64,000 bases of DNA from Promethearchaeota archaeon (lineage in GTDB: Archaea > Asgardarchaeota > Lokiarchaeia > Sigyniarchaeales > SOKP01): the NCBI GenBank assembly GCA_030603385.1, contig JAUVXW010000006.1, positions 64,001 to 128,000 on the forward strand, written 5' to 3'. Shown one piece after another: positions 1 to 64,000 of the stretch. How positions within the stretch are numbered: the stretch's first letter is position 1; every line of letters starts with the position of its first letter. A model generated the notes under the pieces. The model worked only from the letters and a program-made list of their open reading frames with translations, made no database searches and had not been told where the DNA came from. Made by a program: the position numbers and the translations under genes.

Positions 1-713
1 TATGTATTAATATAGCCATTAATTTTTTCTGAAAATTTTAAAGATTTATCAAGTTTATTTATACTTTTACCCGCTTGTTCAATTGAAAATGATCTCGGGC
101 AAACAGAATAACATAAACCACATTTCATACATGTTTCATCATTGATCTCTAAAGTATCTGCTGTGACTGTAATGGCATTTACAGGGCAAATTGATGAGCA
201 CCAACCACATTGACAGCATACTTCAGAATCAAACACAATAGAAACAGGTTCAAAAAAATGTTCAATAAAATCATCAGGTATCTCTTTAACTTGATATCTA
301 TAGAAAAATTCTTTTTCCTCGACTTCTTTTTCTTCTCCCTTTATTTTCTTAATAACGGTTTTGGTTTTAACTTCGATATGTTCTTCGATATATCCTTGTT
401 CTTTAAGATAAATAATATCACAAATGACGTTTTCTGGTGGAAAATCTTTTAGAATTTTTGAAATTTCCTCTAAAAATAACGGTTCCTTACCTATTAATGC
501 CTCTAACACTAATTTACGCTCTGTTTCAGCATCGATCATAGTATCTATTATTTCATAAAATTCTTCTTCAGAATATTTTCCAGTTTTCAAAATTTCATCT
601 TTTGCTTCGAAAAATGCCCTAATTTGAAAGTTTTCAATTGCTTTATAGGTCGCATCCATTAAATTCTTTGGAGATATTCCATCGAAATTTAGATTTTTTG
701 AAATTTGAACCAT
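1..713 (-). CDS. FrhB/FdhB-family (F420-interacting hydrogenase/dehydrogenase beta subunit-like) Fe-S protein with N-terminal helical/wHTH-like extension; runs off the window start
   Basis: Manual translation from ATG 713: MVQISKNLNFDG...CCQCGWCSSICP...CMKCGLCYSVCPRS... is open to base 1. It has two CxxCxxCxxxCP motifs followed by CPR, the same layout as the FrhB-like ORF at 11260. Absent from the ORF track because it is partial. Confidence 0.75.
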   Translation of the reverse strand, partial: MVQISKNLNFDGISPKNLMDATYKAIENFQIRAFFEAKDEILKTGKYSEEEFYEIIDTMIDAETERKLVLEALIGKEPLFLEEISKILKDFPPENVICDIIYLKEQGYIEEHIEVKTKTVIKKIKGEEKEVEEKEFFYRYQVKEIPDDFIEHFFEPVSIVFDSEVCCQCGWCSSICPVNAITVTADTLEINDETCMKCGLCYSVCPRSFSIEQAGKSINKLDKSLKFSEKINGYINT

Positions 714-783
714 ATTTCCGTCCTTTTGGATTACATTTTTAAAAAATTTTTATTTTTAATTGAATACTATTTAAAAACCCCTT

Positions 784-843
784 CCCTTGCAAGGTTAGTC
801 TTCTTATAACTAGAATTTGTTTATAAGAATCATTCTGCAGGGG
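784..843 (-). promoter_or_regulatory. Eukaryote-like SECIS element (selenocysteine insertion sequence)
   Basis: Minus-strand RNA is CCCCUGCAG-A-AUGA-UUCUUAUAA-ACAAAUUCUAG-UUAUAAGAA-GA-CUAACC-UUGCAAGGG. It shows helix I, an AUGA/GA core, a perfect 9-bp helix II and an apical AAA, and lies at the 3' end of two genes carrying in-frame UGA codons. Confidence 0.85.
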
Positions 844-1291
844 TAGTTATAACTTGTTTTGTATCAACTTTCATTTCTTCATCTTCTAAGTTCAGTGGAC
901 TTGGTCCAGCTTTTTTTACCTTTTCGTAAGCATCCTCGACAGATTCGACAAATTTCCCAGCATCTCCTCCACTTAACCAATACATATTTATTCTTTGACT
1001 ACCGAAACCTCTAGATTCTAAGATTCTATTTGCTAAATCAACATGCCTTTCGGCTGTGAAATTACCGTTTTTAAATTGACATTCATTAGGTCTTCAACCA
1101 ACAATCATAACACCATCAGCTCCCGCACGAATGCTATACAAAATGTGCTTAATGTCAACTCTCCCAGTACATCTTACTTTGATAATTTTTACCGCAGGAG
1201 TATATTTTAATCGGGAAACCCCAGCTAAATCAGCTGCGCTATATCCTCATTTTAAGCAAGCAAACACGATTATATTATACGTATTATTCAT
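830..1291 (-). CDS. mvhD: Hydrogenase delta subunit MvhD/VhuD ([2Fe-2S]), selenoprotein with 2 Sec
   Basis: Reads MNNTYNIIVFACLK-U-GYSAADLAG...VRCTGRVD...GADGVMIVG-U-RPNEC. In-frame TGA at 1249-1247 and 1096-1094 fall at conserved Cys/Sec positions. Stop TGA at 832-830. Confidence 0.92.
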
Positions 1292-1297
1292 GTTTAT

Positions 1298-3274
1298 TTA
1301 ACCACCTCCTAAAAGACCATCAATTTCAGCAAATAATTGATGATCGCGATAATATCTGATATCAATTGCTTGAGTAGGACAACACGTGGCACAAATACCG
1401 CATCCGTCACAATTTATTTCATCAATAAACGCACCGATATCCTTTTCAATCCTAATGGCATTTTTAGGACATTCTTTTTCGCATCGTCTACAAGAAATGC
1501 AGAATTCACTGTCCACCTCAGCAGTAATAAGTTCTATATCGATTTCTCCTGGTGATGTTAACTCAGCAACTTTACTTGCAGCAGCTCTAGCTTGAGAAAC
1601 TGAATAAGAAATATTTTTCGGTCCTTGAGCAAATCCAGCTATAAAAATGCCTTTCGACTTAGTCTCTTGCGGCATTAAACCGAAATGTGATTCTGTTAGA
1701 AAGCCATAAGTGTTAGTATCAAGATTTAAGACTTCTACAATTTGTTGGGTACCTTTTGAAGGGAGTGCTGCTGTGGATAACACAACTAAATCAGCATCAA
1801 TTATTACAATCTTATCTGTTAATGATGAATATACTCGAACTTTCACGTTTTTTGTTTCAGGATCTTCAGAAATTTCACCTACCTTCCCACGAATCATTCT
1901 AATACCAGCGTCTTTAGCTCGTTCATAGTATTCTTCAAATCCTTTTTCAGGAGTTCTTATGTCAATATAACAGATTGTAATGTTCGCATCAGGAAATTCT
2001 TCTAAAAGCAATCGCCCATTCTTTAGAGCAAGCATACAACACACTCCGCTACAATAAGTTCTTTCTGTTTCTCTACTACCAACACATTGAATAAAAACAA
2101 TTTCCTTAGGTTTCTTATTATCTGAAATTCGATGCACATGGCCTTCAAGTGGTCCATTTGGAGCTAATATTCGTTCTAATTGAACTTGAGTTATAACATT
2201 TTCAAATTCTCCATATCCGTATTCACCAAAAGGTTCATGTATGTCCCAACCAGTTGCTATAATGATTGTACCAACCTCGACATTGACTTCTTTGGGTTCT
2301 TGACTAAAATCAATAGCATCCAATTCACAAGCATCTACACACGAAAAACATTCTACACATGCATTTCTATCAATATCATATAGAAACGGCACTGCTTGGT
2401 CAAATGGAATATCTATTGCCCTTCGTGCTCCTAAATTTTCATCGAAATAATTCGTTGTATAAACTGGACAGACTTCAGCGCAAGCACCACACCCATTGCA
2501 TTCATCTGTTGTATATCGCGGTTTTTTCTCAATAGTTACGTTATAATTACCGACATATCCTTCGATATTCTTTACTTCACTATAAGTTAATAATTCAATA
2601 TTATCATTTCTATTAATTTTTAACATCACTGGACCACAGATTCAGATAGCACAGTCATCTGTAGGAAAAGTTCTGTCTAATTGAGACATTCTTCCTCCTA
2701 TCGTAGTCTTAAGTTCTACCAGATACACCTTAATACCTTGATTCGCCAGATCTAGAGCTGCGTTCATACCCCCGATCCCTCCTCCTACAACTAAAGTGGC
2801 TTTAGTGACAGGAACAGTTTTAATAGGAACAGGTTCTAAGCGTTTAGCTCTTTCAATACCACTTTTTACTAAAATTTTCGCTTTTTCTGTAGCTTCTTCT
2901 TTGTTATCAGTACACCATGAACAGTGTTCACGAACATTGACCATTTGAAAGTAATAGGGATTTAAGTCTGTTTTAGCAATTGTACCCCTGTAAATCACTT
3001 CATGAGTTCGAGGGGTTCAAGCCGATGCTACTATTCTATTTAGATTCTTTTCTTTGATATCCTCTATTATCTCATTTTGTGCATTATCAGTTCAAAGAAA
3101 TGCATTCTTCTTTGAGATTATAATTTCATCAGGAAATTCGCTTTTAACATATTCTACTAGTTCATCGCAGTCAACTTTGCTTCTTATGTCTGTATTAAAA
3201 ATTTGAAATAAATTTTTTTTTATACCTCACTGACATGCATAGTATCCAATCCGATGATTTTCATTACTAATCAT
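1298..3274 (-). CDS. hdrA: Heterodisulfide reductase subunit A (flavin-based electron bifurcation), selenoprotein with 4 Sec and a predicted 30-nt intron
   Basis: ORF-track pieces 1298-2629 and 2642-2998 and the upstream sequence form one frame broken only by TGA at 3229-3227 (CQUG), 3094-3092 (FLUTD), 3019-3017 (SAUTPRTHE) and 2644-2642 (FPTDDCAIUI), all at conserved Cys positions. Also has a GGGIGG FAD motif, ferredoxin motifs and CVGSR. An alternative ATG lies at 3289. Confidence 0.92.
3190..3219 (-). other. Predicted 30-nt BHB-type mRNA intron in hdrA
   Basis: Central helix GUAU/AUAC (4 Watson-Crick pairs), bulges AA^A and AG^A, and an 8-bp intron stem AAAAAUUU/AAAUUUUU after one A-A mismatch. 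Removal converts CQUG-IKKNLFQIFNT-DI to CQUGINI, matching the HdrA CxCGxNI consensus. Confidence 0.7.
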
Positions 3275-3852
3275 TCTTTTTTTACACATCCACCTCGTGC
3301 TTTTACAAAATTGTATATAAATAAATTTCTTAAATGTATATTGGATCATTTTTAAGTTCCAATATAGATCTTTAGGTCACGATCAATATTAAATATTTTT
3401 TTTAATAGTTTATTCATTTTCAATGTTTTTAATACTTACTATTTATCGATATAATCAAATTTTTATGGAACGGTCGCAACATTAAAACATTTTTAACCAG
3501 ATTGAAAGTTTTTGGTTATTTAATTTTGGAAAGTGTTAAAGAAAGTTGGGTTTATGATCGATCTTAAACATTTTCGGGTCAACGATGGATCGAGGTTGGA
3601 CCAGAAGAAGGTCCCTGGACTCTTGCTCCCCCTCTCCTACAGTTTTCAATGTTCACCTATGATATTATAATTGAAATGGGGCTTTTTACGATGTGCTTTC
3701 TAGCAATTCCTCATTTTTTGAAATTGATAAAGTCTGAAAAACAAGATTAACTCCCTTTTTTTTTATAATTTTTGTTGATCTCCTATAATATTAAAATATT
3801 ATATCTCCAACTAATATCCTTAATTAAAAAAATTGATAAAACGAGAGAATTT

Positions 3853-4839
3853 CTAAATTAGATTCTTAATAATATCATTATTTAAATATTCTTTATAATA
3901 GTGGGATTTATTTAACAGGTATTTTCGCGCAAAAGGCCTAACCATCATCATGAATAATCGAGAAATTGCTACTTTTTTTCTCACAGCATTGAAATAATCA
4001 TCAATTGTATGTTGTTGATATTGTAGAAGCTTTTGACTTTTATCTGTTGTCATGAATCCACAATGAAAACCTTTTGTACTAAATGCTTCAGGAGGCAACT
4101 CTTCGGTTCCAATTCCAAAAATGTCTAACATCTCTCTAAGATATTCTCTATATGAAATTCGACACCTTGATCCACCTGCGATATGTAATATTTCACTCCA
4201 AATTTCTTCGTTTTCGACTGCATTAGCTAAAGCAAAACCAACATCTTTAGTATCACAGATTTCAATACACGTATTTAAGGGCATTTCAAACATAAGCGGA
4301 TCCATTTGAAGTTTATTGATAGATACGATATAGGTTAAACGACATATTACCCACTCTAATCCTGAGTTTTTAATAAGTTCTTCACACTTTACTTTTTGTT
4401 TAGCATACTCATCATCATCATTAGGATTAAGCGGATCAGTTGTTCGAATTAATGGATTTTTAGTTCTGTCACCATATATTGCTACTGAAGAGGTGAATAT
4501 GAGTTTTGGTTTTTGTAGTTGTTTCTTCATAGCTTCGATGATATTTGAGGTTCCCCCAACATTTACGGCTTCAGCAAATCTAGGTTTTCTATCAGCAAGT
4601 GGAGGTATTATAGCAGCCACATGAATAATAACATCACAACCATAAACTGCCATCTCTACATCTTTAGGGTTTCTTAAATCCCCCCACATTATTTCTACCT
4701 GATCTTTAAACTTTTTTGCATTACGACGATTTTGTTTATTTTTTATATCAAAAACTCTTACATCATAGTTTCTTTTAATTAATTCTTTCAATGTACTTAA
4801 TCCAACATTACCAAAAGCTCCTGTTAATAATACTTTCAA
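3853..4839 (-). CDS. NAD(P)-dependent epimerase/dehydratase (extended SDR, 3-beta-HSD-like)
   Basis: N-terminal TGAFGNVG Rossmann motif, HVAA, TSS and YAKQK (YxxxK). Confidence 0.8.
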   Translation of the reverse strand: MKVLLTGAFGNVGLSTLKELIKRNYDVRVFDIKNKQNRRNAKKFKDQVEIMWGDLRNPKDVEMAVYGCDVIIHVAAIIPPLADRKPRFAEAVNVGGTSNIIEAMKKQLQKPKLIFTSSVAIYGDRTKNPLIRTTDPLNPNDDDEYAKQKVKCEELIKNSGLEWVICRLTYIVSINKLQMDPLMFEMPLNTCIEICDTKDVGFALANAVENEEIWSEILHIAGGSRCRISYREYLREMLDIFGIGTEELPPEAFSTKGFHCGFMTTDKSQKLLQYQQHTIDDYFNAVRKKVAISRLFMMMVRPFARKYLLNKSHYYKEYLNNDIIKNLI

Positions 4840-4876
4840 AAATAATTACACTGATTATATGATTTTTTTAGAGGAT

Positions 4877-4893
4877 ATATCAGTTCTGGATAT
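4877..4893. promoter_or_regulatory. Palindromic operator candidate ATATC-N7-GATAT (probable PadR site)
   Basis: The same palindrome plus the flanking ATCAA(A)TTAC occurs 38 bp upstream of this gene and 32 bp upstream of padR (5867-5883). Confidence 0.5.
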
Positions 4894-5128
4894 ATCAATT
4901 ACTTAATATATATTTTATAGATATATAAGTGTTTGGGAAAAGAAAGCTATTTTACTGAATTCAAATTTTCATGAAATATATATAAATATATATTATAAAT
5001 CTATTATATAAAATAAGTTGTATTAAGATAGTCTAAAAATTAATATAATCATAACCTTTAAATATATAGTTTTATATACTAGTGATAGGAAATTAAAATA
5101 ATATTAGGGGTGAAATAAAGCAAAAAAA

Positions 5129-5233
5129 ATGAACGCTAAAATGATATATGAGATTTTAATGGGTATCGTTGGAATCTCTGGTCTGGCTTCATTAGGGTTT
5201 GTTATATTAATACTTCTAGGTATAGTGGCCTAG
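5129..5233 (+). CDS. Small single-pass membrane protein (34 aa)
   Basis: MNAKMIYEILMGIVGISGLASLGFVILILLGIVA*; GGGGTGA lies upstream; composition is coding-like within an AT-rich intergenic region. Confidence 0.55.
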   Translation: MNAKMIYEILMGIVGISGLASLGFVILILLGIVA

Positions 5234-5250
5234 TAATCATTTTGTTTTTA

Positions 5251-5835
5251 TTATTTTCCATCAGCTTTTAAAATCTTAATTCTTTGGTCAATTTCATTTG
5301 TTACATTTTGGAGTTTCTCGACAATTTTTGATATAACCATTTTTCGTTTGGAGAGAATTTCGAATTTTTCATTTTTAGTTTTACCAACAAGACTTGTATC
5401 TTCAAGTAATTCAGGACCAAACAAACTTTCAAAATCATTCGGAATATTTGAATCAGTAATCCCTATAGTCGACATGATCATAGACAGGAGTGATTTACGC
5501 ATATTTTGTTGTCTTTCAATAATTTTTTTTAAAGTTTTTTCACCTTTCTGCGTAATATCATAAACTTTTCGTTCCCTTTTTCCCTCCATTTCAGTAGTAA
5601 ACTTTATTAAACCTTTTTCTGTCAATGATGATAGATGTGGATATAAAGAGGAAGCAGTTGGATTCCATACTCCATAAGTATCATCTTTTATAATTTGCAT
5701 TAAATTATACCCATGAGATGGACTTTTTTCTAAAGCTAATAATATTAAAGTGCTGATATGCCCCTTTTTCATTGATTGTTCAATCGCATCAGCAATTGCA
5801 TCAATTTTTTCTGAATTTTTCGTTTTTTCACTCAT
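5251..5835 (-). CDS. PadR-family transcriptional regulator
   Basis: ILLALEKSPSHGYNL...SSLYPHLSSLTEKGLI...RKVYDITQKG wHTH signature. Confidence 0.9.
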   Translation of the reverse strand: MSEKTKNSEKIDAIADAIEQSMKKGHISTLILLALEKSPSHGYNLMQIIKDDTYGVWNPTASSLYPHLSSLTEKGLIKFTTEMEGKRERKVYDITQKGEKTLKKIIERQQNMRKSLLSMIMSTIGITDSNIPNDFESLFGPELLEDTSLVGKTKNEKFEILSKRKMVISKIVEKLQNVTNEIDQRIKILKADGK

Positions 5836-5866
5836 ATCAATGCTACCATGATTAATAAAGAGACAA

Positions 5867-5883
5867 ATATCAAATATAGATAT
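5867..5883. promoter_or_regulatory. Palindromic operator candidate ATATC-N7-GATAT upstream of padR
   Basis: Second copy of the motif at 4877-4893; consistent with autoregulation. Confidence 0.5.
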
Positions 5884-6011
5884 ATCAAATTACGGAATAA
5901 ATATTAATATTTAGAGTTTTTGTAGAAATAATTGAAATGGCAAAAATAAGGGTTTCTTAAAAGAATTCTCATTTCATCTTAGGTTTAATTCAGGTTTTAA
6001 AAAAAAAAAAA

Positions 6012-7376
6012 TTATTTTAATCTTTTTCTAATTAAAATTATTGATGCTATTGCTATAATTCCAATTATCACTATTGTCGTAGTAGTAATAATAATTAGTA
6101 AATTATCTCCAGAACCAGTGGGAACTGTTAAGCCCAACATATTAAAATACCAATAATTCTCACTTGTTGTTTGACGGATCCTATCATTTAATTGAGAGTA
6201 AACCCAGTATTTTGTATTTAGAAATGACATTGTGCCATACCCTCCAACAATAATACCCAAATCAGCATCTGAGTCATAATGTTCGAGTTCGCTTTTAGGT
6301 ATTCTAATTTCATACATTCGATGATCTGATGCGTTGTTAAAGCTAGGCCCAAATCCCCATTCGATTTGGTAATCACTAATTGAAGAATAGGGGTTCGTAA
6401 ACGCGCTCCCAAAATTATTCTCATCTAAGTGGAAAATTCCAAAACTCATATGGTGTAACTGAATCTTAAAAGGATTGCTATGGTTTGCTAACAAACTAAA
6501 CTGCATTTTGTGATCCGATGTGAAATTTCCAGCTAAAAAAGTATTATACTCATTTACAAGTAAAGTACTAAGTAAAAATGTTTGATCTGGATCATTCCTG
6601 TTCATAGTCCCATTGTTATACCATAGAACTACTTCATAATTTGAAATGGTTGTGTTTACAATTCCAAAGGTATTAAGGTTCACTTTTATCGTGGCATTAG
6701 CATAAAGTTCCTGGAAATAAGAGAAATAGTCCTTTATATCAATTGAAAAGTCAACTTGTACTAAATAGTTCGTATTATTTTTGACTGAGGTTATGTTAAA
6801 AGTCGGTTGCCCCGCAGATTGATCTAAAAGAGTATAATTACCTTCAACTGAACCATAAACTGCATTATATTGGCTATCGCTATTAGGAAAAACACCCCAT
6901 CCAATTGAACTTACATTTAAGAAATAAGGTAATGGTACATCATTTTCAACATCATGTATAAAAGATTCTGCCCCATCATCGAGATAGCTTACCCATGTCG
7001 AAAGTTCAGTAAATGTTCTATTGTTGGTATTTAACCAAGCTCCAACCCATTCACCAGTAATGTCTCCGGTTTTATCACTGCAAAGATCGAGTCCAACAAA
7101 AATATTATTTGCATCTTCGCCTAAATACAGATAATTCATTCCATCGGTATCTGGCGGATTGCCTACGTCGTCTATGTCTAAATAAAATCCAACCTTCCAA
7201 TCTGCATCTGACCATTCACTCTCTTGGATTACACCATCCATAACCATATTTTTCATTGGAGCTGTATCACTAATTTTAGGCATATCGGTACGATATACGA
7301 TAGAAAAACCGCCAAGGATGGACAAATTAAGTAAGATTAACGGTATTATTAAACCAATAAATTTTTTATTTAACAT
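6012..7376 (-). CDS. Secreted, C-terminally membrane-anchored protein with CBM9/DOMON-like motifs
   Basis: N-terminal signal/TM segment, MDGVIQESEWSDA and MYEIRIP motifs, and a C-terminal TM helix plus RKRLK. Confidence 0.6.
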   Translation of the reverse strand: MLNKKFIGLIIPLILLNLSILGGFSIVYRTDMPKISDTAPMKNMVMDGVIQESEWSDADWKVGFYLDIDDVGNPPDTDGMNYLYLGEDANNIFVGLDLCSDKTGDITGEWVGAWLNTNNRTFTELSTWVSYLDDGAESFIHDVENDVPLPYFLNVSSIGWGVFPNSDSQYNAVYGSVEGNYTLLDQSAGQPTFNITSVKNNTNYLVQVDFSIDIKDYFSYFQELYANATIKVNLNTFGIVNTTISNYEVVLWYNNGTMNRNDPDQTFLLSTLLVNEYNTFLAGNFTSDHKMQFSLLANHSNPFKIQLHHMSFGIFHLDENNFGSAFTNPYSSISDYQIEWGFGPSFNNASDHRMYEIRIPKSELEHYDSDADLGIIVGGYGTMSFLNTKYWVYSQLNDRIRQTTSENYWYFNMLGLTVPTGSGDNLLIIITTTTIVIIGIIAIASIILIRKRLK

Positions 7377-7495
7377 TTTTAAACAATAGATATTTAAGAA
7401 ATTTGTTATACCCTAAAATCAATTGTTATTATTAATAGTTTTCGGCATAATAGTCTCGTTAGTACTTGTTCAAAAGCGAAGATAATAATTCTCTT

Positions 7496-7660
7496 ATATT
7501 GAGGTTTGTTACAAAATTGTAAAATCTTGTTCTTGCATTATTGATTGATTGACGAATTGATATAATGAGTTTCATTTTTGATTTTTATTGATAAATAAAA
7601 TGAGAGTGTTAAAAAGCGATTAAATTAAAAAATTTAGTAGATCCGTTAATTTATAACTAG
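7496..7660. repeat. Direct repeat copy 1 (upstream region plus first ~27 codons of the 7702-8439 gene)
   Basis: Near-identical to 8360-8533. Yields the stub ORF 7575-7459 (MKLIISIRQSINNARTRFYNFVTNLNI then unrelated sequence). Confidence 0.85.
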
Positions 7661-7701
7661 ATTACATTATTAGATACTGAGATATTTTGCTTAACTCTGT
7701 T

Positions 7702-8439
7702 TTATCTTGGGATTAACTCTGGTTTTAACAAAACCACTAGCGAAATGGGGATTATCCAGACTAAAATTGAGAAGAGTAACATCCATTCTAATAATGGGGT
7801 GCTATCAATTAGATTTAAAATAGAAACGATCAATGGCCCAAAAATTCCATAGATTCCAAGAAGTTTTGGGATCTTAGTATCATATAAAACAATTAACCAG
7901 CCCATAAAGAAAGCACCAAAAGTAAATCCACCAAAAGCTAAATATGACATAATGCCATGCGGTCCTTCTCCTAAAATGGATAAGAATTCGTAATCGCGGT
8001 CAGCAGAAAAGATCCCCACACCAATATACCCGAGATTACCAATTATGCTAAATAAGAAAGCAAAACTGCTTAGTCGAAAACGTAATCGAGAGTAATGTTG
8101 CTCTCTCAATTTTGTTCTCTCTGGCAATGGAGCAAGTAATTTTTCTAGATAGAAAGTGAGTGGAATAGTCATAGATCCTGCAACAATACATGCAATATCA
8201 TATAAAAATGGAACTGGAGTGTGGTTATGTGCCCCAAGATCAGAAATCCAGTTATCCCAAATAGTGTATCCGTCTGGATCAAACAATGCTGCAATGATAA
8301 CACCAATTATAAGCAAAGAGATATACCCCATCATAACAATAATTGCAGAGTATTTCACGATATTGAGGTTTGTTACAAAATTGTAAAATCTTGCTCTTGC
8401 ATTATTGATTGATTGACGAATTGACATAGTGAGTTTCAT
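7702..8439 (-). CDS. Multi-pass membrane protein (DUF998-like)
   Basis: About 6 hydrophobic helices, GYTIWDNWISDLG motif, GVGIF, and a conserved His. Confidence 0.7.
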   Translation of the reverse strand: MKLTMSIRQSINNARARFYNFVTNLNIVKYSAIIVMMGYISLLIIGVIIAALFDPDGYTIWDNWISDLGAHNHTPVPFLYDIACIVAGSMTIPLTFYLEKLLAPLPERTKLREQHYSRLRFRLSSFAFLFSIIGNLGYIGVGIFSADRDYEFLSILGEGPHGIMSYLAFGGFTFGAFFMGWLIVLYDTKIPKLLGIYGIFGPLIVSILNLIDSTPLLEWMLLFSILVWIIPISLVVLLKPELIPR

Positions 8440-8533
8440 TTTTGATTTTTTTTAAAACTATTGATAAATAAAATAAGGAACCTAAAAAGAGATTTAATTA
8501 AAAAATTTAGTAGATCCGTTAATTTATAACTAG
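8360..8533. repeat. Direct repeat copy 2 (native 5' end of the DUF998-like gene)
   Basis: Aligns by eye with 7496-7660 with few substitutions and one short indel. Confidence 0.85.
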
Positions 8534-8635
8534 GTTTATGTCGTATTTGGATAAAACTTTTATAGATATATGATCTAATTTGATAATAATCATTGAAAAA
8601 AATAAGTAAATTGTAAATATTCAAAGGCTTATTAA

Positions 8636-10231
8636 ATGGTGAAAACTAAGATCCACCCCCGAGAAATTTTTGAAAGAAGTAAGGAATTTGGGGCAAAAAA
8701 TTCAGCTAGTATGTTAACGGAAATAATAGAATCAGAAGTGGATGGGAATAAAATAAGAGAAGCAATTAAATATTTAGCATTAATAAGCAATAATTCTATA
8801 GAAATTAAAGATCAATGCTTTAGCACTTTTGAAAACCTATTAATTTCTGATGAGAAAGTAGAAATTAAATGTGAAGCGGCAAAGGCTTTAGGTAGAATAA
8901 AACATGAAAAGGGATTAAAACCATTAAAATGGATATTAGAACAAAAAAAAGTTGATAATCAAATAAAATTGTCAGTTTTCAAAGCAATACGGCAAATCCG
9001 ATTTCAAGAACCTGAAGTCCAACTATTTATTAATGAATTAGATAGTAATTTCAATGCAATAAAAGATTTTATTACAATCCAATTATTAAGTCTAAATCCT
9101 GAAGATCTTATAAGTCTATTATTGGATTCGTTAAAGAATAAATACTTTTCAAATGAACATAGAGCCAAATTAGTAAAATTAATTGGATATGAATTATCAA
9201 GTATTAACATTTCTTATGACGATATAAGTTATATAGAAGTAAAATATCCAGAGATTATAACTAATCTAATTCAAAATAAAAACATTTTACTCGATGTCAT
9301 TACACTCATTTTAAGAGAAGAAGATTTAGAATTGTTGAACTCTATTATTACAATCTTAAAATTAATGGGAGAAGAGATTGAGAGCGATTTAATCAAGCTA
9401 TTATTAATCGATGATTTCATTGCTAAGAAGAATGCCATTATTTTAAGTGGGAAATTAAAACTTAAGAATGCTGTAGATCTACTAATAACTAATCTAGACA
9501 ATATTTATAATGAAGTTAGTATCGCATCGATTGAAGCTTTAGGCGAAATTGGGGATATTTCCGCAGTACCTGAGCTTTTAGATATTTTGGACATCGAAGA
9601 TATAAGTTTTGAGTATACAGATTTAGATATGAAGCTTTATATCTTAGATGCGATAAAAAAAATATATTCAAATAACAAAGACGCTTCATTTGATTATTTG
9701 TATTCTTGCCTGAAAAGAGACAATAATACAATACGAGAAAGTGTTGCTTTCATTTTAGGAGAAATAGGTAATAAAGAATTTGTAGAGCCATTAGTTAATT
9801 TGCTAGATATAAGGAATATAGATGTTAGAAAAAATACTATAATTGCTTTAGGAAAAATAGGAAATCTTGCTTCATTAGAAAATTTAATTAGGATCTTAGA
9901 GGATAAAGATTCTTATTGGCTTATTAAAAAAGTGGTTGTTGATGCAATTTATAATATATTTCAAAATAATTGGTATCGGAAAAAAGACGATGAGAAAGAT
10001 GTACAGAGATTATTAAATAAAAACATTGCGGCGCTTATTGACCATTTGGGTAATGAAACAGATGAAAATTTTAAAGTAAAAATAAGCTTAATAAAACTAT
10101 TGGAAACTTATGGAGATAATCATGCTTTAAGCGCACTGATTAAAAGGGTTAACGATTTCCACAGAGTTGTGAGAATTCGTGCATCTAATGCAATAATGAA
10201 AATTGAAGAAAGGCTCGAATTAGAAAATTAA
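8636..10231 (+). CDS. HEAT/PBS-lyase repeat protein
   Basis: Repeated AAKALGRI / IEALGEIG / AFILGEIG / IIALGKIG units. Confidence 0.85.
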   Translation: MVKTKIHPREIFERSKEFGAKNSASMLTEIIESEVDGNKIREAIKYLALISNNSIEIKDQCFSTFENLLISDEKVEIKCEAAKALGRIKHEKGLKPLKWILEQKKVDNQIKLSVFKAIRQIRFQEPEVQLFINELDSNFNAIKDFITIQLLSLNPEDLISLLLDSLKNKYFSNEHRAKLVKLIGYELSSINISYDDISYIEVKYPEIITNLIQNKNILLDVITLILREEDLELLNSIITILKLMGEEIESDLIKLLLIDDFIAKKNAIILSGKLKLKNAVDLLITNLDNIYNEVSIASIEALGEIGDISAVPELLDILDIEDISFEYTDLDMKLYILDAIKKIYSNNKDASFDYLYSCLKRDNNTIRESVAFILGEIGNKEFVEPLVNLLDIRNIDVRKNTIIALGKIGNLASLENLIRILEDKDSYWLIKKVVVDAIYNIFQNNWYRKKDDEKDVQRLLNKNIAALIDHLGNETDENFKVKISLIKLLETYGDNHALSALIKRVNDFHRVVRIRASNAIMKIEERLELEN

Positions 10232-10436
10232 TACTGTTTTTACTAAATTTTATAATTATTTGTAAACTTACTTTTCCAAAAATGTCTAATTTTATTCATT
10301 CCAAAAGCAATTAGATAACTTTAATACTTCAAAAAGATATAATGTTTAAATAGGATTATTGATACATTCACTTAATTTCTCACAGAAGGTTACAAGAAAT
10401 TCAAATATTGAAAAATAATATAAAGGTGATTTTATA

Positions 10437-11072
10437 ATAAAAAAATTTAGTAAAAAAATATCGATTTTTCCAATAATTTTGCTTAGCGTAGTCATATTCG
10501 TTTCCAGTTTTCCATTAAATGCAGCAGATGCTTATTTAGTGGATGTTGGTAAGGAATGGACGTATATGACAAAAGAACAAGGCATTTCTCAAGGCACCGA
10601 AGGAATATTGATAACTTCCGTGCCCGCTCCTCCAGCTTATCCACTTGGAGATAAATATACAAACGGTACAGCAACATTATTCAATCAAGCGATAGATGAA
10701 GAATATTTAGTAAATGATACTATGATAGCCGCGTTGGAAGCAAATTTCACTATAAAAACTAGAACTTATGCTGGTGTATCTTGTAGATGTGTTTATATTC
10801 CCAAAGAAAGAGGATTTTGGTATGTTGATACTGCAACAGGAATTATAGTAGAGACTTATGATGTTTTTATTTTATTTTTTATTGAGGAGGAAATTAAGGT
10901 TCATACTTGGGTTATTTCCTGGTCAGTTACAGACATTCCAGAAGATCCAAAAGAACCCTCTACTGGTGGTGGTGATGAAATTCCAGGATATGATATTTTG
11001 TTCATTATCGGATTAATAGCTGTTATTTCAACTGTATTAACAATAGGATTTAAAAAAAAGTTTAAAACTTAA
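10437..11072 (+). CDS. Secreted protein with IPGY-type (Loki-CTERM-like) C-terminal anchor; probable ATA start
   Basis: GGTGA at 10425-10429 is followed by ATA ATA AAA AAA..., giving a KKFSKK signal n-region. C-terminus is EIPGYDILFIIGLIAVISTVLTIGFKKK. Confidence 0.7.
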   Translation: MKKFSKKISIFPIILLSVVIFVSSFPLNAADAYLVDVGKEWTYMTKEQGISQGTEGILITSVPAPPAYPLGDKYTNGTATLFNQAIDEEYLVNDTMIAALEANFTIKTRTYAGVSCRCVYIPKERGFWYVDTATGIIVETYDVFILFFIEEEIKVHTWVISWSVTDIPEDPKEPSTGGGDEIPGYDILFIIGLIAVISTVLTIGFKKKFKT

Positions 11073-11099
11073 AAATTAAATAGGTACAATTAGATTTAA

Positions 11100-11136
11100 T
11101 GGGGGATTTTTAATTCCTTCTTTTTTTTTTTTTTTT
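11100..11136 (+). terminator. Hairpin plus long U-tract terminator candidate
   Basis: GGGGGATT...AATTCCTTC followed by a long T run just after the stop of the upstream gene. Confidence 0.5.
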
Positions 11137-11259
11137 GACTAAAATTTCAAAAAACAGATTTTGTTCTCTTTTAATTAATAATCTTTTTTTAAAAAAATCC
11201 ATTCTATCTTAATTAGCCTATTATCAATAAATTAAATATACAGATTACTGGAAAATAAA

Positions 11260-12753
11260 ATGACAGAGAATAATTCAGAAAAAACTGAAACTCAATATGA
11301 TTATTCCTTTGAGTATATCCAGAAGAAACTTGAAGGTAAGAAAGACAGCTTCGGCATGCTCATGAAAGAGATCGTTCGCACAGGGGTTTGTACAGAATGC
11401 GGAACTTGTGCTGCTGTTTGTCCAGTTTTGGAATGGGATCATATAGCAGGACAACCAAAACTTATAGGTAAATGTACTGGTTGCGGAATATGTTATAATC
11501 AATGCCCACGGACTATTACTGATCCATATATTTTAATGGGGGAGTTTAGAACAGGATATGTCGCAAATACCAATATTCCAGAAGTAATTGGAGGTCAGGA
11601 TGGAGGAACAGTGACAAGTATACTTTGCTATTTATTTGATGAACATTTAATTGATGCCGCGGTCGTAACAATGAAAGATCCTAGTAACCCGTGGCATCCG
11701 GTTGCTCAAATCATTACAAGTAAAGAAGATGCCATTAAGTCTTCAGGATCTATTTATAGTCACTCCCAAACAGTTGAGGCCCTAATGGATGCTATTCGAC
11801 AGGATTTTAGATCAATAGCATTCGTAGGCACCCCGTGTAATATAGATGCTGTGAAAAAAATGTTCGATAGCCCTACTGGAATGTTGAAATATTTCATGCG
11901 TGCTCATGTCCTTTCCATCGGACTTTTCTGCATGGATTCATTTGCACCTGAAGTAATTTATCCATTTTTTGAAAAAGATGGCATTGATTTATCAAAAGTA
12001 CAAAAAATGGATATTAACAAAGGTAAATTTCATTTATATTATGATCCACAAGCAGAACCCGTAAAATCATATACAATCAAACAATTGGACAAGTTTAAAG
12101 CCTCAAGTTGTAATTTCTGTACAGATCTTACAGCTGAAAATGCAGATATATCAGTTGGATCAGTTGGAAGTGGAGCAAATAAAAATACCGTGTTTGCCCG
12201 AACTGGAATTGGCACAGAAATTATGGAAGACGCTGCGGAGAAAGGATACTTAAAAATAGAACCATTTAATGCGATTAATCTAAATGCTGTATTATTCTTA
12301 GCTAAGCTTAAAAAAGTTTCTCAATATAACATTCAAAAAAGAAAGGTATTTATAGTGAGAGATCTGGCTGAGAAAGAAGAAGCAAGAATCGAAACTAAAC
12401 CAGAAGCAGAGCAAATATCTGTTAAACCTCCGCTTGGAACAAGAAAATTTCTCAGTGTTTCAAAGACTTTAAATGAAGTAGACCAGATATTATCTCTCTC
12501 TCTAACAAATACAATAGGTTATGTATTAGAAGACCTTAAAATACGTGTTGTTACTGTCGAGGAACTCTTTGAGAAAAGACCCTGGATTACAACTATTAAG
12601 GAATTATTTCCATTCGAAACAATTGAAATAGGATACCCTTTAGAAATAAAGGAAGGTGAACCAATCGTAGCAAATATATTAGTAGACGCATCAACTGAAA
12701 CTTTTGGCAAGATTTTTTCCAGAACTTTTAAATTAGCACCAAAAGAAGACTAA
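11260..12753 (+). CDS. Coenzyme F420 hydrogenase/dehydrogenase beta subunit family protein with extra C-terminal domain
   Basis: Two CxxCxxCxxxCP motifs, GQDGGTVT, VGTPC, IGLFC and CNFCTD...ADISVGSVGS. Confidence 0.85.
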   Translation: MTENNSEKTETQYDYSFEYIQKKLEGKKDSFGMLMKEIVRTGVCTECGTCAAVCPVLEWDHIAGQPKLIGKCTGCGICYNQCPRTITDPYILMGEFRTGYVANTNIPEVIGGQDGGTVTSILCYLFDEHLIDAAVVTMKDPSNPWHPVAQIITSKEDAIKSSGSIYSHSQTVEALMDAIRQDFRSIAFVGTPCNIDAVKKMFDSPTGMLKYFMRAHVLSIGLFCMDSFAPEVIYPFFEKDGIDLSKVQKMDINKGKFHLYYDPQAEPVKSYTIKQLDKFKASSCNFCTDLTAENADISVGSVGSGANKNTVFARTGIGTEIMEDAAEKGYLKIEPFNAINLNAVLFLAKLKKVSQYNIQKRKVFIVRDLAEKEEARIETKPEAEQISVKPPLGTRKFLSVSKTLNEVDQILSLSLTNTIGYVLEDLKIRVVTVEELFEKRPWITTIKELFPFETIEIGYPLEIKEGEPIVANILVDASTETFGKIFSRTFKLAPKED

Positions 12754-12831
12754 ATAAAATTTTATTAGAAAAGTTTAATGAAATAAATTATTATAAAAAT
12801 TAAAAACAGAAAAGAAAAAAGGTGAAAAACC

Positions 12832-13740
12832 ATAAAAATTTCTTTAGTGGGATTAAGTGGTTGTGGAAAGACAAGTGTCTATTCGGTCGCGTTTGCAGCG
12901 AAATCTCCGGAAGACACAAAGGGATTAAGCCCGACTATATTATATGAAACTCGAAGGCATCCATTCCTTGGATTACAGGTTGGAATCTTTGATTTTGGGG
13001 GACAGGAGGAATTCAGGAAAGAATATCTCGAAAAACCTGAGATTTTTCGAGGGACAGACGTTCTCATTCCGATCGTTGATTTACATGAACCTAATACTTT
13101 CGAAGAAGCAAAAGAATATTTCATTGATTTACTAGATCTCTATCGAAAAAATAATGAAAAACCTAGAGTCTTCCTATTTTTACATAAATATGATGTTGAA
13201 GATTATCAGAAAGAGCTTCTCGATACTAACGTAAGAAGATCAAAAGAAATCTTCTTAGATATATTTAAGGACTACGATTTTGATTTTATGCTTACAAGTA
13301 TCTATGAACAGGATAAATTAGCTAAAGTGTTTAGAGATATCTTAATATCACAATATGCTGAATTAAAGGATCATGTAGAAAAGGCAGAGAAACAACTTGA
13401 TGATATTAAAGCTAAAGTAATTATCGCGGATATTTCTGGTAATGTAATAGTTCATAATGTTCAAGGAGTAAGCAGTGGTTTAACTTTAAGAGGGGATCTA
13501 AGAGATTTTATTAATGCTTGTAATACTGTTAGAGAAAATATTTTTATGTCAGACTCAGCAAAGTTTGGAGGTAGAGACGGTGATGGTAAAGAAATTGAGC
13601 TTCATATCTTTAAATATATCATATCGGTGATGGTAATGAAATCTGGAGATTTAGATAGAGATTCTCAGGATAAATTGAATATATTATTAAATGATATGAA
13701 ATTATTTGCTGATCTTATTATTTCAGCTCATACAGATTAA
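12832..13740 (+). CDS. Small Ras-superfamily GTPase (Rag/Arf-like) with C-terminal roadblock/longin-like domain; probable ATA start
   Basis: KISLVGLSGCGKTS P-loop, DFGGQ (G3) and HKYD (G4). GGTGA lies 6 nt before ATA 12832 and contains an in-frame TGA. Confidence 0.8.
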   Translation: MKISLVGLSGCGKTSVYSVAFAAKSPEDTKGLSPTILYETRRHPFLGLQVGIFDFGGQEEFRKEYLEKPEIFRGTDVLIPIVDLHEPNTFEEAKEYFIDLLDLYRKNNEKPRVFLFLHKYDVEDYQKELLDTNVRRSKEIFLDIFKDYDFDFMLTSIYEQDKLAKVFRDILISQYAELKDHVEKAEKQLDDIKAKVIIADISGNVIVHNVQGVSSGLTLRGDLRDFINACNTVRENIFMSDSAKFGGRDGDGKEIELHIFKYIISVMVMKSGDLDRDSQDKLNILLNDMKLFADLIISAHTD

Positions 13741-13823
13741 TGTAAATAGATGTAACGGCAAAATTTTTTCCTTATTCTTTATTTTTTTATCGATTATTAT
13801 ATCTTTCAAGTTCATATAAAATT

Positions 13824-14162
13824 CTATAAATTTTTTCTAATTTTATCAAGAGTTTCTTTTGTTTCAGGTGATCTTTCAAAGGATTTATCAAGTTCCTCAC
13901 ATGGATAATGAATACAATAAGCACAATTCCTTACTTTTTTACCCATAACACATTTTCGAATTGGACAAATATCACACCAACTAAAGCGTTGCCCATCTTC
14001 GGTACAACCAACACAGTCAATTTCTTCCGGGTTAAACTTTATCTCATCATTAGACCATTCAGAAGCAATTCGTTCTAAGGCTTTATTATCACCTTGTTGA
14101 GTTGCAATATAAGCAGGGCATGCAAGGCAGTCTAATCCGCAAAACGAAATCTTTTCATCCAT
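13824..14162 (-). CDS. DUF3795-type Cys-rich protein
   Basis: CGLDCLACPAY...CVGC...CPIRKC...CAYC..YPC pattern. Confidence 0.8.
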   Translation of the reverse strand: MDEKISFCGLDCLACPAYIATQQGDNKALERIASEWSNDEIKFNPEEIDCVGCTEDGQRFSWCDICPIRKCVMGKKVRNCAYCIHYPCEELDKSFERSPETKETLDKIRKNL

Positions 14163-14294
14163 AATTTACTCAGGCTCAACAGCATTATTTTGAAGAAAAA
14201 TTAGTTTTTATTATAAATTTAAGGAATCATATATATTATTTTTATGGCAATATTTACATGTAATTATATTGCTACTAACATTAGATAGGTAACG

Positions 14295-14894
14295 ATGAAA
14301 ATGGTACAACGTTGCGAATGGGCTGAATTCAATGATTTAATGAAAAAATATCACGATAAAGAGTGGTGTACACCAATTCATAATGATCGAATTCTTTTTG
14401 AATTCTTAATGTTGGAAGGGGCTCAAGCAGGCTTAAGTTGGAATACAATCTTGCAAAAGCGTGAAAATTTCAGAAAGGTATTTGATGGTTTTGATTATAA
14501 AACAATAGCTAAATATAATGAGAAAAAAGTAGAAGAATTACTTAATGATACAGGTATTATAAGAAATAGACTTAAAATCGAAGCTGCCATTTCTAATGCT
14601 AAGGCTTTGTTAGAAGTTCAAAATGAGTTTGGTTCTTTTAGTAATTATATATGGAAATTTGTAAATGATAAACCAATAATTAATAAATTTAAAACTTTAG
14701 AAGAATTACCCTCAAAAACAGAGCAATCAGAGTTAATAAGTAAGGATCTAAAGAAACGAGGATTCAAATTTGTTGGGCCAACAATAATTTATAGTTTTAT
14801 GCAAGCAGTAGGAATGACAAATGATCATACAACTGATTGTTTTAGATATAAAGAGATAAACAAAACTACCAAAAATAATGCTAGAATCAATTAG
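14295..14894 (+). CDS. tag: DNA-3-methyladenine glycosylase I
   Basis: RCEW, YHDKEW, LEGAQAGLSW, IIRNRLKI, GFKFVGPT and NDHTTDC. Confidence 0.95.
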   Translation: MKMVQRCEWAEFNDLMKKYHDKEWCTPIHNDRILFEFLMLEGAQAGLSWNTILQKRENFRKVFDGFDYKTIAKYNEKKVEELLNDTGIIRNRLKIEAAISNAKALLEVQNEFGSFSNYIWKFVNDKPIINKFKTLEELPSKTEQSELISKDLKKRGFKFVGPTIIYSFMQAVGMTNDHTTDCFRYKEINKTTKNNARIN

Positions 14895-15052
14895 ATTCAA
14901 TATTTTAATTTTTAATGAAATTTATGAAAATTTATGTATTTAATCTTTGCTTTATTTATTTCCAATTTTGGATAAAAGATAGAGATCAAAGAATTATTGA
15001 GAATTTAATAAGAAAGTTTTTATTTATTTTAAATAGATTGTAAAGTGATTAT

Positions 15053-15244
15053 ATGAGATGCGAGGGCTGCCTCAAGAGAGAGAATTTATTTATGTGTTTT
15101 TTTACTGATAGAAGTAAGGAAGTATATTACTGTGCTAAGTGTTTGGGTAAGTTATTAATAGAAAATCCGCATCCAATTTATAACATGAGTAAACTTCAGT
15201 ATACTTGGAATAAAACTGAAGCTCCTAAAAAAGAATCAAACTAA
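15053..15244 (+). CDS. Small putative zinc-binding protein
   Basis: 63 aa with CEGC...CAKC. Confidence 0.55.
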   Translation: MRCEGCLKRENLFMCFFTDRSKEVYYCAKCLGKLLIENPHPIYNMSKLQYTWNKTEAPKKESN

Positions 15245-15264
15245 ATTTCACTTTTCTCAAGTTA

Positions 15265-15993
15265 TTAGTCTGTGTTTAAGATTAATTTATTTAAATCTTC
15301 AAGGGTTCCACGGTAATCTGGCTCAGGAATATTGATTTCTAATTTAGTGTAGGGGTTATCTACTAAAAAAGTGTGAATCCCTAAACGTGCCGAGATTAAA
15401 TCTTTATCTTCATCACCAACCATCAAACAAGCTTCTGCGGGATAACCAATTTTATTTAATGTTTGTTCATAATAAAGCAGGTTGGAAGTTGATTTGGTTG
15501 CATAGCTGTTTTCAATTGTTGTTATCAAACGATATGGAAAATCTACAACTCCTGCCCATTCTAGACGTTGTTCAATAGCAATTGCGGGAAGAAGAGGTGT
15601 AGTAGCGATAACAATATCATAACCTTTATCTAAAACTGCTTGAATAACTTTTCGTGCCTCTGGTTTTCTACGTGCATACTGACGCAACTTAGGAAAATCT
15701 TGTTCATAAAACTTGTCGAAGTATGGGTCAAGTTCTTCACGAGAGTATCCTTCCAAAGGGAAGAATGTATTTTCATAAACCTCCTCGTTTGTTAGACAAC
15801 CATCATTTTCTTCTACTGCTTTCGAAGCTTTCAAAATTTTTGCTATGAATTTTTTTGGAGAAATGAGATGAGCTACGCTCTGAGAAAGAAGTCTTAAGTA
15901 TTGAGATACAAACATATCTAAATTAATTTCAAGCAGAGTGCCATCTAGGTCAAATAGTATAGCTTTGATATTCTTGTCTAGAGATTCCTTCAT
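15265..15993 (-). CDS. HAD-superfamily hydrolase
   Basis: FDLDGTL motif I and CLMVGD motif IV. Confidence 0.9.
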   Translation of the reverse strand: MKESLDKNIKAILFDLDGTLLEINLDMFVSQYLRLLSQSVAHLISPKKFIAKILKASKAVEENDGCLTNEEVYENTFFPLEGYSREELDPYFDKFYEQDFPKLRQYARRKPEARKVIQAVLDKGYDIVIATTPLLPAIAIEQRLEWAGVVDFPYRLITTIENSYATKSTSNLLYYEQTLNKIGYPAEACLMVGDEDKDLISARLGIHTFLVDNPYTKLEINIPEPDYRGTLEDLNKLILNTD

Positions 15994-16261
15994 TATTTAA
16001 TAATACAGTATGATCTTTTGTTATAGTAATTACATATAGTAATTGAGCCTATTTACTTTTTCGCAATTCTTAATTTTCATTTCATAGAAATCTGCAATGA
16101 ACGAAAGTAAATAAAAAAGTTAACAAATTTGATAAAAAATCTTAAATAAAAAAAGGATTTACCTATATCGTCAAATCTTAACAATTGATAATAAAAAGTT
16201 TTTATAAAAATCTATCTTTTTATAAAATTAATATAAAAAATTACAAAGAATCTTTTTAGAC

Positions 16262-17476
16262 TTGGTAAAATTACAGTTAACTGATTTAAATAAAGGGTCT
16301 GTATTCATTGGGGATAAACTAAATATCAAAACTCAATTCAAATTCGAAGAAGATACTGATATTTTATGGAGTGGCATTAGATTAATAACAAATCCTCCTT
16401 GTCTAAAAGAAGTACAAGTCTCAAAAGAAGAGATTTTTTCAAAAGGACACTTTGAAGCAGGAGAGTATATTAGAGAGAAATCTATTCTAATCAAAACTAA
16501 CGTTGTACCCACAATTAAAAACAGAAACTTAAATTATTACTTAAAATTGATCCTAAGACAACCTAATCCTCTTAATCCAGAAGATGATTTAGTTATTAAT
16601 AAATCCCATGATATAGAGATAAAAGCAAAAGAATCAGGTTTCCAAGCAAAAATTCCAAAACCGATCTCTTTTTCTATCTCAGGATTAAATATTTTACTTA
16701 GTAAGGATGTATTTAAACCTGGAGAAACGATTAAAATCAACTTTTCTTCAGAAGAACTAAGAGAACTCGAAGTAAGGTTATTGCAAGATGCAAATGTTGT
16801 TTGTCATTGCGAGGCGTATGGGCAAACTTGTAGTAAAGTAGATGAATTACCCCCCGCTATCGCTGGGGATGTTCGAACTACTAATTTTGAAAAAGACTTT
16901 CTATTACTTAAAGTTCCTGAGATTGCTGAACCATCCTATAATTATATTTATTCCCCATCTGAAAAAGAACAATTTGGCTTTAGATACGGAGCATACACAC
17001 AATGGAGTTTATTATTCATTGGAAAAAAGAAACCTGAATATGGTATAGAACCGGTTAGATTTGAAGTCCCTATATCTATAGCATCTACTCCCTTGGTTGA
17101 AGAGAAGGTAGGTGTAGACTTATTTACGGGAGAAACTTCTGGAGTATCATCCTTATTTGATGGGATATCTTCTAAGTTTCAAAAAACCTATAAGGTTATT
17201 TCGATTGATTCTGACATTGATAAATATAAATTAAGGATTAAGAATATCTCTAAAGAGGATCTTCATGGAGTTGCGGTTAAGATTTTAGGATTACAGGAGG
17301 GTTTATTTGAGACATCACCAAGTTTAACTGGTTTTAATATTTGGAAAAAGGGTGAAGAAAAAGAAATAGTCTATGAGATTAAGCAAGATATTTCAGCGCT
17401 TATTTTAATAATAGAAGATAATACCCAACAGAGTATTAGGATTCAATCACCCGTATCAACTACAAGCTTTTTCTAA
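16262..17476 (+). CDS. Hypothetical protein, possibly arrestin/Vps26-like beta-sandwich fold
   Basis: Beta-rich two-lobed pattern (SVFIGDKLNIK...GHFEAGEY; LSKDVFKPGETIKINF...LEVRLLQ). The fold assignment is inference. Confidence 0.5.
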   Translation: MVKLQLTDLNKGSVFIGDKLNIKTQFKFEEDTDILWSGIRLITNPPCLKEVQVSKEEIFSKGHFEAGEYIREKSILIKTNVVPTIKNRNLNYYLKLILRQPNPLNPEDDLVINKSHDIEIKAKESGFQAKIPKPISFSISGLNILLSKDVFKPGETIKINFSSEELRELEVRLLQDANVVCHCEAYGQTCSKVDELPPAIAGDVRTTNFEKDFLLLKVPEIAEPSYNYIYSPSEKEQFGFRYGAYTQWSLLFIGKKKPEYGIEPVRFEVPISIASTPLVEEKVGVDLFTGETSGVSSLFDGISSKFQKTYKVISIDSDIDKYKLRIKNISKEDLHGVAVKILGLQEGLFETSPSLTGFNIWKKGEEKEIVYEIKQDISALILIIEDNTQQSIRIQSPVSTTSFF

Positions 17477-17494
17477 AAACATTATTAGTGTAAA

Positions 17495-18088
17495 TTAATT
17501 TATTGCTGAGATTAATTTATGGTCATAATATTTTTTCAGGATTAACCTTAGAATATCTTCGAAGCATTCTAAAATCCCTTCTCCGCTTATAGCAATAGTA
17601 TACTTTGAATCTATATTTTTATATTTATGAAAATCAATCTGTTTTAAGAATCTTGTTGAAGCAAATTTATTTGGCAAATCTTGTTTATTAAAAGCAACTA
17701 AAATTGGGAGATCATCAAGTGAATCACCAAAGTAAGAGATTAATTCCCTCCATGAAATCATATTTCGTTCATAAACTTCTCTTTGTGAGTCGAGAACAAA
17801 TATAATACCATCTACAGCTTTTAAGGTAATTGGTCTAGTTATTAAATAGAAATTTTGACCTGTAGTAGTATAAACGCTAATTTTAAGAATCCAATCTTGA
17901 TTTTGAAAGGAAACTGTTCCATAATCAAAAAATAGAGTCCGATTTAATGTACTTTCAATACTAAGAATCTTTTCTTCTTTCCCAAAATGAGAAAATAACG
18001 TTTTAATTGATGTAGTCTTTCCTGATAACGCCGGTCCAAAATAAACTATTTTAATACATATTGTCTTATCAACATGATCTATAATCAA
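17495..18088 (-). CDS. MglA-like small GTPase
   Basis: IKIVYFGPALSGKTT, RTLFFDY, TGQ, DGIIFVLDSQ and NKQD. Confidence 0.85.
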   Translation of the reverse strand: MIIDHVDKTICIKIVYFGPALSGKTTSIKTLFSHFGKEEKILSIESTLNRTLFFDYGTVSFQNQDWILKISVYTTTGQNFYLITRPITLKAVDGIIFVLDSQREVYERNMISWRELISYFGDSLDDLPILVAFNKQDLPNKFASTRFLKQIDFHKYKNIDSKYTIAISGEGILECFEDILRLILKKYYDHKLISAIN

Positions 18089-18204
18089 ATAAAAAACAAC
18101 TTGATCTTTTTTTGATCATTAATTTTAAAATAGATTTAAAAAAACCAATAATTTTTTATCAGATTTTAGATATAAAAAGGAAAAAATAGATTTTAAACTT
18201 CATT

Positions 18205-18603
18205 TTATTGTGGAACAGATTTTAAGATTATTGTATCTTTATCGATTTTACAATATAACTTATTTCTTAATATTAAAAGCTCAACTTCTCTTCTCAAAAT
18301 TTGGTCATTGAGGTTTAAATTATATTTGTCTTTTAACTCTTGATTGAGTTCTTCAAAGGAGATTGATTTCTTTTTATCCGAAATGTTTTTGAGATGGTTA
18401 AGAATTATTTGTTGATTATAAACTGACCTACAGTTGGAATCTAGTTGATATAGTTGATGTATTACATCGTAATTATAGTCGTATCCGCTATTTTTTTCAG
18501 TTTTTTTTAATTTATCTAAAATTTGTATCGCATCAAAATAATTCTCTTGAGTCATTAATCCCCTTACATCATTCAATTTTTCAATGAATTCTTTAGGATT
18601 CAT
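18205..18603 (-). CDS. Helical-repeat plus winged-helix protein (PCI-domain-like)
   Basis: C-terminal SISFEEL...VELLILRNKLYCKID resembles the PCI winged helix. Confidence 0.55.
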   Translation of the reverse strand: MNPKEFIEKLNDVRGLMTQENYFDAIQILDKLKKTEKNSGYDYNYDVIHQLYQLDSNCRSVYNQQIILNHLKNISDKKKSISFEELNQELKDKYNLNLNDQILRREVELLILRNKLYCKIDKDTIILKSVPQ

Positions 18604-18685
18604 GATAATTATTAAATTTAAATTATTGATCAGTCAAATTTGATTTAAAAAGGGGAAAATAAAAAATTTAATTTTTATAGATTCG

Positions 18686-18916
18686 TTAAAATGGAACACT
18701 GATTACTTCTTTAACTTCTGGAATGTGTGTTTTTAAAGCTCGTTCAATACCGAACTTCACTGTTTGTTGGCTCATTGGACATCCAGCGCAATGACCCATT
18801 AAGCGAACTTTAACAGTTCCATCGTCTTCCACTGAAACTAACTCGACGTCGCCTCCATCCATTTGTAATTGAGGACGAATCTTCTCAAGGATTGCCTTAA
18901 CTTTTTCTTTATCCAT
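18686..18916 (-). CDS. NifU C-terminal/Nfu-type Fe-S carrier
   Basis: IRPQLQMDGGDVELV...GHCAGCPMS. Confidence 0.92.
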   Translation of the reverse strand: MDKEKVKAILEKIRPQLQMDGGDVELVSVEDDGTVKVRLMGHCAGCPMSQQTVKFGIERALKTHIPEVKEVISVPF

Positions 18917-19180
18917 AATCTCTACACTTAGCTATATTATATTCTTTAATATAAAAAAGGATAACTATCTTTTAAAGGGTTGTTTTTATATTTTATTAAC
19001 TTTTACTCAAAATATTTTTACCACATAGTAGAAAGAGATGAATTAGTTTTAGTACCAAAGTGTTAGTCATATTTTAGAATATTTTAGCAAAGATCTCTAA
19101 TTCCAATAATTTTTAAAAAAGTTAATTATTTGTCATTGATTACTTACTTTATATTTTAAAATTGACGTTTTGTAAAAATT

Positions 19181-20431
19181 ATGAATGTTGAAAACGAAGA
19201 GAGGAACGAAGAAGAGAATTTGAAAAAGAAACGACAAAGAGAGAAACCTAGAAGAAAAACTCAAGGCCAAATAGTCCAAGAAGCCTTAGGTTTAAATCCA
19301 ACAGATATCCAAGAGGTTGAGAAAAAACTTTTCATCGTTCGCTTTCTTGATTTCTTTTCTGAAGATACTTTAGAATTTATTTTTAAGGAACGTATCATGG
19401 GGCAAAATCTCGAACGAATGACGTCATATATGAATATACTACAGCTGGAGAGAGAGGAAGAAAAATTATTAAAGCAATCATTTGATTCAAAAAACATAGC
19501 TGGCGTAATAGAAAATGTGAAAAATAAAGCGGAAACATTTGCTGCGAGCAAAGGAATCAAATCTAATGTAAATAAACGTTTACGAAGATTAACTCTATAT
19601 ATTACATTACCATTATTTGCTTTATTAATAGTGTTTACAATCTTCCCCATATTTTCTAGTCTTTACTTTATCTTTTTTCCTATCTTATGTGTTGTATGTT
19701 TAATGCCTCAATTAATAAGAGGGAGTGTAGTGAAAAAATGGTCCCAATTTAAAGAACAAAACAAGAATGATATTTATATAGAAAACAGAGATGACATTAT
19801 GATCTTAAAAAGCTTTACAGGAGAATTATTGAACAATATTAGATCTCGACTTATAGAATTAGAAGTGCCCCTTCAATTAATCAAATTTACACTTTTTAGT
19901 AGAGATTATGAGAATTTGAATTTACTAAACCAGAAAGCAATTCGAGGATTCATGCAATACTTTTATACATTTGAATATCCTTCAGGAATGGAACCATTCC
20001 CTATACCAGAGAATCTACAACAATATCAAGAACCGATAATTCCTGGAAAAAAAGTAGAAAAACCTGAAAAGAATTTCATCGCACTTACAGAAATGAAAGG
20101 GAAAGATGGTGTAATAGATTATTTTGTTCCAACTCTTAAAGATATAGTTGCAGACCAAATTAACACGCTCTTAAATGAGTGTGAATTTACTAAAGCACCT
20201 CATGATTTTAAAACAATCATTCCGAATTATTCAGAAACAATGGCAATTTACTGTATTTGTGGTGAAATTGTTGAAATTGATAATGTCCAAATCTGTAATT
20301 GGAAAAATCAATTTAAATTTTATTTGTTTGAAGCAAAGGAGTGTAATTGTGAAGAATCTGTTTATGCAGTTTCATTGATGGATGAATCCGCAGAAGTTCC
20401 AGAAGAATTTAAAGATATTTTCTATAGTTAA
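19181..20431 (+). CDS. Hypothetical membrane protein (2 TM) with C-terminal Cys motifs
   Basis: Long ORF with two adjacent hydrophobic helices and CICG...CNC. Confidence 0.7.
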   Translation: MNVENEERNEEENLKKKRQREKPRRKTQGQIVQEALGLNPTDIQEVEKKLFIVRFLDFFSEDTLEFIFKERIMGQNLERMTSYMNILQLEREEEKLLKQSFDSKNIAGVIENVKNKAETFAASKGIKSNVNKRLRRLTLYITLPLFALLIVFTIFPIFSSLYFIFFPILCVVCLMPQLIRGSVVKKWSQFKEQNKNDIYIENRDDIMILKSFTGELLNNIRSRLIELEVPLQLIKFTLFSRDYENLNLLNQKAIRGFMQYFYTFEYPSGMEPFPIPENLQQYQEPIIPGKKVEKPEKNFIALTEMKGKDGVIDYFVPTLKDIVADQINTLLNECEFTKAPHDFKTIIPNYSETMAIYCICGEIVEIDNVQICNWKNQFKFYLFEAKECNCEESVYAVSLMDESAEVPEEFKDIFYS

Positions 20432-20435
20432 ATTT

Positions 20436-21785
20436 TTATTTCCTTTTTATTTTTGAATGCCATTCATAAAGTAATTTAAATCCTCTTACTGCTCGTTCAA
20501 CCTCGTTTTCAAATACGGGTATTTTTAATTCAGAAGCGGTTTTAATAACTCTTTTTACTCCTTCATGCTCTGCTTGTATTAAGATCGTAATTATTGGTTT
20601 ATCTGGGTATGATTTTTTTATATTATCAAAAATGTTAAAATCAAACTCTATTTCAGTAAAGAATTCTAAAGCTAGGATTAAACCATCAACAGCATCATCA
20701 TTTAATAAAGTTTTAGAAGAAGTATTATAAATTTCGCATATCTTAGTACCCACAAATCTTTCAGGAGGCCAATAATCAACGGGATTCCCTAAATCACAGG
20801 TAGAACCTTGAACCTTCTCAAGAATAATATTTTTGTGATCGTTAGTTAATTTCGCTAAAGATAATCCCTGTTTTCGCATTTCTTTAATAATAAGATATAT
20901 TGCACCTGAACTTGGCCCTATAATGCCTAAATCTGGACTTTTAGGTTCCGGACACCATAGAAAAATCTTTGCAAATTCAAACAATTCAATATAATTAGTA
21001 ACTGCAATTCCGCCCGCACTTATTAATTCCTCTTCCTTTTGTTCCTCTTTTCCAACGTAAAAGAATAATACTGGTTTAATGGATGCTAGTTCTTTCACAG
21101 ATTTAATTATTCTATCTGTAATTTCTCTAAGAAAAATAGAAATAACCTTAGTGGTGTTATCTTCTTTAAAATAATCCAACACATCAGCATCATCAATATC
21201 AAATCCATACCCTAGATGAATCACTTTAGAAATAGGTAAGTCTTGTGAAGGGTTCCACCACCCCATTGCGCCAGCTAATCCTCCAGATTGTGCTATAAAA
21301 CTTACACCTTCTTTTACATTTCGATGTTTTTGCATAAGGTATTGTCTTACTGGGATGATTGAAGTAGTAAAATTATTTATAAAATTAATAATACCAAGCA
21401 TAGAGGGTCCCATGTATGAAACAGCATACTTCTTACTAATTAAGTTCAATTTTTCTATCAAATCTGGATCAGTGGTATCTATTCTTAATTCAGATTCAAT
21501 TGCAATATTTTTAATCCCAAATTTTGCTAACTTTTCAAATATATGAGGTATATTTTTACCAAGAACGATAACAGCTAATTCTGGGATCTCTGGTAACTCT
21601 TCTATTGAGTGATACGACTTAATACCTAATATTTCATCAGCATTAGGATTTAGAATGTACACTTTTCCTCTGTAAAATATCTCTAAGAGGTTTTTTAGGA
21701 TGGTATAACTAAAAGTATAGGCTTTTCTTGAAGCACCAACTATTAAAATACTGTTAGGATTAAAGAAGGGCTCGAGATTTTTCAA
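20436..21785 (-). CDS. Acyl-CoA synthetase (NDP-forming) alpha-subunit-like protein, apparently lacking the phospho-His loop
   Basis: FFNPNSILIVGAS CoA-binding domain, MGPSMLG, IAQSGG and GNPVD. No SHT motif. Confidence 0.8.
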   Translation of the reverse strand: MKNLEPFFNPNSILIVGASRKAYTFSYTILKNLLEIFYRGKVYILNPNADEILGIKSYHSIEELPEIPELAVIVLGKNIPHIFEKLAKFGIKNIAIESELRIDTTDPDLIEKLNLISKKYAVSYMGPSMLGIINFINNFTTSIIPVRQYLMQKHRNVKEGVSFIAQSGGLAGAMGWWNPSQDLPISKVIHLGYGFDIDDADVLDYFKEDNTTKVISIFLREITDRIIKSVKELASIKPVLFFYVGKEEQKEEELISAGGIAVTNYIELFEFAKIFLWCPEPKSPDLGIIGPSSGAIYLIIKEMRKQGLSLAKLTNDHKNIILEKVQGSTCDLGNPVDYWPPERFVGTKICEIYNTSSKTLLNDDAVDGLILALEFFTEIEFDFNIFDNIKKSYPDKPIITILIQAEHEGVKRVIKTASELKIPVFENEVERAVRGFKLLYEWHSKIKRK

Positions 21786-21986
21786 GTTTAATATTCAAAT
21801 GGTTTTAATATTTATTAATTTTAAGAATATACACAATTTATTATAGTTTATAATTCAACTAAGTCAATTTTAGCATTTAAAAAATATTAAAATAAATTAA
21901 AAGGCTATTAATAAATTAATTTCCTATTCAAAATATTGCTCTAGGGTTTTAGGATTAATAATTTTAATGCAAGTAAAAAAAAGGTT

Positions 21987-22619
21987 TTAAGTAGTTGCAA
22001 ATTCCATTTCATAAAAAGGTATTTCTCTTCTTTTCTTAGCATCATATAAAGGTAAGCCTGATCGTTTCAAAAGTTCAGGAGTTTTATAGTTTAGAATAAC
22101 AGTTTGACAGGGACTCGATATTTTCATAGAAGCAACGCGGAGGCGATCTCTTACTAATGGAAGATTTCTTATATGAGTTCCGACATCAACAATAACTTGT
22201 CCTGCTCTAACTCGGGCAGCCACGCCCATTGATCGACCAAAGGAATTTCTCATGCCTGATTGCACTCTATCTGCACCTGCAAAAGCTAACATACGATTCT
22301 CTCGAATTTTTTGAAAAGGCTTGGGTCTTATTCGTAATCGATAGTTTTGTCTTCCTAATTTACGTTGAAGAACCCCGTTTATCGTAATCCTAATTGCTTC
22401 AAGTGAATTAGAGGAGATTTGAATCTGTCTGTTAACCTTAAGACCCACTACTAAATCAAAAGATTCCCACGGCATTTCTTTATTCCCACCCCAGAAGCGT
22501 ACAATCTTAGACTGAGCGCCTCCACGAGCATATTCCCTACGATGATTTGCAGATCTCTTATGCTGGTATGGTCTCCTCGACCATTTACTATAACAATGCC
22601 AAGGGCGTCTTGAAGCCAT
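21987..22619 (-). CDS. rpl10e: 50S ribosomal protein L10e (uL16)
   Basis: IRENRMLAFAGADRVQSGMRNSFG; ATG preceded by GGTGA. Confidence 0.95.
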   Translation of the reverse strand: MASRRPWHCYSKWSRRPYQHKRSANHRREYARGGAQSKIVRFWGGNKEMPWESFDLVVGLKVNRQIQISSNSLEAIRITINGVLQRKLGRQNYRLRIRPKPFQKIRENRMLAFAGADRVQSGMRNSFGRSMGVAARVRAGQVIVDVGTHIRNLPLVRDRLRVASMKISSPCQTVILNYKTPELLKRSGLPLYDAKKRREIPFYEMEFATT

Positions 22620-22892
22620 CCCAATCACCTTTTTGAAGAGTTTCCTTTATCTTTATCAGAAATTGGTTAATCTGATTAAAATTAGTTTTTTTAGTTATTT
22701 ATTAATAATAATTTAAATCTAATAAGTTTTTTGAAAGTTACAGTAGAAGTTAATGAATTTATAAAATCAGAAGAGAAAATTTAGATATACTTATAATTGA
22801 TTAACAAATTATATAAAAATCTTGTTAGATACTAAGAATTTGTGAGTTAAAATTTGATTTTCAGATATTTCTAATTGTTTCTTAAAAGTATC

Positions 22893-24035
22893 ATGATTGA
22901 TATAAACACCGCATTAACACTAAAAACAGAATTACTTTGTAAAGGTTTATATCTGGATGAGGGATTAATCGAACATTATAAAGCTCAAGGAATAAATATC
23001 GATTATGGTAGAAAAGGAGGAGCTGGTCCCTCTGGAGGGAGATATTTTTTACTAGAAGATGGAATTACTTTAACAAATGTTGTTCTATGGGATGATCCTA
23101 AAAGAACAGATTTGTTCTTAAAAGAGAATAAAGAAGGCTACTTCCAGGTCTATAATGAAAAAAGAAATGAATTATTTTCTCGATTGAAACTAATCCGAAA
23201 TCCTCGTTTCTATAGTCCTGAATTTAAAACTTCAGATGGAATACCAATGAAAAAAATTGCTTTAGTTCATGGAATCGATTGTCTCGCAAGCACCATCTAT
23301 CAAAAGTGTGTATATTGGGGATGTGGTGAGGCATGCTCATTCTGTGGCATTGAAGTAAGTTTACAAAATGATTCAACTATAATAGAAAAAAATGCCAAAC
23401 AGATGTCAGAAGTCATAGATGCCGCTAAAAAGGAAGGGAGGTGCAATCATATGACTTTAACGAGTGGGACAGATGAAACAATTGATAAGGGTGCAAATAG
23501 ATATATTGAATTACTAAAAGGAGTTAAAAAAAATCATCCTGATCTCCCATTACATATACAAATTGAAGCATTAGAAGATCTGGAGTACATTAACAAATTA
23601 AAAGAAGCTGGAGCAGATACAATTGGCATCCATATTGAAGTTCTTGAAGAGAAGTTAAGAAGAGACATAACTCCTGGAAAATTTCACCTATCTTATCAAC
23701 TTTTTGAAGAAAATTGGAAACATGCAATTAATGTGTTTGGGGATAATCAAGTTAGCAGCTATGTTTTAACCGGCTTTGGAGAAGAAAAAACTAATTTTCT
23801 TGAAGATGTAGAAAAACTTATTTCAGTTGGAGTAATTCCGTATATAACTCCTGTAAGATCTATTCCTGGAAAACGTAAACTTCCCTTAACTGACTGCAAT
23901 GAGTTGTTGGATATATATCAAAGAAGTGCTGACTTGATGAGGGAGTATGGGGTTAATCCATTAAAAAGTAAGGCTGGATGCGTTAGGTGCAGTGGATGTT
24001 CAGCAATTAATGAAGCGTATAAAGCTGTAGTTTGA
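22893..24035 (+). CDS. Radical SAM protein, MSMEG_0568-like
   Basis: RKGGAGPS, IALVHG.DCLASTI.QKC, extended Cys motif CVYWGCGEACSFC, and C-terminal KAGCVRCSGCS. Confidence 0.8.
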   Translation: MIDINTALTLKTELLCKGLYLDEGLIEHYKAQGINIDYGRKGGAGPSGGRYFLLEDGITLTNVVLWDDPKRTDLFLKENKEGYFQVYNEKRNELFSRLKLIRNPRFYSPEFKTSDGIPMKKIALVHGIDCLASTIYQKCVYWGCGEACSFCGIEVSLQNDSTIIEKNAKQMSEVIDAAKKEGRCNHMTLTSGTDETIDKGANRYIELLKGVKKNHPDLPLHIQIEALEDLEYINKLKEAGADTIGIHIEVLEEKLRRDITPGKFHLSYQLFEENWKHAINVFGDNQVSSYVLTGFGEEKTNFLEDVEKLISVGVIPYITPVRSIPGKRKLPLTDCNELLDIYQRSADLMREYGVNPLKSKAGCVRCSGCSAINEAYKAVV

Positions 24036-24127
24036 ATTAATTCCTTTTAAAAAATTCACTTAAAATTTAAAATCTTTTTTACGTTTTTAATAAATAAATA
24101 AATTAAATTGTAACTAGTAATCTTACG

Positions 24128-25009
24128 ATGTTGTTAAAAGGAAAGAATATTGTTATTACCGGCGCAGGTAGAGGCATTGGGAGAGCCGTAGCAATAGCAT
24201 GTGCTAAAGAGGGAGCAAATGTTGGATTAACTTCAAGAACGATTGAACAGTTAAATGCCGTGAAAGAGGAAATCGAAGGTTTAGGGACTGATGTAAATTG
24301 TATAATAAAGTCCGCAGATATTACAAGATTAACTGAAGTTTTAGAAACTTTTATGACATTTCATGGTGAACTTGGTCAATTAAATGGTGTAATTGCTAAT
24401 GCTGGAGCATCGTGGCGGGCAAGTGTTCATGAAGTACCTCCAGAGAAATTTGAAATGGTTATTAATACTAATATTTTAGGTGTTTTTTACACTTTTAGAG
24501 CCGCATATCCCTATTTAAAAAGAGACGATAAGAATGATAAAGCAAGGTTCATAATAACCGGAAGTGCCGTTTATCCCTCTGTGATGGGGGGATTTTCCTC
24601 ATATACAGCGTCGAAATATGGGGTCGTAGGATTGCAAAGGGAGTTAGCAACGGAGTATAAAAAAGAAAATATACTTGTAAATATGATACTTCCTATGCAG
24701 GTAGATACAAAACTGTTGAGAGGGAGACGAGCTGGTGATGGGAATAAACCATCAGGTGTACTGAATCCTGAAGATTTGAATGACTATTACTTGTTTGTTC
24801 TATCTTATGAGGCAAATAGAGTAAATGATGAGTTAATCTATCCCAGCAATTTCGAAGCCATGAAAATGATAATAAAGGAAGCACCTGAAGAAAAAAAAGA
24901 AGATTGGGATACATTTAAGGTATTTTTAGAAGAGAAATCTCCAAACTTGTATAACAACGTTAAGAAATATGGAAAGTTAGGTGAATTTATTTTAAATCGT
25001 TCAAAATAA
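24128..25009 (+). CDS. Short-chain dehydrogenase/reductase
   Basis: TGAGRGIG, ANAG and YTASK. Confidence 0.9.
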   Translation: MLLKGKNIVITGAGRGIGRAVAIACAKEGANVGLTSRTIEQLNAVKEEIEGLGTDVNCIIKSADITRLTEVLETFMTFHGELGQLNGVIANAGASWRASVHEVPPEKFEMVINTNILGVFYTFRAAYPYLKRDDKNDKARFIITGSAVYPSVMGGFSSYTASKYGVVGLQRELATEYKKENILVNMILPMQVDTKLLRGRRAGDGNKPSGVLNPEDLNDYYLFVLSYEANRVNDELIYPSNFEAMKMIIKEAPEEKKEDWDTFKVFLEEKSPNLYNNVKKYGKLGEFILNRSK

Positions 25010-25038
25010 TTTTCTTAGAAATAATAAAATAAAAATGA

Positions 25039-26343
25039 TTACGTAAAGGGATTTTTATCCTTAAGTATTTTCTGTTGATACTCCATTAAAGGGGGTGGGC
25101 ATAACCCTATTTTAGTTGCTTCTTTCTTAATAGATTTCATAATTTCACCTAAATTTACAGATACAGGACACCAATGGCGGCAATTCTCACAACCAGTACA
25201 CAAGAACAGACCATCTTTTACCGCAGCTTCAATCCCATTGTGAATGTAATCTCGGATAATGCCCTCAGCCCCTAATCCATATTTTGAAGCAAATATATTG
25301 CCAAATGCCCGTGAAGCAGTACATGCATAATTACAAGTTCTACAACCTACACATTTCAGAAAATCTTTATAGATTTTATCTTTCTTCAATGCATTTGTAC
25401 GCCAATCATCCACAAGAATTACAACAACCTCTTTAGCACCATACATCCCAAGGACTCTTTCACCTTGAACATCAGAAGTATTTGAGGGTCCCGCAATAAG
25501 GCTAATATAACTAAATGACACATTATTTATTCTTGTTTGTAGCTTTGCTACAAGTACAGCATCTAAAATAGTGGGTACGATTTTAGTAATTCCACATACG
25601 ACAATGTGCTTTTCAGTTGCTCGCGTTAACAGACTTATATTTCCCTCATTCTCACCAAGTATAATTGTACCATCTTCAGCAGAAATCACATTAGCAGAAG
25701 TTAATGATACTTTTACATCATTAAGTAGTTCTTTACGATAAGTTTCTCGATAATATTTGACAATTGCGCTAGCTTTTGGTTCTAGTTCTACTCCATGAAC
25801 CTCTTTTATTTTTGCAACGATTTCTTCCCTAGTAAAATGAGCACCGGGGCCTATTCCAAAACTAGGTAATTTATAATCAAATAATTGAACAAGAACATCC
25901 CCTAGATCCGTTTCTTTAATCTCAATGTTATTATTTTTTAAAACGTCGATAATTCCAATATCTTTTGCTTCATTTGACTTAGATTTATAGATTACCTTAG
26001 CCTCTCCAATTTCCTTCATAAAAATATCTTGGGCTTCTTCATTAGTTTTTGCCAAATATACTGTCATATTATTTGCTTCGCGCATTACTTTTATACATTT
26101 TTCCACGTAATAATCCATGTTCTGAACGAATTCCTCTTTCATTGCAATAAGTTGATCTCTATACTTTTCAACAAATTCGCGACTACTATCTTCATAAAGG
26201 TATCTTAGATCATGTTGTCGGAATTTTATATTAGATGCAAATTTCCAAAACATTCCGAATTTATTTTCTAGCGTTCCCTCTTTTTGTACAGTATCGATCT
26301 TACTCTTAATTTTTTCATAAAATTCTTTTCCTTTATCACTCAC
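25039..26343 (-). CDS. LUD-domain Fe-S protein (LutB/LldF-like)
   Basis: KSKSN, ETDLG, ENEGNI, IAGPSNTSD and two 4Fe-4S motifs. Confidence 0.85.
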   Translation of the reverse strand: MSDKGKEFYEKIKSKIDTVQKEGTLENKFGMFWKFASNIKFRQHDLRYLYEDSSREFVEKYRDQLIAMKEEFVQNMDYYVEKCIKVMREANNMTVYLAKTNEEAQDIFMKEIGEAKVIYKSKSNEAKDIGIIDVLKNNNIEIKETDLGDVLVQLFDYKLPSFGIGPGAHFTREEIVAKIKEVHGVELEPKASAIVKYYRETYRKELLNDVKVSLTSANVISAEDGTIILGENEGNISLLTRATEKHIVVCGITKIVPTILDAVLVAKLQTRINNVSFSYISLIAGPSNTSDVQGERVLGMYGAKEVVVILVDDWRTNALKKDKIYKDFLKCVGCRTCNYACTASRAFGNIFASKYGLGAEGIIRDYIHNGIEAAVKDGLFLCTGCENCRHWCPVSVNLGEIMKSIKKEATKIGLCPPPLMEYQQKILKDKNPFT

Positions 26344-27076
26344 TTATCGGTTCAACTCCCTCCATTAATTTAGCAATAAAATCCTCAAATTTGATAACGG
26401 GTTTCCTAATATTATTATCCTCTCTAATTCTATTCAATGCTGTATAACAAAAAGGACAAGCTGTTAATAGAGCTTTACCCTTTTTCATATTTTCAAAAAT
26501 TGTCTTTGCATTATAATCGCTATTTTCCTTGAATATTGAATAAACGCCTCCTCCCGCACCACAACATATACTTTTGGTTTTATTATAATCTGATTCTATT
26601 AATTCAATGTTTTCAATTGAATTTAAGATTATTCTTGGCTCTTCAATTATTGGAACAGATGAATTTCTTAGGTGACATGCGTCATGATAATTTACTTTTA
26701 GACTCTTTCCCGAGTATTTTAAATTTAATTTATGTAAATTTTGAGGTTCCGCTAAAAATTGGAGGAAATGCTGTATTTTGACCGTAAATTCAGAACCTAA
26801 AAACTCTTTATAATAACGAGTAAAATAGGAATAACATCCTGCACAAATTGTTACAAGCTCAGTGATATTATTTGTTTTAAACCAATTGTTCACGAATTCA
26901 ACATGTTTTTTCATAATTTCATCTGAAGTCATGTTATATGCTAAAGAACCACAACAAGGAGGATTTTCTATTACTTGATACTCACGATCTAAGAACTGGA
27001 TTATTTTGATTGCATTTTTACAAGTAGAATCATAGAACCGAGTGCTTAAACATCCAAGATAGATAAGTTTACTCAT
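26336..27076 (-). CDS. CCG-domain Fe-S protein (LutA/HdrB-like)
   Basis: Two CCG motifs, CAGC, YHDACHL and TACPFC. Confidence 0.85.
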   Translation of the reverse strand: MSKLIYLGCLSTRFYDSTCKNAIKIIQFLDREYQVIENPPCCGSLAYNMTSDEIMKKHVEFVNNWFKTNNITELVTICAGCYSYFTRYYKEFLGSEFTVKIQHFLQFLAEPQNLHKLNLKYSGKSLKVNYHDACHLRNSSVPIIEEPRIILNSIENIELIESDYNKTKSICCGAGGGVYSIFKENSDYNAKTIFENMKKGKALLTACPFCYTALNRIREDNNIRKPVIKFEDFIAKLMEGVEPISE

Positions 27077-27212
27077 GATTAATTATGATTTTTAATATTT
27101 ATTAATCTTAAATTAGATTGAATAAAATTAAAACCAAATTCTTTTATGAGTCAATAATGATTTTTATAAAGAATCTAGCATTTATCAGAAACAAAAGTTA
27201 CATTAGCTAAAG

Positions 27213-28340
27213 ATGGTTATAGTGTCAAAAACTAAATATTATAAAGATCTCATTGAACGTTTTAATAATTGGATCTTTCGTTTACCCGATTCCAAACAAC
27301 TTATGCCTCTTCTTAAAATAGCGTTTACACCCGAAGAAGCTCAGTTCCTTGCGAAGATTCCTTTTATAGGACATACTGCAGAGCAACTTTCCGAGAAGAT
27401 AGCTATGCCTGTAAAAGAACTTACAGAAAAATTAGAGAGTTTTGCTAGAAAAGGTATTGTCTTTCGCTATGATGATGGATCTACTATTCGTTATTCACTT
27501 TGTGATTCAAATTTTATATTTTATAGATCTATTGGCTGGAAAGGGGAAGATAATAAATTTAATCGAAAGATCTCACCCTACCTAAATCAATATTATATTG
27601 ATGCTTTTGCTATAGAGTTTTTAGACCACCCCACTCAGGGACTCCGAGCAATTCCAATAAATGAAACTATTAAAGATACACGTCAAGTTGTACCATATGA
27701 GGATATCATAAAAGTTGTTGATAATTTCAAATACTATTCTGTATCAAAATGTCCATGCAGTCATAGACATAATCTTGATTCTGATTTTGAAGTATGTGAA
27801 CATGAATTAGAACGGTGCTTACATTTTGATACCCTTGGTAAATATTGCGTAGAAAATGGATTAGGCAGAGAAATTACAAAAGAAGAAACTCTAGAAATAC
27901 TGAAACGAGCTGCTGATGCTGGGTTGGTCCATGGGATTTCAAATACACAGGGTCGAATGGATACTATTTGTAACTGTTGTTCCTGTTGCTGTTTGTACTT
28001 AGAATCAGTAGTAAAGATGCCTGGAATAGTTCCCCGGGGACACCAGCCTTCAAATTATATACGAGAAGCTGATGATGAAAAGTGTACAGGATGTGGTGTT
28101 TGTGTTAGATCGTGTCCGATGAAAGCACTTGAACTTGAAGATAAGAAAGTTATTTTCAATCCAGATAGATGCATAGGCTGTGGTGTATGTGCACATAAAT
28201 GTAAACAAAATGCCAGTTATATGGTACATCGCGATGGAGAACAAGATTTTCCGAAAGATCCTAGAGAACAGGCAATAAGATTTCTCACTGAAAGAGAACT
28301 TGATCCCAACGAAGTTTTTAGAAAGAATTTTTTGGGGTAA
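27213..28340 (+). CDS. 4Fe-4S dicluster domain protein
   Basis: CPC, GLVH, ICNCCSCCC and two C-terminal ferredoxin motifs. Confidence 0.85.
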   Translation: MVIVSKTKYYKDLIERFNNWIFRLPDSKQLMPLLKIAFTPEEAQFLAKIPFIGHTAEQLSEKIAMPVKELTEKLESFARKGIVFRYDDGSTIRYSLCDSNFIFYRSIGWKGEDNKFNRKISPYLNQYYIDAFAIEFLDHPTQGLRAIPINETIKDTRQVVPYEDIIKVVDNFKYYSVSKCPCSHRHNLDSDFEVCEHELERCLHFDTLGKYCVENGLGREITKEETLEILKRAADAGLVHGISNTQGRMDTICNCCSCCCLYLESVVKMPGIVPRGHQPSNYIREADDEKCTGCGVCVRSCPMKALELEDKKVIFNPDRCIGCGVCAHKCKQNASYMVHRDGEQDFPKDPREQAIRFLTERELDPNEVFRKNFLG

Positions 28341-28486
28341 ATTAACTTCCTTTTTATTTCAATGTATTTTATCAATTAGATAATCTTTAAAAAAAATTAA
28401 TATAATTACAAAATCTTATCTATTTGAGATTAATCATTTTTATGTAATTTTATTAAGAATCAAAATACTTCAATAAAACGATTTTT

Positions 28487-30142
28487 ATGGCAGAATTTGA
28501 TAAAATTAAAGAAGATATGGAAGATTGGCAGAATTCTTATCCAACCAAAAAAGAGCGAAGAAAAAGTTTTAAAAATCTTTCTGATATAGAAATTAAACGT
28601 CTCTATACTCCAAATGATGTTAAAGAGCTTAATTATGAACTAGACTTAGGATTTCCCGGACAATATCCTTTTACTCGAGGAGCGTATCCTAATATGTATA
28701 GAGGCCGATTATGGACTATGAGACAATTTGCCGGTTTTGGAACTGCTGAACAGACTAACAACCGCTATAAATTCTTAATCGAACATGGTCAAACTGGATT
28801 AAGCGTTGCTTTTAGTTTGCACACAATTTATGGTATTGAAGCAACCGATCAAAAGGCTTTGGGAGAAATTGGAAAGGAAGGAGTGGCGATTGATACACTG
28901 AAAGATATGGAAACACTTTTTGATGGTATTGATCTATCGAAGATTAGTACATCCATGACTATTAATGCACCAGCGTCTATTTTATTAGCAATGTACATAG
29001 TGACTGCCGAAAAACAAGGCCATTCTCCTGAGCAATTGAGAGGGACTATTCAAAATGATATTTTAAAGGAATATATCGCGCAGAAGTCATGGATATATCC
29101 CCCAGAACCATCGATGCGTTTAATTGTGGACACGATAGAATACTGTACTAACCATGTTCCACAATGGTATACAATCAGTATAAGTGGATATCATATTCGA
29201 GAGGCGGGTTCAACTGCAGTTCAAGAGTTAGCCTTCACTTTGGCTGATGGTTTTGCTTATGTTGAAGCTGCAATCGAAAGAGGTTTGGATGTTGATGATT
29301 TTGCCCCTCGGTTGTCTTTTTTCTTTAATTCTCATAACAACTTCTTCGAAGAAGTATGTAAATATAGGGCTGCTAGAAGGATTTGGGCTAAACATATGAA
29401 AAATAAATACGGAGCAAAAAAGCCAGAATCCTTGAGACTACGATTCCATACTCAAACAGCGGGGGTTTCTTTAACTGCCCAAGAACCTGAAAATAATATG
29501 GTGAGAGTAACACTTCAGGGTTTAGCTGCTGTTTTAGGAGGGACTCAATCATTACACACGAATTCTTTTGATGAAGCTTTATGTCTTCCTACTGAAAATG
29601 CTGTAAAAATAGCATTAAGGACACAGCAAATCATCGCACACGAATCAGGAGTAACTGATACAGTTGATCCCTTAGCTGGATCTTATTATGTGGAATGGCT
29701 TACAAATAAGATGGAAGAAGAAGCTGAGAATTACTTTCAGCAGATTGATGAATTGGGAGGGGTTATTCCTGCAATAAAAGCCAACTTCTTTCAAAAGGAA
29801 ATAGCAAATGCCTCCTATAAATACCAACAAGAAATTGAGAACAGAGAAAGAACAATAGTCGCTGTAAACCAATATCAACAAAAAGAACCATGTACGATCC
29901 CTTTATTGAAAATTGATGAGGAAGTTGCGAAAGAACAGGTGAATACATTAAATAAAATAAAACAGGAACGAGATAACGATAAGATTCAAGAAAATCTATT
30001 AAAATTGAAAGAAGCCGCTAAAGGAACAGAAAACTTAATGCCTTATATTATGGATGCTATCAGAGTTTATGCCTCTATTGGAGAAATTATTAATACATTA
30101 AAAGAAGTATTTGGAGTATATTTTGAAGACTCGATTTTTTAA
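28487..30142 (+). CDS. B12-dependent acyl-CoA mutase large (substrate-binding) subunit, isobutyryl-CoA mutase-like signature
   Basis: PGQYPFTRG, WTMRQFAGFG, GTIQNDILKEYIAQ, SISGYHIREAG, FHTQTAG and LHTNSFDEAL. Confidence 0.92.
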   Translation: MAEFDKIKEDMEDWQNSYPTKKERRKSFKNLSDIEIKRLYTPNDVKELNYELDLGFPGQYPFTRGAYPNMYRGRLWTMRQFAGFGTAEQTNNRYKFLIEHGQTGLSVAFSLHTIYGIEATDQKALGEIGKEGVAIDTLKDMETLFDGIDLSKISTSMTINAPASILLAMYIVTAEKQGHSPEQLRGTIQNDILKEYIAQKSWIYPPEPSMRLIVDTIEYCTNHVPQWYTISISGYHIREAGSTAVQELAFTLADGFAYVEAAIERGLDVDDFAPRLSFFFNSHNNFFEEVCKYRAARRIWAKHMKNKYGAKKPESLRLRFHTQTAGVSLTAQEPENNMVRVTLQGLAAVLGGTQSLHTNSFDEALCLPTENAVKIALRTQQIIAHESGVTDTVDPLAGSYYVEWLTNKMEEEAENYFQQIDELGGVIPAIKANFFQKEIANASYKYQQEIENRERTIVAVNQYQQKEPCTIPLLKIDEEVAKEQVNTLNKIKQERDNDKIQENLLKLKEAAKGTENLMPYIMDAIRVYASIGEIINTLKEVFGVYFEDSIF

Positions 30143-30156
30143 ATTGGTGAAATTAA

Positions 30157-30586
30157 ATGTCTAAAGATAAAATAATAAAGGTTCTTGTATGTAAGCCTGG
30201 GCTTGACGGGGGTTTTTAGAGCCTCCGGGCTTAACGGGCATGATAGAGGAGCCAAAGTTTTGGCTAGAGCTTTAAGAGATGCGGGAATGGAAGTTATTTA
30301 TACAGGTATCCATCAAACGCCTGATGACATCGTTAATACTGTCATCCAAGAAGATCCTGATGCAGTAATGTTAAGTATATTATCAGGATCTCATAATGCT
30401 CTTTGTCCTATTATTATGCAAAAACTTAAGGAACAAGGTATCGATGATGTCCTTGTAGCTGTTGGAGGTATTATCCCTGATGAAGATAAACCTTTCTTAG
30501 AGGAACAGGGTTTGAAGGGATTTTACGGACCAGGAACTAATTTGAGTACGATTGTTGAATTTGTGAAAAACAACTTAAAAAGATAA
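30157..30586 (+). CDS. Cobalamin-binding small subunit of the acyl-CoA mutase, interrupted by a 28-nt predicted BHB intron
   Basis: GGTGA-6nt-ATG 30157 gives MSKDKIIKVLVCKPGLDG then TAG at 30217. The rest (HDRGAKVLARALRDAGMEVIYTG...) is in the +1 frame. Removing 30206-30233 gives a 133-aa protein with KPGLDGHDRG. Confidence 0.9.
30206..30233 (+). other. Predicted 28-nt canonical BHB mRNA intron
   Basis: Exon helix GCCUG/CGGGC (5 bp), central helix GGCU/GGCU (4 bp), bulges UG^A and UA^A, and intron stem CGGGGGUUU/GAGCCUCCG (9 bp, UUA loop). Confidence 0.85.
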
Positions 30587-30593
30587 CAAAATA

Positions 30594-31586
30594 ATGGATT
30601 ACTCTGATTTAACTAAAAGCTTAATAAAAGGCAATACTCGTGCTGCGGCAAGGTTAATTACTATTGTAGAAAATGATATCGAAGCTGCTGAAGAAATAAT
30701 AAATTCTATTTATCAGTATACAGGTAAAGCCTATATTTTAGGTGTAACTGGATCACCTGGTAGTGGGAAAAGCACTTTTATTTCAACATTAACTAAGAGT
30801 TATATTGACTTAGGTAAGAAAGTTGGAATTATTTGTGTTGATCCGACGTCTCCTTTAACAGGAGGAGCATTATTAGGAGATAGGATTCGTATGAAACAAT
30901 ATTTTTCATTAGATAATGTTTTTATTAGAAGTATGGCAAATCGAGGACAATTGGGTGGGTTGGCGAGAGCAACTGAAGATGTAATCAAAATATTAGATGC
31001 TTATGGATGTGATATAATAATTGTTGAAACCGTCGGTGTTGGACAATCTGAGGTTGATATCTTTAAATCTGCTCACACGGTGGTGGTTTTAGTAGTTCCT
31101 GGATTAGGAGACGAAATTCAAGCAATTAAAGCAGGTATAATGGAAATTACTGATGTTTTCGTTGTTAACAAGATGGACTTGCCTGGAGCAGATAAAAAAG
31201 TGGCTGATATCATGCAGATGCTAGAATTTAAAAAGAGTTATAAATATGAATCTGAAGATATCAGTGATAAATTTGCCAAAATAAATCAATGGACACCAGA
31301 GATCACGAAAGTTAACTCAAAAACAGGAGAAAATTTTGATAAGCTACTCAAACTGATAAATAAACACAAAACCTTTTTACAAGATTCAGGAGTTATCTCA
31401 AATTATATGAAAAATCGAATTAAAAGCGAAACAATCCAGATTTTAAAATATAAATTAACCAAAAAAGCCGAAGAATTAATAAATTCTAATAATAAAATTG
31501 AGGAATTTATTGAAAAAGCAATTAAAAAGTCTTTGGATCCTTATTCTTTAGCGGGAGAAATTTTAAAACTCTTTTTTGAAAAATAG
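30594..31586 (+). CDS. meaB: MeaB/ArgK G-protein chaperone for B12 mutases
   Basis: GVTGSPGSGKST, VDPTSPLTGGALLGDRIRM, ETVGVGQSE and VNKMD. Confidence 0.93.
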   Translation: MDYSDLTKSLIKGNTRAAARLITIVENDIEAAEEIINSIYQYTGKAYILGVTGSPGSGKSTFISTLTKSYIDLGKKVGIICVDPTSPLTGGALLGDRIRMKQYFSLDNVFIRSMANRGQLGGLARATEDVIKILDAYGCDIIIVETVGVGQSEVDIFKSAHTVVVLVVPGLGDEIQAIKAGIMEITDVFVVNKMDLPGADKKVADIMQMLEFKKSYKYESEDISDKFAKINQWTPEITKVNSKTGENFDKLLKLINKHKTFLQDSGVISNYMKNRIKSETIQILKYKLTKKAEELINSNNKIEEFIEKAIKKSLDPYSLAGEILKLFFEK

Positions 31587-31591
31587 ATCAA

Positions 31592-31846
31592 TTAGGATTT
31601 CTTTTTTGGGTCAATCCATTCAGAATAAATTTCTATAAGTGTCAAAGATTTACTCCTCTGGCATTTCTCGCATTCTTCATCTGTGAGTTTTTTGAATACA
31701 AAATCTCCAGCTTTGAATTGTCTTAAGAAATCCGCTTGACATGCACTGCATTTTATAACACTATGCTTTTTCTCAACAAATCTTTTCTTTCGGTCTAATA
31801 TATCTCCCACCGCAGGAATTGGGGGAAACTGTGGCTCGTCGCTCAT
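31592..31846 (-). CDS. Small zinc-finger protein
   Basis: CSAC...FKAGDFVFK...CEKC; 84 aa. Confidence 0.7.
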   Translation of the reverse strand: MSDEPQFPPIPAVGDILDRKKRFVEKKHSVIKCSACQADFLRQFKAGDFVFKKLTDEECEKCQRSKSLTLIEIYSEWIDPKKKS

Positions 31847-31983
31847 TGTGTGTTTACCTTATTTATTATTTCAAAAATAGTGTTATTCTAATTATTATTA
31901 TGTAATAAAACAATACAATCCTATTAACTTTTTAGGTTTAATTCTAAAATATTAAAAATTAAATTAAGAAAAAAAATTTGATT

Positions 31984-33696
31984 TTAAATTACGAACCAAT
32001 AATAAAAGCAAACTGCGCCTATTAAAAATGCTAAAACTACCCAGAAATATCGTAAATGCTTCGCATAATTTCTATGTCGACGTCCTTGTTCTGTTTCAAT
32101 AGTATCTACTTGAATATATGGTGAAGGTCCTCTTCTATACCATCCTTTTATTCTGACTCGCTGTCCTACAATTTTTCTGACAGTTCTAAGGGCGAAGATC
32201 ATATCTACAATGCCAATGCCGAACCGATAATCCACGTAAAGCAAGCCACTTTCATCTTGAAAATACATATCATCGCTGAAGTAATACCCTGGAACTCCTC
32301 TTCCAACAATTTTTCCCTCTATAATTGCAGGTACTGATCTCATTGGACTTGCTTTTACATTAGTTACGAGGTCAACTACTTTTTTCGGTTCAAAACCACT
32401 CTTATACATATACTTTATTTTTATTATCGAACCAAAGCCAATTAAATAGAAGCCAATTGCCCACATTAACAAAATAAATTTCGCATTTAAGAAGGGTATT
32501 GTAATAAGTTCAGCGAGGCTAAAGAGCCATGCAATTGTTACTCCAAGTAGCGCAACAAAGATAAGAGTAGGAAGTGCCTTCATAAATATATCCCAGAGGA
32601 ATTGATCCCACAATGTTTTTCCTGCTTGTTCTTCTGCAATTTCTTTTGCGTGAGAGAAATCAATCTCAGGTTTTTTACCGTAAAATTCGCACTGCTCGTT
32701 CAGTCGCTGAATTCTTCTTGCAGGTAATGGGTGTGTAGAGAGAAATTGGAAATATTTTGCCCAAGGGTTATATAAATCCCATGCTGCAGCTGCTTCAATA
32801 GCGTCCATAGATAGAACTCCTTTAGTAGTTACACTTATAATACCTAAACCTTTTGCTGTGTTTGGATCAAAAATTCCTAATCCCCTAAGGGCTCGAACTT
32901 TTGATCTATTTCTTTCTTTAACATTTGTGTTAATATCTCTGTCGACTAATAATCCGTAAGCAATCTTAACTAGGCCTGTTGATAAAGCATTCGGATCTTC
33001 CAACACTTCTGCTGCATGTTGGTCAGCGTAATACTCACGAACCCTACTTACCATTAGTGATATTAAATATCCTAAATAGTAGCTAATGTAGGATAACACT
33101 GCGACTGCAATTAATAAAAGATATAAAACGTTAGCATCGTCATCACTTGAACGTCTTCTTCCTGAAAACATACTTGTATACCAAGCCCACCTCGCAATCG
33201 TTAACAATACTAATGGTATCGCAAAGACAATCGTCATAATTATGAAATCCGAATGCACTACATGACCTAATTCATGTGAAAAAACCGCATTCTGCTCTTT
33301 TTCATTTAGATATTCTAAGATCCCATCCGTAATAACAACTCTAGCATTGTTTTTGGTGTGACCAAAAGTAAAAGCATTTGGATTTAGATCATGAATTATA
33401 CCAAACCGAGGCCGCTTTATACCGTTATATGCTACTACTTTATCGAGAGAATCTGCCATATGAGGAAAGCGCGCAGCAAATTCTTCATAAGGAATCCAAT
33501 CGATTCTATAAATCCACTGAATTATATAAGGTGATATTCCATATTGAAACAAGATTATAAGCAATGTGAACCCAACCATGAATATTAAGCCGAATAAGTT
33601 AGAAGGCAAGAACCATACACCAATTACAAACACAACTGCGTAAAGAAGTGCAAATAAGGCAGTTATAGCCATTCCTGAAGCCAATCTTAATCCTAT
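31984..33696 (-). CDS. htpX: M48/HtpX-family membrane zinc metalloprotease with C-terminal extension; probable ATA start
   Basis: PNAFTFG, HELGH, SRVREYYAD and STHP. GGTGA lies 6 nt before ATA 33696. Confidence 0.88.
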   Translation of the reverse strand: MGLRLASGMAITALFALLYAVVFVIGVWFLPSNLFGLIFMVGFTLLIILFQYGISPYIIQWIYRIDWIPYEEFAARFPHMADSLDKVVAYNGIKRPRFGIIHDLNPNAFTFGHTKNNARVVITDGILEYLNEKEQNAVFSHELGHVVHSDFIIMTIVFAIPLVLLTIARWAWYTSMFSGRRRSSDDDANVLYLLLIAVAVLSYISYYLGYLISLMVSRVREYYADQHAAEVLEDPNALSTGLVKIAYGLLVDRDINTNVKERNRSKVRALRGLGIFDPNTAKGLGIISVTTKGVLSMDAIEAAAAWDLYNPWAKYFQFLSTHPLPARRIQRLNEQCEFYGKKPEIDFSHAKEIAEEQAGKTLWDQFLWDIFMKALPTLIFVALLGVTIAWLFSLAELITIPFLNAKFILLMWAIGFYLIGFGSIIKIKYMYKSGFEPKKVVDLVTNVKASPMRSVPAIIEGKIVGRGVPGYYFSDDMYFQDESGLLYVDYRFGIGIVDMIFALRTVRKIVGQRVRIKGWYRRGPSPYIQVDTIETEQGRRHRNYAKHLRYFWVVLAFLIGAVCFYYWFVI

Positions 33697-33851
33697 TATT
33701 TTTCACCTATAGTTAGTAAAATCTTTTAAATTTTTTAGTATAAATTTCTCTAATTTATTATTAAATTGGGATTATGTAATATTGTAAAATCAAATTAATA
33801 TTCTTTTAGGTTCAATTTAAAAGAAGTCAAATTAATAAAGATAATTATGAC

Positions 33852-34685
33852 TTAAGTTGATTTTTCGTTTTCCTTATCTTTTTTATGCTTCTTTGATTTC
33901 TTTTCTTTAACTTTTTTTTCATGAGGTTCTTCTTCAAACTCAGTTTCTTCTAAATCAGATCCTTCAGCTTCTACTTCTTCAACTACTTCTTCCTTCGGTT
34001 CTGGTTCAGGAGGTTTAGGTTTTCGGGAGACTACTACTTTAGTATAACGTATAACTTCCTTACCATACTTAAAACCATCTTGAATGATTTCGACAATGCT
34101 ATTCTCTGGTAAGTCTTCTTTTTCGACTGAAGTTAACGCTTCATGTAGACTATAATCGAAGGCATCATTAACTTTAACCCCAATTGGTTCAGCCCCATAT
34201 GATTTGAAAACATTCATAAATTGACTATAAAAACCATTAAGGATATTTTTTTCAGTTTCATTCGCACTATTAATAGCTTTCTTAAACGAGTCATATAAAG
34301 GCAAGAATCTCTTCAAGACAGAAGCAGTATATTGAGTTCTTAAATCTTGTCGAGAATTATTCCAGCGCTTCTGAGCATTTTCAAATTCAGCTTGTAAATG
34401 CATGTATTTATTTTTAGAGTCATCGTTTTCTTTCTGTAATTTTTGGGATTTGTCTTTAATTTCTGTAAGTTCCTTCTCTAAATTTTTAACTTTTTCAAGA
34501 GTTTCTTCTTTGGAAAAATATTCTAATTCAAAATGTTCCTTTTCTTCAAGTAGTTTGACTTCTTCAGATTTTATAACACTTTTTAAATCAGACTCATCTT
34601 CAATATCTTCTTTTTCAGAGATACTTTTCATTTCTTCTGATGATGTTTCCTTTGTATCATTGTTGCTTTCTTCGGTCATATTCAA
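33852..34685 (-). CDS. grpE: Nucleotide exchange factor GrpE
   Basis: LQAEFENAQKR, FDYSLHEAL and QDGFKYGKEVIR. Confidence 0.92.
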   Translation of the reverse strand: MNMTEESNNDTKETSSEEMKSISEKEDIEDESDLKSVIKSEEVKLLEEKEHFELEYFSKEETLEKVKNLEKELTEIKDKSQKLQKENDDSKNKYMHLQAEFENAQKRWNNSRQDLRTQYTASVLKRFLPLYDSFKKAINSANETEKNILNGFYSQFMNVFKSYGAEPIGVKVNDAFDYSLHEALTSVEKEDLPENSIVEIIQDGFKYGKEVIRYTKVVVSRKPKPPEPEPKEEVVEEVEAEGSDLEETEFEEEPHEKKVKEKKSKKHKKDKENEKST

Positions 34686-34904
34686 ATCCCTTAAATAAAT
34701 ATGAATATATGATTAAAAATTGATTGTATTTTTTATTTTTTATGATATTGAGATCTTTATAAATAAAATTTTTAACTCTATTTTAATTAATATTTAATTA
34801 GCAATAGTAAATTTACAAATTTATAAACATTAAATTATTAAATATTCGAAAACCTTTGAAATTTAGTAATACTCATGATTCTAAGAATAAGAGATGTTTG
34901 AAGT

Positions 34905-36920
34905 ATGAGTGAAGAAGAAAAAGAAGAACCAAGAAAAACTACTCACAAAGAGAAAATCATTGGGATTGATTTGGGAACGTCAAATAGCGCTTGTGCAGTT
35001 TTAGGCGGTACAGGTCAACCCGAAATAATCCCAGCAGCCGAAGGACGAACTTTAGGTGGTAAAGCATTTCCTTCCTATGTCGCTTTTGATGAAAGTGGTC
35101 GCAAAATTGTTGGAGAACCAGCAAGACGCCAAGCGGTATCTAATCCTGATGGTACCATTACGGCAATTAAACGCAAAATGGGCACTAGCTACAAAGCGAA
35201 ATTAAAGGTAGGGGATAAAACTCAAGAATTCTCACCAGAAGAAATAAGCGCTATGATTCTTAAAAAAATAAAGACTGATGCATCAGCTTATTTAGGAGAA
35301 GAAGTTAAGAAAGCAGTCATCACTGTTCCTGCTTATTTTAATGATGCACAACGAACTGCCACTAAAAATGCGGGTGAGATCGCCGGACTAGAAGTTGTTA
35401 GAATGATTAACGAACCTACAGCGGCTTGCTTGGCTTATGGACTTGATAAAGATACAAAAGATAAGCTTATCAAAATCTGCGTTCTGGACCTCGGGGGCGG
35501 TACATTCGATATAACAATCATGGAGTATGGATCTGGGGTGGTAGAAGTAATGTCAACCGCAGGAGACACTCGACTGGGAGGCACTGATATGGATAATGCT
35601 ATTATTGACTGGGTGACTGAAGATTTTAAAAAGAAAGAGGGTATCGATTTAAAGGGTGATAGTAAAGCATGGATAAGAATTAAGGATGCTGGTGAAAAGG
35701 CAAAAATTGAATTATCTACAACTTTATCAACTACTATAAATTTACCTTATTTGTCACAAAAAGAAGGCAACCCAGTGCATTTAACCATGGAGCTTACAAG
35801 AGCAAAATTAGAATCTTTGATTGAACCTACACTCCGAAGACTGGATCCAATAATGCGAAGAGCTGTTTCTGATGCAAAGATATCGGTAAATGATGTAGAG
35901 AAGATTATTTTAGTAGGGGGACCTACTCGAATGCCTTCTGTTCAGGAGAGATTTAAGAAATTCTTTGGAAGAGAACCAGATCATTCAGTTGATCCTATGG
36001 AATGTGTCGCAATAGGCGCTTCAATACAAGCTGGTATTATTGCTGGTGATGTAGAAGACCTTCTCTTATTGGATGTTACTCCACTTTCATTAGGAGTTGA
36101 GACCCTTGGTGCAGTTTTTACAAAATTAATAGAGAGAAATTCCACAATCCCAACAGAGAAAAGTCAAGTTTTTAGTACAGCAGCAGACAATCAACCAGCA
36201 GTTACTATAAATGTTCTTCAAGGAGAACGAGCAATGGCAAAAGATAATATTCCATTAGGCATGTTTCATTTGACAGGCATTCCTCCTGCTCGAAGGGGTA
36301 TACCACAAATAGAAGTTAAGTTTTCCATTGACGCCGATGGTATTGTTCATGTCAACGCCAAAGATCTTGGTACAGGAAAAGAAACAGGAATAACAGTAAC
36401 TGGCGCTCAAGGTTTAACTCCCGAGGAGATTGAAGAAAAGATTAGAACTGCTTCACAATTTGAAGAAGAAGATAAGAAAGTAAAGGAACTAGTCGAAGCA
36501 AAAAACACGGCCGATTCTATGATTTATCAGACAAGAAAATTAATGGAAGATAATAAAGACAAGATCCAAGAAAATGAAAAGAACGAAATTGAAGCGGCAA
36601 TAACATCATTGGAAGAAGATATAAAATCTGAGGATGTAAGTCGAATTAAAATGGGTATTGAAAATCTCCAAAAATCCATGCATGGTTTTTCCCAAAGGAT
36701 TTATCAAACTCAAGCACAAGATCAAGTTTATCAACAAGCAGCGGACCAAGCTCAACGAGCAGCTGGTGGTATGGGAGATATACCACCTGGTGGACTGGGT
36801 GGAGTCCCCCCGGGAGGTATGGGTGACACGGGTGCTGGTGGAGCAACTTACAAATCAGATAAAGAAAAAGAAGAAGACAAGAAAAAGAAAGTCGTAGACG
36901 TGGACTGGGACGAGGATTGA
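34905..36920 (+). CDS. dnaK: Chaperone DnaK (Hsp70)
   Basis: [36 protein letters not shown] and [12 protein letters not shown]. Confidence 0.98.
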
Positions 36921-37086
36921 GCCCCAATCATTTAGTTAGATGATCTTCAGATAACATCATATAATCAACCATTTTTTACATTATTTATTTTATGTCTAAT
37001 CTCAATAATTAGTAGGTGGTTTTAACAAATAATTGAATTTTTAGACGACTGTGTTTTTTATAGACCTAATTTAAAAATTAATTCTA

Positions 37087-38139
37087 TCATTGAGTAGTAA
37101 CTCGGCGATTTTTATGATCAATTACGTTTTTACTAATTTCATTCTTATATTTATCAATATTCTCAATTCTTTCTAAGCAATAGAATTCCACTTCTCTTAA
37201 ATCACTCTTATTTTGTTCATCTTCAATATTTTCATTTAGAATAGCTAATACCCAATCTGTCAGATCTTCAAGGATTCTATAATAAAAATAAAAGAGGAGA
37301 ACTTCCCTATTTAATTTTATGTTTCCGTAAATTTTTTCATAACTGCTGAGAAAAAGAGTTGGGTTATCCCATAAATAAAACCAAAGATCATGTTCTTTAG
37401 GGGCTAATTTTACCCCATCCCAATCTATCAAAAATACATCATGGTTCTCATTTATAATTAAATTCAGATGGATGGGATCAGTATGACAAATTACAAAATC
37501 TGGTTCCTTTATTCTAATAGATTTACTCAATATAATTGTTTTTTTTAGTAATCTAAGAATTTCATTTTTCTTTGGTATTAATAATTTAGCTAGTTTTATT
37601 TTGTACTTATTATTTAGTCTTTTAATTTGTTCTAATATATTAATTCCATTAATTAATTCATCTTTAAATCCAACATTAAATTTCTCTTTAAGTGCCTTCT
37701 CTTGTTCTATTTTGTTTGTATTTTTATGTACAGATGCAAGTAATTTCGAAACATTGACAAGTTCCTTATTGCTCAATTTAATATTATCTTGGTTTTTACC
37801 TTCGATAAAATTAAAAATAACTAAGGGATTGTGCTCAAAATAAGTTTTCAATTCACCAGCTTTAGTTAATAGAGGGTAAGAGATGTGTTTTATAGAGCAT
37901 TTAGTGTATAAATCATAACAAACCCTTAAACTAAAATCTAAATTCTGAATACTGATCTTAGCAAGCCTAGTAGCGGGATATATTTTAATGAAGTATTTTT
38001 TATTCTCCTTGCATTGAGCCACAAAACTTAATCCTACCGCTCCTTTAGGCATATATTTGATTTCCTCAATTTCAAATCCATATTCTTTCAGAATTGTTTG
38101 CGTTAGTTTCTGTGTATTAATTTTTGGTTCGATTTTCAT
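37087..38139 (-). CDS. Aminoglycoside phosphotransferase-like kinase (APH family)
   Basis: CHTDPIHLN catalytic loop and IDWD. Confidence 0.8.
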   Translation of the reverse strand: MKIEPKINTQKLTQTILKEYGFEIEEIKYMPKGAVGLSFVAQCKENKKYFIKIYPATRLAKISIQNLDFSLRVCYDLYTKCSIKHISYPLLTKAGELKTYFEHNPLVIFNFIEGKNQDNIKLSNKELVNVSKLLASVHKNTNKIEQEKALKEKFNVGFKDELINGINILEQIKRLNNKYKIKLAKLLIPKKNEILRLLKKTIILSKSIRIKEPDFVICHTDPIHLNLIINENHDVFLIDWDGVKLAPKEHDLWFYLWDNPTLFLSSYEKIYGNIKLNREVLLFYFYYRILEDLTDWVLAILNENIEDEQNKSDLREVEFYCLERIENIDKYKNEISKNVIDHKNRRVTTQ

Positions 38140-38288
38140 TGTTTAATTTCCTTATTGAATAATTCATAAATTTATATGATTAACAATATAAAAATTCTAT
38201 AGTTCTCTCACTATTCCATTTTTTGAATCCCTTATCACTTTCTTGATTTCTGTTTTTTCCAACCACTTAATTTTAACGGATTATATAT

Positions 38289-38472
38289 TTATAATACTTT
38301 TATCCAGGGCCAAAGTTCTCTTGATAAGTCGAAATTAAATCGCTTGTATATTGTTCTCGCCTCTTCTGTTGGTTGGTCATAAGCAGTTTGTGCTAATGCT
38401 TTAGGTAATCCTCTTTCTTTCATAGATTTTAATAAATGATAAAATAATGTGGATCCAATACCCTTTCTCCTG
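38289..38472 (-). pseudogene. 3' fragment of a GNAT acetyltransferase paralogous to 41175-42152
   Basis: KGIGSTLFYHLLKSMKERGLPKA...YKRFNFDLSRELW closely matches the C-terminus of the 325-aa GNAT; the N-terminal part is missing. Confidence 0.8.
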
Positions 38473-38575
38473 TGCCAAGATAATTTACAATGCGGTAAGT
38501 ACACCTTATAATTTTGAACAAGAAAGGGAATACATTTCCCCTTTAATAGAAAGAAAATATATTCTATTTTTTATA

Positions 38576-39370
38576 TCAGTTTTTTCTTGCTTTAACTATT
38601 ATCGTTGCAGGTACCATATTTAATACTTCAATGGGGTAATAATCCGCAGAAGTACCCTCCATAAATTTTTCTTCTACTGGTTCAGGTTCAACGATTTTCT
38701 CAATATAAAAACCAGTCTTTATTAAGCTATTAATTATATCACCAATAGTTGGTAATTTATAATTAATTGTTAATCCTGTGTTGCCATCCTTTTCCAGAAT
38801 GTCTCTCTGGAAATAACTTAACTTAAGTTTTAAATCATTAGGATTTGGAGAGTCTCCTAAACAATTATAAAACGGATGTCCCATACTAAATACTAGTATT
38901 CCTGTTTTCTTGAGAATCCGGAAAGCTTCCTTAAAAACCTCATCGAGATTTTGAACCCAATCGAAAACACAAGCAGAAAAAGCGATATCCATATTTTCAT
39001 CATCAAACATACTCAAATTTTCTATGTCACCCTGCAAAAAATTAACAGTAACATCATTTTTCTTGGCCAAATTCTTAGCAAACTTGATTTGTTCTTCAGA
39101 TAGATCAATTCCAGTACATTTTGCACCTTTCTTTGTAAGAGCTATCGAGCATTGACCTCCCCCACAACCGAGTTCAATGATTTCTTTTCCTTGTACTTCA
39201 CCCAAAAGGTTAAGATCCTCCTCGGTCGGACAACTAGGACCATAATGAATATAGTCTGTTGATAACTTTTGCCTTTTTTGATATGCTAAGGCGTCGGTAT
39301 TCCAGTGTTCTTTAATGCGTTTTTTATACTTAATCTTTATTTCCTCTATCTCTTTATCTTTTCCTCTCAT
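38576..39370 (-). CDS. Class I SAM-dependent methyltransferase
   Basis: IELGCGGG, GIDLS and RILKKTG. Confidence 0.9.
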   Translation of the reverse strand: MRGKDKEIEEIKIKYKKRIKEHWNTDALAYQKRQKLSTDYIHYGPSCPTEEDLNLLGEVQGKEIIELGCGGGQCSIALTKKGAKCTGIDLSEEQIKFAKNLAKKNDVTVNFLQGDIENLSMFDDENMDIAFSACVFDWVQNLDEVFKEAFRILKKTGILVFSMGHPFYNCLGDSPNPNDLKLKLSYFQRDILEKDGNTGLTINYKLPTIGDIINSLIKTGFYIEKIVEPEPVEEKFMEGTSADYYPIEVLNMVPATIIVKARKN

Positions 39371-39487
39371 TTTCAGCCGATATCTTTATATTTTATACAG
39401 AAAAAAATCCTTTTTTTATATAATAGTTTTCGAATCTCATATATGTTTTACCAAACCCATAGATCTCTTTAGCAGTCAAAATTAAAA
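39334..39487. repeat. Degenerate direct repeat (GNAT 3' end + intergenic + methyltransferase leader), copy of 41071-41226
   Basis: Shared ATATCTTTATATTTT...CAGAAAAAA...TTTTCGAATCTCATA...GTCAAAATTAAAA; leaders MRGKDKEIEEIK and MKRKDKEIKEIK. Confidence 0.75.
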
Positions 39488-39684
39488 TTTTAACTTGATT
39501 ATATTCAATTTTTTATATCGATTCATTCAATTTGATTAAGGATTTAATCTAAGATTTAATTACTAATTTCAGAATGTTTTCTGAATGATTGTTTATTATA
39601 ACCTTTCAAAACTAATTATCAAGCATAAAAGATAAAAATGAATTTATCATTATTAGAAATACAATAAACCAGAGGATTCATAAA

Positions 39685-40479
39685 TTGTCGAAAGGACTTG
39701 AAATTTGTCCAGAATGTGGTGGAAAAATCATTCTTAGTTCTTTTGAGAAGATATGTGAAAGATGTGGATTAGGAATTGAAAAAAATGCTTATAAAAAAGA
39801 AAATAGAAAAACAGTAATCCCTAAGGGTATAAATGCACCTTTAAAAGAAATTTCGATTCATCTTAATCTCAATGTAAATATTAGACATTATGCAGTTTAT
39901 TACTATAAAAAAATAATTGAAGCTGATGAGAAAACAGGTTTTAATCTTCCACTACTTGCATATTGTATTTTTTATTCAATAAGAAAACACTATCAAAATA
40001 TTTCAATTACACTTAATGATATTGCTAAAGCTTTTCAAAACTTTGGGTACAATCTAAATTCTAGGTCAATATTAAAAGAGGGATCAAAGAATATGCACTA
40101 TTTACATGTTAATTCATCTTCTAACAGAAGCGAAGATTACCTTATAAGATTAGTAGATATGGTTATAAAACACTCTGAAATTCCAAAGAGATTAGCAAAA
40201 TTAGGAGTGAAATGGCTAAGACGTGAATTTCAAAATAAATTATTGATGAAGTCTCGTGAAATCTTAAAAGAATTACCTTTTAGTCAAAGATGCGTGATAA
40301 ATCCTTTTATATTAACAGGAGCGATTATTTATCTTGCAGATAAATTAATAGCTCAAGAATACAAACAGAAATCCATTTTAACACAGAGAATAATATCAGA
40401 AGCAACACATATTGCTGAATATTCTATCAGCGACCATTATATAAATTTATTAAAACCTATTTTTTTTAATAGTAAATAG
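39685..40479 (+). CDS. Divergent TFIIB/TFB-like protein (zinc ribbon plus cyclin-fold repeats)
   Basis: CPECGG...CERCG followed by cyclin-like helices (ITLNDIAKAF; LTQRIISEAT.IAEYSI). Confidence 0.7.
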   Translation: MSKGLEICPECGGKIILSSFEKICERCGLGIEKNAYKKENRKTVIPKGINAPLKEISIHLNLNVNIRHYAVYYYKKIIEADEKTGFNLPLLAYCIFYSIRKHYQNISITLNDIAKAFQNFGYNLNSRSILKEGSKNMHYLHVNSSSNRSEDYLIRLVDMVIKHSEIPKRLAKLGVKWLRREFQNKLLMKSREILKELPFSQRCVINPFILTGAIIYLADKLIAQEYKQKSILTQRIISEATHIAEYSISDHYINLLKPIFFNSK

Positions 40480-40483
40480 AGTT

Positions 40484-41107
40484 TCATTTAAACAGGAGAT
40501 ATTGAAGCATGAAACCTGCCTTATTTCTTGCTGAGATTTTGAATTCTAAAGATTTTGTCATTTTTTCAAATTTTTCAAGATTATAACTAAAAATCCAATC
40601 TCTCTCTTGAGTATAAGGGTTATTGGGATTAGGAATATCAATGAAACAATGTCCATCAGGCATGAGGACTCTATTTATTTCTAATAAAACAGCTTTTGCA
40701 TATTCTAAGGGATAATATTCTATCATCCCTATACATACAACCCAGTTGAAAATTCCATCAGGATAAGGTAAATTTTCGGCAGTACCCTCACTTATCTTTT
40801 CTATATTTTTTTCAATTCCTTCTTGTTTGACTTTAATTCTTAGTTTCTCGAGCATTTTTGGAGATTGATCAATTCCATAACATATAGCACCCATTTTCGC
40901 CATTTCAATTAAGAATGTCCCCGTTCCGGTACCAATATCCAAAATAATATCACCAGGTTTTATTTTGACAAATTTTTTAAAACCTTCGAATTCCTCTAAT
41001 GCATTTTCACCATTCCACCACCCGTTATCATAATCATTCGCATGATCGTCGTAAAATTTCTTTCTAAATTTCTTTATTTCCTTAATTTCTTTATCTTTTC
41101 TCTTCAT
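40484..41107 (-). CDS. Class I SAM-dependent methyltransferase (UbiE-like)
   Basis: LDIGTGTG, GIDQS, AENLPYPDG and RVLMPDG. Confidence 0.9.
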   Translation of the reverse strand: MKRKDKEIKEIKKFRKKFYDDHANDYDNGWWNGENALEEFEGFKKFVKIKPGDIILDIGTGTGTFLIEMAKMGAICYGIDQSPKMLEKLRIKVKQEGIEKNIEKISEGTAENLPYPDGIFNWVVCIGMIEYYPLEYAKAVLLEINRVLMPDGHCFIDIPNPNNPYTQERDWIFSYNLEKFEKMTKSLEFKISARNKAGFMLQYLLFK

Positions 41108-41174
41108 TCTCGTGCAATATCTTTATATTTTGTGCAGAAAAAATACCTTTTCCTTATATAATACTTTTCGAATC

Positions 41175-42152
41175 TCATAACTTTTTTACCCAAACCCAAA
41201 GTTCTCTTGATAGGTCAAAATTAAAACGCTTGTACATCTTTCTTGCATGTTCTGTCCAAGGAAGATACTCGCTATCTGCAACGGCTTTGGGTAATCCTCT
41301 TTCTTTCATAGTCTTCAATATATGATAAAACAAGGTTGTTCCGATACCTTTACTTCTGTATTGTGGAAGAACACCGAGAATACCAATTACCCCATCTGAA
41401 TTGTATTCCATACACCCCACCACCTTTCCCTCAAATTCAGCAACTAGAGTTACTTCACCCCACCCTTCTTTATACCAATCGATTACCTGTTCCATAGTTG
41501 TATCGTCATCAGGTCTCGCGGTTACACGAATTTCTCTTATCACAGGAAGATCATCCTTAAATATAATGCGTATATTTGCTTTCGAATTCAAGGTAATTTT
41601 TGGTAAGGTTTTTAGTAAATCAAATGTAGCAACCATTGTATTTACTTCATGAGGTTCGGTTTTGGAATATTTATCATAATAATGAAAACTTTCATGTTTA
41701 AACCCAAGTTTTGTGAATAAATGTGTTGCTAATTCATTATCATGATAGGCATATGCTATTGCAATTTCAGCACCTATTTTTTTGTAATATTCAATTGTAT
41801 GTCTTATTAGAGCTTTTGCGATACCCTTTTTTCTGAATGAAGGTATAACAGCAATCTTACTTTGACCCCGTCCTACCATTGTTTCTACAAAATAAAACAC
41901 CATGAATTCATTATCCTTCTTTTTTACCTCTGTAGAACAATGCACATACCCCACAGGTTCGTTTTCTACATAAGCTAGCCAAATTAGGCTTTCTGGGTTT
42001 TTTATCCAATTCTGTATATCGTTTGGGTTCAGTTTTTGATAGCCATAAAGCATCCCAAATTCTTCAATATACGATTTAAAGGCTGAATTATGAACAATAC
42101 ACACATCTTCAGCTTTATCTTCTTCATATAGTATAATTGAGATATCAACCAT
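41175..42152 (-). CDS. Tandem-domain GNAT N-acetyltransferase
   Basis: Two acetyl-CoA motifs, VIPSFRKKGIA and VLPQYRSKGIG. Confidence 0.88.
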   Translation of the reverse strand: MVDISIILYEEDKAEDVCIVHNSAFKSYIEEFGMLYGYQKLNPNDIQNWIKNPESLIWLAYVENEPVGYVHCSTEVKKKDNEFMVFYFVETMVGRGQSKIAVIPSFRKKGIAKALIRHTIEYYKKIGAEIAIAYAYHDNELATHLFTKLGFKHESFHYYDKYSKTEPHEVNTMVATFDLLKTLPKITLNSKANIRIIFKDDLPVIREIRVTARPDDDTTMEQVIDWYKEGWGEVTLVAEFEGKVVGCMEYNSDGVIGILGVLPQYRSKGIGTTLFYHILKTMKERGLPKAVADSEYLPWTEHARKMYKRFNFDLSRELWVWVKKL

Positions 42153-42268
42153 TAAGAATTAAAAAATATTGAATGTAATTTAAAACCTTACTAACTTGGC
42201 AGGAAAATTTGAAAACCTTCATTTCATTTATTTGTAATAACTCCTCAAAATTATAGTAAAAATTTTAG

Positions 42269-42772
42269 GTGGAATTTTTGGAAGTAAAAATCCGCAAAGC
42301 AACACCGGATGATGCAGAAAATATATCATATATATGGGAGATAGTGTGTGCCGAGAGAATTTATACTGCGGTAAGCACACCCTTTACTGTCAAACAAGAA
42401 AGCGAATATATCTCCTCTTTATCAGAAAGAGAAGGAATTTTTGTAGCAGAATTTAATAATAAGATTGTAGGGTTTCTGACTTTGGATCTTTGGTCTAAAG
42501 TTATTGATTCTTTCAAACATGTTGGGACAATAGGGACTTTCATTCTTCCTGAATGGAGAAGAAAAGGGATTAGTTATATTTTAGCTAGTCATACCTTTGA
42601 TTTTGCTAAAGCTAATGATTATATCAAAATTGTGGTTTATGTACGAAAAGGAAATGAACAGGCAATAAAATTTTATCAGAGTTTAGGATTTCTTATTAAA
42701 GGGGAATTAGAGCGTCAGGTTTTAATTGATAATGTATATGAAAATGAAGTGTTTATGGAAAAATTTCTATAA
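42269..42772 (+). CDS. GNAT N-acetyltransferase
   Basis: ILPEWRRKGI and NEQAIKFYQSLGF. Confidence 0.9.
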   Translation: MEFLEVKIRKATPDDAENISYIWEIVCAERIYTAVSTPFTVKQESEYISSLSEREGIFVAEFNNKIVGFLTLDLWSKVIDSFKHVGTIGTFILPEWRRKGISYILASHTFDFAKANDYIKIVVYVRKGNEQAIKFYQSLGFLIKGELERQVLIDNVYENEVFMEKFL

Positions 42773-42786
42773 AAAAAATGCAATTT

Positions 42787-43539
42787 TTAGTTGTTTTGAA
42801 TTTCGTTTCTTAATCTTACCAATCGATCTGGAAAATTTGACATCATAGCGTCTACTGATTGTCCTTTATAATTCATCTTTAGGAATTTTTGAATTGATCT
42901 ATTAAAAAGTAAGCCCCACACATAGAATTTAAAGCCATTTTCTTTTACCAATTTAAATAATTCAAAAGTAGCAAAGTTATACTTCACATTGATCCCTTGG
43001 ATATTCAAATCTCTCATACTCTCTAATTCCAGATGCTCCTTCTCGTTGGTTGCATATTTTAAAAATATAGTGTTAATCAAAGTTACATTTTTATCAAATT
43101 CTCTAATTTTACCAAAGATATCAGGTAGGAGAGAACCATCCATTGCAGTTTTCGCAAGCTCAATTTTATCAACTACTTTGAACTTTCTCGCAATTTCAAT
43201 TATTCTTATGCCAATTTCAGGATCTCGTATATCAAAATTATAGCGGATATTATGATTTTTAAATTCACTGAAAAATTCAGGAAGAGTTAGAACTGATTCA
43301 TTATTATCTAATCTTAAGGTTCTGATCTCACTACTATCTAAATCCTTAATGGGTACATACTCTCCATTTTTTCTTAGACTTTGCTGAAAACACAAAAATA
43401 TTTCTCCATCTTTAGATAATTGAGCTTCTGTTTTAATACCATCTACACCCATATCGATTGCTTTCTTAAATGATGACATTGAATTTTCGACATCTCTAAA
43501 ACCTGCACCTCTGTGACCCCATACAAAAGTTCTATTCAT
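42787..43539 (-). CDS. Glycerophosphodiester phosphodiesterase-family protein (metal-ligand motif looks divergent)
   Basis: GHRGA, ENSMSSF and SKDG. The usual E-x-D is read here as KTE. Confidence 0.8.
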   Translation of the reverse strand: MNRTFVWGHRGAGFRDVENSMSSFKKAIDMGVDGIKTEAQLSKDGEIFLCFQQSLRKNGEYVPIKDLDSSEIRTLRLDNNESVLTLPEFFSEFKNHNIRYNFDIRDPEIGIRIIEIARKFKVVDKIELAKTAMDGSLLPDIFGKIREFDKNVTLINTIFLKYATNEKEHLELESMRDLNIQGINVKYNFATFELFKLVKENGFKFYVWGLLFNRSIQKFLKMNYKGQSVDAMMSNFPDRLVRLRNEIQNN

Positions 43540-44071
43540 TATACACCACCCCAACTTCTTGATTAATTTCTGAAACTAAGTCAAGGAGATCAATATATAC
43601 TACAAAATATTGAAGATCCCCTTCGACTTTAAGATTACCCTTAAAAAATTCACTATAACTATTTTTTCTCCCAGCAATTATATCGCTCCATACTTCTTGA
43701 GAGCATTTAATATTAATTGTTGCGTCACCTGTTTCACCTTTCCCAACTTTAAATTTACCATTCCCAAATTCTACCCAATAGGCAAAATCTGGATTTCTTA
43801 ATTTAGTCTGAACAATATTCGTTTTTAACTCATCTAATTCTTCATGTAATTCTTGATTTTCTTCAGATAAGCGCTCAAATCCACGAAAAATTTCTAATAT
43901 ACTGCTGTTGATACAACAATTTTCACAGAGAAATTCATCAAAGGAAACAACACCACACCTACCCATATCACATTCCCATTTGTTTGTTTCACTATTAACT
44001 GTAATACTTTGGCTACATTGCAAAGAAACTGTCTCGATTTTTCTTCCACAATTATTACATACTAGACTCAT
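43532..44071 (-). CDS. SCP2 sterol/lipid-binding domain protein with Cys-rich N-terminus
   Basis: FFKGNLKVEGD SCP2 motif and CNNC...CENC. Confidence 0.75.
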   Translation of the reverse strand: MSLVCNNCGRKIETVSLQCSQSITVNSETNKWECDMGRCGVVSFDEFLCENCCINSSILEIFRGFERLSEENQELHEELDELKTNIVQTKLRNPDFAYWVEFGNGKFKVGKGETGDATINIKCSQEVWSDIIAGRKNSYSEFFKGNLKVEGDLQYFVVYIDLLDLVSEINQEVGVVYNE

Positions 44072-44333
44072 ATTTGCATCATCTTTAATTTTAATTTCAA
44101 TTTATCCAATAATTCCAACCTAAATACATTAATTAAATGTTAATGTTATATTTTAAACAGAAACCGTCTGTATTCATAATTTCTTTAAAGTCTTTACAAG
44201 AGAATTTTTATAAGTTATGATTTTTTAATCTCTTTGAGTGTAAAAACATCTAAAATAGGTAAATAGATTAGTTTAAAAATTAAAAAGTCTCACTTTCTAA
44301 TCCCCAGATATTATTAATGAATTTTTTGATACC

Positions 44334-45092
44334 TTATTTATGAACCCCGGGGTCCAAATAAGGAATTTCGGAATAAATGATGTTTGTATGCTTCTTTCGT
44401 AATTCTTCCAATAAAGCTTCTTCGGTAAACTCTTTAATATTCAATAAGGTCCATCCATGGACTCCTCCACCTGCTAAACCATCTGGAGTATGCATATCTG
44501 TTCCTGTGATCATACCTATATTATGTTTAATGCAAAAATCATAAGACTCATGATCATAAACATTTTCAGGCTTAGAATCATCATTAATAATTTCAATGTA
44601 ATCTATCCCCCAATCTAATAAAGTTTCGCGAGATGGATGAGTTTTCATTTTAAATTCATATAAACTCCAAGGAATATGATTACATACAACAATACCCTCT
44701 TGATCATGGGCTTTATTAATCGCTTCAGTAATACGATCATCCGTTGTTTTATAGGAGATCTTGGTTTCCCAATCTGAGACACCTAAAAGATTTAAATGAA
44801 TTCTATTGGTAGTCCATTCAATTCCACTTAAAATTAAGAAACCTTTTTCAGCGTATTCATCTCTCACTTTATCAATCTTTTCTAAATGACGCATATTATT
44901 ATGATCAGTTATAGCTAATGCATTATAACCCATTGCAATATGCCATTCAACATTTTGTTTAATCGTAAGTGCACCATCACTACTGAATATCGTATGTGAA
45001 TGCTGATCAAATACAACATTATACTTGGTGTTATCATATCCCGGAGGTGTATGAGGAATAGTATCCTTCCAATCATTATCAGAATAAACCAT
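44334..45092 (-). CDS. PHP-domain phosphoesterase
   Basis: DQHSHT, ITDHN, GIEW and GTDMH. Confidence 0.88.
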   Translation of the reverse strand: MVYSDNDWKDTIPHTPPGYDNTKYNVVFDQHSHTIFSSDGALTIKQNVEWHIAMGYNALAITDHNNMRHLEKIDKVRDEYAEKGFLILSGIEWTTNRIHLNLLGVSDWETKISYKTTDDRITEAINKAHDQEGIVVCNHIPWSLYEFKMKTHPSRETLLDWGIDYIEIINDDSKPENVYDHESYDFCIKHNIGMITGTDMHTPDGLAGGGVHGWTLLNIKEFTEEALLEELRKKHTNIIYSEIPYLDPGVHK

Positions 45093-45221
45093 ACGCAACA
45101 AACAGTATTTTTAAGCTCAGAGTTTTTAATTATTAGTATGAGAATTAAAAATTAAAATATTAATTGAATATTTGTATTTCAGCTTTTATGTGATCTAACT
45201 TACTCTTTTATGAATTAATAA

Positions 45222-47300
45222 TTAAGAGACATTAAATGTTGTCGTCAAGAGATCCTCCTTGCGTGAAGAGGGTCCAACATATATAATATATTCTATTTTT
45301 TCTATAACCCATTCCTTCTTATCTACGTCATAGTATGCCAGGTCCTCTGCTCTCAGCTTTAAATTAAGAGTTTTCATTTCACCTGGAGTTAGTAAAACTT
45401 TAGTAAAACCCTTTAGATCCTTGACAGGTCGATCTACAGATGGTTTTTTATATCCAACATACATTTGTACGACTTCTTCTCCGGTCATACTACCAGTATT
45501 GGACACATCAATGCTTACTTGAATTTCACCATCAGAATTTATTGTATGCTTATCAATTCTAAGATCATCATATGAAAACGTTGTATAGCTTAAGCCAAAA
45601 CCAAAAGGAAAAGCAGGTTCGTATCCTTCTTTATCCATTAATTTGTAGCCATGATAATATCCATATTCAATTTGGGTAGTAGTTCTATCGAAATAGGGAA
45701 GTTGATCATCTGATTTTGGAAATACAGCAGGCAGTTTAGCACTAGGATTAATATCACCAAACAATATTTCCCCCAGTGCCGTTCCACCTTCCATTCCAGG
45801 ATACCATGACATTAAGATTGCGGAAACCTTATTCTTCCATGGTTCTACGATTATCGGACCCCCTCCTTCTAAAACTACAATACAATTCTCATTTACTGAA
45901 GCTACTGCCAATATCAGTTTTTCATCATTTTCATATAATCTTAAGGATTTTCGATCTCCCGTACGATCTCTAGTTCCTGATCCTTCTCCCTCATCTAAAT
46001 GAGTATACCCTGCAATAATAATAGAGACATCTGAGTTATTAGCTAATTCTTTAGCCACCTCAAGATCCTCCCCTTCATTGAATATTATATTAATTGCATT
46101 TCCCACAATATTTTTTATGCCTTCAAGTGGAGTTATTACATATGGTGGATAAACTCTGCTGCTTCCGTGATCTCCAACATTAGGTGTGTTTGCTAACGCC
46201 CCAAAGATCGCAATTTGTTTTATTTCATTTCTATTAAGTGGTAATATTGAATTTTTATTCTTTAAAAGTACAATACTCTTTCTCGCAGCCTCTAAGGCTA
46301 ATTCGGTGTGTTCTTTACAAGCAATTTTATCCATACTATAAAACTTTGGGTCCTCTTTATGTGCAAATTTGAGTTTTTGCCTTAATATCCTCAAGACACC
46401 TTCATCAATTAACTCTTCAGTGAATCTTCCTTCATTCATGTATCCAATCATCTTATTTGGAGCCATACGCCATTCGAAGGGCATCTCAATATCAACACCC
46501 GCATTTAAAGCAAGTGCCCCATTTCGAATACCCCAGGCAAAATCAGTAATTACAAATCCTTTAAAATTCCAGTCTTTTTTTAATATATCTCGTAAAAGGT
46601 GCGGATTATGACCACAATATTTACCATTCACTTTATTATAAGCATTCATGATGGAAGCTACACCCGCATCGACACATTGTTTAAAGTGTGGAAGATATAC
46701 CTCTCTTAAGGTTCTTTCATCTATAGATACATCTACCTCAAACCTTGTATTCTCTATACTGTTGCAGGCATAATGTTTAGCACATGCCATAATATGTTTT
46801 TGAACTCCCTTTAAGAGTGCTACACCAAAAGCTCCAAGGTGATATGTATCTTCCCCATATGTTTCTTGGGCTCTTCCCCATGCTGGGTGTCTTAATAAGT
46901 TAATACATACACCACCAAAGTAATTAGCCCCATGTACTTTTGCTTCAATTCCTATTACATCCCCAATTTTCTCCTCTAATTCTAAATCCCATGAAGCTCC
47001 TCTTGCCATGGATACAGGAAAACAAGTTGAACTTCCTATAACAACCCCTCTTGGTCCATCAGAAAAAAGAACTCCAGGGATTCCAAGTTTTTTATCTTCT
47101 CCAGCAGGGATAGGTTCAGCATTATATCTCTTCTGCATTTTTGGCCCACCTTCTGCTAAAGTCCAATCGCCTGACATCTGATATAGTTTTTCCTCCAGAG
47201 TCATTATAGAAAGAATTTTTTTTGCCTTTTCCTCGATCTGATCATCACTTAGGCCTTTTAACTCATCCCAATTTATCCACCTTTCGGAATTTTCTGACAT
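45222..47300 (-). CDS. Glycoside hydrolase family 3 (beta-glucosidase)
   Basis: SDGPRG, WGRAQETYGED, CAKHY, ITDF, FPFGFGLSYT and a fibronectin-III tail. Confidence 0.93.
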   Translation of the reverse strand: MSENSERWINWDELKGLSDDQIEEKAKKILSIMTLEEKLYQMSGDWTLAEGGPKMQKRYNAEPIPAGEDKKLGIPGVLFSDGPRGVVIGSSTCFPVSMARGASWDLELEEKIGDVIGIEAKVHGANYFGGVCINLLRHPAWGRAQETYGEDTYHLGAFGVALLKGVQKHIMACAKHYACNSIENTRFEVDVSIDERTLREVYLPHFKQCVDAGVASIMNAYNKVNGKYCGHNPHLLRDILKKDWNFKGFVITDFAWGIRNGALALNAGVDIEMPFEWRMAPNKMIGYMNEGRFTEELIDEGVLRILRQKLKFAHKEDPKFYSMDKIACKEHTELALEAARKSIVLLKNKNSILPLNRNEIKQIAIFGALANTPNVGDHGSSRVYPPYVITPLEGIKNIVGNAINIIFNEGEDLEVAKELANNSDVSIIIAGYTHLDEGEGSGTRDRTGDRKSLRLYENDEKLILAVASVNENCIVVLEGGGPIIVEPWKNKVSAILMSWYPGMEGGTALGEILFGDINPSAKLPAVFPKSDDQLPYFDRTTTQIEYGYYHGYKLMDKEGYEPAFPFGFGLSYTTFSYDDLRIDKHTINSDGEIQVSIDVSNTGSMTGEEVVQMYVGYKKPSVDRPVKDLKGFTKVLLTPGEMKTLNLKLRAEDLAYYDVDKKEWVIEKIEYIIYVGPSSRKEDLLTTTFNVS

Positions 47301-47351
47301 TTTTACACCATTTTTATTGGTTTTATATTTATTTTTTAAAAATTTTTTAAC

Positions 47352-48281
47352 TCATTTATGTTTTTTTATAAAATATTCTACTTCTTTTCGAGTAGGAATA
47401 TTCATAGCTCCTTTTCTTGTTATTTTTACAGCTGAAACAGCGTTAGCGAAATAAGGAATTTTTTCTAAAGGCATATTCGTCAACAATCCAGTTATTAGTC
47501 CTGCGGCAAAAGCATCACCGGCTCCAGTAGTATCGACTACATCAACTTTATATGAGGGAGCAAAGAATTCCTCATCTTTGGTTAGGACAGTTGATCCTTC
47601 CGCACCATGAGTTATAGCTACGATCGAAGGGCCTAAATCTAAGATAGTTTCAAAAGCTTTTTCTCCTTTTTCTCCTGTTATGAATTCTGCTTCAGTGATA
47701 GATGGTAAAAATATATCTGTATCTTTTAAAACCTTGAAAATGTGCTCTCTAGGGTCTTTAAAATGCCACAAATCATCTCGTAGATTAGGATCGCAAGCTA
47801 CTTGTAAGCCATATTTTTTAGCATAATTAATTGCTTTAAAAATCGCACTTCGGGCAGGTTCATCTGCCATTGAAACAGTCCCACACATTAGGAGTTTAGC
47901 GGATTTAATGTATTCCTCACTTATTTCTTCTTGTGTTAACATAATATCTGCACAAGGAGAACGATAAAATGAAAAGCTAGGATTCCATTTTTCATCCAAA
48001 CCGACAAATGCGAGAGCAGTTTTATATTCATTAGTTATTTTAATTTGGCTTATATCTACTTGTTCTTTTTTGAGAGTTTCCAGTAAGAATCTTCCAAAAA
48101 AGTCATTCCCTACCTTTGTAATCACACCTGAGGTTAATCCTAAGCGCTTAATCCCAACTGCGAAGTTTGCTGGTGCACCTCCCGCAAATCGTTTAAAAGT
48201 AATTTGTTCCTCTAGGCGTAGGTCAGGATTATCAGCAATCATATCAATTAATAATTCCCCAATTGCTATTACATCCACCAT
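47352..48281 (-). CDS. PfkB-family carbohydrate kinase (fructokinase-like)
   Basis: GGAPAN, DPNLR and DTTGAGDAF. Confidence 0.93.
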   Translation of the reverse strand: MVDVIAIGELLIDMIADNPDLRLEEQITFKRFAGGAPANFAVGIKRLGLTSGVITKVGNDFFGRFLLETLKKEQVDISQIKITNEYKTALAFVGLDEKWNPSFSFYRSPCADIMLTQEEISEEYIKSAKLLMCGTVSMADEPARSAIFKAINYAKKYGLQVACDPNLRDDLWHFKDPREHIFKVLKDTDIFLPSITEAEFITGEKGEKAFETILDLGPSIVAITHGAEGSTVLTKDEEFFAPSYKVDVVDTTGAGDAFAAGLITGLLTNMPLEKIPYFANAVSAVKITRKGAMNIPTRKEVEYFIKKHK

Positions 48282-48371
48282 AAAAATAACACATTTATGA
48301 GTATTTTTGCTTAATCCTAAAATTATCTAATAGTGTATATTATTTATATTGAAATTCTTAAATCTAATATT

Positions 48372-49466
48372 TTAAGAAGGGCATATACTTGTTGCATCAT
48401 TATCAACAATCGCTTGGAATTGACGTTTCGTATTTACTTCGAACAATTTTGTGGCTCTTGGATCACTCCTATCCAACTGAGAATACCCTATAGCAGGGAT
48501 ATATGCATAGCACATCAAAGATCTTAAATAAAATTGCCAGGCATAATCAAAGTCATAGCCTGTAATTCCTTTTTTTTCTAACTGCTTAATATAATGCTTA
48601 ACCATATCTCTTTCAATTTTTCTTCTCAAATCGATTTCAACGCTTTCACCTAAAAGGTATGCAATATCTAAAATACCTCCATTTACAACGGCTGATCCCC
48701 AGTCAATGATAATAATTGGATTTTCCTTATTATCCCAATCGAAGAACAGATTATCAACCCGAAAATCAAAATGAGAAATAGTCAAATTATCATCTGGTAA
48801 ATCCATAACCAACCAAGGGAATTGTTCATAAATTTTCTGTCCAGCTTTCTGACCACCTTCAGGAAGTATTTTTTGGAATTCTTCTGATTTTATTGAAAGA
48901 TCCCAACTAGTACGATAAGTATCGACTAAGGATCTTGACACCTCATCCCTAGGTTTAGGCATCCAATCAAATGAAAAAAGATCTGGAGAATCCCACCATC
49001 TTGAATGAAATTCAGTTATAACATCTATTACTTGTTTAGTTTGTTCTTCATTTAGACCTTTTATTTGGTCTATTTGATCATAACATGAACAATCCTCTAG
49101 AATGAGAATATATCTTTTTGTTTCTTTATCAAAATCATAATGAATAACTCCTGGAACTCGTATTGGGCTTTTTGGTGCTACTTCTGTATAAAATCTAATC
49201 TCTCTCTCATATAGATTATATTGTTCAGCAATAGCTAAGGCAGTTCTAAAAGTCGTCGGCATTTTTGCAATCATTGTTTCTGGGGCTTCGGGAGATTCCT
49301 TATCATAAGTTATTGTTAATCGTGCCATATCACTTACAAATCCTTCCCCTGCGCCCCACGGTTCTCTCGAAATTGATTCGATGTTTATATCTTTGAGATA
49401 TCCTGAGCTATGAAGAGCTTCATTTAACCATTCTGAAGTTATTCTTTTTGTTCGTTTAGGTATCAT
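48372..49466 (-). CDS. Phosphotransferase (EcKL/choline-kinase-like)
   Basis: REIRFY, SHFDFRVDN and IIDWG. Confidence 0.8.
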   Translation of the reverse strand: MIPKRTKRITSEWLNEALHSSGYLKDINIESISREPWGAGEGFVSDMARLTITYDKESPEAPETMIAKMPTTFRTALAIAEQYNLYEREIRFYTEVAPKSPIRVPGVIHYDFDKETKRYILILEDCSCYDQIDQIKGLNEEQTKQVIDVITEFHSRWWDSPDLFSFDWMPKPRDEVSRSLVDTYRTSWDLSIKSEEFQKILPEGGQKAGQKIYEQFPWLVMDLPDDNLTISHFDFRVDNLFFDWDNKENPIIIIDWGSAVVNGGILDIAYLLGESVEIDLRRKIERDMVKHYIKQLEKKGITGYDFDYAWQFYLRSLMCYAYIPAIGYSQLDRSDPRATKLFEVNTKRQFQAIVDNDATSICPS

Positions 49467-49571
49467 TTTTCAAAGTTACTTCATCTTTTATTATTAAATC
49501 TAGATTTCACCTTGATGCTTAAAATATTTTCTCTAAAATTAAAAAATTTTATTCTAAATTAGAAAAGAATT

Positions 49572-50420
49572 TTAGAGTAGTCCATATTTTTCTTGCATAC
49601 TACGGATGAAATCAGCACCTTCTTTTATAAGCACATCTCCGCTGGGAGCAAGCTGACGCCACACCCATGTATTCATGTTATCTGTCACATCTACAAAACT
49701 CTCTAGTGCCGCATATCCCTGATAGTTAATTTCTGAAAGTGCTTTAAAAATGCCGTCCCAATCAACCAATCCTGTCCCAGGGATGCCACGATCATTTTCA
49801 CATAAATGGTAATGGATGAGTTTATCACCGGCAAGCTTGGTGGCTTCATAAAAACTTTTTTCTTCTATGTTCATATGATAAGTATCAAGATGAATCCTCA
49901 TATTATCTTCTCCAATCATGTCTAGTAATTTTAGGGCTTGTTCGCACGTGTTAACAAGATACGTCTCATATCGATTTACAGGTTCAAGAGCGATTGTGAC
50001 ACCTAAAGGTTTAGCATATTTTGCAACCTCCTTTAAGCATTCAGCAGAAATTTTCCAAGTTTGTTCTGTTGGCCTATCTCTTGTAACTTTAGTGTGTTGA
50101 GAATATATCACACCTGATAAGCTTATACCACCGACATCATATGTTGCTTTAACACAGGTTTTTAAGTAATCGACGCCTTTCGCTCGAATTTCTGCATTAT
50201 CACTAGTTATGTCTGTGTCCTCAAATAAAACTGTTGATGTAACTATATCGAGTCCAACTTTTTTTAATCTTTTTGAAACAGCATCCACATCAAAATCTTC
50301 TAATACCATCAAGGGTATTTCTATAAAATCTAATCCTAATTTTTTTACTCTATCAATCAGATCAAGAGTTTCATTACTCCATTGAGAGCAAAATGCATAG
50401 GCATGGATTCCCAACTTCAT
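49572..50420 (-). CDS. Ketose 3-epimerase-family sugar isomerase/epimerase
   Basis: LEPVNRYET, HLDTYHMNIEE and HLCENDRGIPGTG. Confidence 0.88.
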   Translation of the reverse strand: MKLGIHAYAFCSQWSNETLDLIDRVKKLGLDFIEIPLMVLEDFDVDAVSKRLKKVGLDIVTSTVLFEDTDITSDNAEIRAKGVDYLKTCVKATYDVGGISLSGVIYSQHTKVTRDRPTEQTWKISAECLKEVAKYAKPLGVTIALEPVNRYETYLVNTCEQALKLLDMIGEDNMRIHLDTYHMNIEEKSFYEATKLAGDKLIHYHLCENDRGIPGTGLVDWDGIFKALSEINYQGYAALESFVDVTDNMNTWVWRQLAPSGDVLIKEGADFIRSMQEKYGLL

Positions 50421-50493
50421 TTTTCTCCCATTCGAAAATTTTTTTAGAAAGTTTAAATAAAAATAATAATAAAAAGCTCTTTTCTAACGCATT

Positions 50494-51663
50494 CTATCTG
50501 TCATAGCTCTTTTTTAAAAGATTCATAACATCATCGGCGTTCGGTACTATCGCATGATTTGTGTAATCAGGGAGCTGAAAAGTATCTTTAGCTATATCTT
50601 TTAATATACTTTCAGATACATTTTTATCTCTAAAGCTCATCCACATTCCGATTTCTTTAAGGAACTTATCCATTTCATCACTGCTTTTTTCTGCCACAAT
50701 TTCGTCAGATTCATCATTTAAGGCGGGATTGAATAATCTAGCAACTGTTGCATATTCCTTAATTAAATGTTTCCAAGTCCATCGATTTATTGCCGGGTAC
50801 ATAATAGATAGCGCTTCCCCATGTGCGACATGGGAAGCACTTCCACCAATGGCCATTCCCATCCCATGCGGTAATGTTACACCCGAATTAGTAATAGCAA
50901 GTCCTCCAAGTGTATTTGCCCAATGGAGTGCTTCTCTGGCTTCTTTATTTTGTCCATCTTTTATTGCAATTGGCAAGTTCTTAATTACAAGTCTCATTCC
51001 TTCTAAAGCGTGCATATCTATATAATCAGAAGCATTTGCATTATGAGTGTATGCTTCAAATGAGTGACAAAATGCATCCCACCCTGTAGACGCTGTGACA
51101 TGCGGAGGCAACGTTAGTGTTAATTCAGGATCGACAATTCCTACAGTTGGACATAATAATTTATCATAAAGCGCATACTTGGAATGTATGTCTGTCTTTG
51201 TTAATACAGCAGCAGGAGTAACTTCTGATCCAGTCCCTGCGGTAGTGGATACAGCAATGATTGGAAGTAATTTATCTTCAATCGGTTTTCCTTCAATTAC
51301 ACGGTATTCCCATGCGTCTCCTTCATGAGTAACCCCAACTGAAATACATTTAGCAGTATCCATACTTGAACCACCTCCAACTCCTAAAATTACATCTACA
51401 TTATTCTTCTCACCAATTGTGACTCCGGCATTAACGTTATCCGTTGTTGGATTGGGTTGTACTCCATTAAAATGAAATACCTCGACTCCCGCATCAGCAC
51501 ATAACTTCTTTATTCTTTTAAATACGGGTTCAAGAGCAGGAAAAGGTTTAACCGTTACCATTAGGCACCGTTTACCATGTTCTGCTACAATTTCACCTAC
51601 TTCAGAGACTATCCCCCAACCAAATCGAAGATCAGTTGGATTATAATAATTTATATTCCTCAA
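50494..51663 (-). CDS. Iron-containing alcohol dehydrogenase
   Basis: GGGSSMD, TTAGTGSE, DAFCHSFE and HG motifs. Confidence 0.92.
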   Translation of the reverse strand: MRNINYYNPTDLRFGWGIVSEVGEIVAEHGKRCLMVTVKPFPALEPVFKRIKKLCADAGVEVFHFNGVQPNPTTDNVNAGVTIGEKNNVDVILGVGGGSSMDTAKCISVGVTHEGDAWEYRVIEGKPIEDKLLPIIAVSTTAGTGSEVTPAAVLTKTDIHSKYALYDKLLCPTVGIVDPELTLTLPPHVTASTGWDAFCHSFEAYTHNANASDYIDMHALEGMRLVIKNLPIAIKDGQNKEAREALHWANTLGGLAITNSGVTLPHGMGMAIGGSASHVAHGEALSIMYPAINRWTWKHLIKEYATVARLFNPALNDESDEIVAEKSSDEMDKFLKEIGMWMSFRDKNVSESILKDIAKDTFQLPDYTNHAIVPNADDVMNLLKKSYDR

Positions 51664-51679
51664 TTATTTCCACCTATTT

Positions 51680-52702
51680 TTAGTTTACATCAATAAGAAC
51701 TTTCATTACTTTATCTTTTTTATCATCAATAAATTTATAAGCTTTACTATAATCCTCGAATGGAAAGTGTATAGTCATCAATGATTTAAGGGTTATTTTT
51801 TTCGCGTCTACAAGCTCAATAGCTTTAATATAATCATCAGTTTGATACATTAAAGTACCAATCAACCTGAGCTCACGATCTTGCACAAATCCAAGATTAA
51901 CAGCAGGTTTATTACCAAAAACACCAACAACTATTATATCAGATCCTTTTCTTGCGTTTTCAATTGCAGTATCTATTGTTTCATTGGCACCAACACATTC
52001 TATTATTAAGTCTGCTTTATCTGATCCAAACGCTTTTACAATTTCCTCAGACAGATCTTGTTTTGTTGGATTAATAGTAAAGTCAATCCCTACTTCTTTT
52101 GCTATTCCTAATCGAAAATCACTCAAATCTGTAATCATTACTGCTTTAGCTCCAAGAGCTTTAGCAGTCTGTCCTACTAAGTTTCCAATAGGACCAGCTC
52201 CTAGTACCAAAACATTAAAGCCTGTAATATCTCCGCCTCTTGACACAGCATGAACTGCTACGGCACAGGGTTCAATCATAGCGCCTTGTTCATATGTCAT
52301 ATCATCAGGAAGCTTTATTACTTTTTCTGAATCGACAGCAAAAAACTCGGAACCTGCTCCAGTTGTTTGAAATCCCATTACTTTCAGATCATCACAAATA
52401 TGATATTTTCCATGAGTACAAGGGTAACATTTATTGCACACAACCTGAGGTTGAATGGTTACTTTATCACCTGGTTTAAGATTCTTTACATTTAGACCAA
52501 TATTTTCAATTTTACCAGAAACCTCATGTCCTTGAGTAACAGGATAATCAGTATATGGATGTTTTCCATGATAAACGTGAATATCGCTTCCACACACACC
52601 AATTCTCATTATTTTTACAAGGACATCATTTTGCTTTAACTCAGGAATCGGAATATCATGAAACTCTATTTTACCTGGAGCTGTCATTACTTCTTGCTTC
52701 AT
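51680..52702 (-). CDS. Zinc-dependent polyol/sugar-alcohol dehydrogenase
   Basis: GVCGSD, GHE, CNKCYPC...C and GAGPIG. Confidence 0.92.
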   Translation of the reverse strand: MKQEVMTAPGKIEFHDIPIPELKQNDVLVKIMRIGVCGSDIHVYHGKHPYTDYPVTQGHEVSGKIENIGLNVKNLKPGDKVTIQPQVVCNKCYPCTHGKYHICDDLKVMGFQTTGAGSEFFAVDSEKVIKLPDDMTYEQGAMIEPCAVAVHAVSRGGDITGFNVLVLGAGPIGNLVGQTAKALGAKAVMITDLSDFRLGIAKEVGIDFTINPTKQDLSEEIVKAFGSDKADLIIECVGANETIDTAIENARKGSDIIVVGVFGNKPAVNLGFVQDRELRLIGTLMYQTDDYIKAIELVDAKKITLKSLMTIHFPFEDYSKAYKFIDDKKDKVMKVLIDVN

Positions 52703-52799
52703 AATTTTTACTCTTTTTTTTTCTTATAATTCTATACAAAGACAGAATATTCTTAATAGTTTTAATATTCCCATTCTAAAAAAGAAAAGGAAAGAACTC

Positions 52800-54878
52800 A
52801 TGGAAAAAAATTTCATTTTATATTGGAATTTTGATGAAATCTTTGATGGAAAAGGCATCTTAGAATTAGTATCAAATAAAAAAGATCAAATTATAGGATA
52901 TGCGGATCTTTTCGATGGTATTAAGGGAAAAGCGCTCAGATTCGATGGTTATACAACTCATCTAACGATCCCAAAGAATAGACTTCCTGAATCCCTTGAA
53001 CAGTTTACCATTAGTGCATGGATAGCTAATGGTGCTTATACATGGAACGAGGGACCTATTATCGAAAATTATGATGAAAAAAATGGATTCTTTCTTGGTG
53101 TGACTGCTAATGGAAGAATCCGTTTTAAAGTAATAATTAATGGAGAAGCATTAAAAGTTGAATCTGAACCGAAAACGCCACTTTTCAAATGGATGAATGT
53201 TACAAGCGTGTTTGATACTGCTCGTGGAATATATCTCTATATAAACGGTGAATTGAAAGATTTCATGGATATTAAAGAACTCGTAGGAAAGGTGAGCCTT
53301 CCCAATGATTCGATTAATATAGGCAGAGCTGCCAAGGACGTTCGACCTACAAATGGAGTGAATAACGGTGGTCATTTTGCTTGTCCGATTTACCTTGACG
53401 GAATCATTGACGAACTAAAATTTTTTGATAAAGCATTATCTGTCGAACAAATTAAAGAAAGATTCACGAGTATCAAAGAAATAGGAGAACCTCCCTTGGA
53501 AAAACGCGGACTTCCATCATTTCCTAAAGGTCCAAACAGATTCGGGGCATATTACACTACGCTTAAATATTATAAAGAATGGGATCGTCTTTGGAGAGTA
53601 AAAGACCACGCGGATGTAGTTGTTCTCTTTGATGAGATGCCCGTTAAATACGTTTTTTGGAGGGGTTTGAATTACATTTCTGCATGGGTAACAGGTAATG
53701 GGATCTGGTATACGAACGAATTTAACGAAACATGGGCGGATAAATTTGATCCAGACATAAACGGATGTGCCGAACCGATGTCTGATAAACAGTGCAAGAC
53801 TTCTCATGTCAGGATTATAGAATCAAATGACGCCCGAGTTATAGTGCATTGGCGTTATGCCCTTATAGACACGAATTATAGACAGGCTAGAGTAGATCCA
53901 CTTACCAAATGGGGTGATTGGTCAGATGAATATTATGTAATCTACCCAGATGGTATCGGGATTCGAGATATAACTCTTCATAGTTCTCAACCAATGGAAC
54001 CTCACGAATTTCAAGAGTCAATAGTCATTATAGGTGAAGGAATGACTCCTGAAGACGCCTATGATTTAGATGCAGTTACTTTTTTCAACATGAAAGGTGA
54101 ATCATATACATATAGTTGGGAAAAGAAAGGTACCATGTTCTTCCTGAGTCCAAAAAATAAAAATATTGAAATTATCAATGTAAAATCAGAAACTGTTCCT
54201 TTTTTAATTGTTTCGGATGGTCCCTGTGTCGTTGCAGGAAAAAAGTTCAACGGAAAAAAGCGTCGTAACCCATATTTCCAACCTTATTCCCCTTTTGTAA
54301 AAAGCGGATCATATTTTCCTTGGTGGAATTCTTGGCCTGTCGCTAACATCCCTACGGATGGAAGATTTACTTCCGTTTCCGACCGTCCAGGACATACTAA
54401 CGTCTCGACAGAAGCAGAATGGGCTGATTATGAGTTAGGTCCGGAATTAAGGAGGAGGATCATGCTTCATGGCGTTTGGGATAAGAGTGATAAAGAGAAC
54501 TTGGTTAATTTGGCTAAATCTTGGCTTAGAGCCCCTGAAATCGAACTGAAAACTAGCGCATATAGTACTGAGAATTATATTCAACATGAGAGAGCATATT
54601 ACTTCATGTGCAAGGATCCAGATTTAAACATCCCTCTTGAATTCAAGATTAATGCGAGTGATGAGCATCCAATAATGAACCTTGCACTTGTAATCCGAAA
54701 TTTAGATGCAGATATCATGCTTAAAATCAACGGGGGGGAAGTTCCTCGTGGAAAAAACTTTCGATATGGCATAGAGCATGATCTTGATGAAAATAAAATA
54801 GTGATATGGATTAAATTAAATATCACAAAACCTACGATAATAAAACTAATCCCTAAAGAGGTAAATAATAGTGAGTGA
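52800..54878 (+). CDS. LamG/concanavalin-like domain protein
   Basis: YWNFDE, GKALRFDG, FTISAWI and GIIDELK, followed by a large uncharacterised C-terminal region. Confidence 0.75.
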   Translation: MEKNFILYWNFDEIFDGKGILELVSNKKDQIIGYADLFDGIKGKALRFDGYTTHLTIPKNRLPESLEQFTISAWIANGAYTWNEGPIIENYDEKNGFFLGVTANGRIRFKVIINGEALKVESEPKTPLFKWMNVTSVFDTARGIYLYINGELKDFMDIKELVGKVSLPNDSINIGRAAKDVRPTNGVNNGGHFACPIYLDGIIDELKFFDKALSVEQIKERFTSIKEIGEPPLEKRGLPSFPKGPNRFGAYYTTLKYYKEWDRLWRVKDHADVVVLFDEMPVKYVFWRGLNYISAWVTGNGIWYTNEFNETWADKFDPDINGCAEPMSDKQCKTSHVRIIESNDARVIVHWRYALIDTNYRQARVDPLTKWGDWSDEYYVIYPDGIGIRDITLHSSQPMEPHEFQESIVIIGEGMTPEDAYDLDAVTFFNMKGESYTYSWEKKGTMFFLSPKNKNIEIINVKSETVPFLIVSDGPCVVAGKKFNGKKRRNPYFQPYSPFVKSGSYFPWWNSWPVANIPTDGRFTSVSDRPGHTNVSTEAEWADYELGPELRRRIMLHGVWDKSDKENLVNLAKSWLRAPEIELKTSAYSTENYIQHERAYYFMCKDPDLNIPLEFKINASDEHPIMNLALVIRNLDADIMLKINGGEVPRGKNFRYGIEHDLDENKIVIWIKLNITKPTIIKLIPKEVNNSE

Positions 54879-55350
54879 TGATATAATTCAAAAAGCAAAG
54901 AGAGTTTTAGGGAAAATGGGGAAAAAAGACCTATACGGAAAGCACCTTCAACCCTTTCTTGATGTTTTAAAATATCTCACAAATAAATCTGAATATGCTG
55001 AGGATGAACTTTATGGTTGGGAAAAGGTCGTTCAAGTTAATTTAAGAGACACTGAAAATTTCTATATAAAAACAAATAAACCTTTCGCAGAGCATCCTAA
55101 ATTAGTAATAAAACAAGGAAATGCCGATAATCCTGATGCTACCATTATTACTGATGGAGATACTTTTACAGGGATCATGTGTGGAAGAGCTAATTTATTT
55201 AGGGAAAATCCCGATATATTTAGAATCGAAGGAGACGATACACAGGTATATATATTTTTCATGTTGTTAAGGCTTACCAGACAAGAACATGTAGAACAAC
55301 AAAGGCAAGCAGAAGCAAAAAGAAGCGGAAAAAAAATTAAAATTGAATAA
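54871..55350 (+). CDS. SCP2-like domain protein
   Basis: QGNADNPDATIIT...FRIEGD. Confidence 0.55.
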   Translation: MSDDIIQKAKRVLGKMGKKDLYGKHLQPFLDVLKYLTNKSEYAEDELYGWEKVVQVNLRDTENFYIKTNKPFAEHPKLVIKQGNADNPDATIITDGDTFTGIMCGRANLFRENPDIFRIEGDDTQVYIFFMLLRLTRQEHVEQQRQAEAKRSGKKIKIE

Positions 55351-55536
55351 AAAATTGTTATCAAATCATTTTGTTAAAATTTACACCAAAATTATATTGA
55401 TATTACAGAGTTAAAAGTCTCTGTATTGATATTAAACTGATTATCAATTATCATTACCTAAAAAAATAAATTCCATAAACAATTTTAATAAATTGATTTT
55501 CAAACTTATTTTAAAATAATAAGGGACTAAGACATT

Positions 55537-56661
55537 ATGAGTTCTAAGAAAAGAGATTACTATGAAGTTCTAGGAGTAGGTAAAGATGCTTCCACAAATG
55601 ATATAAAGCTAGCTTATCGTAGATTAGCAAGAAAGTTTCATCCAGATGTAAATAAAACTGATCCAAAGGCAAAGGAAAAATTTATCGAGATTCAAGAAGC
55701 TTATGAAGTATTGAATGATGAAAATAAAAGGAGAAATTATGATCGTTTCGGTCATGGCGGAGTGCAGGTTGATATGAGTGATTTCTTTTCAGGAGGAATT
55801 CCTGGCATCGATGAACTCTTCAGAAGTATTTTTGGTGAATTTAGTCCTTTTGGTGGTTTTAATGGTTTTGGTGGGGTTGGTTCGCGAACAAGAAGAAGAA
55901 CAGCCCCTCGTCGAGAAGTAGGACAAGATATTGAGGATTATATAGAAATTAGTTTTGAAGAAGCTATGTTCGGGGTGAAAAAAGATGTTCCGATTAAACG
56001 ATATACTCCGTGTGATGAATGTGAAGGAACAGGAGCAGAAGATCCCTCAAGTGTAATTACTTGTCCAGAATGCCAAGGAACTGGTCGAATTAGAAAAATG
56101 ACTCAATCAGGATTTGGTACAATTATTCGCGAATCCGCCTGCTACGTTTGTAAAGGCACTGGACAAGTTATAGAAAAGAAGTGCAAAGTATGCAATGGTA
56201 ATAAAGTTGTTCCTGAGGAAAAAATGATTCATGTTAATATCCCTCCTGGAGTAGAAAATGGTGTCCATCTAAAAGTACAAGGTGCAGGGCATGTCCCTTC
56301 TGTTAATGCAATACCTGGTGATCTTTATTTAGGAATTAGAATAACCAATAATGAAAAATTTATACGGAGAGGGAATGATCTGTATACTCCTACTAATATT
56401 GATATAGTTACTGCAATTGTAGGTGGAAAAATTAAAGTACCTACTCTAGATTATAAGGAAAATAAGATTACTGAGAAAGAATTGCCAATCCCCGCTGGAA
56501 CTCAACCAGGTACAGAATTCCGAATTAAAAATCGAGGAGTTTCTTATATGCGTGGAAGAGGAAGAGGAGACCAATATGTAATTGTTAACATCGAAATACC
56601 GAAAAAAATATCAGAAAAACAAAAAGAATTATTATTGAAATTTCGGGAATTAGATAAGTAG
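55537..56661 (+). CDS. dnaJ: Chaperone DnaJ
   Basis: J-domain HPD, G/F region and four CxxCxGxG-type motifs. Confidence 0.97.
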
Positions 56662-56666
56662 AAATA

Positions 56667-57614
56667 TTACGCGTGAGTCTCAAGCCATTCAATTACATCA
56701 TTAAAGACTTCATCACGATTGATTTCATTAAATAGTTCATGCCTTGCGTTTTCATAGAATTTATATGTAACATTTGTATTACCGTATTTCTTAAGACGAT
56801 TAATCATTGCTTTAACACCTTTAGTTTTATTTCCAATTGGACATAAAGATCCTGAGATAAAAAATATCGGTAAATCCTTTGGTATTTTATTTTCATTTTC
56901 AGCATTATATATTTTATCAAATCCAAGGATGAATTCCAACCAAAGAGTAGCAGGAGGGACAAATCCACACCACGGGTCATCAATATACTTTTGAACTTCG
57001 GATTTATCTCTACTAAGCCATTCAAATCCTGTAGCATCTTCATCCTTTTTCCACTCTCGATTATTAGATTTAAAATTCATATTATACATTTTTTGGCTAG
57101 GTGTTGTAGGACCCAATTTCTTAATCTCTCCTTTAAGAATAATCTTTCCAGCTTTAATCACAAGAGCTCTTACCTTCCCATTAGTACCACTTAGAATACA
57201 TCCCTTTATTTCATCTCCCCATTCCTGAATATAATCTTGTGTTATAAATGCACCCCATGAATGCCCTATTAAAAATAGTGGAAGATTAGGATGTTCATTC
57301 TTGATAATTATTGACAACTCATGAACATCATTTACAACTCCCCGCCATCCATTTTGACCTAGAACTCCCGCTTTTCCCTCTAAAGTGGCTTCTGTTAAAT
57401 CCCCCGCAGTTAGTCCGTGTCCACGTTGATCATTTGCATAACAAACGAACCCTTCTTTGCATAAAACCTCAGCAACTCCATTGTATCTTCTAGCATGTTC
57501 TGCTAATCCATGAAGTATCTGAACAACAGCCTTTGGTTCAGTGTCTGGTTCCCATTTGTATACAAAAATCTCAATACCATCTTGATCAGTAAAAGTAAAA
57601 GTTGAACTTTTCAT
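56667..57614 (-). CDS. Alpha/beta hydrolase (lysophospholipase/monoglyceride lipase-like)
   Basis: HGLAEH, DQRGHG, GHSWG and ARHE. Confidence 0.9.
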   Translation of the reverse strand: MKSSTFTFTDQDGIEIFVYKWEPDTEPKAVVQILHGLAEHARRYNGVAEVLCKEGFVCYANDQRGHGLTAGDLTEATLEGKAGVLGQNGWRGVVNDVHELSIIIKNEHPNLPLFLIGHSWGAFITQDYIQEWGDEIKGCILSGTNGKVRALVIKAGKIILKGEIKKLGPTTPSQKMYNMNFKSNNREWKKDEDATGFEWLSRDKSEVQKYIDDPWCGFVPPATLWLEFILGFDKIYNAENENKIPKDLPIFFISGSLCPIGNKTKGVKAMINRLKKYGNTNVTYKFYENARHELFNEINRDEVFNDVIEWLETHA

Positions 57615-57728
57615 TTTATTATCATCTTTTTTTTATTTTTATTTTTTTATACAGTTTAATTATTAATTTATTAGTTAATTTCTTCTTATGATACTACAAT
57701 ATATAAAATTTTTATCAATGATGATTCT

Positions 57729-58256
57729 ATGAATACTAAAATTCTAATTACTGGCCCTCCTCGATGCGGTAAGTCAACTTTAATAGTTAAATTAATTGAA
57801 TATTTTTCTAAAAGACAAATCACTGTACATGGTTTTTTAACTCCAGAAGTTAGAGAAGGAAGTAATCGAATTGGGTTCGATATTGAAGATATTAAAACAA
57901 AAGAAAGGGAAAAATTAGCAAGAAAAGGGAATTATAGTACTAAATATCATTTAGGCAGCTACTGTGTATTTATAGAAAGCTTTGAGAAAATTATCTCAAA
58001 ATATGAAGATATTCGATTTCAGGAAGGAGATTTAATTATAATTGATGAGATTGGAAAAATGGAACTATTTTCCAAAAGATTTCAGAATTTCATTACAAAA
58101 ATATTTGCTTCTAATATTTCAATTATAGCAACAATTGGATTAACAGTTAAACATCCAATAAGGGAACACCTTTTAAACATCCCAGATGTTAACCTTTTCA
58201 ACTTAGACCGTCAAAATTTTCAAAGGACTTATCAAAAGATAATCTTAATGATATAG
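57729..58256 (+). CDS. THEP1/NTPase_1 nucleoside triphosphatase
   Basis: TGPPRCGKST, GFLTPEVR and IIDEIGKMEL. Confidence 0.92.
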   Translation: MNTKILITGPPRCGKSTLIVKLIEYFSKRQITVHGFLTPEVREGSNRIGFDIEDIKTKEREKLARKGNYSTKYHLGSYCVFIESFEKIISKYEDIRFQEGDLIIIDEIGKMELFSKRFQNFITKIFASNISIIATIGLTVKHPIREHLLNIPDVNLFNLDRQNFQRTYQKIILMI

Positions 58257-58341
58257 GGAATTAACACACACCCCTATAAATCCATCTTATTAGACTTTTT
58301 TTTCACAAAACTTTATATTAAGTAAGATAGAGTCTTATAGT

Positions 58342-58479
58342 ATGAAAGGAGATCTGTTTCTGAAATGGAAATGTGATAATTGCGGTCATGAGTTTGATTC
58401 AGATGACTTCCCAGAAGAAGGATTTAAATGTCCGGGATGTGGCGGCGAAGATTGTTCCTTTAGCCTTTTAGAACCGTAA
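58342..58479 (+). CDS. Small rubredoxin-like/zinc-ribbon protein (45 aa)
   Basis: MKGDLFLKWKCDNCGHEFDSDDFPEEGFKCPGCGGEDCSFSLLEP*; below the ORF-track cutoff. Confidence 0.75.
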   Translation: MKGDLFLKWKCDNCGHEFDSDDFPEEGFKCPGCGGEDCSFSLLEP

Positions 58480-58694
58480 TAATTCTCAATAAATGTCATT
58501 TCTAAATTGGATCTTCTAGAAATTCTTGCTAAATTGGTCTTAAGAAGATAATTTTACTAAAGAAGAATTTATAATCTTAATGGAGAATTGCCTAAAAACC
58601 CCTTTTGAGTTTTGTGTAATTTAATTTGTCCTTCTATAATTCCCATTCTACTGTTTTGTTAAAATTTATAAGGGTAGAACACGATTAGAATGGT

Positions 58695-60671
58695 ATGGAT
58701 TTAACGAAAATCTATAAACGGGGTTTAGCTGTTTCATTTTTACTCCTTATCTTTATAATTGGCGTTCTATTCATTCCTAATGCAAATAATAAGCAAATTC
58801 TTGATGAAAATTCACCTTCATTGAGCGCACTTGAAGATAATTATGAACCAAATAATTATTTCAGTACTGCTTATGACCTTTCAAATCATGAAAATGAATG
58901 GCTAAGTACAATCGCTGGCAATGGTACACAGGGTGATGATGACTATTTTATGATTTGGGTAGATTATTGGAGCTTATATTTAAAGATAAATTTAACTTTT
59001 TTTCATAGTTTAGGCGATATTAATTTAGCATTATATGACAATGGATGGTCTATTGTTGACGAAAGTAATTCTACAACTGATAATGAATACATCGAAATTC
59101 CTAATCCAATAGATGGGACTTATTATTTCAGAGTTTCTGGTCTTAATTTGAACAACACTTATGATTTATTATGGCAAACAGATGATTTTTTCGAAGAAAA
59201 CAATGATTATTGGAGCTCTATGTGGGTCGATCCGAACTATTATTCTTATCTGAAGATTTTAGGTGGTGATGAGGATTGGTTTCGTACTTATTTAAACCCT
59301 GGTGACACAATCGATGTTAGTATTTACTTCGACCATATGGAAGGTGATTTACAGCTGGATCTTTATGATCCCTCTGAAGTACTACGTGAAAAATCTGATT
59401 CTGGGAATAATGACGAACTTATTTCGTTTACTGCAGATATGTCAGGGGATTGGCGATTTAGAGTATATAATGCGTCTGGAGTTTCTGTTGTACATTATGA
59501 CTTAGATTTATGGTTGACTACTGGAGGATCTGGAGATGAGGATGCATATGAAGAAAATGATTTTTATGGACAAGCCTATGACCTTAGTTACTATGAAGGA
59601 CGCTGGTTAAGTGGGATAAGCGGTTTTGGATCCCAATTCGACGAGGACTGGTATAAGATTAATGTAGAACCTAGTTTTGAGCATCTAATTGTTAATTTCA
59701 ACCAATTTGACGGTGATATTCAACTTGAGGTTTATGATACTAGTATTAATATTATTGGTGGGAGCTATCACAGAGAATATAATGAACCTATTAAGATTAC
59801 CCTCCCTTCGAGTGGGACTTACTACTTTAAAGTTTCCGGTTCTAATAAAGGTACTAATTATGATTTACAGTATGTAGCTTTTTGTCTCTTAGAGGAGCAA
59901 ACATGGTTGAGTGATGTTTATGGGATGGGAATTCAAGGAGACTTAGATTTTTATCTAATCGATGTATCACCTGGATTCCTTCAGTTAGAAATTAATTTAA
60001 CTTTCATCCATTCCTCAGGAGATATTAATATGGCACTGTACAATGAAATGGGTTCTGATATTATTAAAGCTGAATCATTGGATGATGATGAATATATCAA
60101 TGACAATCTTACTTATCCTGGTATGCACTTCCTTTTAATTTATGGAGATAACATGGGAAATGAATATAATCTTTGGTGGGATGATCATAAAACTGATCTA
60201 AGATCTGATGATAATTATGAAATAAATAATGACCCATCATCAGCTTATGACATTTCATATGCTCAGGAGATATCTTTGTGGGAAATTAATGGACTAGCAT
60301 TACAATTTGACGAAGATTGGTATGAAATCTATGTAGATGGCTCAAATTTAGAATTAATATTATGGCTAGCTTACGATTCTGCTGAAGGTTTAATGGGTTT
60401 TGAAGTTTATGATAACCATCTTATCAAAATTACCGGGAATTTTACCTTGACTGATAATGACTACATTGTACATGACGTGTCTAATGGGACTTACTATATT
60501 AGAGTTTATGGAGATAATTTAGGAAATGTGTATAATTTATGGTGGGGAACCCAAGAGCTTGAGGAAATTGGGATGATACCAGGTTATGATCTACTTATCT
60601 TAATTGCGTCAATCATAGGGGTTACAACGGTATGTATCAAATTAAAGAGGAGTAAATTAAAGCATAAATAA
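58695..60671 (+). CDS. Surface protein with repeated PPC-like Ca-binding modules and IPGY-type C-terminal anchor
   Basis: Signal peptide, repeats DxYExNN...AYDLS...DxDWY...GTYY.RV, and C-terminal IPGYDLLILIASIIG...KLKR. Confidence 0.8.
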   Translation: MDLTKIYKRGLAVSFLLLIFIIGVLFIPNANNKQILDENSPSLSALEDNYEPNNYFSTAYDLSNHENEWLSTIAGNGTQGDDDYFMIWVDYWSLYLKINLTFFHSLGDINLALYDNGWSIVDESNSTTDNEYIEIPNPIDGTYYFRVSGLNLNNTYDLLWQTDDFFEENNDYWSSMWVDPNYYSYLKILGGDEDWFRTYLNPGDTIDVSIYFDHMEGDLQLDLYDPSEVLREKSDSGNNDELISFTADMSGDWRFRVYNASGVSVVHYDLDLWLTTGGSGDEDAYEENDFYGQAYDLSYYEGRWLSGISGFGSQFDEDWYKINVEPSFEHLIVNFNQFDGDIQLEVYDTSINIIGGSYHREYNEPIKITLPSSGTYYFKVSGSNKGTNYDLQYVAFCLLEEQTWLSDVYGMGIQGDLDFYLIDVSPGFLQLEINLTFIHSSGDINMALYNEMGSDIIKAESLDDDEYINDNLTYPGMHFLLIYGDNMGNEYNLWWDDHKTDLRSDDNYEINNDPSSAYDISYAQEISLWEINGLALQFDEDWYEIYVDGSNLELILWLAYDSAEGLMGFEVYDNHLIKITGNFTLTDNDYIVHDVSNGTYYIRVYGDNLGNVYNLWWGTQELEEIGMIPGYDLLILIASIIGVTTVCIKLKRSKLKHK

Positions 60672-60754
60672 ATAATTTTTTACTTTTTTTTTCTTTTTCT
60701 ATACTTTATTTTAAAAATTTTATGTGAACAATTTTTTTTAAAAAAATAGTTAAA

Positions 60755-61083
60755 AAGACGCTTGAGATATATACCCGCCCTTCTGTTCTGTACCCGTCAC
60801 CAAGTAACAGTTGGAGCATCAAACTATGCGGCCTACCTAAAGCTCGCTCCAAGTACCTCATCACTTTCATTTGGCCTTGCACCAAGGTTTTAGCTCGTTC
60901 CAACCATTCCTTCCTACAATTTCTTTGGCTTATCCAAGTCATTAATATGCGTAGAAAGGCAGTGTCGTTTCAGTTGCTAAAATACGATTCTCACCGTAGT
61001 AGTTATCTACACCTTGCTTGGAGAGTGGGGCGAGGTTCCTCAGCAGGTTAAACCCACCGTCAGCTCCATATCTCACTCGTCTC
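60755..61083 (-). ncRNA. rnpB: Archaeal RNase P RNA
   Basis: GAGGAACCTCGCCC and AACAGAAGGGCGGGTAT form the P4 region. Terminal P1 pairing is GAGACG..TGAGATAT / ATATCTCA..CGTCTT. About 330 nt and GC-rich. Confidence 0.92.
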
Positions 61084-61137
61084 GTTTTTAAAGGTAAAAT
61101 AAGTATTTAAACTTTTGTCTCTTAATAGATTATTTGC

Positions 61138-61935
61138 TTATTTATTTTCAGCATTTAATTCATAGGAAATGATATCACAATATTTTTTAAAGCCTAATTT
61201 TCTGTATACTCTCTCACCTAAAGATGACGCTTGAAGTACTCCAACTTTATACCCCATTTTAAGAGCATCTATTAATGCAATTTTACTTATGGTAATACCA
61301 AATCCTCTATTTCTGTAATCCTGTAATGTAGATACTGCGTGAAGGCCTGCTACTCCCGAGGAAAGATATAATAGAAGAGATAAAACAGCTTTTCCTTTAA
61401 AATTACCTATATAGAATTTTACTTCAGGCTCTAAAAACAAGAATTTAATTAATTCAGAATCAATCTTTATGCCAAAGACTGATGAAACAACTGTAATCCA
61501 GTGTTTTAGAGATTCTTCGTTTTCAACAATTTCAACCACTAAATCCTTTTCATCTATTATCTTTTTCTTTAGATCTTTTAAATCAACTGCCATTCCGGCT
61601 TGTTGATAAACATTTAAAAAACCATTTTTCTCAAGAATCATTCCTAAATTATCAGGTTTAGTTAGTGGTCCTACAGTCCAGCCATTAGGCGCTTTACCTT
61701 CTTGGATTAATCTTTTTATATTGGTAATCTCATTTTCTGCATTTAAACTTTCAAAATCGGCTCTAAATATACACTTTGGCCAATCTACATCCCTAGTGTC
61801 GACCCAACTTATTTTATCCTCTAAGTGAGATATGAAATTAGGATGATAAGAAGATTTAGTATAAAAATCGTCAAGATTTTGCTCGATATAGAAATTTATT
61901 GTTTTTGAAGATATTTTATTAAGAATTTTACTCAT
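61138..61935 (-). CDS. GNAT N-acetyltransferase
   Basis: VSTLQDYRNRGFG and LQASSLGERVYRKLGF. Confidence 0.88.
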   Translation of the reverse strand: MSKILNKISSKTINFYIEQNLDDFYTKSSYHPNFISHLEDKISWVDTRDVDWPKCIFRADFESLNAENEITNIKRLIQEGKAPNGWTVGPLTKPDNLGMILEKNGFLNVYQQAGMAVDLKDLKKKIIDEKDLVVEIVENEESLKHWITVVSSVFGIKIDSELIKFLFLEPEVKFYIGNFKGKAVLSLLLYLSSGVAGLHAVSTLQDYRNRGFGITISKIALIDALKMGYKVGVLQASSLGERVYRKLGFKKYCDIISYELNAENK

Positions 61936-62077
61936 AGTTTTAACCCTACAAACAATACTACTATAAAATAATATTGTCTTCCAAATAATTTACTGCTAAT
62001 CATTCAAAATAATAAAAATAAATATAAAAAAAAGAATAGTTTTTTGGTTATTTTTGTATTTGTATTTGTATGTTAAA

Positions 62078-64000
62078 TTAGAACGTTAAGAGACCTGCTC
62101 CATTACCAAAAAGCATTAAGAATCCAAGAAAGATAGATGCTGTCAAAGACATTACAACTAATAAAGTATTTATACTTGGACCTGCAGTATCCTTAAATGG
62201 ATCTCCAACTGTATCTCCAGTAATTGAGGCTTTATGAACTTCAGTACCTTTTCCTCCGAGATTACCATCCTCAATCCACTTCTTCGCGTTATCAAATGAG
62301 CCACCACTGTTCGACATAAAAATAGCAAAGACGAAACCCGATAATATTGCACCAGTTAAGAATGCTGCTAATGCTGCTACACCAAATACAATTCCTACAG
62401 CAACCGGTATAGTTATTGAAATAATACTTGGTATTATCAATTCTCTTAATGATCCCTTCGTCGCTATGTCTATAGTTTTACCAAAATCAGCAGGTTCCTC
62501 ACCAGTTAATATTTTAGGGTTAGTTTCAAATTGTCTTCGAATTTCATCAACCATTTTAGCAGCATTTCTCTGTACTGCTAGGATTAATAATGCTGAGAAT
62601 AATGCAGGTATAACAACTCCTATAAAAGCACCTATTAATACATTTATATTAAGTAAATCTATAGCTTCTATAGTAAATGGTTTGATATCATTAGCTTCTG
62701 TAGTAAAGGAAAAGAGTAACGCAAAAACAGTCAAATTTGCTGCTCCTATTGCAAAACCCTTTGTGATTGCTTTAGCAGTATTTCCAGCAGAATCCAATCG
62801 ATCTGCTGTACGTATTATATCATCCCCAAGATCTCCTTGCTCTGCTATAGCTCTTGCATTATCTACAATAGGGCCATAAGCATCATTGGAAACGATAGTC
62901 CCTACAATTGCAAGCATTCCAACAGCAGCCATTGCAATTCCAAATACTCCTCCTAATAAATAAGCAAATACCATTGCAACTACAATTCCAATGGTAGGAG
63001 GGGCAACACTTAGTAATCCATAAGAAATCCCACTAAGAATTACAACAGCATGTCCTTCTTGTGCTGCTTCTGCTACTTTTCTAGTAGGTTTTTTGTCATC
63101 TCTAGTAAAGTAATCACTTGTAAGACCAAGGATAATACCCGCAAGAAGCCCAATAACGGCGCATATACATAGTTTCCAGAGCATGGTTGCTTCTTCTCCA
63201 GTTAATCCAATAACCATTACTAGAGTAAGCAAGGCAGCTAATCCCGCGAATAGTATTGTTGCTACATATGTCCCTGTGTTTAAGGCTTTGCCAGGTTCAT
63301 CAGATCCTTTCCATTTTATATACCAAATACCAAGAAGTGATGCCAATAAACCAACACCACATAAGACAATGGGAAAGATTGTATATACAAATCTCGCATA
63401 AGCGTCAAAATCCAAAACAAGATCTACAAACATAGGTAATGTTGCGGCTAACATCATAGCAGCTATAATTGAAGCAACATAGGAGTCAAAAAGATCACTT
63501 CCCATACCGGCAATGTCACCAACGTTGTCTCCAACATTATCAGCAATCGTCGCAGGATTTCTTGGATCATCTTCAGGAAGGTTATATTCTGCTTTTCCTA
63601 CTAAATCAGCGCCAACATCAGCAGTTTTTGTGAATATACCACCCCCACATTTCATAAATAAAGCTACACTGCTCGCACCAAAACTAAATCCTAATACTAT
63701 CATAGGATCTGGCACAATCCAATATAGAATTGAAACTCCGATTAGCGCTACACCTACTACGGCAAGACCCATAACAGCCCCTCCAAAGAAAGCTATGTCG
63801 AAACCTTTTTTAGTACTAACAGTACATCCTTGAGCTGCTCGAGTATTTGCCTTTACACCAACATACATTCCTAGCCAGCCTGCAAACATAGAACCGACAG
63901 CGCCAATTATATAAGCAAGCATTTGTTCCCAATTTAAAGCATCAGAAAACAATCTTGTATAGGTATCGCTATCATCTAGAGGAGATGGCAGAAATAACAT
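62078..64000 (-). CDS. hppA: Membrane-bound pyrophosphatase, K+-independent type; 5' end outside the window
   Basis: GGGIFTKTADVGADLVGK, EDDPRNPATIADNVGDNVGD and GDTVGDPFKD. GNTAKA carries the Lys typical of K+-independent enzymes. Confidence 0.95.
   Translation of the reverse strand: MLFLPSPLDDSDTYTRLFSDALNWEQMLAYIIGAVGSMFAGWLGMYVGVKANTRAAQGCTVSTKKGFDIAFFGGAVMGLAVVGVALIGVSILYWIVPDPMIVLGFSFGASSVALFMKCGGGIFTKTADVGADLVGKAEYNLPEDDPRNPATIADNVGDNVGDIAGMGSDLFDSYVASIIAAMMLAATLPMFVDLVLDFDAYARFVYTIFPIVLCGVGLLASLLGIWYIKWKGSDEPGKALNTGTYVATILFAGLAALLTLVMVIGLTGEEATMLWKLCICAVIGLLAGIILGLTSDYFTRDDKKPTRKVAEAAQEGHAVVILSGISYGLLSVAPPTIGIVVAMVFAYLLGGVFGIAMAAVGMLAIVGTIVSNDAYGPIVDNARAIAEQGDLGDDIIRTADRLDSAGNTAKAITKGFAIGAANLTVFALLFSFTTEANDIKPFTIEAIDLLNINVLIGAFIGVVIPALFSALLILAVQRNAAKMVDEIRRQFETNPKILTGEEPADFGKTIDIATKGSLRELIIPSIISITIPVAVGIVFGVAALAAFLTGAILSGFVFAIFMSNSGGSFDNAKKWIEDGNLGGKGTEVHKASITGDTVGDPFKDTAGPSINTLLVVMSLTASIFLGFLMLFGNGAGLLTF

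What the first reader, a model, noticed from the sequence alone, without database searches (positions are those of the whole stretch)
3185..3229. Second BHB-type intron (30 nt, in frame) seven nucleotides after the first Sec codon of hdrA
Seen: the hdrA N-terminus reads CQUG-IKKNLFQIFNT-DIRSKVD, 10 residues longer than the family motif CxCGxNIxxxVD, and the extra DNA is an almost pure A/T hairpin. It folds with a Watson-Crick central helix GUAU(3225-3222)/AUAC(3195-3192), bulges AA^A and AG^A, an 8-bp intron stem after one A-A mismatch, and a weak exon helix (G-C, A-A, G-U, U-A). BHB-rule cleavage removes 3219-3190 and gives UGA GGU AUA A|AC AUA = CQUGINIRSKVD, creating the conserved Asn that is absent from the genomic reading. 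Inference: this is a cryptic intron that gene callers would miss because it keeps the frame.
Basis: partly seen in the sequence, partly recalled or inferred. Interest (0 to 1): 0.9.

Follow-up and report, generated by a model that had tools for sequence, protein, structure and literature searches.

The report
Cryptic tRNA-type mini-intron in hdrA
A 30-base A/T-rich hairpin unique to this Lokiarchaeia-type archaeon sits inside the most conserved motif of its selenoprotein gene hdrA. It has the exact shape and size of the tRNA-style mini-introns that break other essential genes of the same genome, so it is very probably cut out of the mRNA, although no transcript could be examined.

Summary
hdrA (minus strand, 1298-3274, four in-frame TGA at Cys positions) carries a 30-nt insert (3190-3219) that splits the Asn codon of the CxCG-x-N-I motif. 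The insert is absent from 17 metagenomic orthologs, from all 18 same-genus genomes that carry the gene, and from solved HdrA structures. The insert boundaries coincide with bulge-helix-bulge (BHB) geometry: a 4-bp central helix, two 3-nt bulges and an 8-bp inner stem.

A motif-free comparison with a congener found eight stop-containing or frameshifting inserts of 30-32 nt in conserved genes of this genome, among them rpoA1, uvrB, a histone and thioredoxin. All eight have the same geometry at their boundaries. Ordinary stop-free indels of similar length do not. A ninth (28 nt) lies in this window, and a congener's hdrA carries a different 39-nt BHB intron. An (alpha-beta)2-type EndA and RtcB are encoded.

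This scan has already reported the same intron class in other Lokiarchaeia genomes. I found nothing in print beyond cbf5 of Crenarchaeota.

The parts
1298..3274 (-). hdrA coding sequence as encoded in DNA (ATG at 3274, MISNENHRIGYY...; 658 codons including the insert; four TGA = Sec at codons 16, 61, 86 and 211)
   Evidence: orthologs begin at the same place; matches HdrA structures 5ODC/8RVU/7BKB
3220..3274 (-). exon 1 (ends ...TGA GGT ATA A)
3190..3219 (-). 30-nt intervening sequence (10% G+C), in frame and stop-free. Equivalent cut positions are one base apart because A3219 = A3189.
   Evidence: absent from all orthologs; unique in the genome
1298..3189 (-). exon 2 (starts AC ATA AGA AGC...)
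3185..3229 (-). whole BHB motif including the weak exon-exon helix (3226-3229 with 3185-3188)
3222..3225 (-). central helix, 5' (exonic) strand GUAU
3192..3195 (-). central helix, 3' (intronic) strand AUAC
   Evidence: complementary to the exon at only 1% of positions in hdrA
3219..3221 (-). bulge 1, AA^A; predicted 5' cut between 3220 and 3219
3189..3191 (-). bulge 2, AG^A; predicted 3' cut between 3190 and 3189
3197..3217 (-). intron hairpin: 8 A-U pairs (3210-3217 with 3197-3204) and a 5-nt loop (3205-3209)
3227..3229 (-). first Sec codon (TGA, codon 16), part of the weak exon helix
   Evidence: TGA at the same place in 18 congeners that have no hairpin
30206..30233 (+). the other BHB intron of this window: a 28-nt frame-breaking insert in the B12-binding mutase subunit; excision gives KPGLDGHDRGAK
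   Evidence: central 4/4, inner 8/8, outer 4/4

Best explanation
Positions 3190-3219 are a recently gained archaeal bulge-helix-bulge (BHB) mini-intron in the hdrA mRNA.

Proposed mechanism: in the transcript, the last exon bases GUAU pair with AUAC at the 3' end of the insert. The A/U hairpin stacks on one side of this helix, and two 3-nt bulges are presented on opposite strands. The two-subunit splicing endonuclease EndA cuts after the second base of each bulge. RtcB then joins the exons, giving UGA GGU AUA AAC AUA, the CQ-U-G-I-N-I-R-S-K-V-D sequence shared by all relatives.

Because the insert is 30 nt long and has no stop in frame, gene callers read it as 10 extra residues and an Asn-to-Asp change. 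Unspliced mRNA would also still yield a full-length protein, so splicing need not be complete.

Shown here: the insertion, its uniqueness to this species, the geometry, the existence of the intron class in this genome and genus, and the presence of the enzymes. Inferred: cleavage and ligation in vivo, and their efficiency.
For: (1) The insert is absent from 17 metagenomic orthologs, from the closest DNA ortholog and from 18 of 18 same-genus genomes with the gene. Excision restores an Asn that every aligned ortholog and PDB 5ODC_A carry.

(2) The BHB sits exactly at the insertion boundaries and scores (central 4/4, inner 7/8, outer 3/4). Nulls: 236/200,000 shuffles, 20/1907 alternative positions, 1/30 rotations.

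(3) A motif-free census used ORFs from 2.8 Mb of congener G006 against this genome by tblastn. Stop-containing or frameshifting inserts cluster at 30-32 nt: uvrB, rpoA1, a histone, a small GTPase, thioredoxin, a MoxR-like ATPase, an epimerase-like gene and one more. All have a BHB at their boundaries, scoring (3-4, 5-8, 2-3). About 30 ordinary stop-free indels of 27-36 nt never exceed 14 on the same score, against 16.5 for hdrA, and never at the boundary.

(4) The same window holds a 28-nt frame-breaking BHB intron. The hdrA of congener G020 has a different 39-nt BHB intron with an in-frame TAA, whose excision gives YFQMVNVREHCSW.

(5) 7 of 24 reading frames through the verified introns are stop-free, so cryptic examples are expected.

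(6) There are two EndA paralogs. The 198-aa one has Tyr/His/Lys; the 200-aa one lacks the His. RtcB is present.

(7) At 15 C the BHB fold is the MFE, at -8.9 kcal/mol. The closest relatives come from marine sediment.
Against: The BHB is the least stable of the set at 37 C: -2.4 kcal/mol with the core forced, against -8.5 to -11.8 for the verified introns, and a different fold is the MFE at -3.1. The exon helix is poor and the inner stem starts with an AxA mismatch, so the motif is relaxed rather than canonical.

Being in frame and stop-free is also what a translated insertion would look like, so nothing forces removal. The insert exists in a single genome, so no covariation test is possible. 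The source is a metagenome-assembled genome with about 7% contamination, and I could not check read support for the insert.
Confidence: 0.77

Rival explanations
1. The 30 nt are translated. They are either an ordinary in-frame insertion or an intron-derived element that is no longer, or only poorly, recognised. In that case HdrA of this species carries a 10-residue loop and Asp in place of the conserved Asn next to the N-terminal Fe-S ligands.
For: The insert is in frame and stop-free. The BHB is weak at 37 C and is not the MFE. Ordinary stop-free 30-nt indels do exist in this genome: six were seen against G006.
Against: Those ordinary indels lie in variable or low-complexity regions and lack a BHB at their boundaries. 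This insert splits a near-invariant codon two residues after a cluster ligand, between invariant positions. Its 3' end is complementary to the local exon, with 1% expectation. It has the exact 30-nt size and the hairpin with 5-nt loop of the obligatory introns.
Confidence: 0.16
2. The insert is an assembly or strain artefact of the metagenome-assembled genome, and the real gene has no insert.
For: The genome is a MAG with 58 contigs and about 7% contamination.
Against: Assemblers do not invent a 30-nt hairpin whose ends fit BHB rules and split a codon cleanly. The same kind of insert recurs in at least nine other genes here and in two independent congener assemblies, one of them a single contig.
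Confidence: 0.03
3. The hairpin acts in translation rather than splicing. It could be a bacterial-type SECIS or Sec-redefinition element for the UGA seven bases upstream, or a gene-60-like bypass element.
For: The hairpin begins shortly after a UGA-Sec codon.
Against: All 18 congeners and 17 metagenomic orthologs keep the same TGA with no hairpin, so decoding does not need it. Bypass would need matching take-off and landing codons that give G-I-N-I. The only later AUA triplets would give a stop or a product lacking N-I (sequence). The other inserts of the class are not next to UGA codons.
Confidence: 0.03

Closest known systems
BHB intron in the cbf5 pre-mRNA of Crenarchaeota (Watanabe 2002; Yokobori 2009, PMC2738675)
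   Same: An intervening sequence in an archaeal protein-coding mRNA whose boundaries form a bulge-helix-bulge motif. It is removed by the tRNA-splicing endonuclease and a ligase, and it is present or absent among related species.
   Different: That is one gene in a different phylum. Here the intron is one of at least ten in a single Lokiarchaeia-type genome, and the sizes are uniform and tiny (28-32 nt). This copy is in frame and stop-free, so it is invisible to annotation; it is species-specific and lies 7 nt after a Sec codon. Its splicing is not demonstrated.
Non-canonical tRNA introns of Asgard archaea and Thermoproteales (Marck & Grosjean 2003; PMC11291895; bioRxiv 10.64898/2026.10.13.758758)
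   Same: Short inserts bounded by hBHBh' or relaxed motifs. They were gained repeatedly and independently, and they occur in lineages with two EndA paralogs consistent with the (alpha-beta)2 architecture.
   Different: The host is an mRNA, so the exon half of the motif is constrained by codons rather than by tRNA structure. The papers I could search describe only tRNA genes for Asgard archaea.
30-nt BHB mini-introns in protein genes of Lokiarchaeia-type genomes reported earlier in this scan (e.g. E1-like, aIF2-gamma, thioredoxin, lsrF, rnhB, fwdB)
   Same: Same size, same geometry, same taxon; they often sit in cofactor- or nucleotide-binding motifs.
   Different: Those break the reading frame or carry stops, so removal is obligatory. 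This one keeps the frame, has an all-A/U stem, and is found in a single species.
HAC1/XBP1 unconventional mRNA splicing in eukaryotes
   Same: Endonuclease-plus-RtcB/Trl1 splicing of a short mRNA intron, defined by RNA structure and independent of the spliceosome.
   Different: The nuclease is different (Ire1), the stem-loops are different, and the splicing is regulatory. No evidence for regulation exists here.

Membership tests
Archaeal BHB (hBHBh') intron, substrate of EndA | [quoted passage not shown] | tested here: met
   GUAU/AUAC with bulges AAA and AGA at 3219-3225 and 3189-3195
Archaeal BHB (hBHBh') intron, substrate of EndA | Flanking helices h (exon-exon) and h' (intron) stacked on the central helix | tested here: inconclusive
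   h' has one AxA mismatch followed by 8 A-U pairs. h is only G-C, AxA, G.U, U-A, and the full structure scores +2.0 kcal/mol at 37 C. The motif is relaxed (HBh'-like), comparable to the uvrB and GTPase introns of the same genome.
Archaeal BHB (hBHBh') intron, substrate of EndA | Cutting after the second base of each bulge yields the functional mature sequence | tested here: met
   The product G-I-N-I-R-S-K-V-D equals the orthologs
Archaeal BHB (hBHBh') intron, substrate of EndA | The intervening sequence is absent from homologous genes | tested here: met
   0 of 17 metagenomic orthologs and 0 of 18 congeners carry it. Paralogs in the genome match over 420-441 nt where this gene needs 480.
Archaeal BHB (hBHBh') intron, substrate of EndA | The genome encodes the splicing endonuclease and an RNA ligase | tested here: met
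   Two PF01974 hits above cut-off (198 aa with Y/H/K; 200 aa without the His) and RtcB at 558 bits
Archaeal BHB (hBHBh') intron, substrate of EndA | A spliced RNA, or an excised or circular intron, is observed | not testable with these tools
Exact-pattern scans for either junction found nothing.
Lokiarchaeia-type mRNA mini-intron class (this genome and genus) | Length 28-32 nt (rarely 39), with a 5-9-bp hairpin filling the intron | tested here: met
   30 nt with an 8-bp stem and 5-nt loop. Census members are 30, 30, 30, 30, 30, 30, 31 and 32 nt; the in-window intron is 28 nt.
Lokiarchaeia-type mRNA mini-intron class (this genome and genus) | Interrupts the reading frame (stop or frameshift), so removal is obligatory | tested here: not met
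   This insert is in frame with no stop. That is expected for about 29% of members (7 of 24 frames), so this is not a defining failure, but it removes the functional-necessity argument.
Bacterial-type SECIS or Sec redefinition element | A hairpin after UGA that is required for decoding, and so conserved wherever the UGA is | tested here: not met
   The same TGA occurs in 18 congeners and in the metagenomic orthologs with no hairpin
Programmed translational bypass (T4 gene 60, mitochondrial byps) | Matching take-off and landing codons flanking the skipped stretch | tested here: not met
   No codon pair gives G-I-N-I. Other class members lack matched codons as well, e.g. TAC versus GAT in the C10 intron.

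The most novel reading that the evidence does not exclude
Because the intron keeps the frame and its all-A/U BHB is only marginally stable, splicing may be partial or condition-dependent. Temperature is one candidate condition: the BHB fold is the MFE at 15 C but not at 37 C. The cell would then make two HdrA isoforms that differ next to the Se/S-ligated N-terminal Fe-S cluster. That would be an archaeal, endonuclease-based counterpart of alternative or regulated splicing, in the closest relatives of eukaryotes.
Probability: 0.12. Interest if true: 0.9.

Novelty: new variant of a known kind. Interest (0 to 1): 0.72.

Why it matters
In the papers I could search, endonuclease-type splicing of a coding region in archaea is documented only for cbf5 of Crenarchaeota. 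Here an Asgard (Lokiarchaeia-type) genome carries at least ten such mini-introns, several of them in essential genes.

The hdrA copy shows a hidden side of the phenomenon. About a third of these introns should keep the frame. They would pass unnoticed as 10-residue 'insertions', which corrupts predicted protein sequences and conserved motifs.

This copy is also absent from all 18 congeners examined, so it is a very young gain with known 'before' sequences. That makes it useful material for the open question of how such introns arrive.

Finally, its in-frame nature means that spliced and unspliced messages both encode full-length proteins. This is the minimum requirement for splicing-based protein diversity.

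Tried and rejected
(1) My first genome-wide BHB scans used a wrong geometry with 2-nt bulges. I discarded them.

(2) The corrected BHB-first scans, with or without an ORF-joining filter, gave no peak at 30 nt. Chance motifs (about 1700 per length) and adjacent-gene boundaries swamp the roughly ten real cases. BHB-likeness alone is therefore not evidence; only its coincidence with independently defined insertion boundaries is.

(3) A nucleotide-level comparison with the congener (blastn) was too diverged, at 72% identity, to call indels. I replaced it with tblastn of ORFs.

(4) A covariance model of the class could not be built. MAFFT cannot align the members in structural register because they share shape, not sequence.

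(6) Exact-pattern scans of metagenome and genome contigs found nothing for the spliced or unspliced junction or for the intron core.

I inferred the taxon from names on EndA homologs.

(8) My strict-geometry scan did not reproduce a canonical BHB for the Elf1 and uL11 inserts noted by first readers. The breaks are there, but the motifs are non-canonical.

(9) I considered SECIS-like and bypass readings and rejected them (see rival explanations).

Full report
**The gene and the insert**

The minus strand of 1298-3274 encodes a full-length HdrA. It has four in-frame TGA codons at positions where relatives have Cys, or TGA translated as W by gene callers. It is followed 6 nt later by an MvhD/FlpD gene that also contains TGA. 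The N-terminus reads C-Q-U-G-I-KKNLFQIFNT-D-I-R-S-K-V-D.

All other sequences read G-[IV]-N-I at this point with no extra residues. This holds for nineteen aligned orthologs at 43-85% identity, the DNA of the closest metagenomic ortholog, the hdrA of 18 genomes of the same genus and the solved HdrA structure 5ODC_A. At the DNA level our gene is GGT ATA A[30 nt]AC ATA, where the nearest congeners have GGT ATA AAC ATC. The 30 nt therefore sit inside the Asn codon. This Asn is nearly invariant in the alignment and lies two residues after the second cluster-ligand position. The insert occurs once in the genome, with no copy within 5 mismatches.

**Is the fold more than chance?**

By energy alone, no. 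The region's MFE at 37 C is a different fold (-3.1 kcal/mol, z = -0.6). A BHB of this quality (central 4/4, inner >=7/8) at a fixed length of 30 also occurs about 1700 times in the genome by chance.

What is not chance is that it falls exactly on boundaries defined independently by the ortholog alignment. Only 236 of 200,000 composition-preserving shuffles of the insert reach this quality. The same insert would complete a BHB at only 20 of 1907 positions of hdrA. Only 1 of 30 rotations of the insert works.

**The genomic context changed my reading**

My starting odds for an intron were about 15%. First-stage notes on other parts of this genome mentioned 30-nt inserts in essential genes, so I tested that independently.

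I fetched 2.8 Mb of a single-contig genome of the same genus, G006. I searched all its ORFs against this genome with tblastn, using no structural criterion. Stop-free in-frame insertions decline smoothly with length and show no peak at 30 nt. Their counts in the two batches were:

| Length (nt) | 15 | 18 | 21 | 24 | 27 | 30 | 33 |
|---|---|---|---|---|---|---|---|
| Count (batch 1 + batch 2) | 27+13 | 23+14 | 6+11 | 10+6 | 6+2 | 4+2 | 3+3 |

Stop-containing or frameshifting insertions in well-conserved genes are different. They cluster at 30-32 nt:

- uvrB, inside YYDYYQPE|AY (30 nt)
- rpoA1, at DEDG|L-PI (30 nt)
- a histone (30 nt)
- a small GTPase, just before its P-loop (30 nt)
- thioredoxin, just before WCGPC (30 nt)
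- a gene on contig C10 (30 nt)
- a MoxR-like ATPase (32 nt)
- an epimerase-like gene (31 nt)

At the alignment-defined boundaries every one of them forms a BHB. The counts (central/4, inner/8, outer/4) are (4,7,2), (4,8,2), (4,7,2), (4,6,2), (3,7,2), (3,8,3), (4,8,2) and (3,5,3), and excision restores the ortholog's sequence. hdrA scores (4,7,3).

About thirty ordinary stop-free indels of 27-36 nt, taken in both directions of comparison, never exceeded 14 on the same score, against 16.5 for hdrA. This was true even when I took the best of 31 neighbouring positions, and the best position never fell on the boundary.

Further cases support the class:

- The reverse comparison found two more 30-nt BHB inserts in G006.
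- This window contains a 28-nt frame-breaking BHB intron in the B12-binding mutase subunit (30206-30233; score 4,8,4; excision gives KPGLDGHDRGAK).
- The hdrA ortholog of congener G020 carries a different 39-nt insert with an in-frame TAA. Its only BHB solution (4,8,3) restores YFQMVNVREHCSW.

Single-copy essential genes such as rpoA1 cannot be expressed unless these inserts are removed. The only known machinery that uses this geometry is EndA plus a ligase.

**Machinery and organism**

The genome has two PF01974 proteins. A 198-aa protein retains the Tyr/His/Lys catalytic positions. A 200-aa paralog lacks the His. [quoted passage not shown] RtcB is also present (subunit roles are inferred from sequence, and the type's specificity is from PMC5829648).

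Names on close EndA homologs place the organism in Promethearchaeota/Lokiarchaeia, with relatives from marine sediment. ARAGORN recognises only 22 tRNA genes in a genome that is 94% complete. That fits heavily interrupted tRNA genes, as published for other Asgard lineages (PMC11291895; bioRxiv 10.64898/2026.10.13.758758).

**The frame-preserving nature**

Of the 24 reading frames through the eight census introns, 7 are stop-free. About 0.4 cryptic introns are therefore expected for each stop-containing 30-nt intron, or two to three per genome. Six ordinary 30-nt stop-free indels were seen.

A rough calculation follows. Take prior odds of about 2.5:6. Suppose about 60% of true members reach this motif quality, while about 0.1% of random inserts do. 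Membership of the class is then favoured by a few hundred to one. I put membership near 95%.

In vivo splicing at an appreciable level I put lower, at about 77%. With the BHB core forced, hdrA reaches only -2.4 kcal/mol at 37 C, against -8.5 to -11.8 for the obligatory introns. Its exon helix is poor, and its inner stem begins with a mismatch. At 15 C, closer to sediment temperatures, the BHB fold becomes the MFE at -8.9 kcal/mol.

**Alternatives**

- *Translated insertion:* this cannot be excluded without RNA or protein data. However, the insert's position between invariant residues, its complementarity to the local exon and its class-typical size all argue against an ordinary indel.
- *Sec-decoding role:* unnecessary, because all relatives decode the same UGA without the hairpin.
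- *Translational bypass:* there are no matching take-off and landing codons.
- *Assembly artefact:* implausible, given the recurrence of the class in independent assemblies.

**Comparison with what is known**

In the literature I could search, BHB splicing of a coding region is established only for cbf5 in Crenarchaeota (PMC2738675). For Asgard archaea only tRNA introns are described. Earlier reports of this scan describe the same 30-nt class in other Lokiarchaeia-type genomes. Those are leads, not evidence. I verified the class here independently.

This instance is distinct in three ways. It is cryptic, being in frame and stop-free. It is a species-specific, hence very recent, gain. It lies next to a Sec codon in an Fe-S ligand motif.

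**Limits**

- No transcript, read-depth or proteomic evidence was available.
- No covariation test is possible, because there is only one carrier.
- EndA substrate range is inferred from family knowledge.
- The census used one congener and 84% of its genome.

Noticed in passing
window 30206-30233 (+): A 28-nt GC-rich BHB intron breaks the B12-binding mutase small-subunit gene. Excision restores KPGLDGHDRGAK. The score is central 4/4, inner 8/8, outer 4/4.
   Followed up: partly
G000 contigs: C4:251907-251936, C4:220013-220042, C10:126771-126800, C6:1296-1325, C1:11442-11471(-), C51:66051-66080(-), C26:16566-16597(-), C18:22614-22644: Eight stop-containing or frameshifting 30-32-nt inserts with BHB boundaries, found by a motif-free comparison with a congener. 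They lie in uvrB, rpoA1, an unnamed C10 gene, a histone, a small GTPase, thioredoxin, a MoxR-like ATPase and an epimerase-like gene. They share shape, not sequence. The first base of both bulges is A in 8 of 8.
   Followed up: yes
L026 (G020:C91), about 975-1013: The hdrA ortholog of a congener has a different 39-nt BHB intron with an in-frame TAA in YFQMVN|VREHCSW. This is an independent gain in the same gene.
   Followed up: yes
G006:C1:337487-337516 and 1505071-1505100; also 337598-337627: The congener G006 has its own 30-nt BHB inserts that are absent from this genome, one of them in a UPP-synthase-like gene at DG|NRRWAK. A stop-free 30-nt insert with a 4-bp central helix but a poor inner stem lies 111 nt after the first one, in the same gene. 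It may be a second cryptic example.
   Followed up: partly
window 2642-3229 (-) and orthologs L012-L029: The three N-terminal TGA codons of hdrA (codons 16, 61, 86) are conserved as TGA in 16 of 18 congeners. Two congeners have Cys (TGT/TGC) at codon 61. Multi-Sec HdrA is therefore a stable trait of the genus.
   Followed up: partly
whole genome G000: ARAGORN recognises only 22 tRNA genes (9 with introns) in a genome that is 94% complete. This suggests that many tRNA genes are interrupted beyond recognition.
   Followed up: no
G000:C39:2045-2300 (Elf1) and C41(-) around index 69540 (uL11): Both genes are broken by inserts of about 31-37 nt, as first readers noted, but my strict 3-nt-bulge, 4-bp-helix scan found no canonical BHB at the required boundaries. 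They may use relaxed motifs.
   Followed up: partly

Follow-up and report, generated by a model that had tools for sequence, protein, structure and literature searches.

The hdrA gene described here comes from the source genome of a Loki-type Asgard archaeon and is interrupted by four in-frame TGA codons. The question raised by this locus is what these codons encode and whether selenocysteine (Sec) at three of them would leave one Fe-S centre of HdrA with mostly selenium ligands, as the original prediction had proposed. The window, that is the whole stretch of 64,000 nucleotides taken from contig JAUVXW010000006.1, was analysed together with the orthologous loci and the solved HdrA structures.

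A multi-Sec hdrA-vhuD tandem with a shared SECIS element was already published in 2016, and the present locus is an ortholog of this known kind. Mariotti et al. (MBE, PMC4989117) described HdrA proteins of Lokiarchaeota in which as many as four Sec, drawn from five positions, always include the canonical Sec site, followed by a tandem VhuD with two Sec; the hdrA stops were non-UGA, and one lokiSECIS served as many as six UGAs within about 2 kb. The same authors counted four clusters in HdrA and stated that the Sec residues are not cluster ligands. In a 2024 survey, Sec-containing HdrA was found in 58% of the Sec-using Asgard archaea (ISME J, PMC11227280). The present analysis adds that the cysteines replaced by three of the Sec belong to a domain holding one Fe-S cluster.

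An HdrA frame with four TGA codons on invariant cysteines

The coordinates of all features are listed in Table 1. When the minus strand was translated from 3289 to 1298, exactly four in-frame TGA codons were encountered, and the frame was otherwise uninterrupted until the TAA; under the standard code, it falls into five pieces. The alignment with orthologs, which begin at the second ATG (3274), five codons downstream, suggests this ATG as the probable true start, in which case all residue numbers would decrease by five.

The product was compared by phmmer with five solved HdrA chains and matched over residues 5-663 with E values from 5e-194 to 3.6e-154. The best chains were 9sfi_A (E 5e-194), from the Hdr-Vhu-Fwd of M. 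maripaludis, and 5odc_A (E 3e-186), the Cys form from M. thermolithotrophicus. The Pfam families Fer4, Pyr_redox_2, and FAD_oxidored were matched, and the full set of HdrA domains was recognized, namely the N-terminal cluster domain, the FAD/thioredoxin-reductase domain, the inserted ferredoxin domain, and a ferredoxin domain at the C terminus. Furthermore, every column of the cofactor motifs holds either Cys or TGA, including the C-x-C, the two lone Cys, the CxxC near the FAD, the two CxxCxxCxxxC pairs, and the C...C..CC of the TrxR-domain cluster. As judged from its sequence, hdrA is a real full-length gene for a type I, soluble HdrA of a Loki-type Asgard archaeon.

Each of the four TGAs falls on an invariant Cys of the solved HdrA chains (Table 1; the 5odc_A residue numbers were counted along the phmmer alignment). 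Given about 36 Cys/Sec columns in 663, the probability that four random stops would all hit Cys columns is ~1e-5, and chance can be regarded as excluded as the cause of this coincidence. The original prediction had placed four in-frame TGAs on conserved cysteines between 2642 and 3229, which is precisely the span from the first to the last of them. It had taken the fourth TGA for the methanococcal Sec site, and this codon indeed aligns with Cys197 of 5odc_A and with an X (Sec) in 9sfi_A, the canonical Sec site of methanococcal HdrA. The remaining three, assigned by the prediction to the N-terminal cluster-binding domain, stand in place of three invariant Cys out of the four in that domain.

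The 10-codon AT-rich insertion was missing in 80 of the 80 other orthologs. The segment had a pLDDT below 50 in the AF2 model and was modelled as disordered. A bulge-helix-bulge at this site was considered and rejected, as the MFE fold does not give it (z -0.53). The position of this unique insertion, right after Sec21, was counted against the reading preferred below.

Table 1. Positions of the predicted features in the window
Feature	Position	Strand	Remarks
hdrA coding frame	1298..3289	-	663 codons from ATG 3289; stop TAA 1300-1298
TGA, predicted Sec21	3227..3229	-	C-Q-U-G, second position of C-x-C; Cys13 of 5odc_A
30-nt in-frame AT-rich insertion	3190..3219	-	directly after Sec21-Gly-Ile; source genome only
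TGA, predicted Sec66	3092..3094	-	F-L-U-T-D; Cys46 of 5odc_A
TGA, predicted Sec91	3017..3019	-	S-A-U-T-P-R-T-H-E, motif C-[ST]-P-[RK]-x-H-E; Cys71 of 5odc_A
TGA, predicted Sec216	2642..2644	-	D-D-C-A-I-U, forms C213-x-x-U216; Cys197 of 5odc_A
vhuD/mvhD (FlpD family)	830..1291	-	153 codons; begins 6 nt past the hdrA stop
TGA, predicted VhuD Sec15	1247..1249	-	C-x-x-U-G; X in M. maripaludis VhuD, Cys16 of M. marburgensis MvhD
TGA, predicted VhuD Sec66	1094..1096	-	G-U-R-P-N-E-C; X in M. maripaludis VhuD, Cys67 of M. marburgensis MvhD
lokiSECIS	784..843	-	pattern search; covariation in orthologs
lokiSECIS core	833-830; 800-799	-	AUGA; closing GA
lokiSECIS upper stem and loop	829-821 with 809-801; 820-810	-	9 bp; 11-nt A-rich loop
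lokiSECIS lower helix	843-835 with 792-784	-	weaker
Ferredoxin domain fused to FrhB/FdhB-like protein	3..713	-	next gene; runs off the window

The vhuD gene and the shared lokiSECIS

The vhuD gene carries two further TGAs, at the very residues given as X in the VhuD of M. maripaludis and in columns that are invariantly Cys; VhuD residue numbers equal those of M. marburgensis MvhD minus one. An Rfam scan of positions 1-4000 with E values up to 10 gave no SECIS family and only chance-level matches. Since the element is of the Loki type, on which the Rfam SECIS families are silent, the lokiSECIS, a hairpin of eukaryote-like form, was located by pattern. Its upper stem was 95.9% paired in 27 distinct orthologous loci, and four of the pairs showed compensatory changes. 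In the controls, none of 500 shuffles matched the observed values, and slid controls were 41-56% paired.

The stop codon of vhuD is an in-frame UGA inside the SECIS core, whereas PMC4989117 describes such an overlap for vhuU and not for vhuD. The hdrA stop is always TAA or TAG across the orthologous loci and never UGA. The only SECIS found lies after vhuD, at 0.26-2.4 kb past the six UGAs, and the single SECIS after vhuD together with the non-UGA hdrA stop recurred in those orthologous loci that are long enough to show it. Moreover, when the source genome was scanned strictly for SECIS elements, four of its five hdrA paralogs with Sec had a match on their 3' side, and the Cys-only paralogs had none.

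Past vhuD come two FrhB-like genes, the first of them with the fused ferredoxin domain, then an HdrD-like gene (Fer4 + CCG) three genes downstream, and then double-HdrA/mvhD repeats. Neither a hydrogenase nor hdrBC was adjacent to hdrA.

Conservation of the Sec positions among orthologs and paralogs

HdrA was found in 100 of the 101 genomes of the order. Orthologs with three to five TGAs, at 66-94% identity, occur in dozens of genomes of several genera. An ortholog set of 81 sequences, the window copy included, was assembled, and 76-81 of them were readable at a given column. The codon was TGA in 76/76 readable orthologs at residue 21, in 76/76 at residue 91, and in 81/81 at residue 216, with the window copy counted in each case. 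The codons of Cys19 and Cys213 were TGT or TGC in every ortholog and never TGA. The original prediction had proposed a survey of TGA/Cys alternation among homologs; such alternation is real and lies at residue 66, where 57 readable orthologs have TGA versus 20 with TGT or TGC.

The full-length hdrA paralogs of the source genome form a nested series. The gene studied here is alone in having Sec at 21, 66, 91, and 216; two paralogs have Sec at 21, 66, and 216, two at 21 and 216, and five have none. Among the sampled Loki HdrAs, Sec66 and Sec91 flip repeatedly, and Sec21 and Sec216 co-occur in 52 of the 52 Sec-bearing proteins. Since all of these 52 group into a single clade in a quick tree built with the four Sec columns masked, this pairing was not used as statistical evidence of coupling, and it may represent one inherited event that was never undone. 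Other Loki HdrA paralogs carry Sec at 314, 317, 417, 418, and 630/633, which are classical ferredoxin-motif ligand positions. Therefore, the N-terminal domain is not the only place where Sec takes the position of a Cys ligand of a standard Fe-S motif.

HdrA's N-terminal domain and candidate ligands of HA3

[quoted passage not shown] Cys19 and residues 21, 66, and 91 are the only invariant Cys/Sec columns of the domain. In the AF2 model, residues 10-140 had a pLDDT of 89.7, and 130 columns of it could be superposed on 5odc_A at 1.3 A. The four residues lie where strands 1, 2, and 3 end on their C-terminal side, or just past these ends, which is the edge that usually holds the cofactor in this fold.

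The reading that we prefer, with a probability of roughly 0.7, is that hdrA and vhuD form a two-gene Loki-type selenoprotein unit in which Sec21, Sec66, and Sec91 would ligate HA3. All six UGAs would be read as Sec from one polycistronic mRNA by means of the single SECIS. HA3 would most likely be held by Cys19, Sec21, Sec66, and Sec91, that is by three Se and one S. Sec216 and Cys213 are predicted to form a CxxU pair beside the docking site of the partner, between the FAD and the mobile-arm clusters. In VhuD, Sec66 (Cys67) would be a [2Fe-2S] ligand, by elimination among five Cys, and Sec15 would be an extra, non-ligand residue opposite that CxxC pair. Mapped in this way, all six Se may stand at the gate of the electron exchange between the mobile arm and the flavin, where Se presumably tunes potentials or speeds one-electron transfer. 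Against Se ligation of HA3 stands the view of Mariotti et al. (PMC4989117), formed before the structure, that the Sec residues are catalytic and not cluster-binding. The partner Cys197 ligand of PMC9012536 and the lack of a selD in the assembly were also counted against the preferred reading.

The papers differ on the fourth ligand. The genomic paper PMC9012536 has HA3 bound by N-terminal Cys together with Cys197 from the partner subunit; one N-terminal Cys, perhaps residue 21, would then be unligated. In the 2026 cryo-EM papers, Cys194/Cys197 is a separate pair that binds an unidentified ligand or forms a selenylsulfide, located between the FAD and the arm clusters. The ligand sets weighed here consisted of four ligands chosen among the four N-terminal residues and, in some sets, the partner's residue 216, and at least three Se would sit on HA3 in every one of them; if His96, which is invariant and lies at the position of the fourth MvhD ligand, were the fourth ligand, the number would be two. 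The statement of the original prediction that three Sec are at ligand positions holds with regard to the HA3 domain and the invariant cysteines, whereas the ligand role itself is deduced. Likewise, its proposal of a mostly Se-ligated centre survives the ligand sets weighed and is still an inference, but His96 as a rival ligand would leave two Se.

The several double-HdrA genes on the contig, of roughly 1,000 residues each, bear on this point. Cys213 and Cys216 are both retained in the half that lacks an N-terminal domain; the half that has one retains its four Cys and His96 and has lost both 213 and 216. These predicted proteins show that the Cys213/Cys216 pair is gained or lost as a unit, and the distribution confirms that the CxxC pair acts in trans with the N-terminal domain of the other half. 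The pattern lends mild support to four N-terminal ligands with a separate CxxU pair. Since this pair is coupled to the N-terminal domain in trans, the canonical Sec216 is not independent of the N-terminal centre.

Some N-terminal Sec as possible redox-active selenols

The strongest alternative, which we consider unlikely, is that some of the N-terminal Sec, above all Sec21, are not ligands but redox-active selenols that exchange with Cys213/Sec216 on the partner subunit. The ligands of HA3 would in that case be Cys19, Sec66, Sec91, and either Sec216 of the partner or His96. Known analogs of the proposed selenol are the Cys adjoining the cluster of ferredoxin:thioredoxin reductase and the Cys-Sec pair of thioredoxin reductase.

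Some published reports point in this direction. The partner Cys197 of PMC9012536 would supply the missing ligand; in PMC13518236, density was seen to connect Sec197 with a Cys between HA3 and FAD, and a selenylsulfide shuttle was proposed. Yet in the cryo-EM work HA3 stands isolated on a mobile arm, and a fixed ligand from another subunit is hard to reconcile with this. Furthermore, the joint loss of Cys213 and Cys216 in the fused paralogs speaks for a pair rather than a single ligand.

The comparison with MvhD was also considered. Cys16 of MvhD is an 'additional', non-ligand Cys (PMC13580544), and by topology Sec21 would correspond to this extra Cys; the invariant His96 at the fourth-ligand position agrees with such a correspondence. 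However, BLASTP of the HdrA N-terminal domain against VhuD was not significant, hhalign gave a weak match (P 4e-4, probability 35%) that places residues 66/91 of HdrA on Cys41/Sec66 of VhuD, and Foldseek ranked MvhD chains, with a TM of about 0.45, below unrelated flavodoxin-like folds. Because these matches are weak, the equivalence of the N-terminal domain and MvhD is only a lead.

The co-occurrence of Sec21 and Sec216 in all of the sampled Sec-bearing HdrAs would suit an exchange between the two residues. Even so, HA3 would retain at least two Se ligands if Sec21 were a free selenol. Since the sampled Loki enzymes never separate Sec21 from Sec216, while Sec66 and Sec91 come and go, a direct Se-Se or ligand-swap contact on the shuttle cluster between Sec21 and Sec216 of the other subunit can also be imagined; we hold it for a doubtful proposal. 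In this picture, the six Sec would lie on the two clusters of the mobile arm, HA3 and the [2Fe-2S] of VhuD, and on the CxxU pair beside the bifurcating flavin, where these clusters would dock one after the other. If true, the enzyme would be a natural Se-labelled probe of the FAD-HA3 electron step.

Probable decoding of the TGA codons as Sec

In the source genome, a tRNA-Sec (63 bits) directly adjoins SepSecS (391 bits) on another contig, EFSec has selB as its best family, and PSTK likewise best matches its own family. ARAGORN found no tRNA within the window. The Sec machinery, which the original prediction had wished to see confirmed, is thus present as regards tRNA-Sec, SepSecS, PSTK, and EFSec, but selD was not found in the 94%-complete source assembly. 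The best-matching candidate, on contig C34, was rejected as an AIR-synthase/HypE-like protein. Since selD was present in 12 of the 12 congeners searched, as two tandem genes with one TGA each, we read its absence as a gap in the assembly. TGA ends 13% of the long ORFs in the source genome, and a genome-wide reassignment of TGA was rejected on this ground.

The in-frame TGAs of hdrA are very probably decoded as Sec. Alternatively, UGA could be read as Cys or another residue, or could terminate translation when selenium is scarce, giving a Cys form or a fragment. This possibility draws on the missing selD and on the lack of an experimental demonstration of Sec incorporation in any Asgard archaeon (PMC9622424). 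It is nevertheless very improbable: the SECIS and the four other components of the machinery are all present, the congeneric selD genes contain a TGA of their own, and three of the sites are TGA in all readable orthologs, whereas nearby Cys codons vary between TGT and TGC. Moreover, the Cys-only paralogs in the same genome could serve at low selenium. A decaying hdrA with four TGAs as nonsense mutations, which the five pieces under the standard code might imply, is hardly credible and is refuted by conservation, since each stop is a TGA on an invariant Cys column, the TGAs are common to dozens of genomes of several genera at 74-93% identity without frameshift, and the cofactor motifs are intact throughout the remaining protein.

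Discussion

The locus resembles the Lokiarchaeota HdrA-VhuD units (PMC4989117) in the tandem arrangement with a short spacer (6 nt here), the Sec counts, the shape of the lokiSECIS and its position after vhuD only, and the TAA/TAG stop of hdrA. It differs from them in nothing essential; the 30-nt insertion after Sec21 and the vhuD stop formed by the UGA of the SECIS core are specific to this copy. With the HdrA of Methanococcales it shares about 50% identity over the full length, the four domains, all cofactor Cys motifs, the Sec at FPTxDCxxU (Sec197), and the same two Sec positions in VhuD. However, the methanococcal protein has one Sec, an all-Cys N-terminal domain, and a methanogen-type SECIS, and the methanogen hdrA adjoins the Vhu hydrogenase, whereas the Loki gene adjoins FrhB-like and HdrD-like genes.

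Sec in place of Cys as a ligand of a redox metal is familiar from the energy metabolism of anaerobes, in [NiFeSe] hydrogenase and Sec-containing formate dehydrogenase. Those enzymes have one Sec on Ni or on Mo/W, whereas Loki HdrA may have up to three on one cubane. In the searchable papers, we found no description of a cubane Fe-S cluster with up to three Sec in a natural enzyme, and no paper after the 2017 structure that links the multi-Sec sites of HdrA to cluster ligation. Since the 2016 statement that the Sec residues are not cluster ligands precedes that structure, it is due for revisiting. As a smaller practical point, gene callers split hdrA into five.

According to the 2026 cryo-EM papers, the passage of electrons from the FAD to the mobile arm in HdrA is still open, and so is the role of the methanococcal Sec. 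The Loki enzymes go beyond the single methanococcal Sec, with three extra Sec in the domain of the shuttle cluster. If the mapping is true, they would hold a natural cubane with mostly Se ligands, and the Se would be a built-in spectroscopic handle (77Se, Se K-edge) on the electron step between the FAD and the arm.

The hdrA insertion and its possible origin

As listed in the table, the hdrA of the window carries an in-frame insertion, which adds ten residues to HdrA. This insertion was absent from all of the 80 other orthologs fetched, and the inserted residues were disordered in the predicted structure. When exactly 3219-3190 was taken out of hdrA, the ortholog motif G-I-N-I-R was regained.

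Coordinates of features in the window and on other contigs of the source assembly
Feature	Location	Strand	Remark
AT-rich in-frame insertion, 30 nt	window 3190-3219	minus	directly 3' of the Sec21-Gly-Ile codons
AUGA core of the SECIS	window 830-833	minus	
TAA next in the vhuD frame	window 823-821	minus	
Large one-strand array	locus L144 (contig C26:44001-64000, directly before the window) and window 3-713		
tRNA-Sec, SepSecS and EFSec genes	contig C41:42328-49673		

The insertion may be regarded as a candidate bulge-helix-bulge micro-intron. In a hand-drawn fold, a 4-bp helix (3225-3222 with 3195-3192) and an A-U stem of 8 bp are combined with two bulges of 3 nt each, and a cut after the second bulge nucleotide gives the same junction as the removal of 3219-3190. 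This proposed bulge-helix-bulge was not recovered by the MFE fold (z -0.53).

Genes neighboring hdrA

The UGA of the SECIS core doubles as the stop codon of vhuD, the FlpD-family gene following hdrA; without it, the vhuD frame would be extended by two codons to a TAA. A vhuD stop inside the SECIS core is common to most orthologs, not all. The array contains Fer4-FrhB-like, FrhB-like, and HdrD-like (Fer4 and CCG) genes, mvhD genes, and four double-HdrA genes of approximately 1,010-1,030 residues, and the double-HdrA and mvhD genes are all Cys forms. Every double HdrA consists of a half that possesses the N-terminal domain and has lost both Cys of the CxxC pair (columns 213/216), and of another half in which both are retained.

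A fifth Sec and the Sec machinery

In other Loki genomes, HdrA paralogs and orthologs (loci L041, L042, L043, L054, L056, and L058) carry a fifth Sec at site 314, 317, 417, 418, or 633 (numbering of the window's hdrA), which are classical ferredoxin or TrxR-domain cluster-ligand positions.

No selD was found when all contigs of the source assembly, which is 94% complete, were searched; the best match (C34:124784-125536) was rejected as AIR-synthase/HypE-like. Two tandem selD genes, with one TGA each, were present in 12 of the 12 congeners searched. In the source genome, SepSecS lies approximately 200 nt downstream of tRNA-Sec, and the EFSec gene is located approximately 5 kb from them on the same contig, C41; the three form a loose Sec-machinery cluster.

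What the first reader, a model, noticed from the sequence alone, without database searches (positions are those of the whole stretch)
30195..30239. Canonical bulge-helix-bulge intron (28 nt) inside the cobalamin-ligand motif of a protein-coding gene
Seen: the gene starts at GGTGA-6nt-ATG 30157 and reads ...KPGLDGGF* (TAG 30217). The remainder (HDRGAKV...) is in another frame. The junction folds into a complete BHB: exon helix 30195-30199/30235-30239, 4-bp central helix 30200-30203/30228-30231 (G-U, G-C, C-G, U-G), 3-nt bulges UG^A and UA^A, and a 9-bp intron stem. Cutting after the second bulge nucleotide removes 30206-30233 and yields CTT G|AC GGG CAT = GLDGHDRG, restoring both the frame and the Asp of DxHxxG. 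Known: BHB introns are cut by the tRNA splicing endonuclease EndA and joined by RtcB, and the crenarchaeal cbf5 intron is the classic mRNA example. Inference: splicing is obligatory for mutase activity, making this an on/off switch comparable to the short frameshifting XBP1 intron of eukaryotes.
Basis: partly seen in the sequence, partly recalled or inferred. Interest (0 to 1): 0.96.

Follow-up and report, generated by a model that had tools for sequence, protein, structure and literature searches.

The report
tRNA-type mini-intron splitting Asgard mutase gene
The gene for the vitamin-B12-binding subunit of an acyl-CoA mutase in this Asgard (Promethearchaeota) archaeon is interrupted by a 28-base intron shaped like an archaeal tRNA intron. 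Comparison with relatives shows the gene is alive and readable only after splicing, which the papers I could search report inside a coding sequence for one archaeal gene only (cbf5).

Summary
Bases 30195-30239 fold, as both minimum-energy and centroid structure, into a strict helix-bulge-helix-bulge-helix motif. Removing 30206-30233 joins CTTG to ACGGG and gives a 133-aa protein, 133/133 identical to an intronless protein in public data.

It is not an artefact or a dead gene.
- Ten alleles with 9 different intron sequences (26 or 28 nt) sit at the same site in 6 of 54 species genomes of this genus and in other metagenomes.
- All ten fold the same way, and 5 of 8 stem pairs show compensatory changes.
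- Exon 2 has dN/dS 0.03, the same as in intronless orthologues.
- Only the canonical cut, after the second bulge base, gives the conserved Asp in every allele.
- Two EndA genes and one RtcB gene are present.
- Intronless DNA alleles 98% identical to the window lack exactly these 28 bases.

I obtained no transcript evidence: the RNA contigs crossing the site came from intronless relatives. The "on/off switch like XBP1" idea has no support.

This scan had already noted similar mRNA mini-introns in this genome (histone, uL11, alba, iorB) and in mutase genes of other Asgard genomes. I rate it a new member of a known kind (cbf5-type BHB pre-mRNA intron).

The parts
28487..30142 (+). acyl-CoA mutase large (catalytic) subunit, intact, 551 aa
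   Evidence: ORF. Pfam PF01642 MM_CoA_mutase, E 6.5e-228.
30146..30150 (+). Shine-Dalgarno-like GGTGA, 6 nt before the ATG
   Evidence: Read.
30157..30205 (+). exon 1: ATG, 16 codons, and the first base (G) of the Asp codon
   Evidence: The same N-terminus is found in the intronless proteins P0126, P0128 and P0129.
30195..30199 (+). exon helix h, 5' strand; pairs with 30235-30239
   Evidence: Invariant apart from one U-G/C-G change across 9 alleles.
30200..30203 (+). central 4-bp helix H, 5' strand (GGCU); pairs with 30228-30231
   Evidence: Invariant in all alleles.
30204..30206 (+). 5' bulge UGA; predicted cut between 30205 and 30206
   Evidence: The third bulge base is A or G among alleles, which fits an intronic position.
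30206..30233 (+). 28-nt BHB intron carrying the in-frame TAG at 30217-30219
   Evidence: Exactly this block is absent from the 98%-identical DNA alleles L171 and L174.
30207..30227 (+). intron hairpin h': 9-bp stem 30207-15/30219-27 with a 3-nt loop
   Evidence: Five of 8 aligned stem pairs show compensatory double changes.
30228..30231 (+). central helix H, 3' strand (GGCU)
30232..30234 (+). 3' bulge UAA; predicted cut between 30233 and 30234
   Evidence: The first two bulge bases vary (UA/AU), while the third (A, first exon-2 base) is invariant.
30234..30586 (+). exon 2: bases AC of the Asp codon, then GHDRG... for 116 codons and the stop
   Evidence: Pfam PF02310 B12-binding, E 3.8e-21. dN/dS 0.033 among intron-bearing alleles.
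30235..30239 (+). exon helix h, 3' strand
30594..31586 (+). MeaB-type G-protein chaperone, intact, 330 aa
   Evidence: Pfam PF03308, E 4.2e-86.

Best explanation
Bases 30206-30233 are a genuine archaeal bulge-helix-bulge (BHB) intron inside the coding sequence of the B12-binding small subunit of an acyl-CoA mutase operon (large subunit, small subunit, MeaB). The pre-mRNA folds locally into hBHBh'. The tRNA-splicing endonuclease cuts after the second nucleotide of each 3-nt bulge; in this genome it is encoded by two EndA paralogues, which fits the (alpha-beta)2 type. RtcB joins the exons and probably circularises the 28-nt intron. The ligated mRNA reads CTT G|AC GGG CAT and encodes a normal 133-aa subunit with the DxHxxG cobalamin-ligand loop. 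Unspliced mRNA gives only a 20-aa peptide. Shown here: the structure, its conservation and covariation, selection on the exons, the presence of the enzyme genes, and the exact identity of the spliced product with natural intronless proteins. Inferred: that cleavage and ligation occur in vivo at these bonds. The intron is old within the genus and has been lost repeatedly. It is flanked by short direct repeats (ACGGG, and GGGCTT plus one base) that allow precise or near-precise deletion.
For: (1) The MFE and centroid folds are a strict hBHBh'. (2) Ten alleles carry an insert at the identical codon position, with 9 distinct intron sequences of 26 or 28 nt. They occur in 6 of 54 species-representative genomes of the genus and in independent metagenome assemblies. 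All fold into the same architecture as MFE and centroid. (3) Covariation: 99.3% of cells are paired, 5 of 8 intron-stem pairs carry changes on both sides, and 0 of 500 shuffles reach the observed score. Slid-register controls fall to 14-61% paired. (4) Exon 2 of intron-bearing alleles has median dN/dS 0.033 at dS about 1.7, the same as intronless orthologues at 0.032. There are no stops or frameshifts. (5) Intron lengths of 26 and 28 nt shift the frame in different directions. Only the cut after the second bulge base yields Asp and the conserved protein in all alleles: the alleles whose intron starts with G, and those with bulge AUA, exclude other registers (with reasoning). (6) Synonymous sites in the exon parts of the BHB are fixed in 9 of 9 intron alleles but vary freely in 15 intronless same-genus alleles. 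(7) The conceptual spliced protein is 133/133 identical to P0128, which is encoded on at least 24 contigs. (8) The DNA alleles L171 (a metagenome scaffold) and L174 are 98.1-98.3% identical to the window and lack exactly the 28 nt while keeping the BHB exon flanks. G053 has the same junction. (9) Two EndA-domain genes are present, one keeping the Tyr/His/Lys pattern and one lacking the His, plus one RtcB gene. Asgard archaea are reported to have (alpha-beta)2 EndA with the broad-specificity L1 loop (PMC5829648). (10) Two tRNA-Ser genes of this genome obey the same rule, 4-bp helix then 3-nt bulge cut after base 2, and it gives a correct 7-nt anticodon loop. (11) Precedent: the 16-44-bp cbf5 introns also split the codon of a catalytic residue (PMC2738675).
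Against: There is no transcript, circular-intron or peptide evidence. The one RNA contig that crosses the site (run X15, 1900 nt, 33 mismatches) belongs to an intronless relative, whose allele is also present as DNA. RNA contigs 100% identical to the window (X17) cover only 29900-30057. Intronless DNA alleles with the exact junction exist at 98% identity, so even a 'spliced' read would need matched DNA to count. In the window's own allele a UUU-UAG +1 slip, or a TTG start at 30185, could in principle give an unspliced product containing GLNGHDRG, and Asn at this position exists in some orthologues.
Confidence: 0.87

Rival explanations
1. Regulated gate. The intron is real, but its removal is conditional (for example on EndA/RtcB activity or stress), so it works as an on/off switch for mutase synthesis, analogous to XBP1/HAC1.
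For: Unspliced mRNA cannot give an active subunit. The intron lies in the middle gene of a tightly packed three-gene operon. Yokobori et al. speculated about down-regulation for cbf5 (PMC2738675).
Against: No data on splicing efficiency exist. Near-identical strains and 48 of 54 species do without the intron, and the intron is lost repeatedly, which argues against an important regulatory role. EndA and RtcB are housekeeping enzymes. The motif is a plain BHB with no ligand- or protein-binding extras.
Confidence: 0.1
2. Translation without splicing. This could be a +1 ribosomal frameshift at UUU-UAG (30214-30219), a hop from CUU to CUU, or initiation at TTG 30185. The product would be a protein with an altered N-terminal part and an NxHxxG loop.
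For: In the window's allele the +1 frame after UUU|U leads into exon 2. The 133-aa ORF from TTG 30185 exists and is what gene callers report. Asn variants of the motif occur naturally.
Against: The 26-nt alleles need the opposite shift and have no slippery site. In two alleles the unspliced frame would read Tyr instead of Asp/Asn, and in G020 there is no start codon in the exon-2 frame. None of this explains the invariant bulges and central helix or the compensatory stem changes. The first beta-strand (KIKVLVCKP), conserved in about 120 orthologues, would be lost or displaced.
Confidence: 0.04
3. Inactivating insertion. A small palindromic insertion or duplication with target-site-like repeats killed the gene, and what is seen is a young pseudogene.
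For: The insert is flanked by an imperfect 12-nt direct repeat at offset 28. The intron's ends resemble the adjoining exon ends. Close strains lack the insert.
Against: Alleles that differ at dS about 1.7 all keep the start codon, both exons intact, dN/dS 0.03 and a paired hairpin with compensatory changes. The large subunit and MeaB are intact. There is no other copy of the element in the genome.
Confidence: 0.03
4. Assembly or sequencing artefact.
For: Logan DNA contigs of run X1 do not cover 30197-30223.
Against: The same 28-nt insert is found in independent assemblies from other samples (L031, L164/L165, P0134). Variants of it occur in five other species genomes and further metagenome contigs.
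Confidence: 0.01

Closest known systems
BHB intron in the cbf5 (pseudouridine synthase) pre-mRNA of Crenarchaeota (Watanabe 2002; Yoshinari 2006; Yokobori 2009, PMC2738675)
   Same: It is a short (16-44 bp) BHB intron inside a coding sequence with no ORF of its own. It splits the codon of a functionally critical residue and must be removed by the hetero-oligomeric tRNA endonuclease. It shows lineage-specific gain and loss.
   Different: The gene differs (B12-binding mutase subunit instead of an RNA-modification enzyme), the phylum differs (Asgard/Promethearchaeota instead of Thermoproteota), and the sequence is unrelated. Here presence or absence is polymorphic down to 98%-identical strains. 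Splicing has been shown experimentally for cbf5 but not here.
Canonical archaeal tRNA/rRNA BHB introns (EndA + RtcB)
   Same: The motif geometry is identical: 4-bp helix, two 3-nt bulges on opposite strands, flanking helices, and a cut after the second bulge base. tRNA-Ser genes of the same genome follow the same rule.
   Different: The host RNA is an mRNA. [quoted passage not shown]
BHB intron in the 5' UTR of Haloferax volcanii HVO_1309 (PMC7714728)
   Same: It is an mRNA substrate of the archaeal splicing endonuclease, and its excised intron is circular.
   Different: It lies in the UTR and does not interrupt the reading frame. It was shown experimentally.
XBP1/HAC1 unconventional cytoplasmic splicing
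   Same: It is a short, frame-changing, spliceosome-independent mRNA intron, and RtcB is the ligase in metazoa.
   Different: It is cut by the stress sensor IRE1 at two stem-loops, not by the tRNA endonuclease at a BHB. It is regulated, and no regulation is shown here.
Other mRNA mini-introns noted by this scan (histone, uL11, alba, iorB in this genome; 19- and 32-nt introns in B12-binding mutase subunits of other archaeal genomes)
   Same: They are the same kind of element in the same or related organisms. I re-checked the split uL11 gene in part.
   Different: They lie in other genes or other positions. These are AI notes, mostly unverified by me.

Membership tests
Archaeal BHB intron (EndA substrate) | [quoted passage not shown] | tested here: met
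   The MFE and centroid folds show it for the window and for nine further alleles.
Archaeal BHB intron (EndA substrate) | Flanking helices h (exon) and h' (intron): the strict hBHBh' form | tested here: met
   The exon helix is 5 bp and the intron stem 8-9 bp. The stem covaries.
Archaeal BHB intron (EndA substrate) | Cutting after the second bulge base at both sites gives a functional mature RNA | tested here: met
   The spliced ORF is 133/133 identical to the natural protein P0128. It is the only register that gives Asp in all alleles.
Archaeal BHB intron (EndA substrate) | Splicing endonuclease and RtcB ligase encoded by the organism | tested here: met
   PF01974 hits twice (99 and 71 bits) and PF01139 once (558 bits) in G000.
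Archaeal BHB intron (EndA substrate) | Actual cleavage and ligation: spliced RNA and circular intron | not testable with these tools
cbf5-type pre-mRNA intron (intron inside an archaeal CDS) | The BHB intron interrupts an ORF that is under purifying selection | tested here: met
   dN/dS is 0.033 in intron-bearing alleles, and the frame is broken by 26 or 28 nt.
B12-binding domain (PF02310) small subunit of an MCM-family acyl-CoA mutase | Pfam domain, DxHxxG loop, and operon with the large subunit and MeaB | tested here: met
   The DxHxxG loop is complete only after splicing.
XBP1/HAC1-type IRE1 splicing | Twin stem-loops with conserved loop residues cut by IRE1; stress-regulated | tested here: not met
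   The structure is a BHB, not twin stem-loops. Regulation was not tested, and I did not search for IRE1.
Programmed +1 frameshift (RF2-like) | A slippery codon next to a stop, conserved among homologues | tested here: not met
   UUU-UAG is present only in the 28-nt alleles. The 26-nt alleles need the opposite shift.

The most novel reading that the evidence does not exclude
Loki-type Asgard archaea may carry a whole, so far undescribed class of EndA/RtcB-dependent mini-introns in protein-coding genes. This mutase intron would be a polymorphic example. Such introns would be born by local duplication at palindromic coding sites: here the intron ends copy the adjoining exon ends around a CCCGGG palindrome. 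They would be lost by deletion between the resulting short repeats. Both predicted deletion products, the Asp junction and the Asn junction, are seen in natural genomes. That would give a living model of intron gain and loss in the closest prokaryotic relatives of eukaryotes.
Probability: 0.35. Interest if true: 0.85.

Novelty: new member of a known kind. Interest (0 to 1): 0.76.

Why it matters
Since 2002 the only archaeal coding sequence documented to need BHB splicing has been cbf5 of Crenarchaeota. A 2020 systematic study still lists that single case plus one 5'-UTR intron (PMC7714728). A second, independently evolved case is notable for several reasons.
- It lies in a metabolic enzyme of Asgard archaea, is conserved with covariation across species, and is polymorphic within a population.
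- It shows that protein-enzyme mRNA splicing is not a crenarchaeal oddity.
- It links to the very intron-rich tRNA genes reported for Asgard archaea (bioRxiv 10.64898/2026.10.13.758758).
- It has a practical consequence. Gene callers mis-annotate such genes: public databases hold the bogus 133-aa ORF starting MYVS..., or a 99-aa fragment. Metabolic reconstructions may therefore score the mutase as broken.
- It offers a small, clean substrate for testing Asgard EndA/RtcB on mRNA.

Tried and rejected
**RNA evidence.** The look-up of sequencing runs gave 6 RNA runs, and I laid X15, X17, X16 and DNA run X1.
- The only contig crossing the site (X15) is from an intronless relative. It has 33 mismatches, and the gaps sum to 28.
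- The loose ends in X16 and X1 show the same relative's codons.
- X17 has 100%-identical contigs only at 29900-30057.
- X1 DNA contigs leave 30197-30223 uncovered.
- None of this bears on splicing either way.

**Metagenome pattern scan.** Only L079, L110 and L144 were true mutase alleles and the rest were chance matches. In genome contigs, two bacterial hits (L035, L037) were also chance matches.

**Genome-wide BHB census in Python.** With relaxed thresholds the ORF-repair filter gave hundreds of false positives in this AT-rich genome, so I do not report a census. I use it only to show that this locus ranks first.

**ARAGORN cross-check of cut sites.** ARAGORN's intron coordinates are not BHB-aware and matched none of my scan hits. 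I derived the rule by hand on two tRNA-Ser genes instead.

**Other attempts.**
- P0124 (the 99-aa call) returned no DNA.
- blastn-short found no second copy of the intron in the genome, so it is not a dispersed element.
- The exon-2 gene tree (351 nt) is poorly resolved. It forces at least 2 changes of intron state but cannot give the number of losses.
- Six literature searches found no report of BHB introns in Asgard coding sequences. The library lacks most subscription journals.

Full report
**1. The observation**

The sequence is as described.
- A GGTGA box (30146-30150) precedes ATG 30157.
- The frame reads MSKDKIIKVLVCKPGLDGGF and stops at TAG 30217.
- The remainder of a B12-binding domain (GHDRGAKV..., Pfam PF02310) continues in another frame to 30586.
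- The gene sits between an intact mutase large subunit (28487-30142, PF01642) and an intact MeaB gene (30594-31586, PF03308).
- RNAfold of 30195-30239 returns, as both MFE and centroid, a 5-bp exon helix, a 4-bp central helix, two 3-nt bulges on opposite strands and a 9-bp hairpin. This is the strict hBHBh' motif of archaeal introns.
- The same fold is kept in a 66-nt context.
- Removing 30206-30233 gives a 133-aa ORF with KPGLDGHDRG.

**2. Organism and machinery**

The window is contig C26 of a 3.9-Mb genome that is 94% complete. Public records name the closest proteins Promethearchaeota, that is Asgard.
- The genome encodes two EndA-domain proteins of about 200 aa. One keeps the Tyr/His/Lys pattern and one lacks the His, as expected for catalytic and structural subunits.
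- It also encodes one RtcB.
- The literature reports (alpha-beta)2 EndA with the broad-specificity L1 loop for Asgard archaea (PMC5829648).
- ARAGORN finds only 22 tRNAs, 9 of them with introns. This fits the heavily interrupted Asgard tRNA genes described in a 2026 preprint.
- On two tRNA-Ser genes of this genome, the rule '4-bp helix, 3-nt bulge, cut after base 2' reproduces a correct anticodon loop.

**3. Comparative evidence**

About 120 orthologues are uninterrupted 133-aa proteins. An insert at the identical position occurs in 6 of 54 species genomes of the genus and in further assemblies.
- In all there are ten alleles with nine different intron sequences, 26 or 28 nt long.
- None of the 11 loci from other genera of the order has it.
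- All alleles fold into the same architecture.
- In alignment A1 the exon helix, the central helix and the exonic bulge base are invariant, while the intronic bulge bases vary.
- The hairpin keeps 98.6% pairing, with compensatory double changes at 5 of 8 pairs. No shuffle out of 500 reaches the observed covariation, and slid registers collapse.
- Exon 2 is under the same strong purifying selection in intron-bearing alleles (dN/dS 0.033, dS about 1.7) as in intronless ones (0.032).
- The six codons that build the exon part of the motif are fixed in all intron alleles, but vary at synonymous sites in 15 intronless same-genus alleles.

**4. Why splicing and not something else**
- Inserts of 26 and 28 nt shift the frame in opposite senses, so no single frameshift or hop can serve all alleles.
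- In two alleles the unspliced exon-2 frame would put Tyr at the Asp position. In G020 that frame has no start codon.
- Only the canonical cut register gives Asp and the conserved N-terminal strand everywhere.
- The conceptual product is identical, 133 of 133 residues, to P0128, which is encoded on many contigs of close relatives.
- An artefact is excluded by independent assemblies.
- A pseudogene is excluded by the selection data.
- A dispersed mobile element is excluded because the sequence is single-copy.

**5. Population dynamics**
- The DNA alleles L171 and L174 are 98.1-98.3% identical to the window over 1.2 kb. They lack exactly the 28 nt while keeping the GC-rich exon flanks.
- G053 has the same junction.
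- A more distant intron-bearing allele (L031, 94%) shows that the intron predates this split.
- The G019-like intronless clade (95%) has relaxed the flanks to AT-rich codons.
- G024 reads the junction expected from deletion between the upstream halves of the flanking repeats, which leaves Asn instead of Asp.
- The gene tree needs at least two changes of state.
- I infer an old intron that has been lost repeatedly by repeat-mediated deletion or cDNA-mediated deletion. The resemblance of the intron ends to the adjoining exon ends suggests an origin by local duplication. Both are inferences.

**6. What is missing**

There is no transcript evidence. The RNA contig that crosses the site belongs to an intronless relative. 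Because intronless DNA alleles exist at 98% identity, future RNA evidence needs matched DNA. Nothing supports regulated splicing, so the XBP1 analogy is limited to 'short, frame-changing, RtcB-type ligation'.

**7. Known and new**
- The papers I could search document BHB splicing inside a coding sequence only for crenarchaeal cbf5 (PMC2738675; restated in PMC7714728 and PMC5829648), plus a 5'-UTR intron in Haloferax.
- Six searches found nothing on Asgard mRNA introns.
- Earlier notes of this scan report similar mini-introns in other genes of this genome and in mutase subunits of other genomes. I re-checked in part that the uL11 gene is split.
- I therefore class this as a new member of a known kind. 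It is well supported by comparative data and of clear interest for Asgard RNA biology and genome annotation.

Noticed in passing
window 28487-30142: The large subunit reads MRQFAGFG and KEYIAQK: Phe and Gln where, from memory, methylmalonyl-CoA mutases have Tyr and Arg. This suggests isobutyryl-CoA-mutase-like specificity, so 'methylmalonyl-CoA mutase' may be a mislabel. The lead came from an earlier scan note.
   Followed up: partly
L005 (G012), L015 (G024); proteins P0065, P0103, P0104: Some intronless orthologues have Asn instead of the Asp of DxHxxG. The G024 junction is exactly what a deletion between the GGGCTT repeats of an intron-bearing allele would leave.
   Followed up: partly
L171, L174 (positions about 434-460); G053:C37:11774-11796: These intronless DNA alleles carry the exact predicted exon-exon junction and the GC-rich flanks. 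L171 and L174 are 98% identical to the window, so the 28 nt are a presence/absence polymorphism.
   Followed up: yes
G000:C41 about 68095-68140, minus strand (L163:1640-1705): The only uL11 gene of the genome is broken after ...VTGG by an insert with an in-frame TAA and resumes with ASGGPPI. This agrees with an earlier scan note of a 37-nt mini-intron. The MFE fold is hairpin-like but not a strict BHB.
   Followed up: partly
G000 whole genome: ARAGORN finds only 22 tRNA genes (9 with introns) in a 94%-complete genome, so many tRNA genes are probably too interrupted to be recognised. Its 'tRNA-Thr(tgt)' on C17 is a tRNA-Ser(UGA) once spliced by the BHB rule.
   Followed up: partly
G000:C51:49724-49752, minus strand: A strict hBHBh' (5-bp exon helix, 9-bp stem, 29 nt) is flanked by GGTTCGAG / TCCGTGCC, which looks like a tRNA T-arm. 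It is probably a tRNA intron at a non-canonical position.
   Followed up: no
public proteins P0001, P0132, P0134, P0124: Databases hold mis-called products of intron-bearing alleles. One form is a 133-aa ORF starting MYVS..., which is the unspliced reading from a TTG. The other is a 99-aa fragment starting at an internal Met.
   Followed up: yes
window 31592-31846, minus strand: An 84-aa ORF with two CxxC pairs (zinc-ribbon-like) lies directly downstream of meaB on the opposite strand.
   Followed up: no
window 27213-28340: A 375-aa Cys-rich protein with two 4Fe-4S ferredoxin motifs (Pfam Fer4) lies immediately upstream of the mutase operon.
   Followed up: partly
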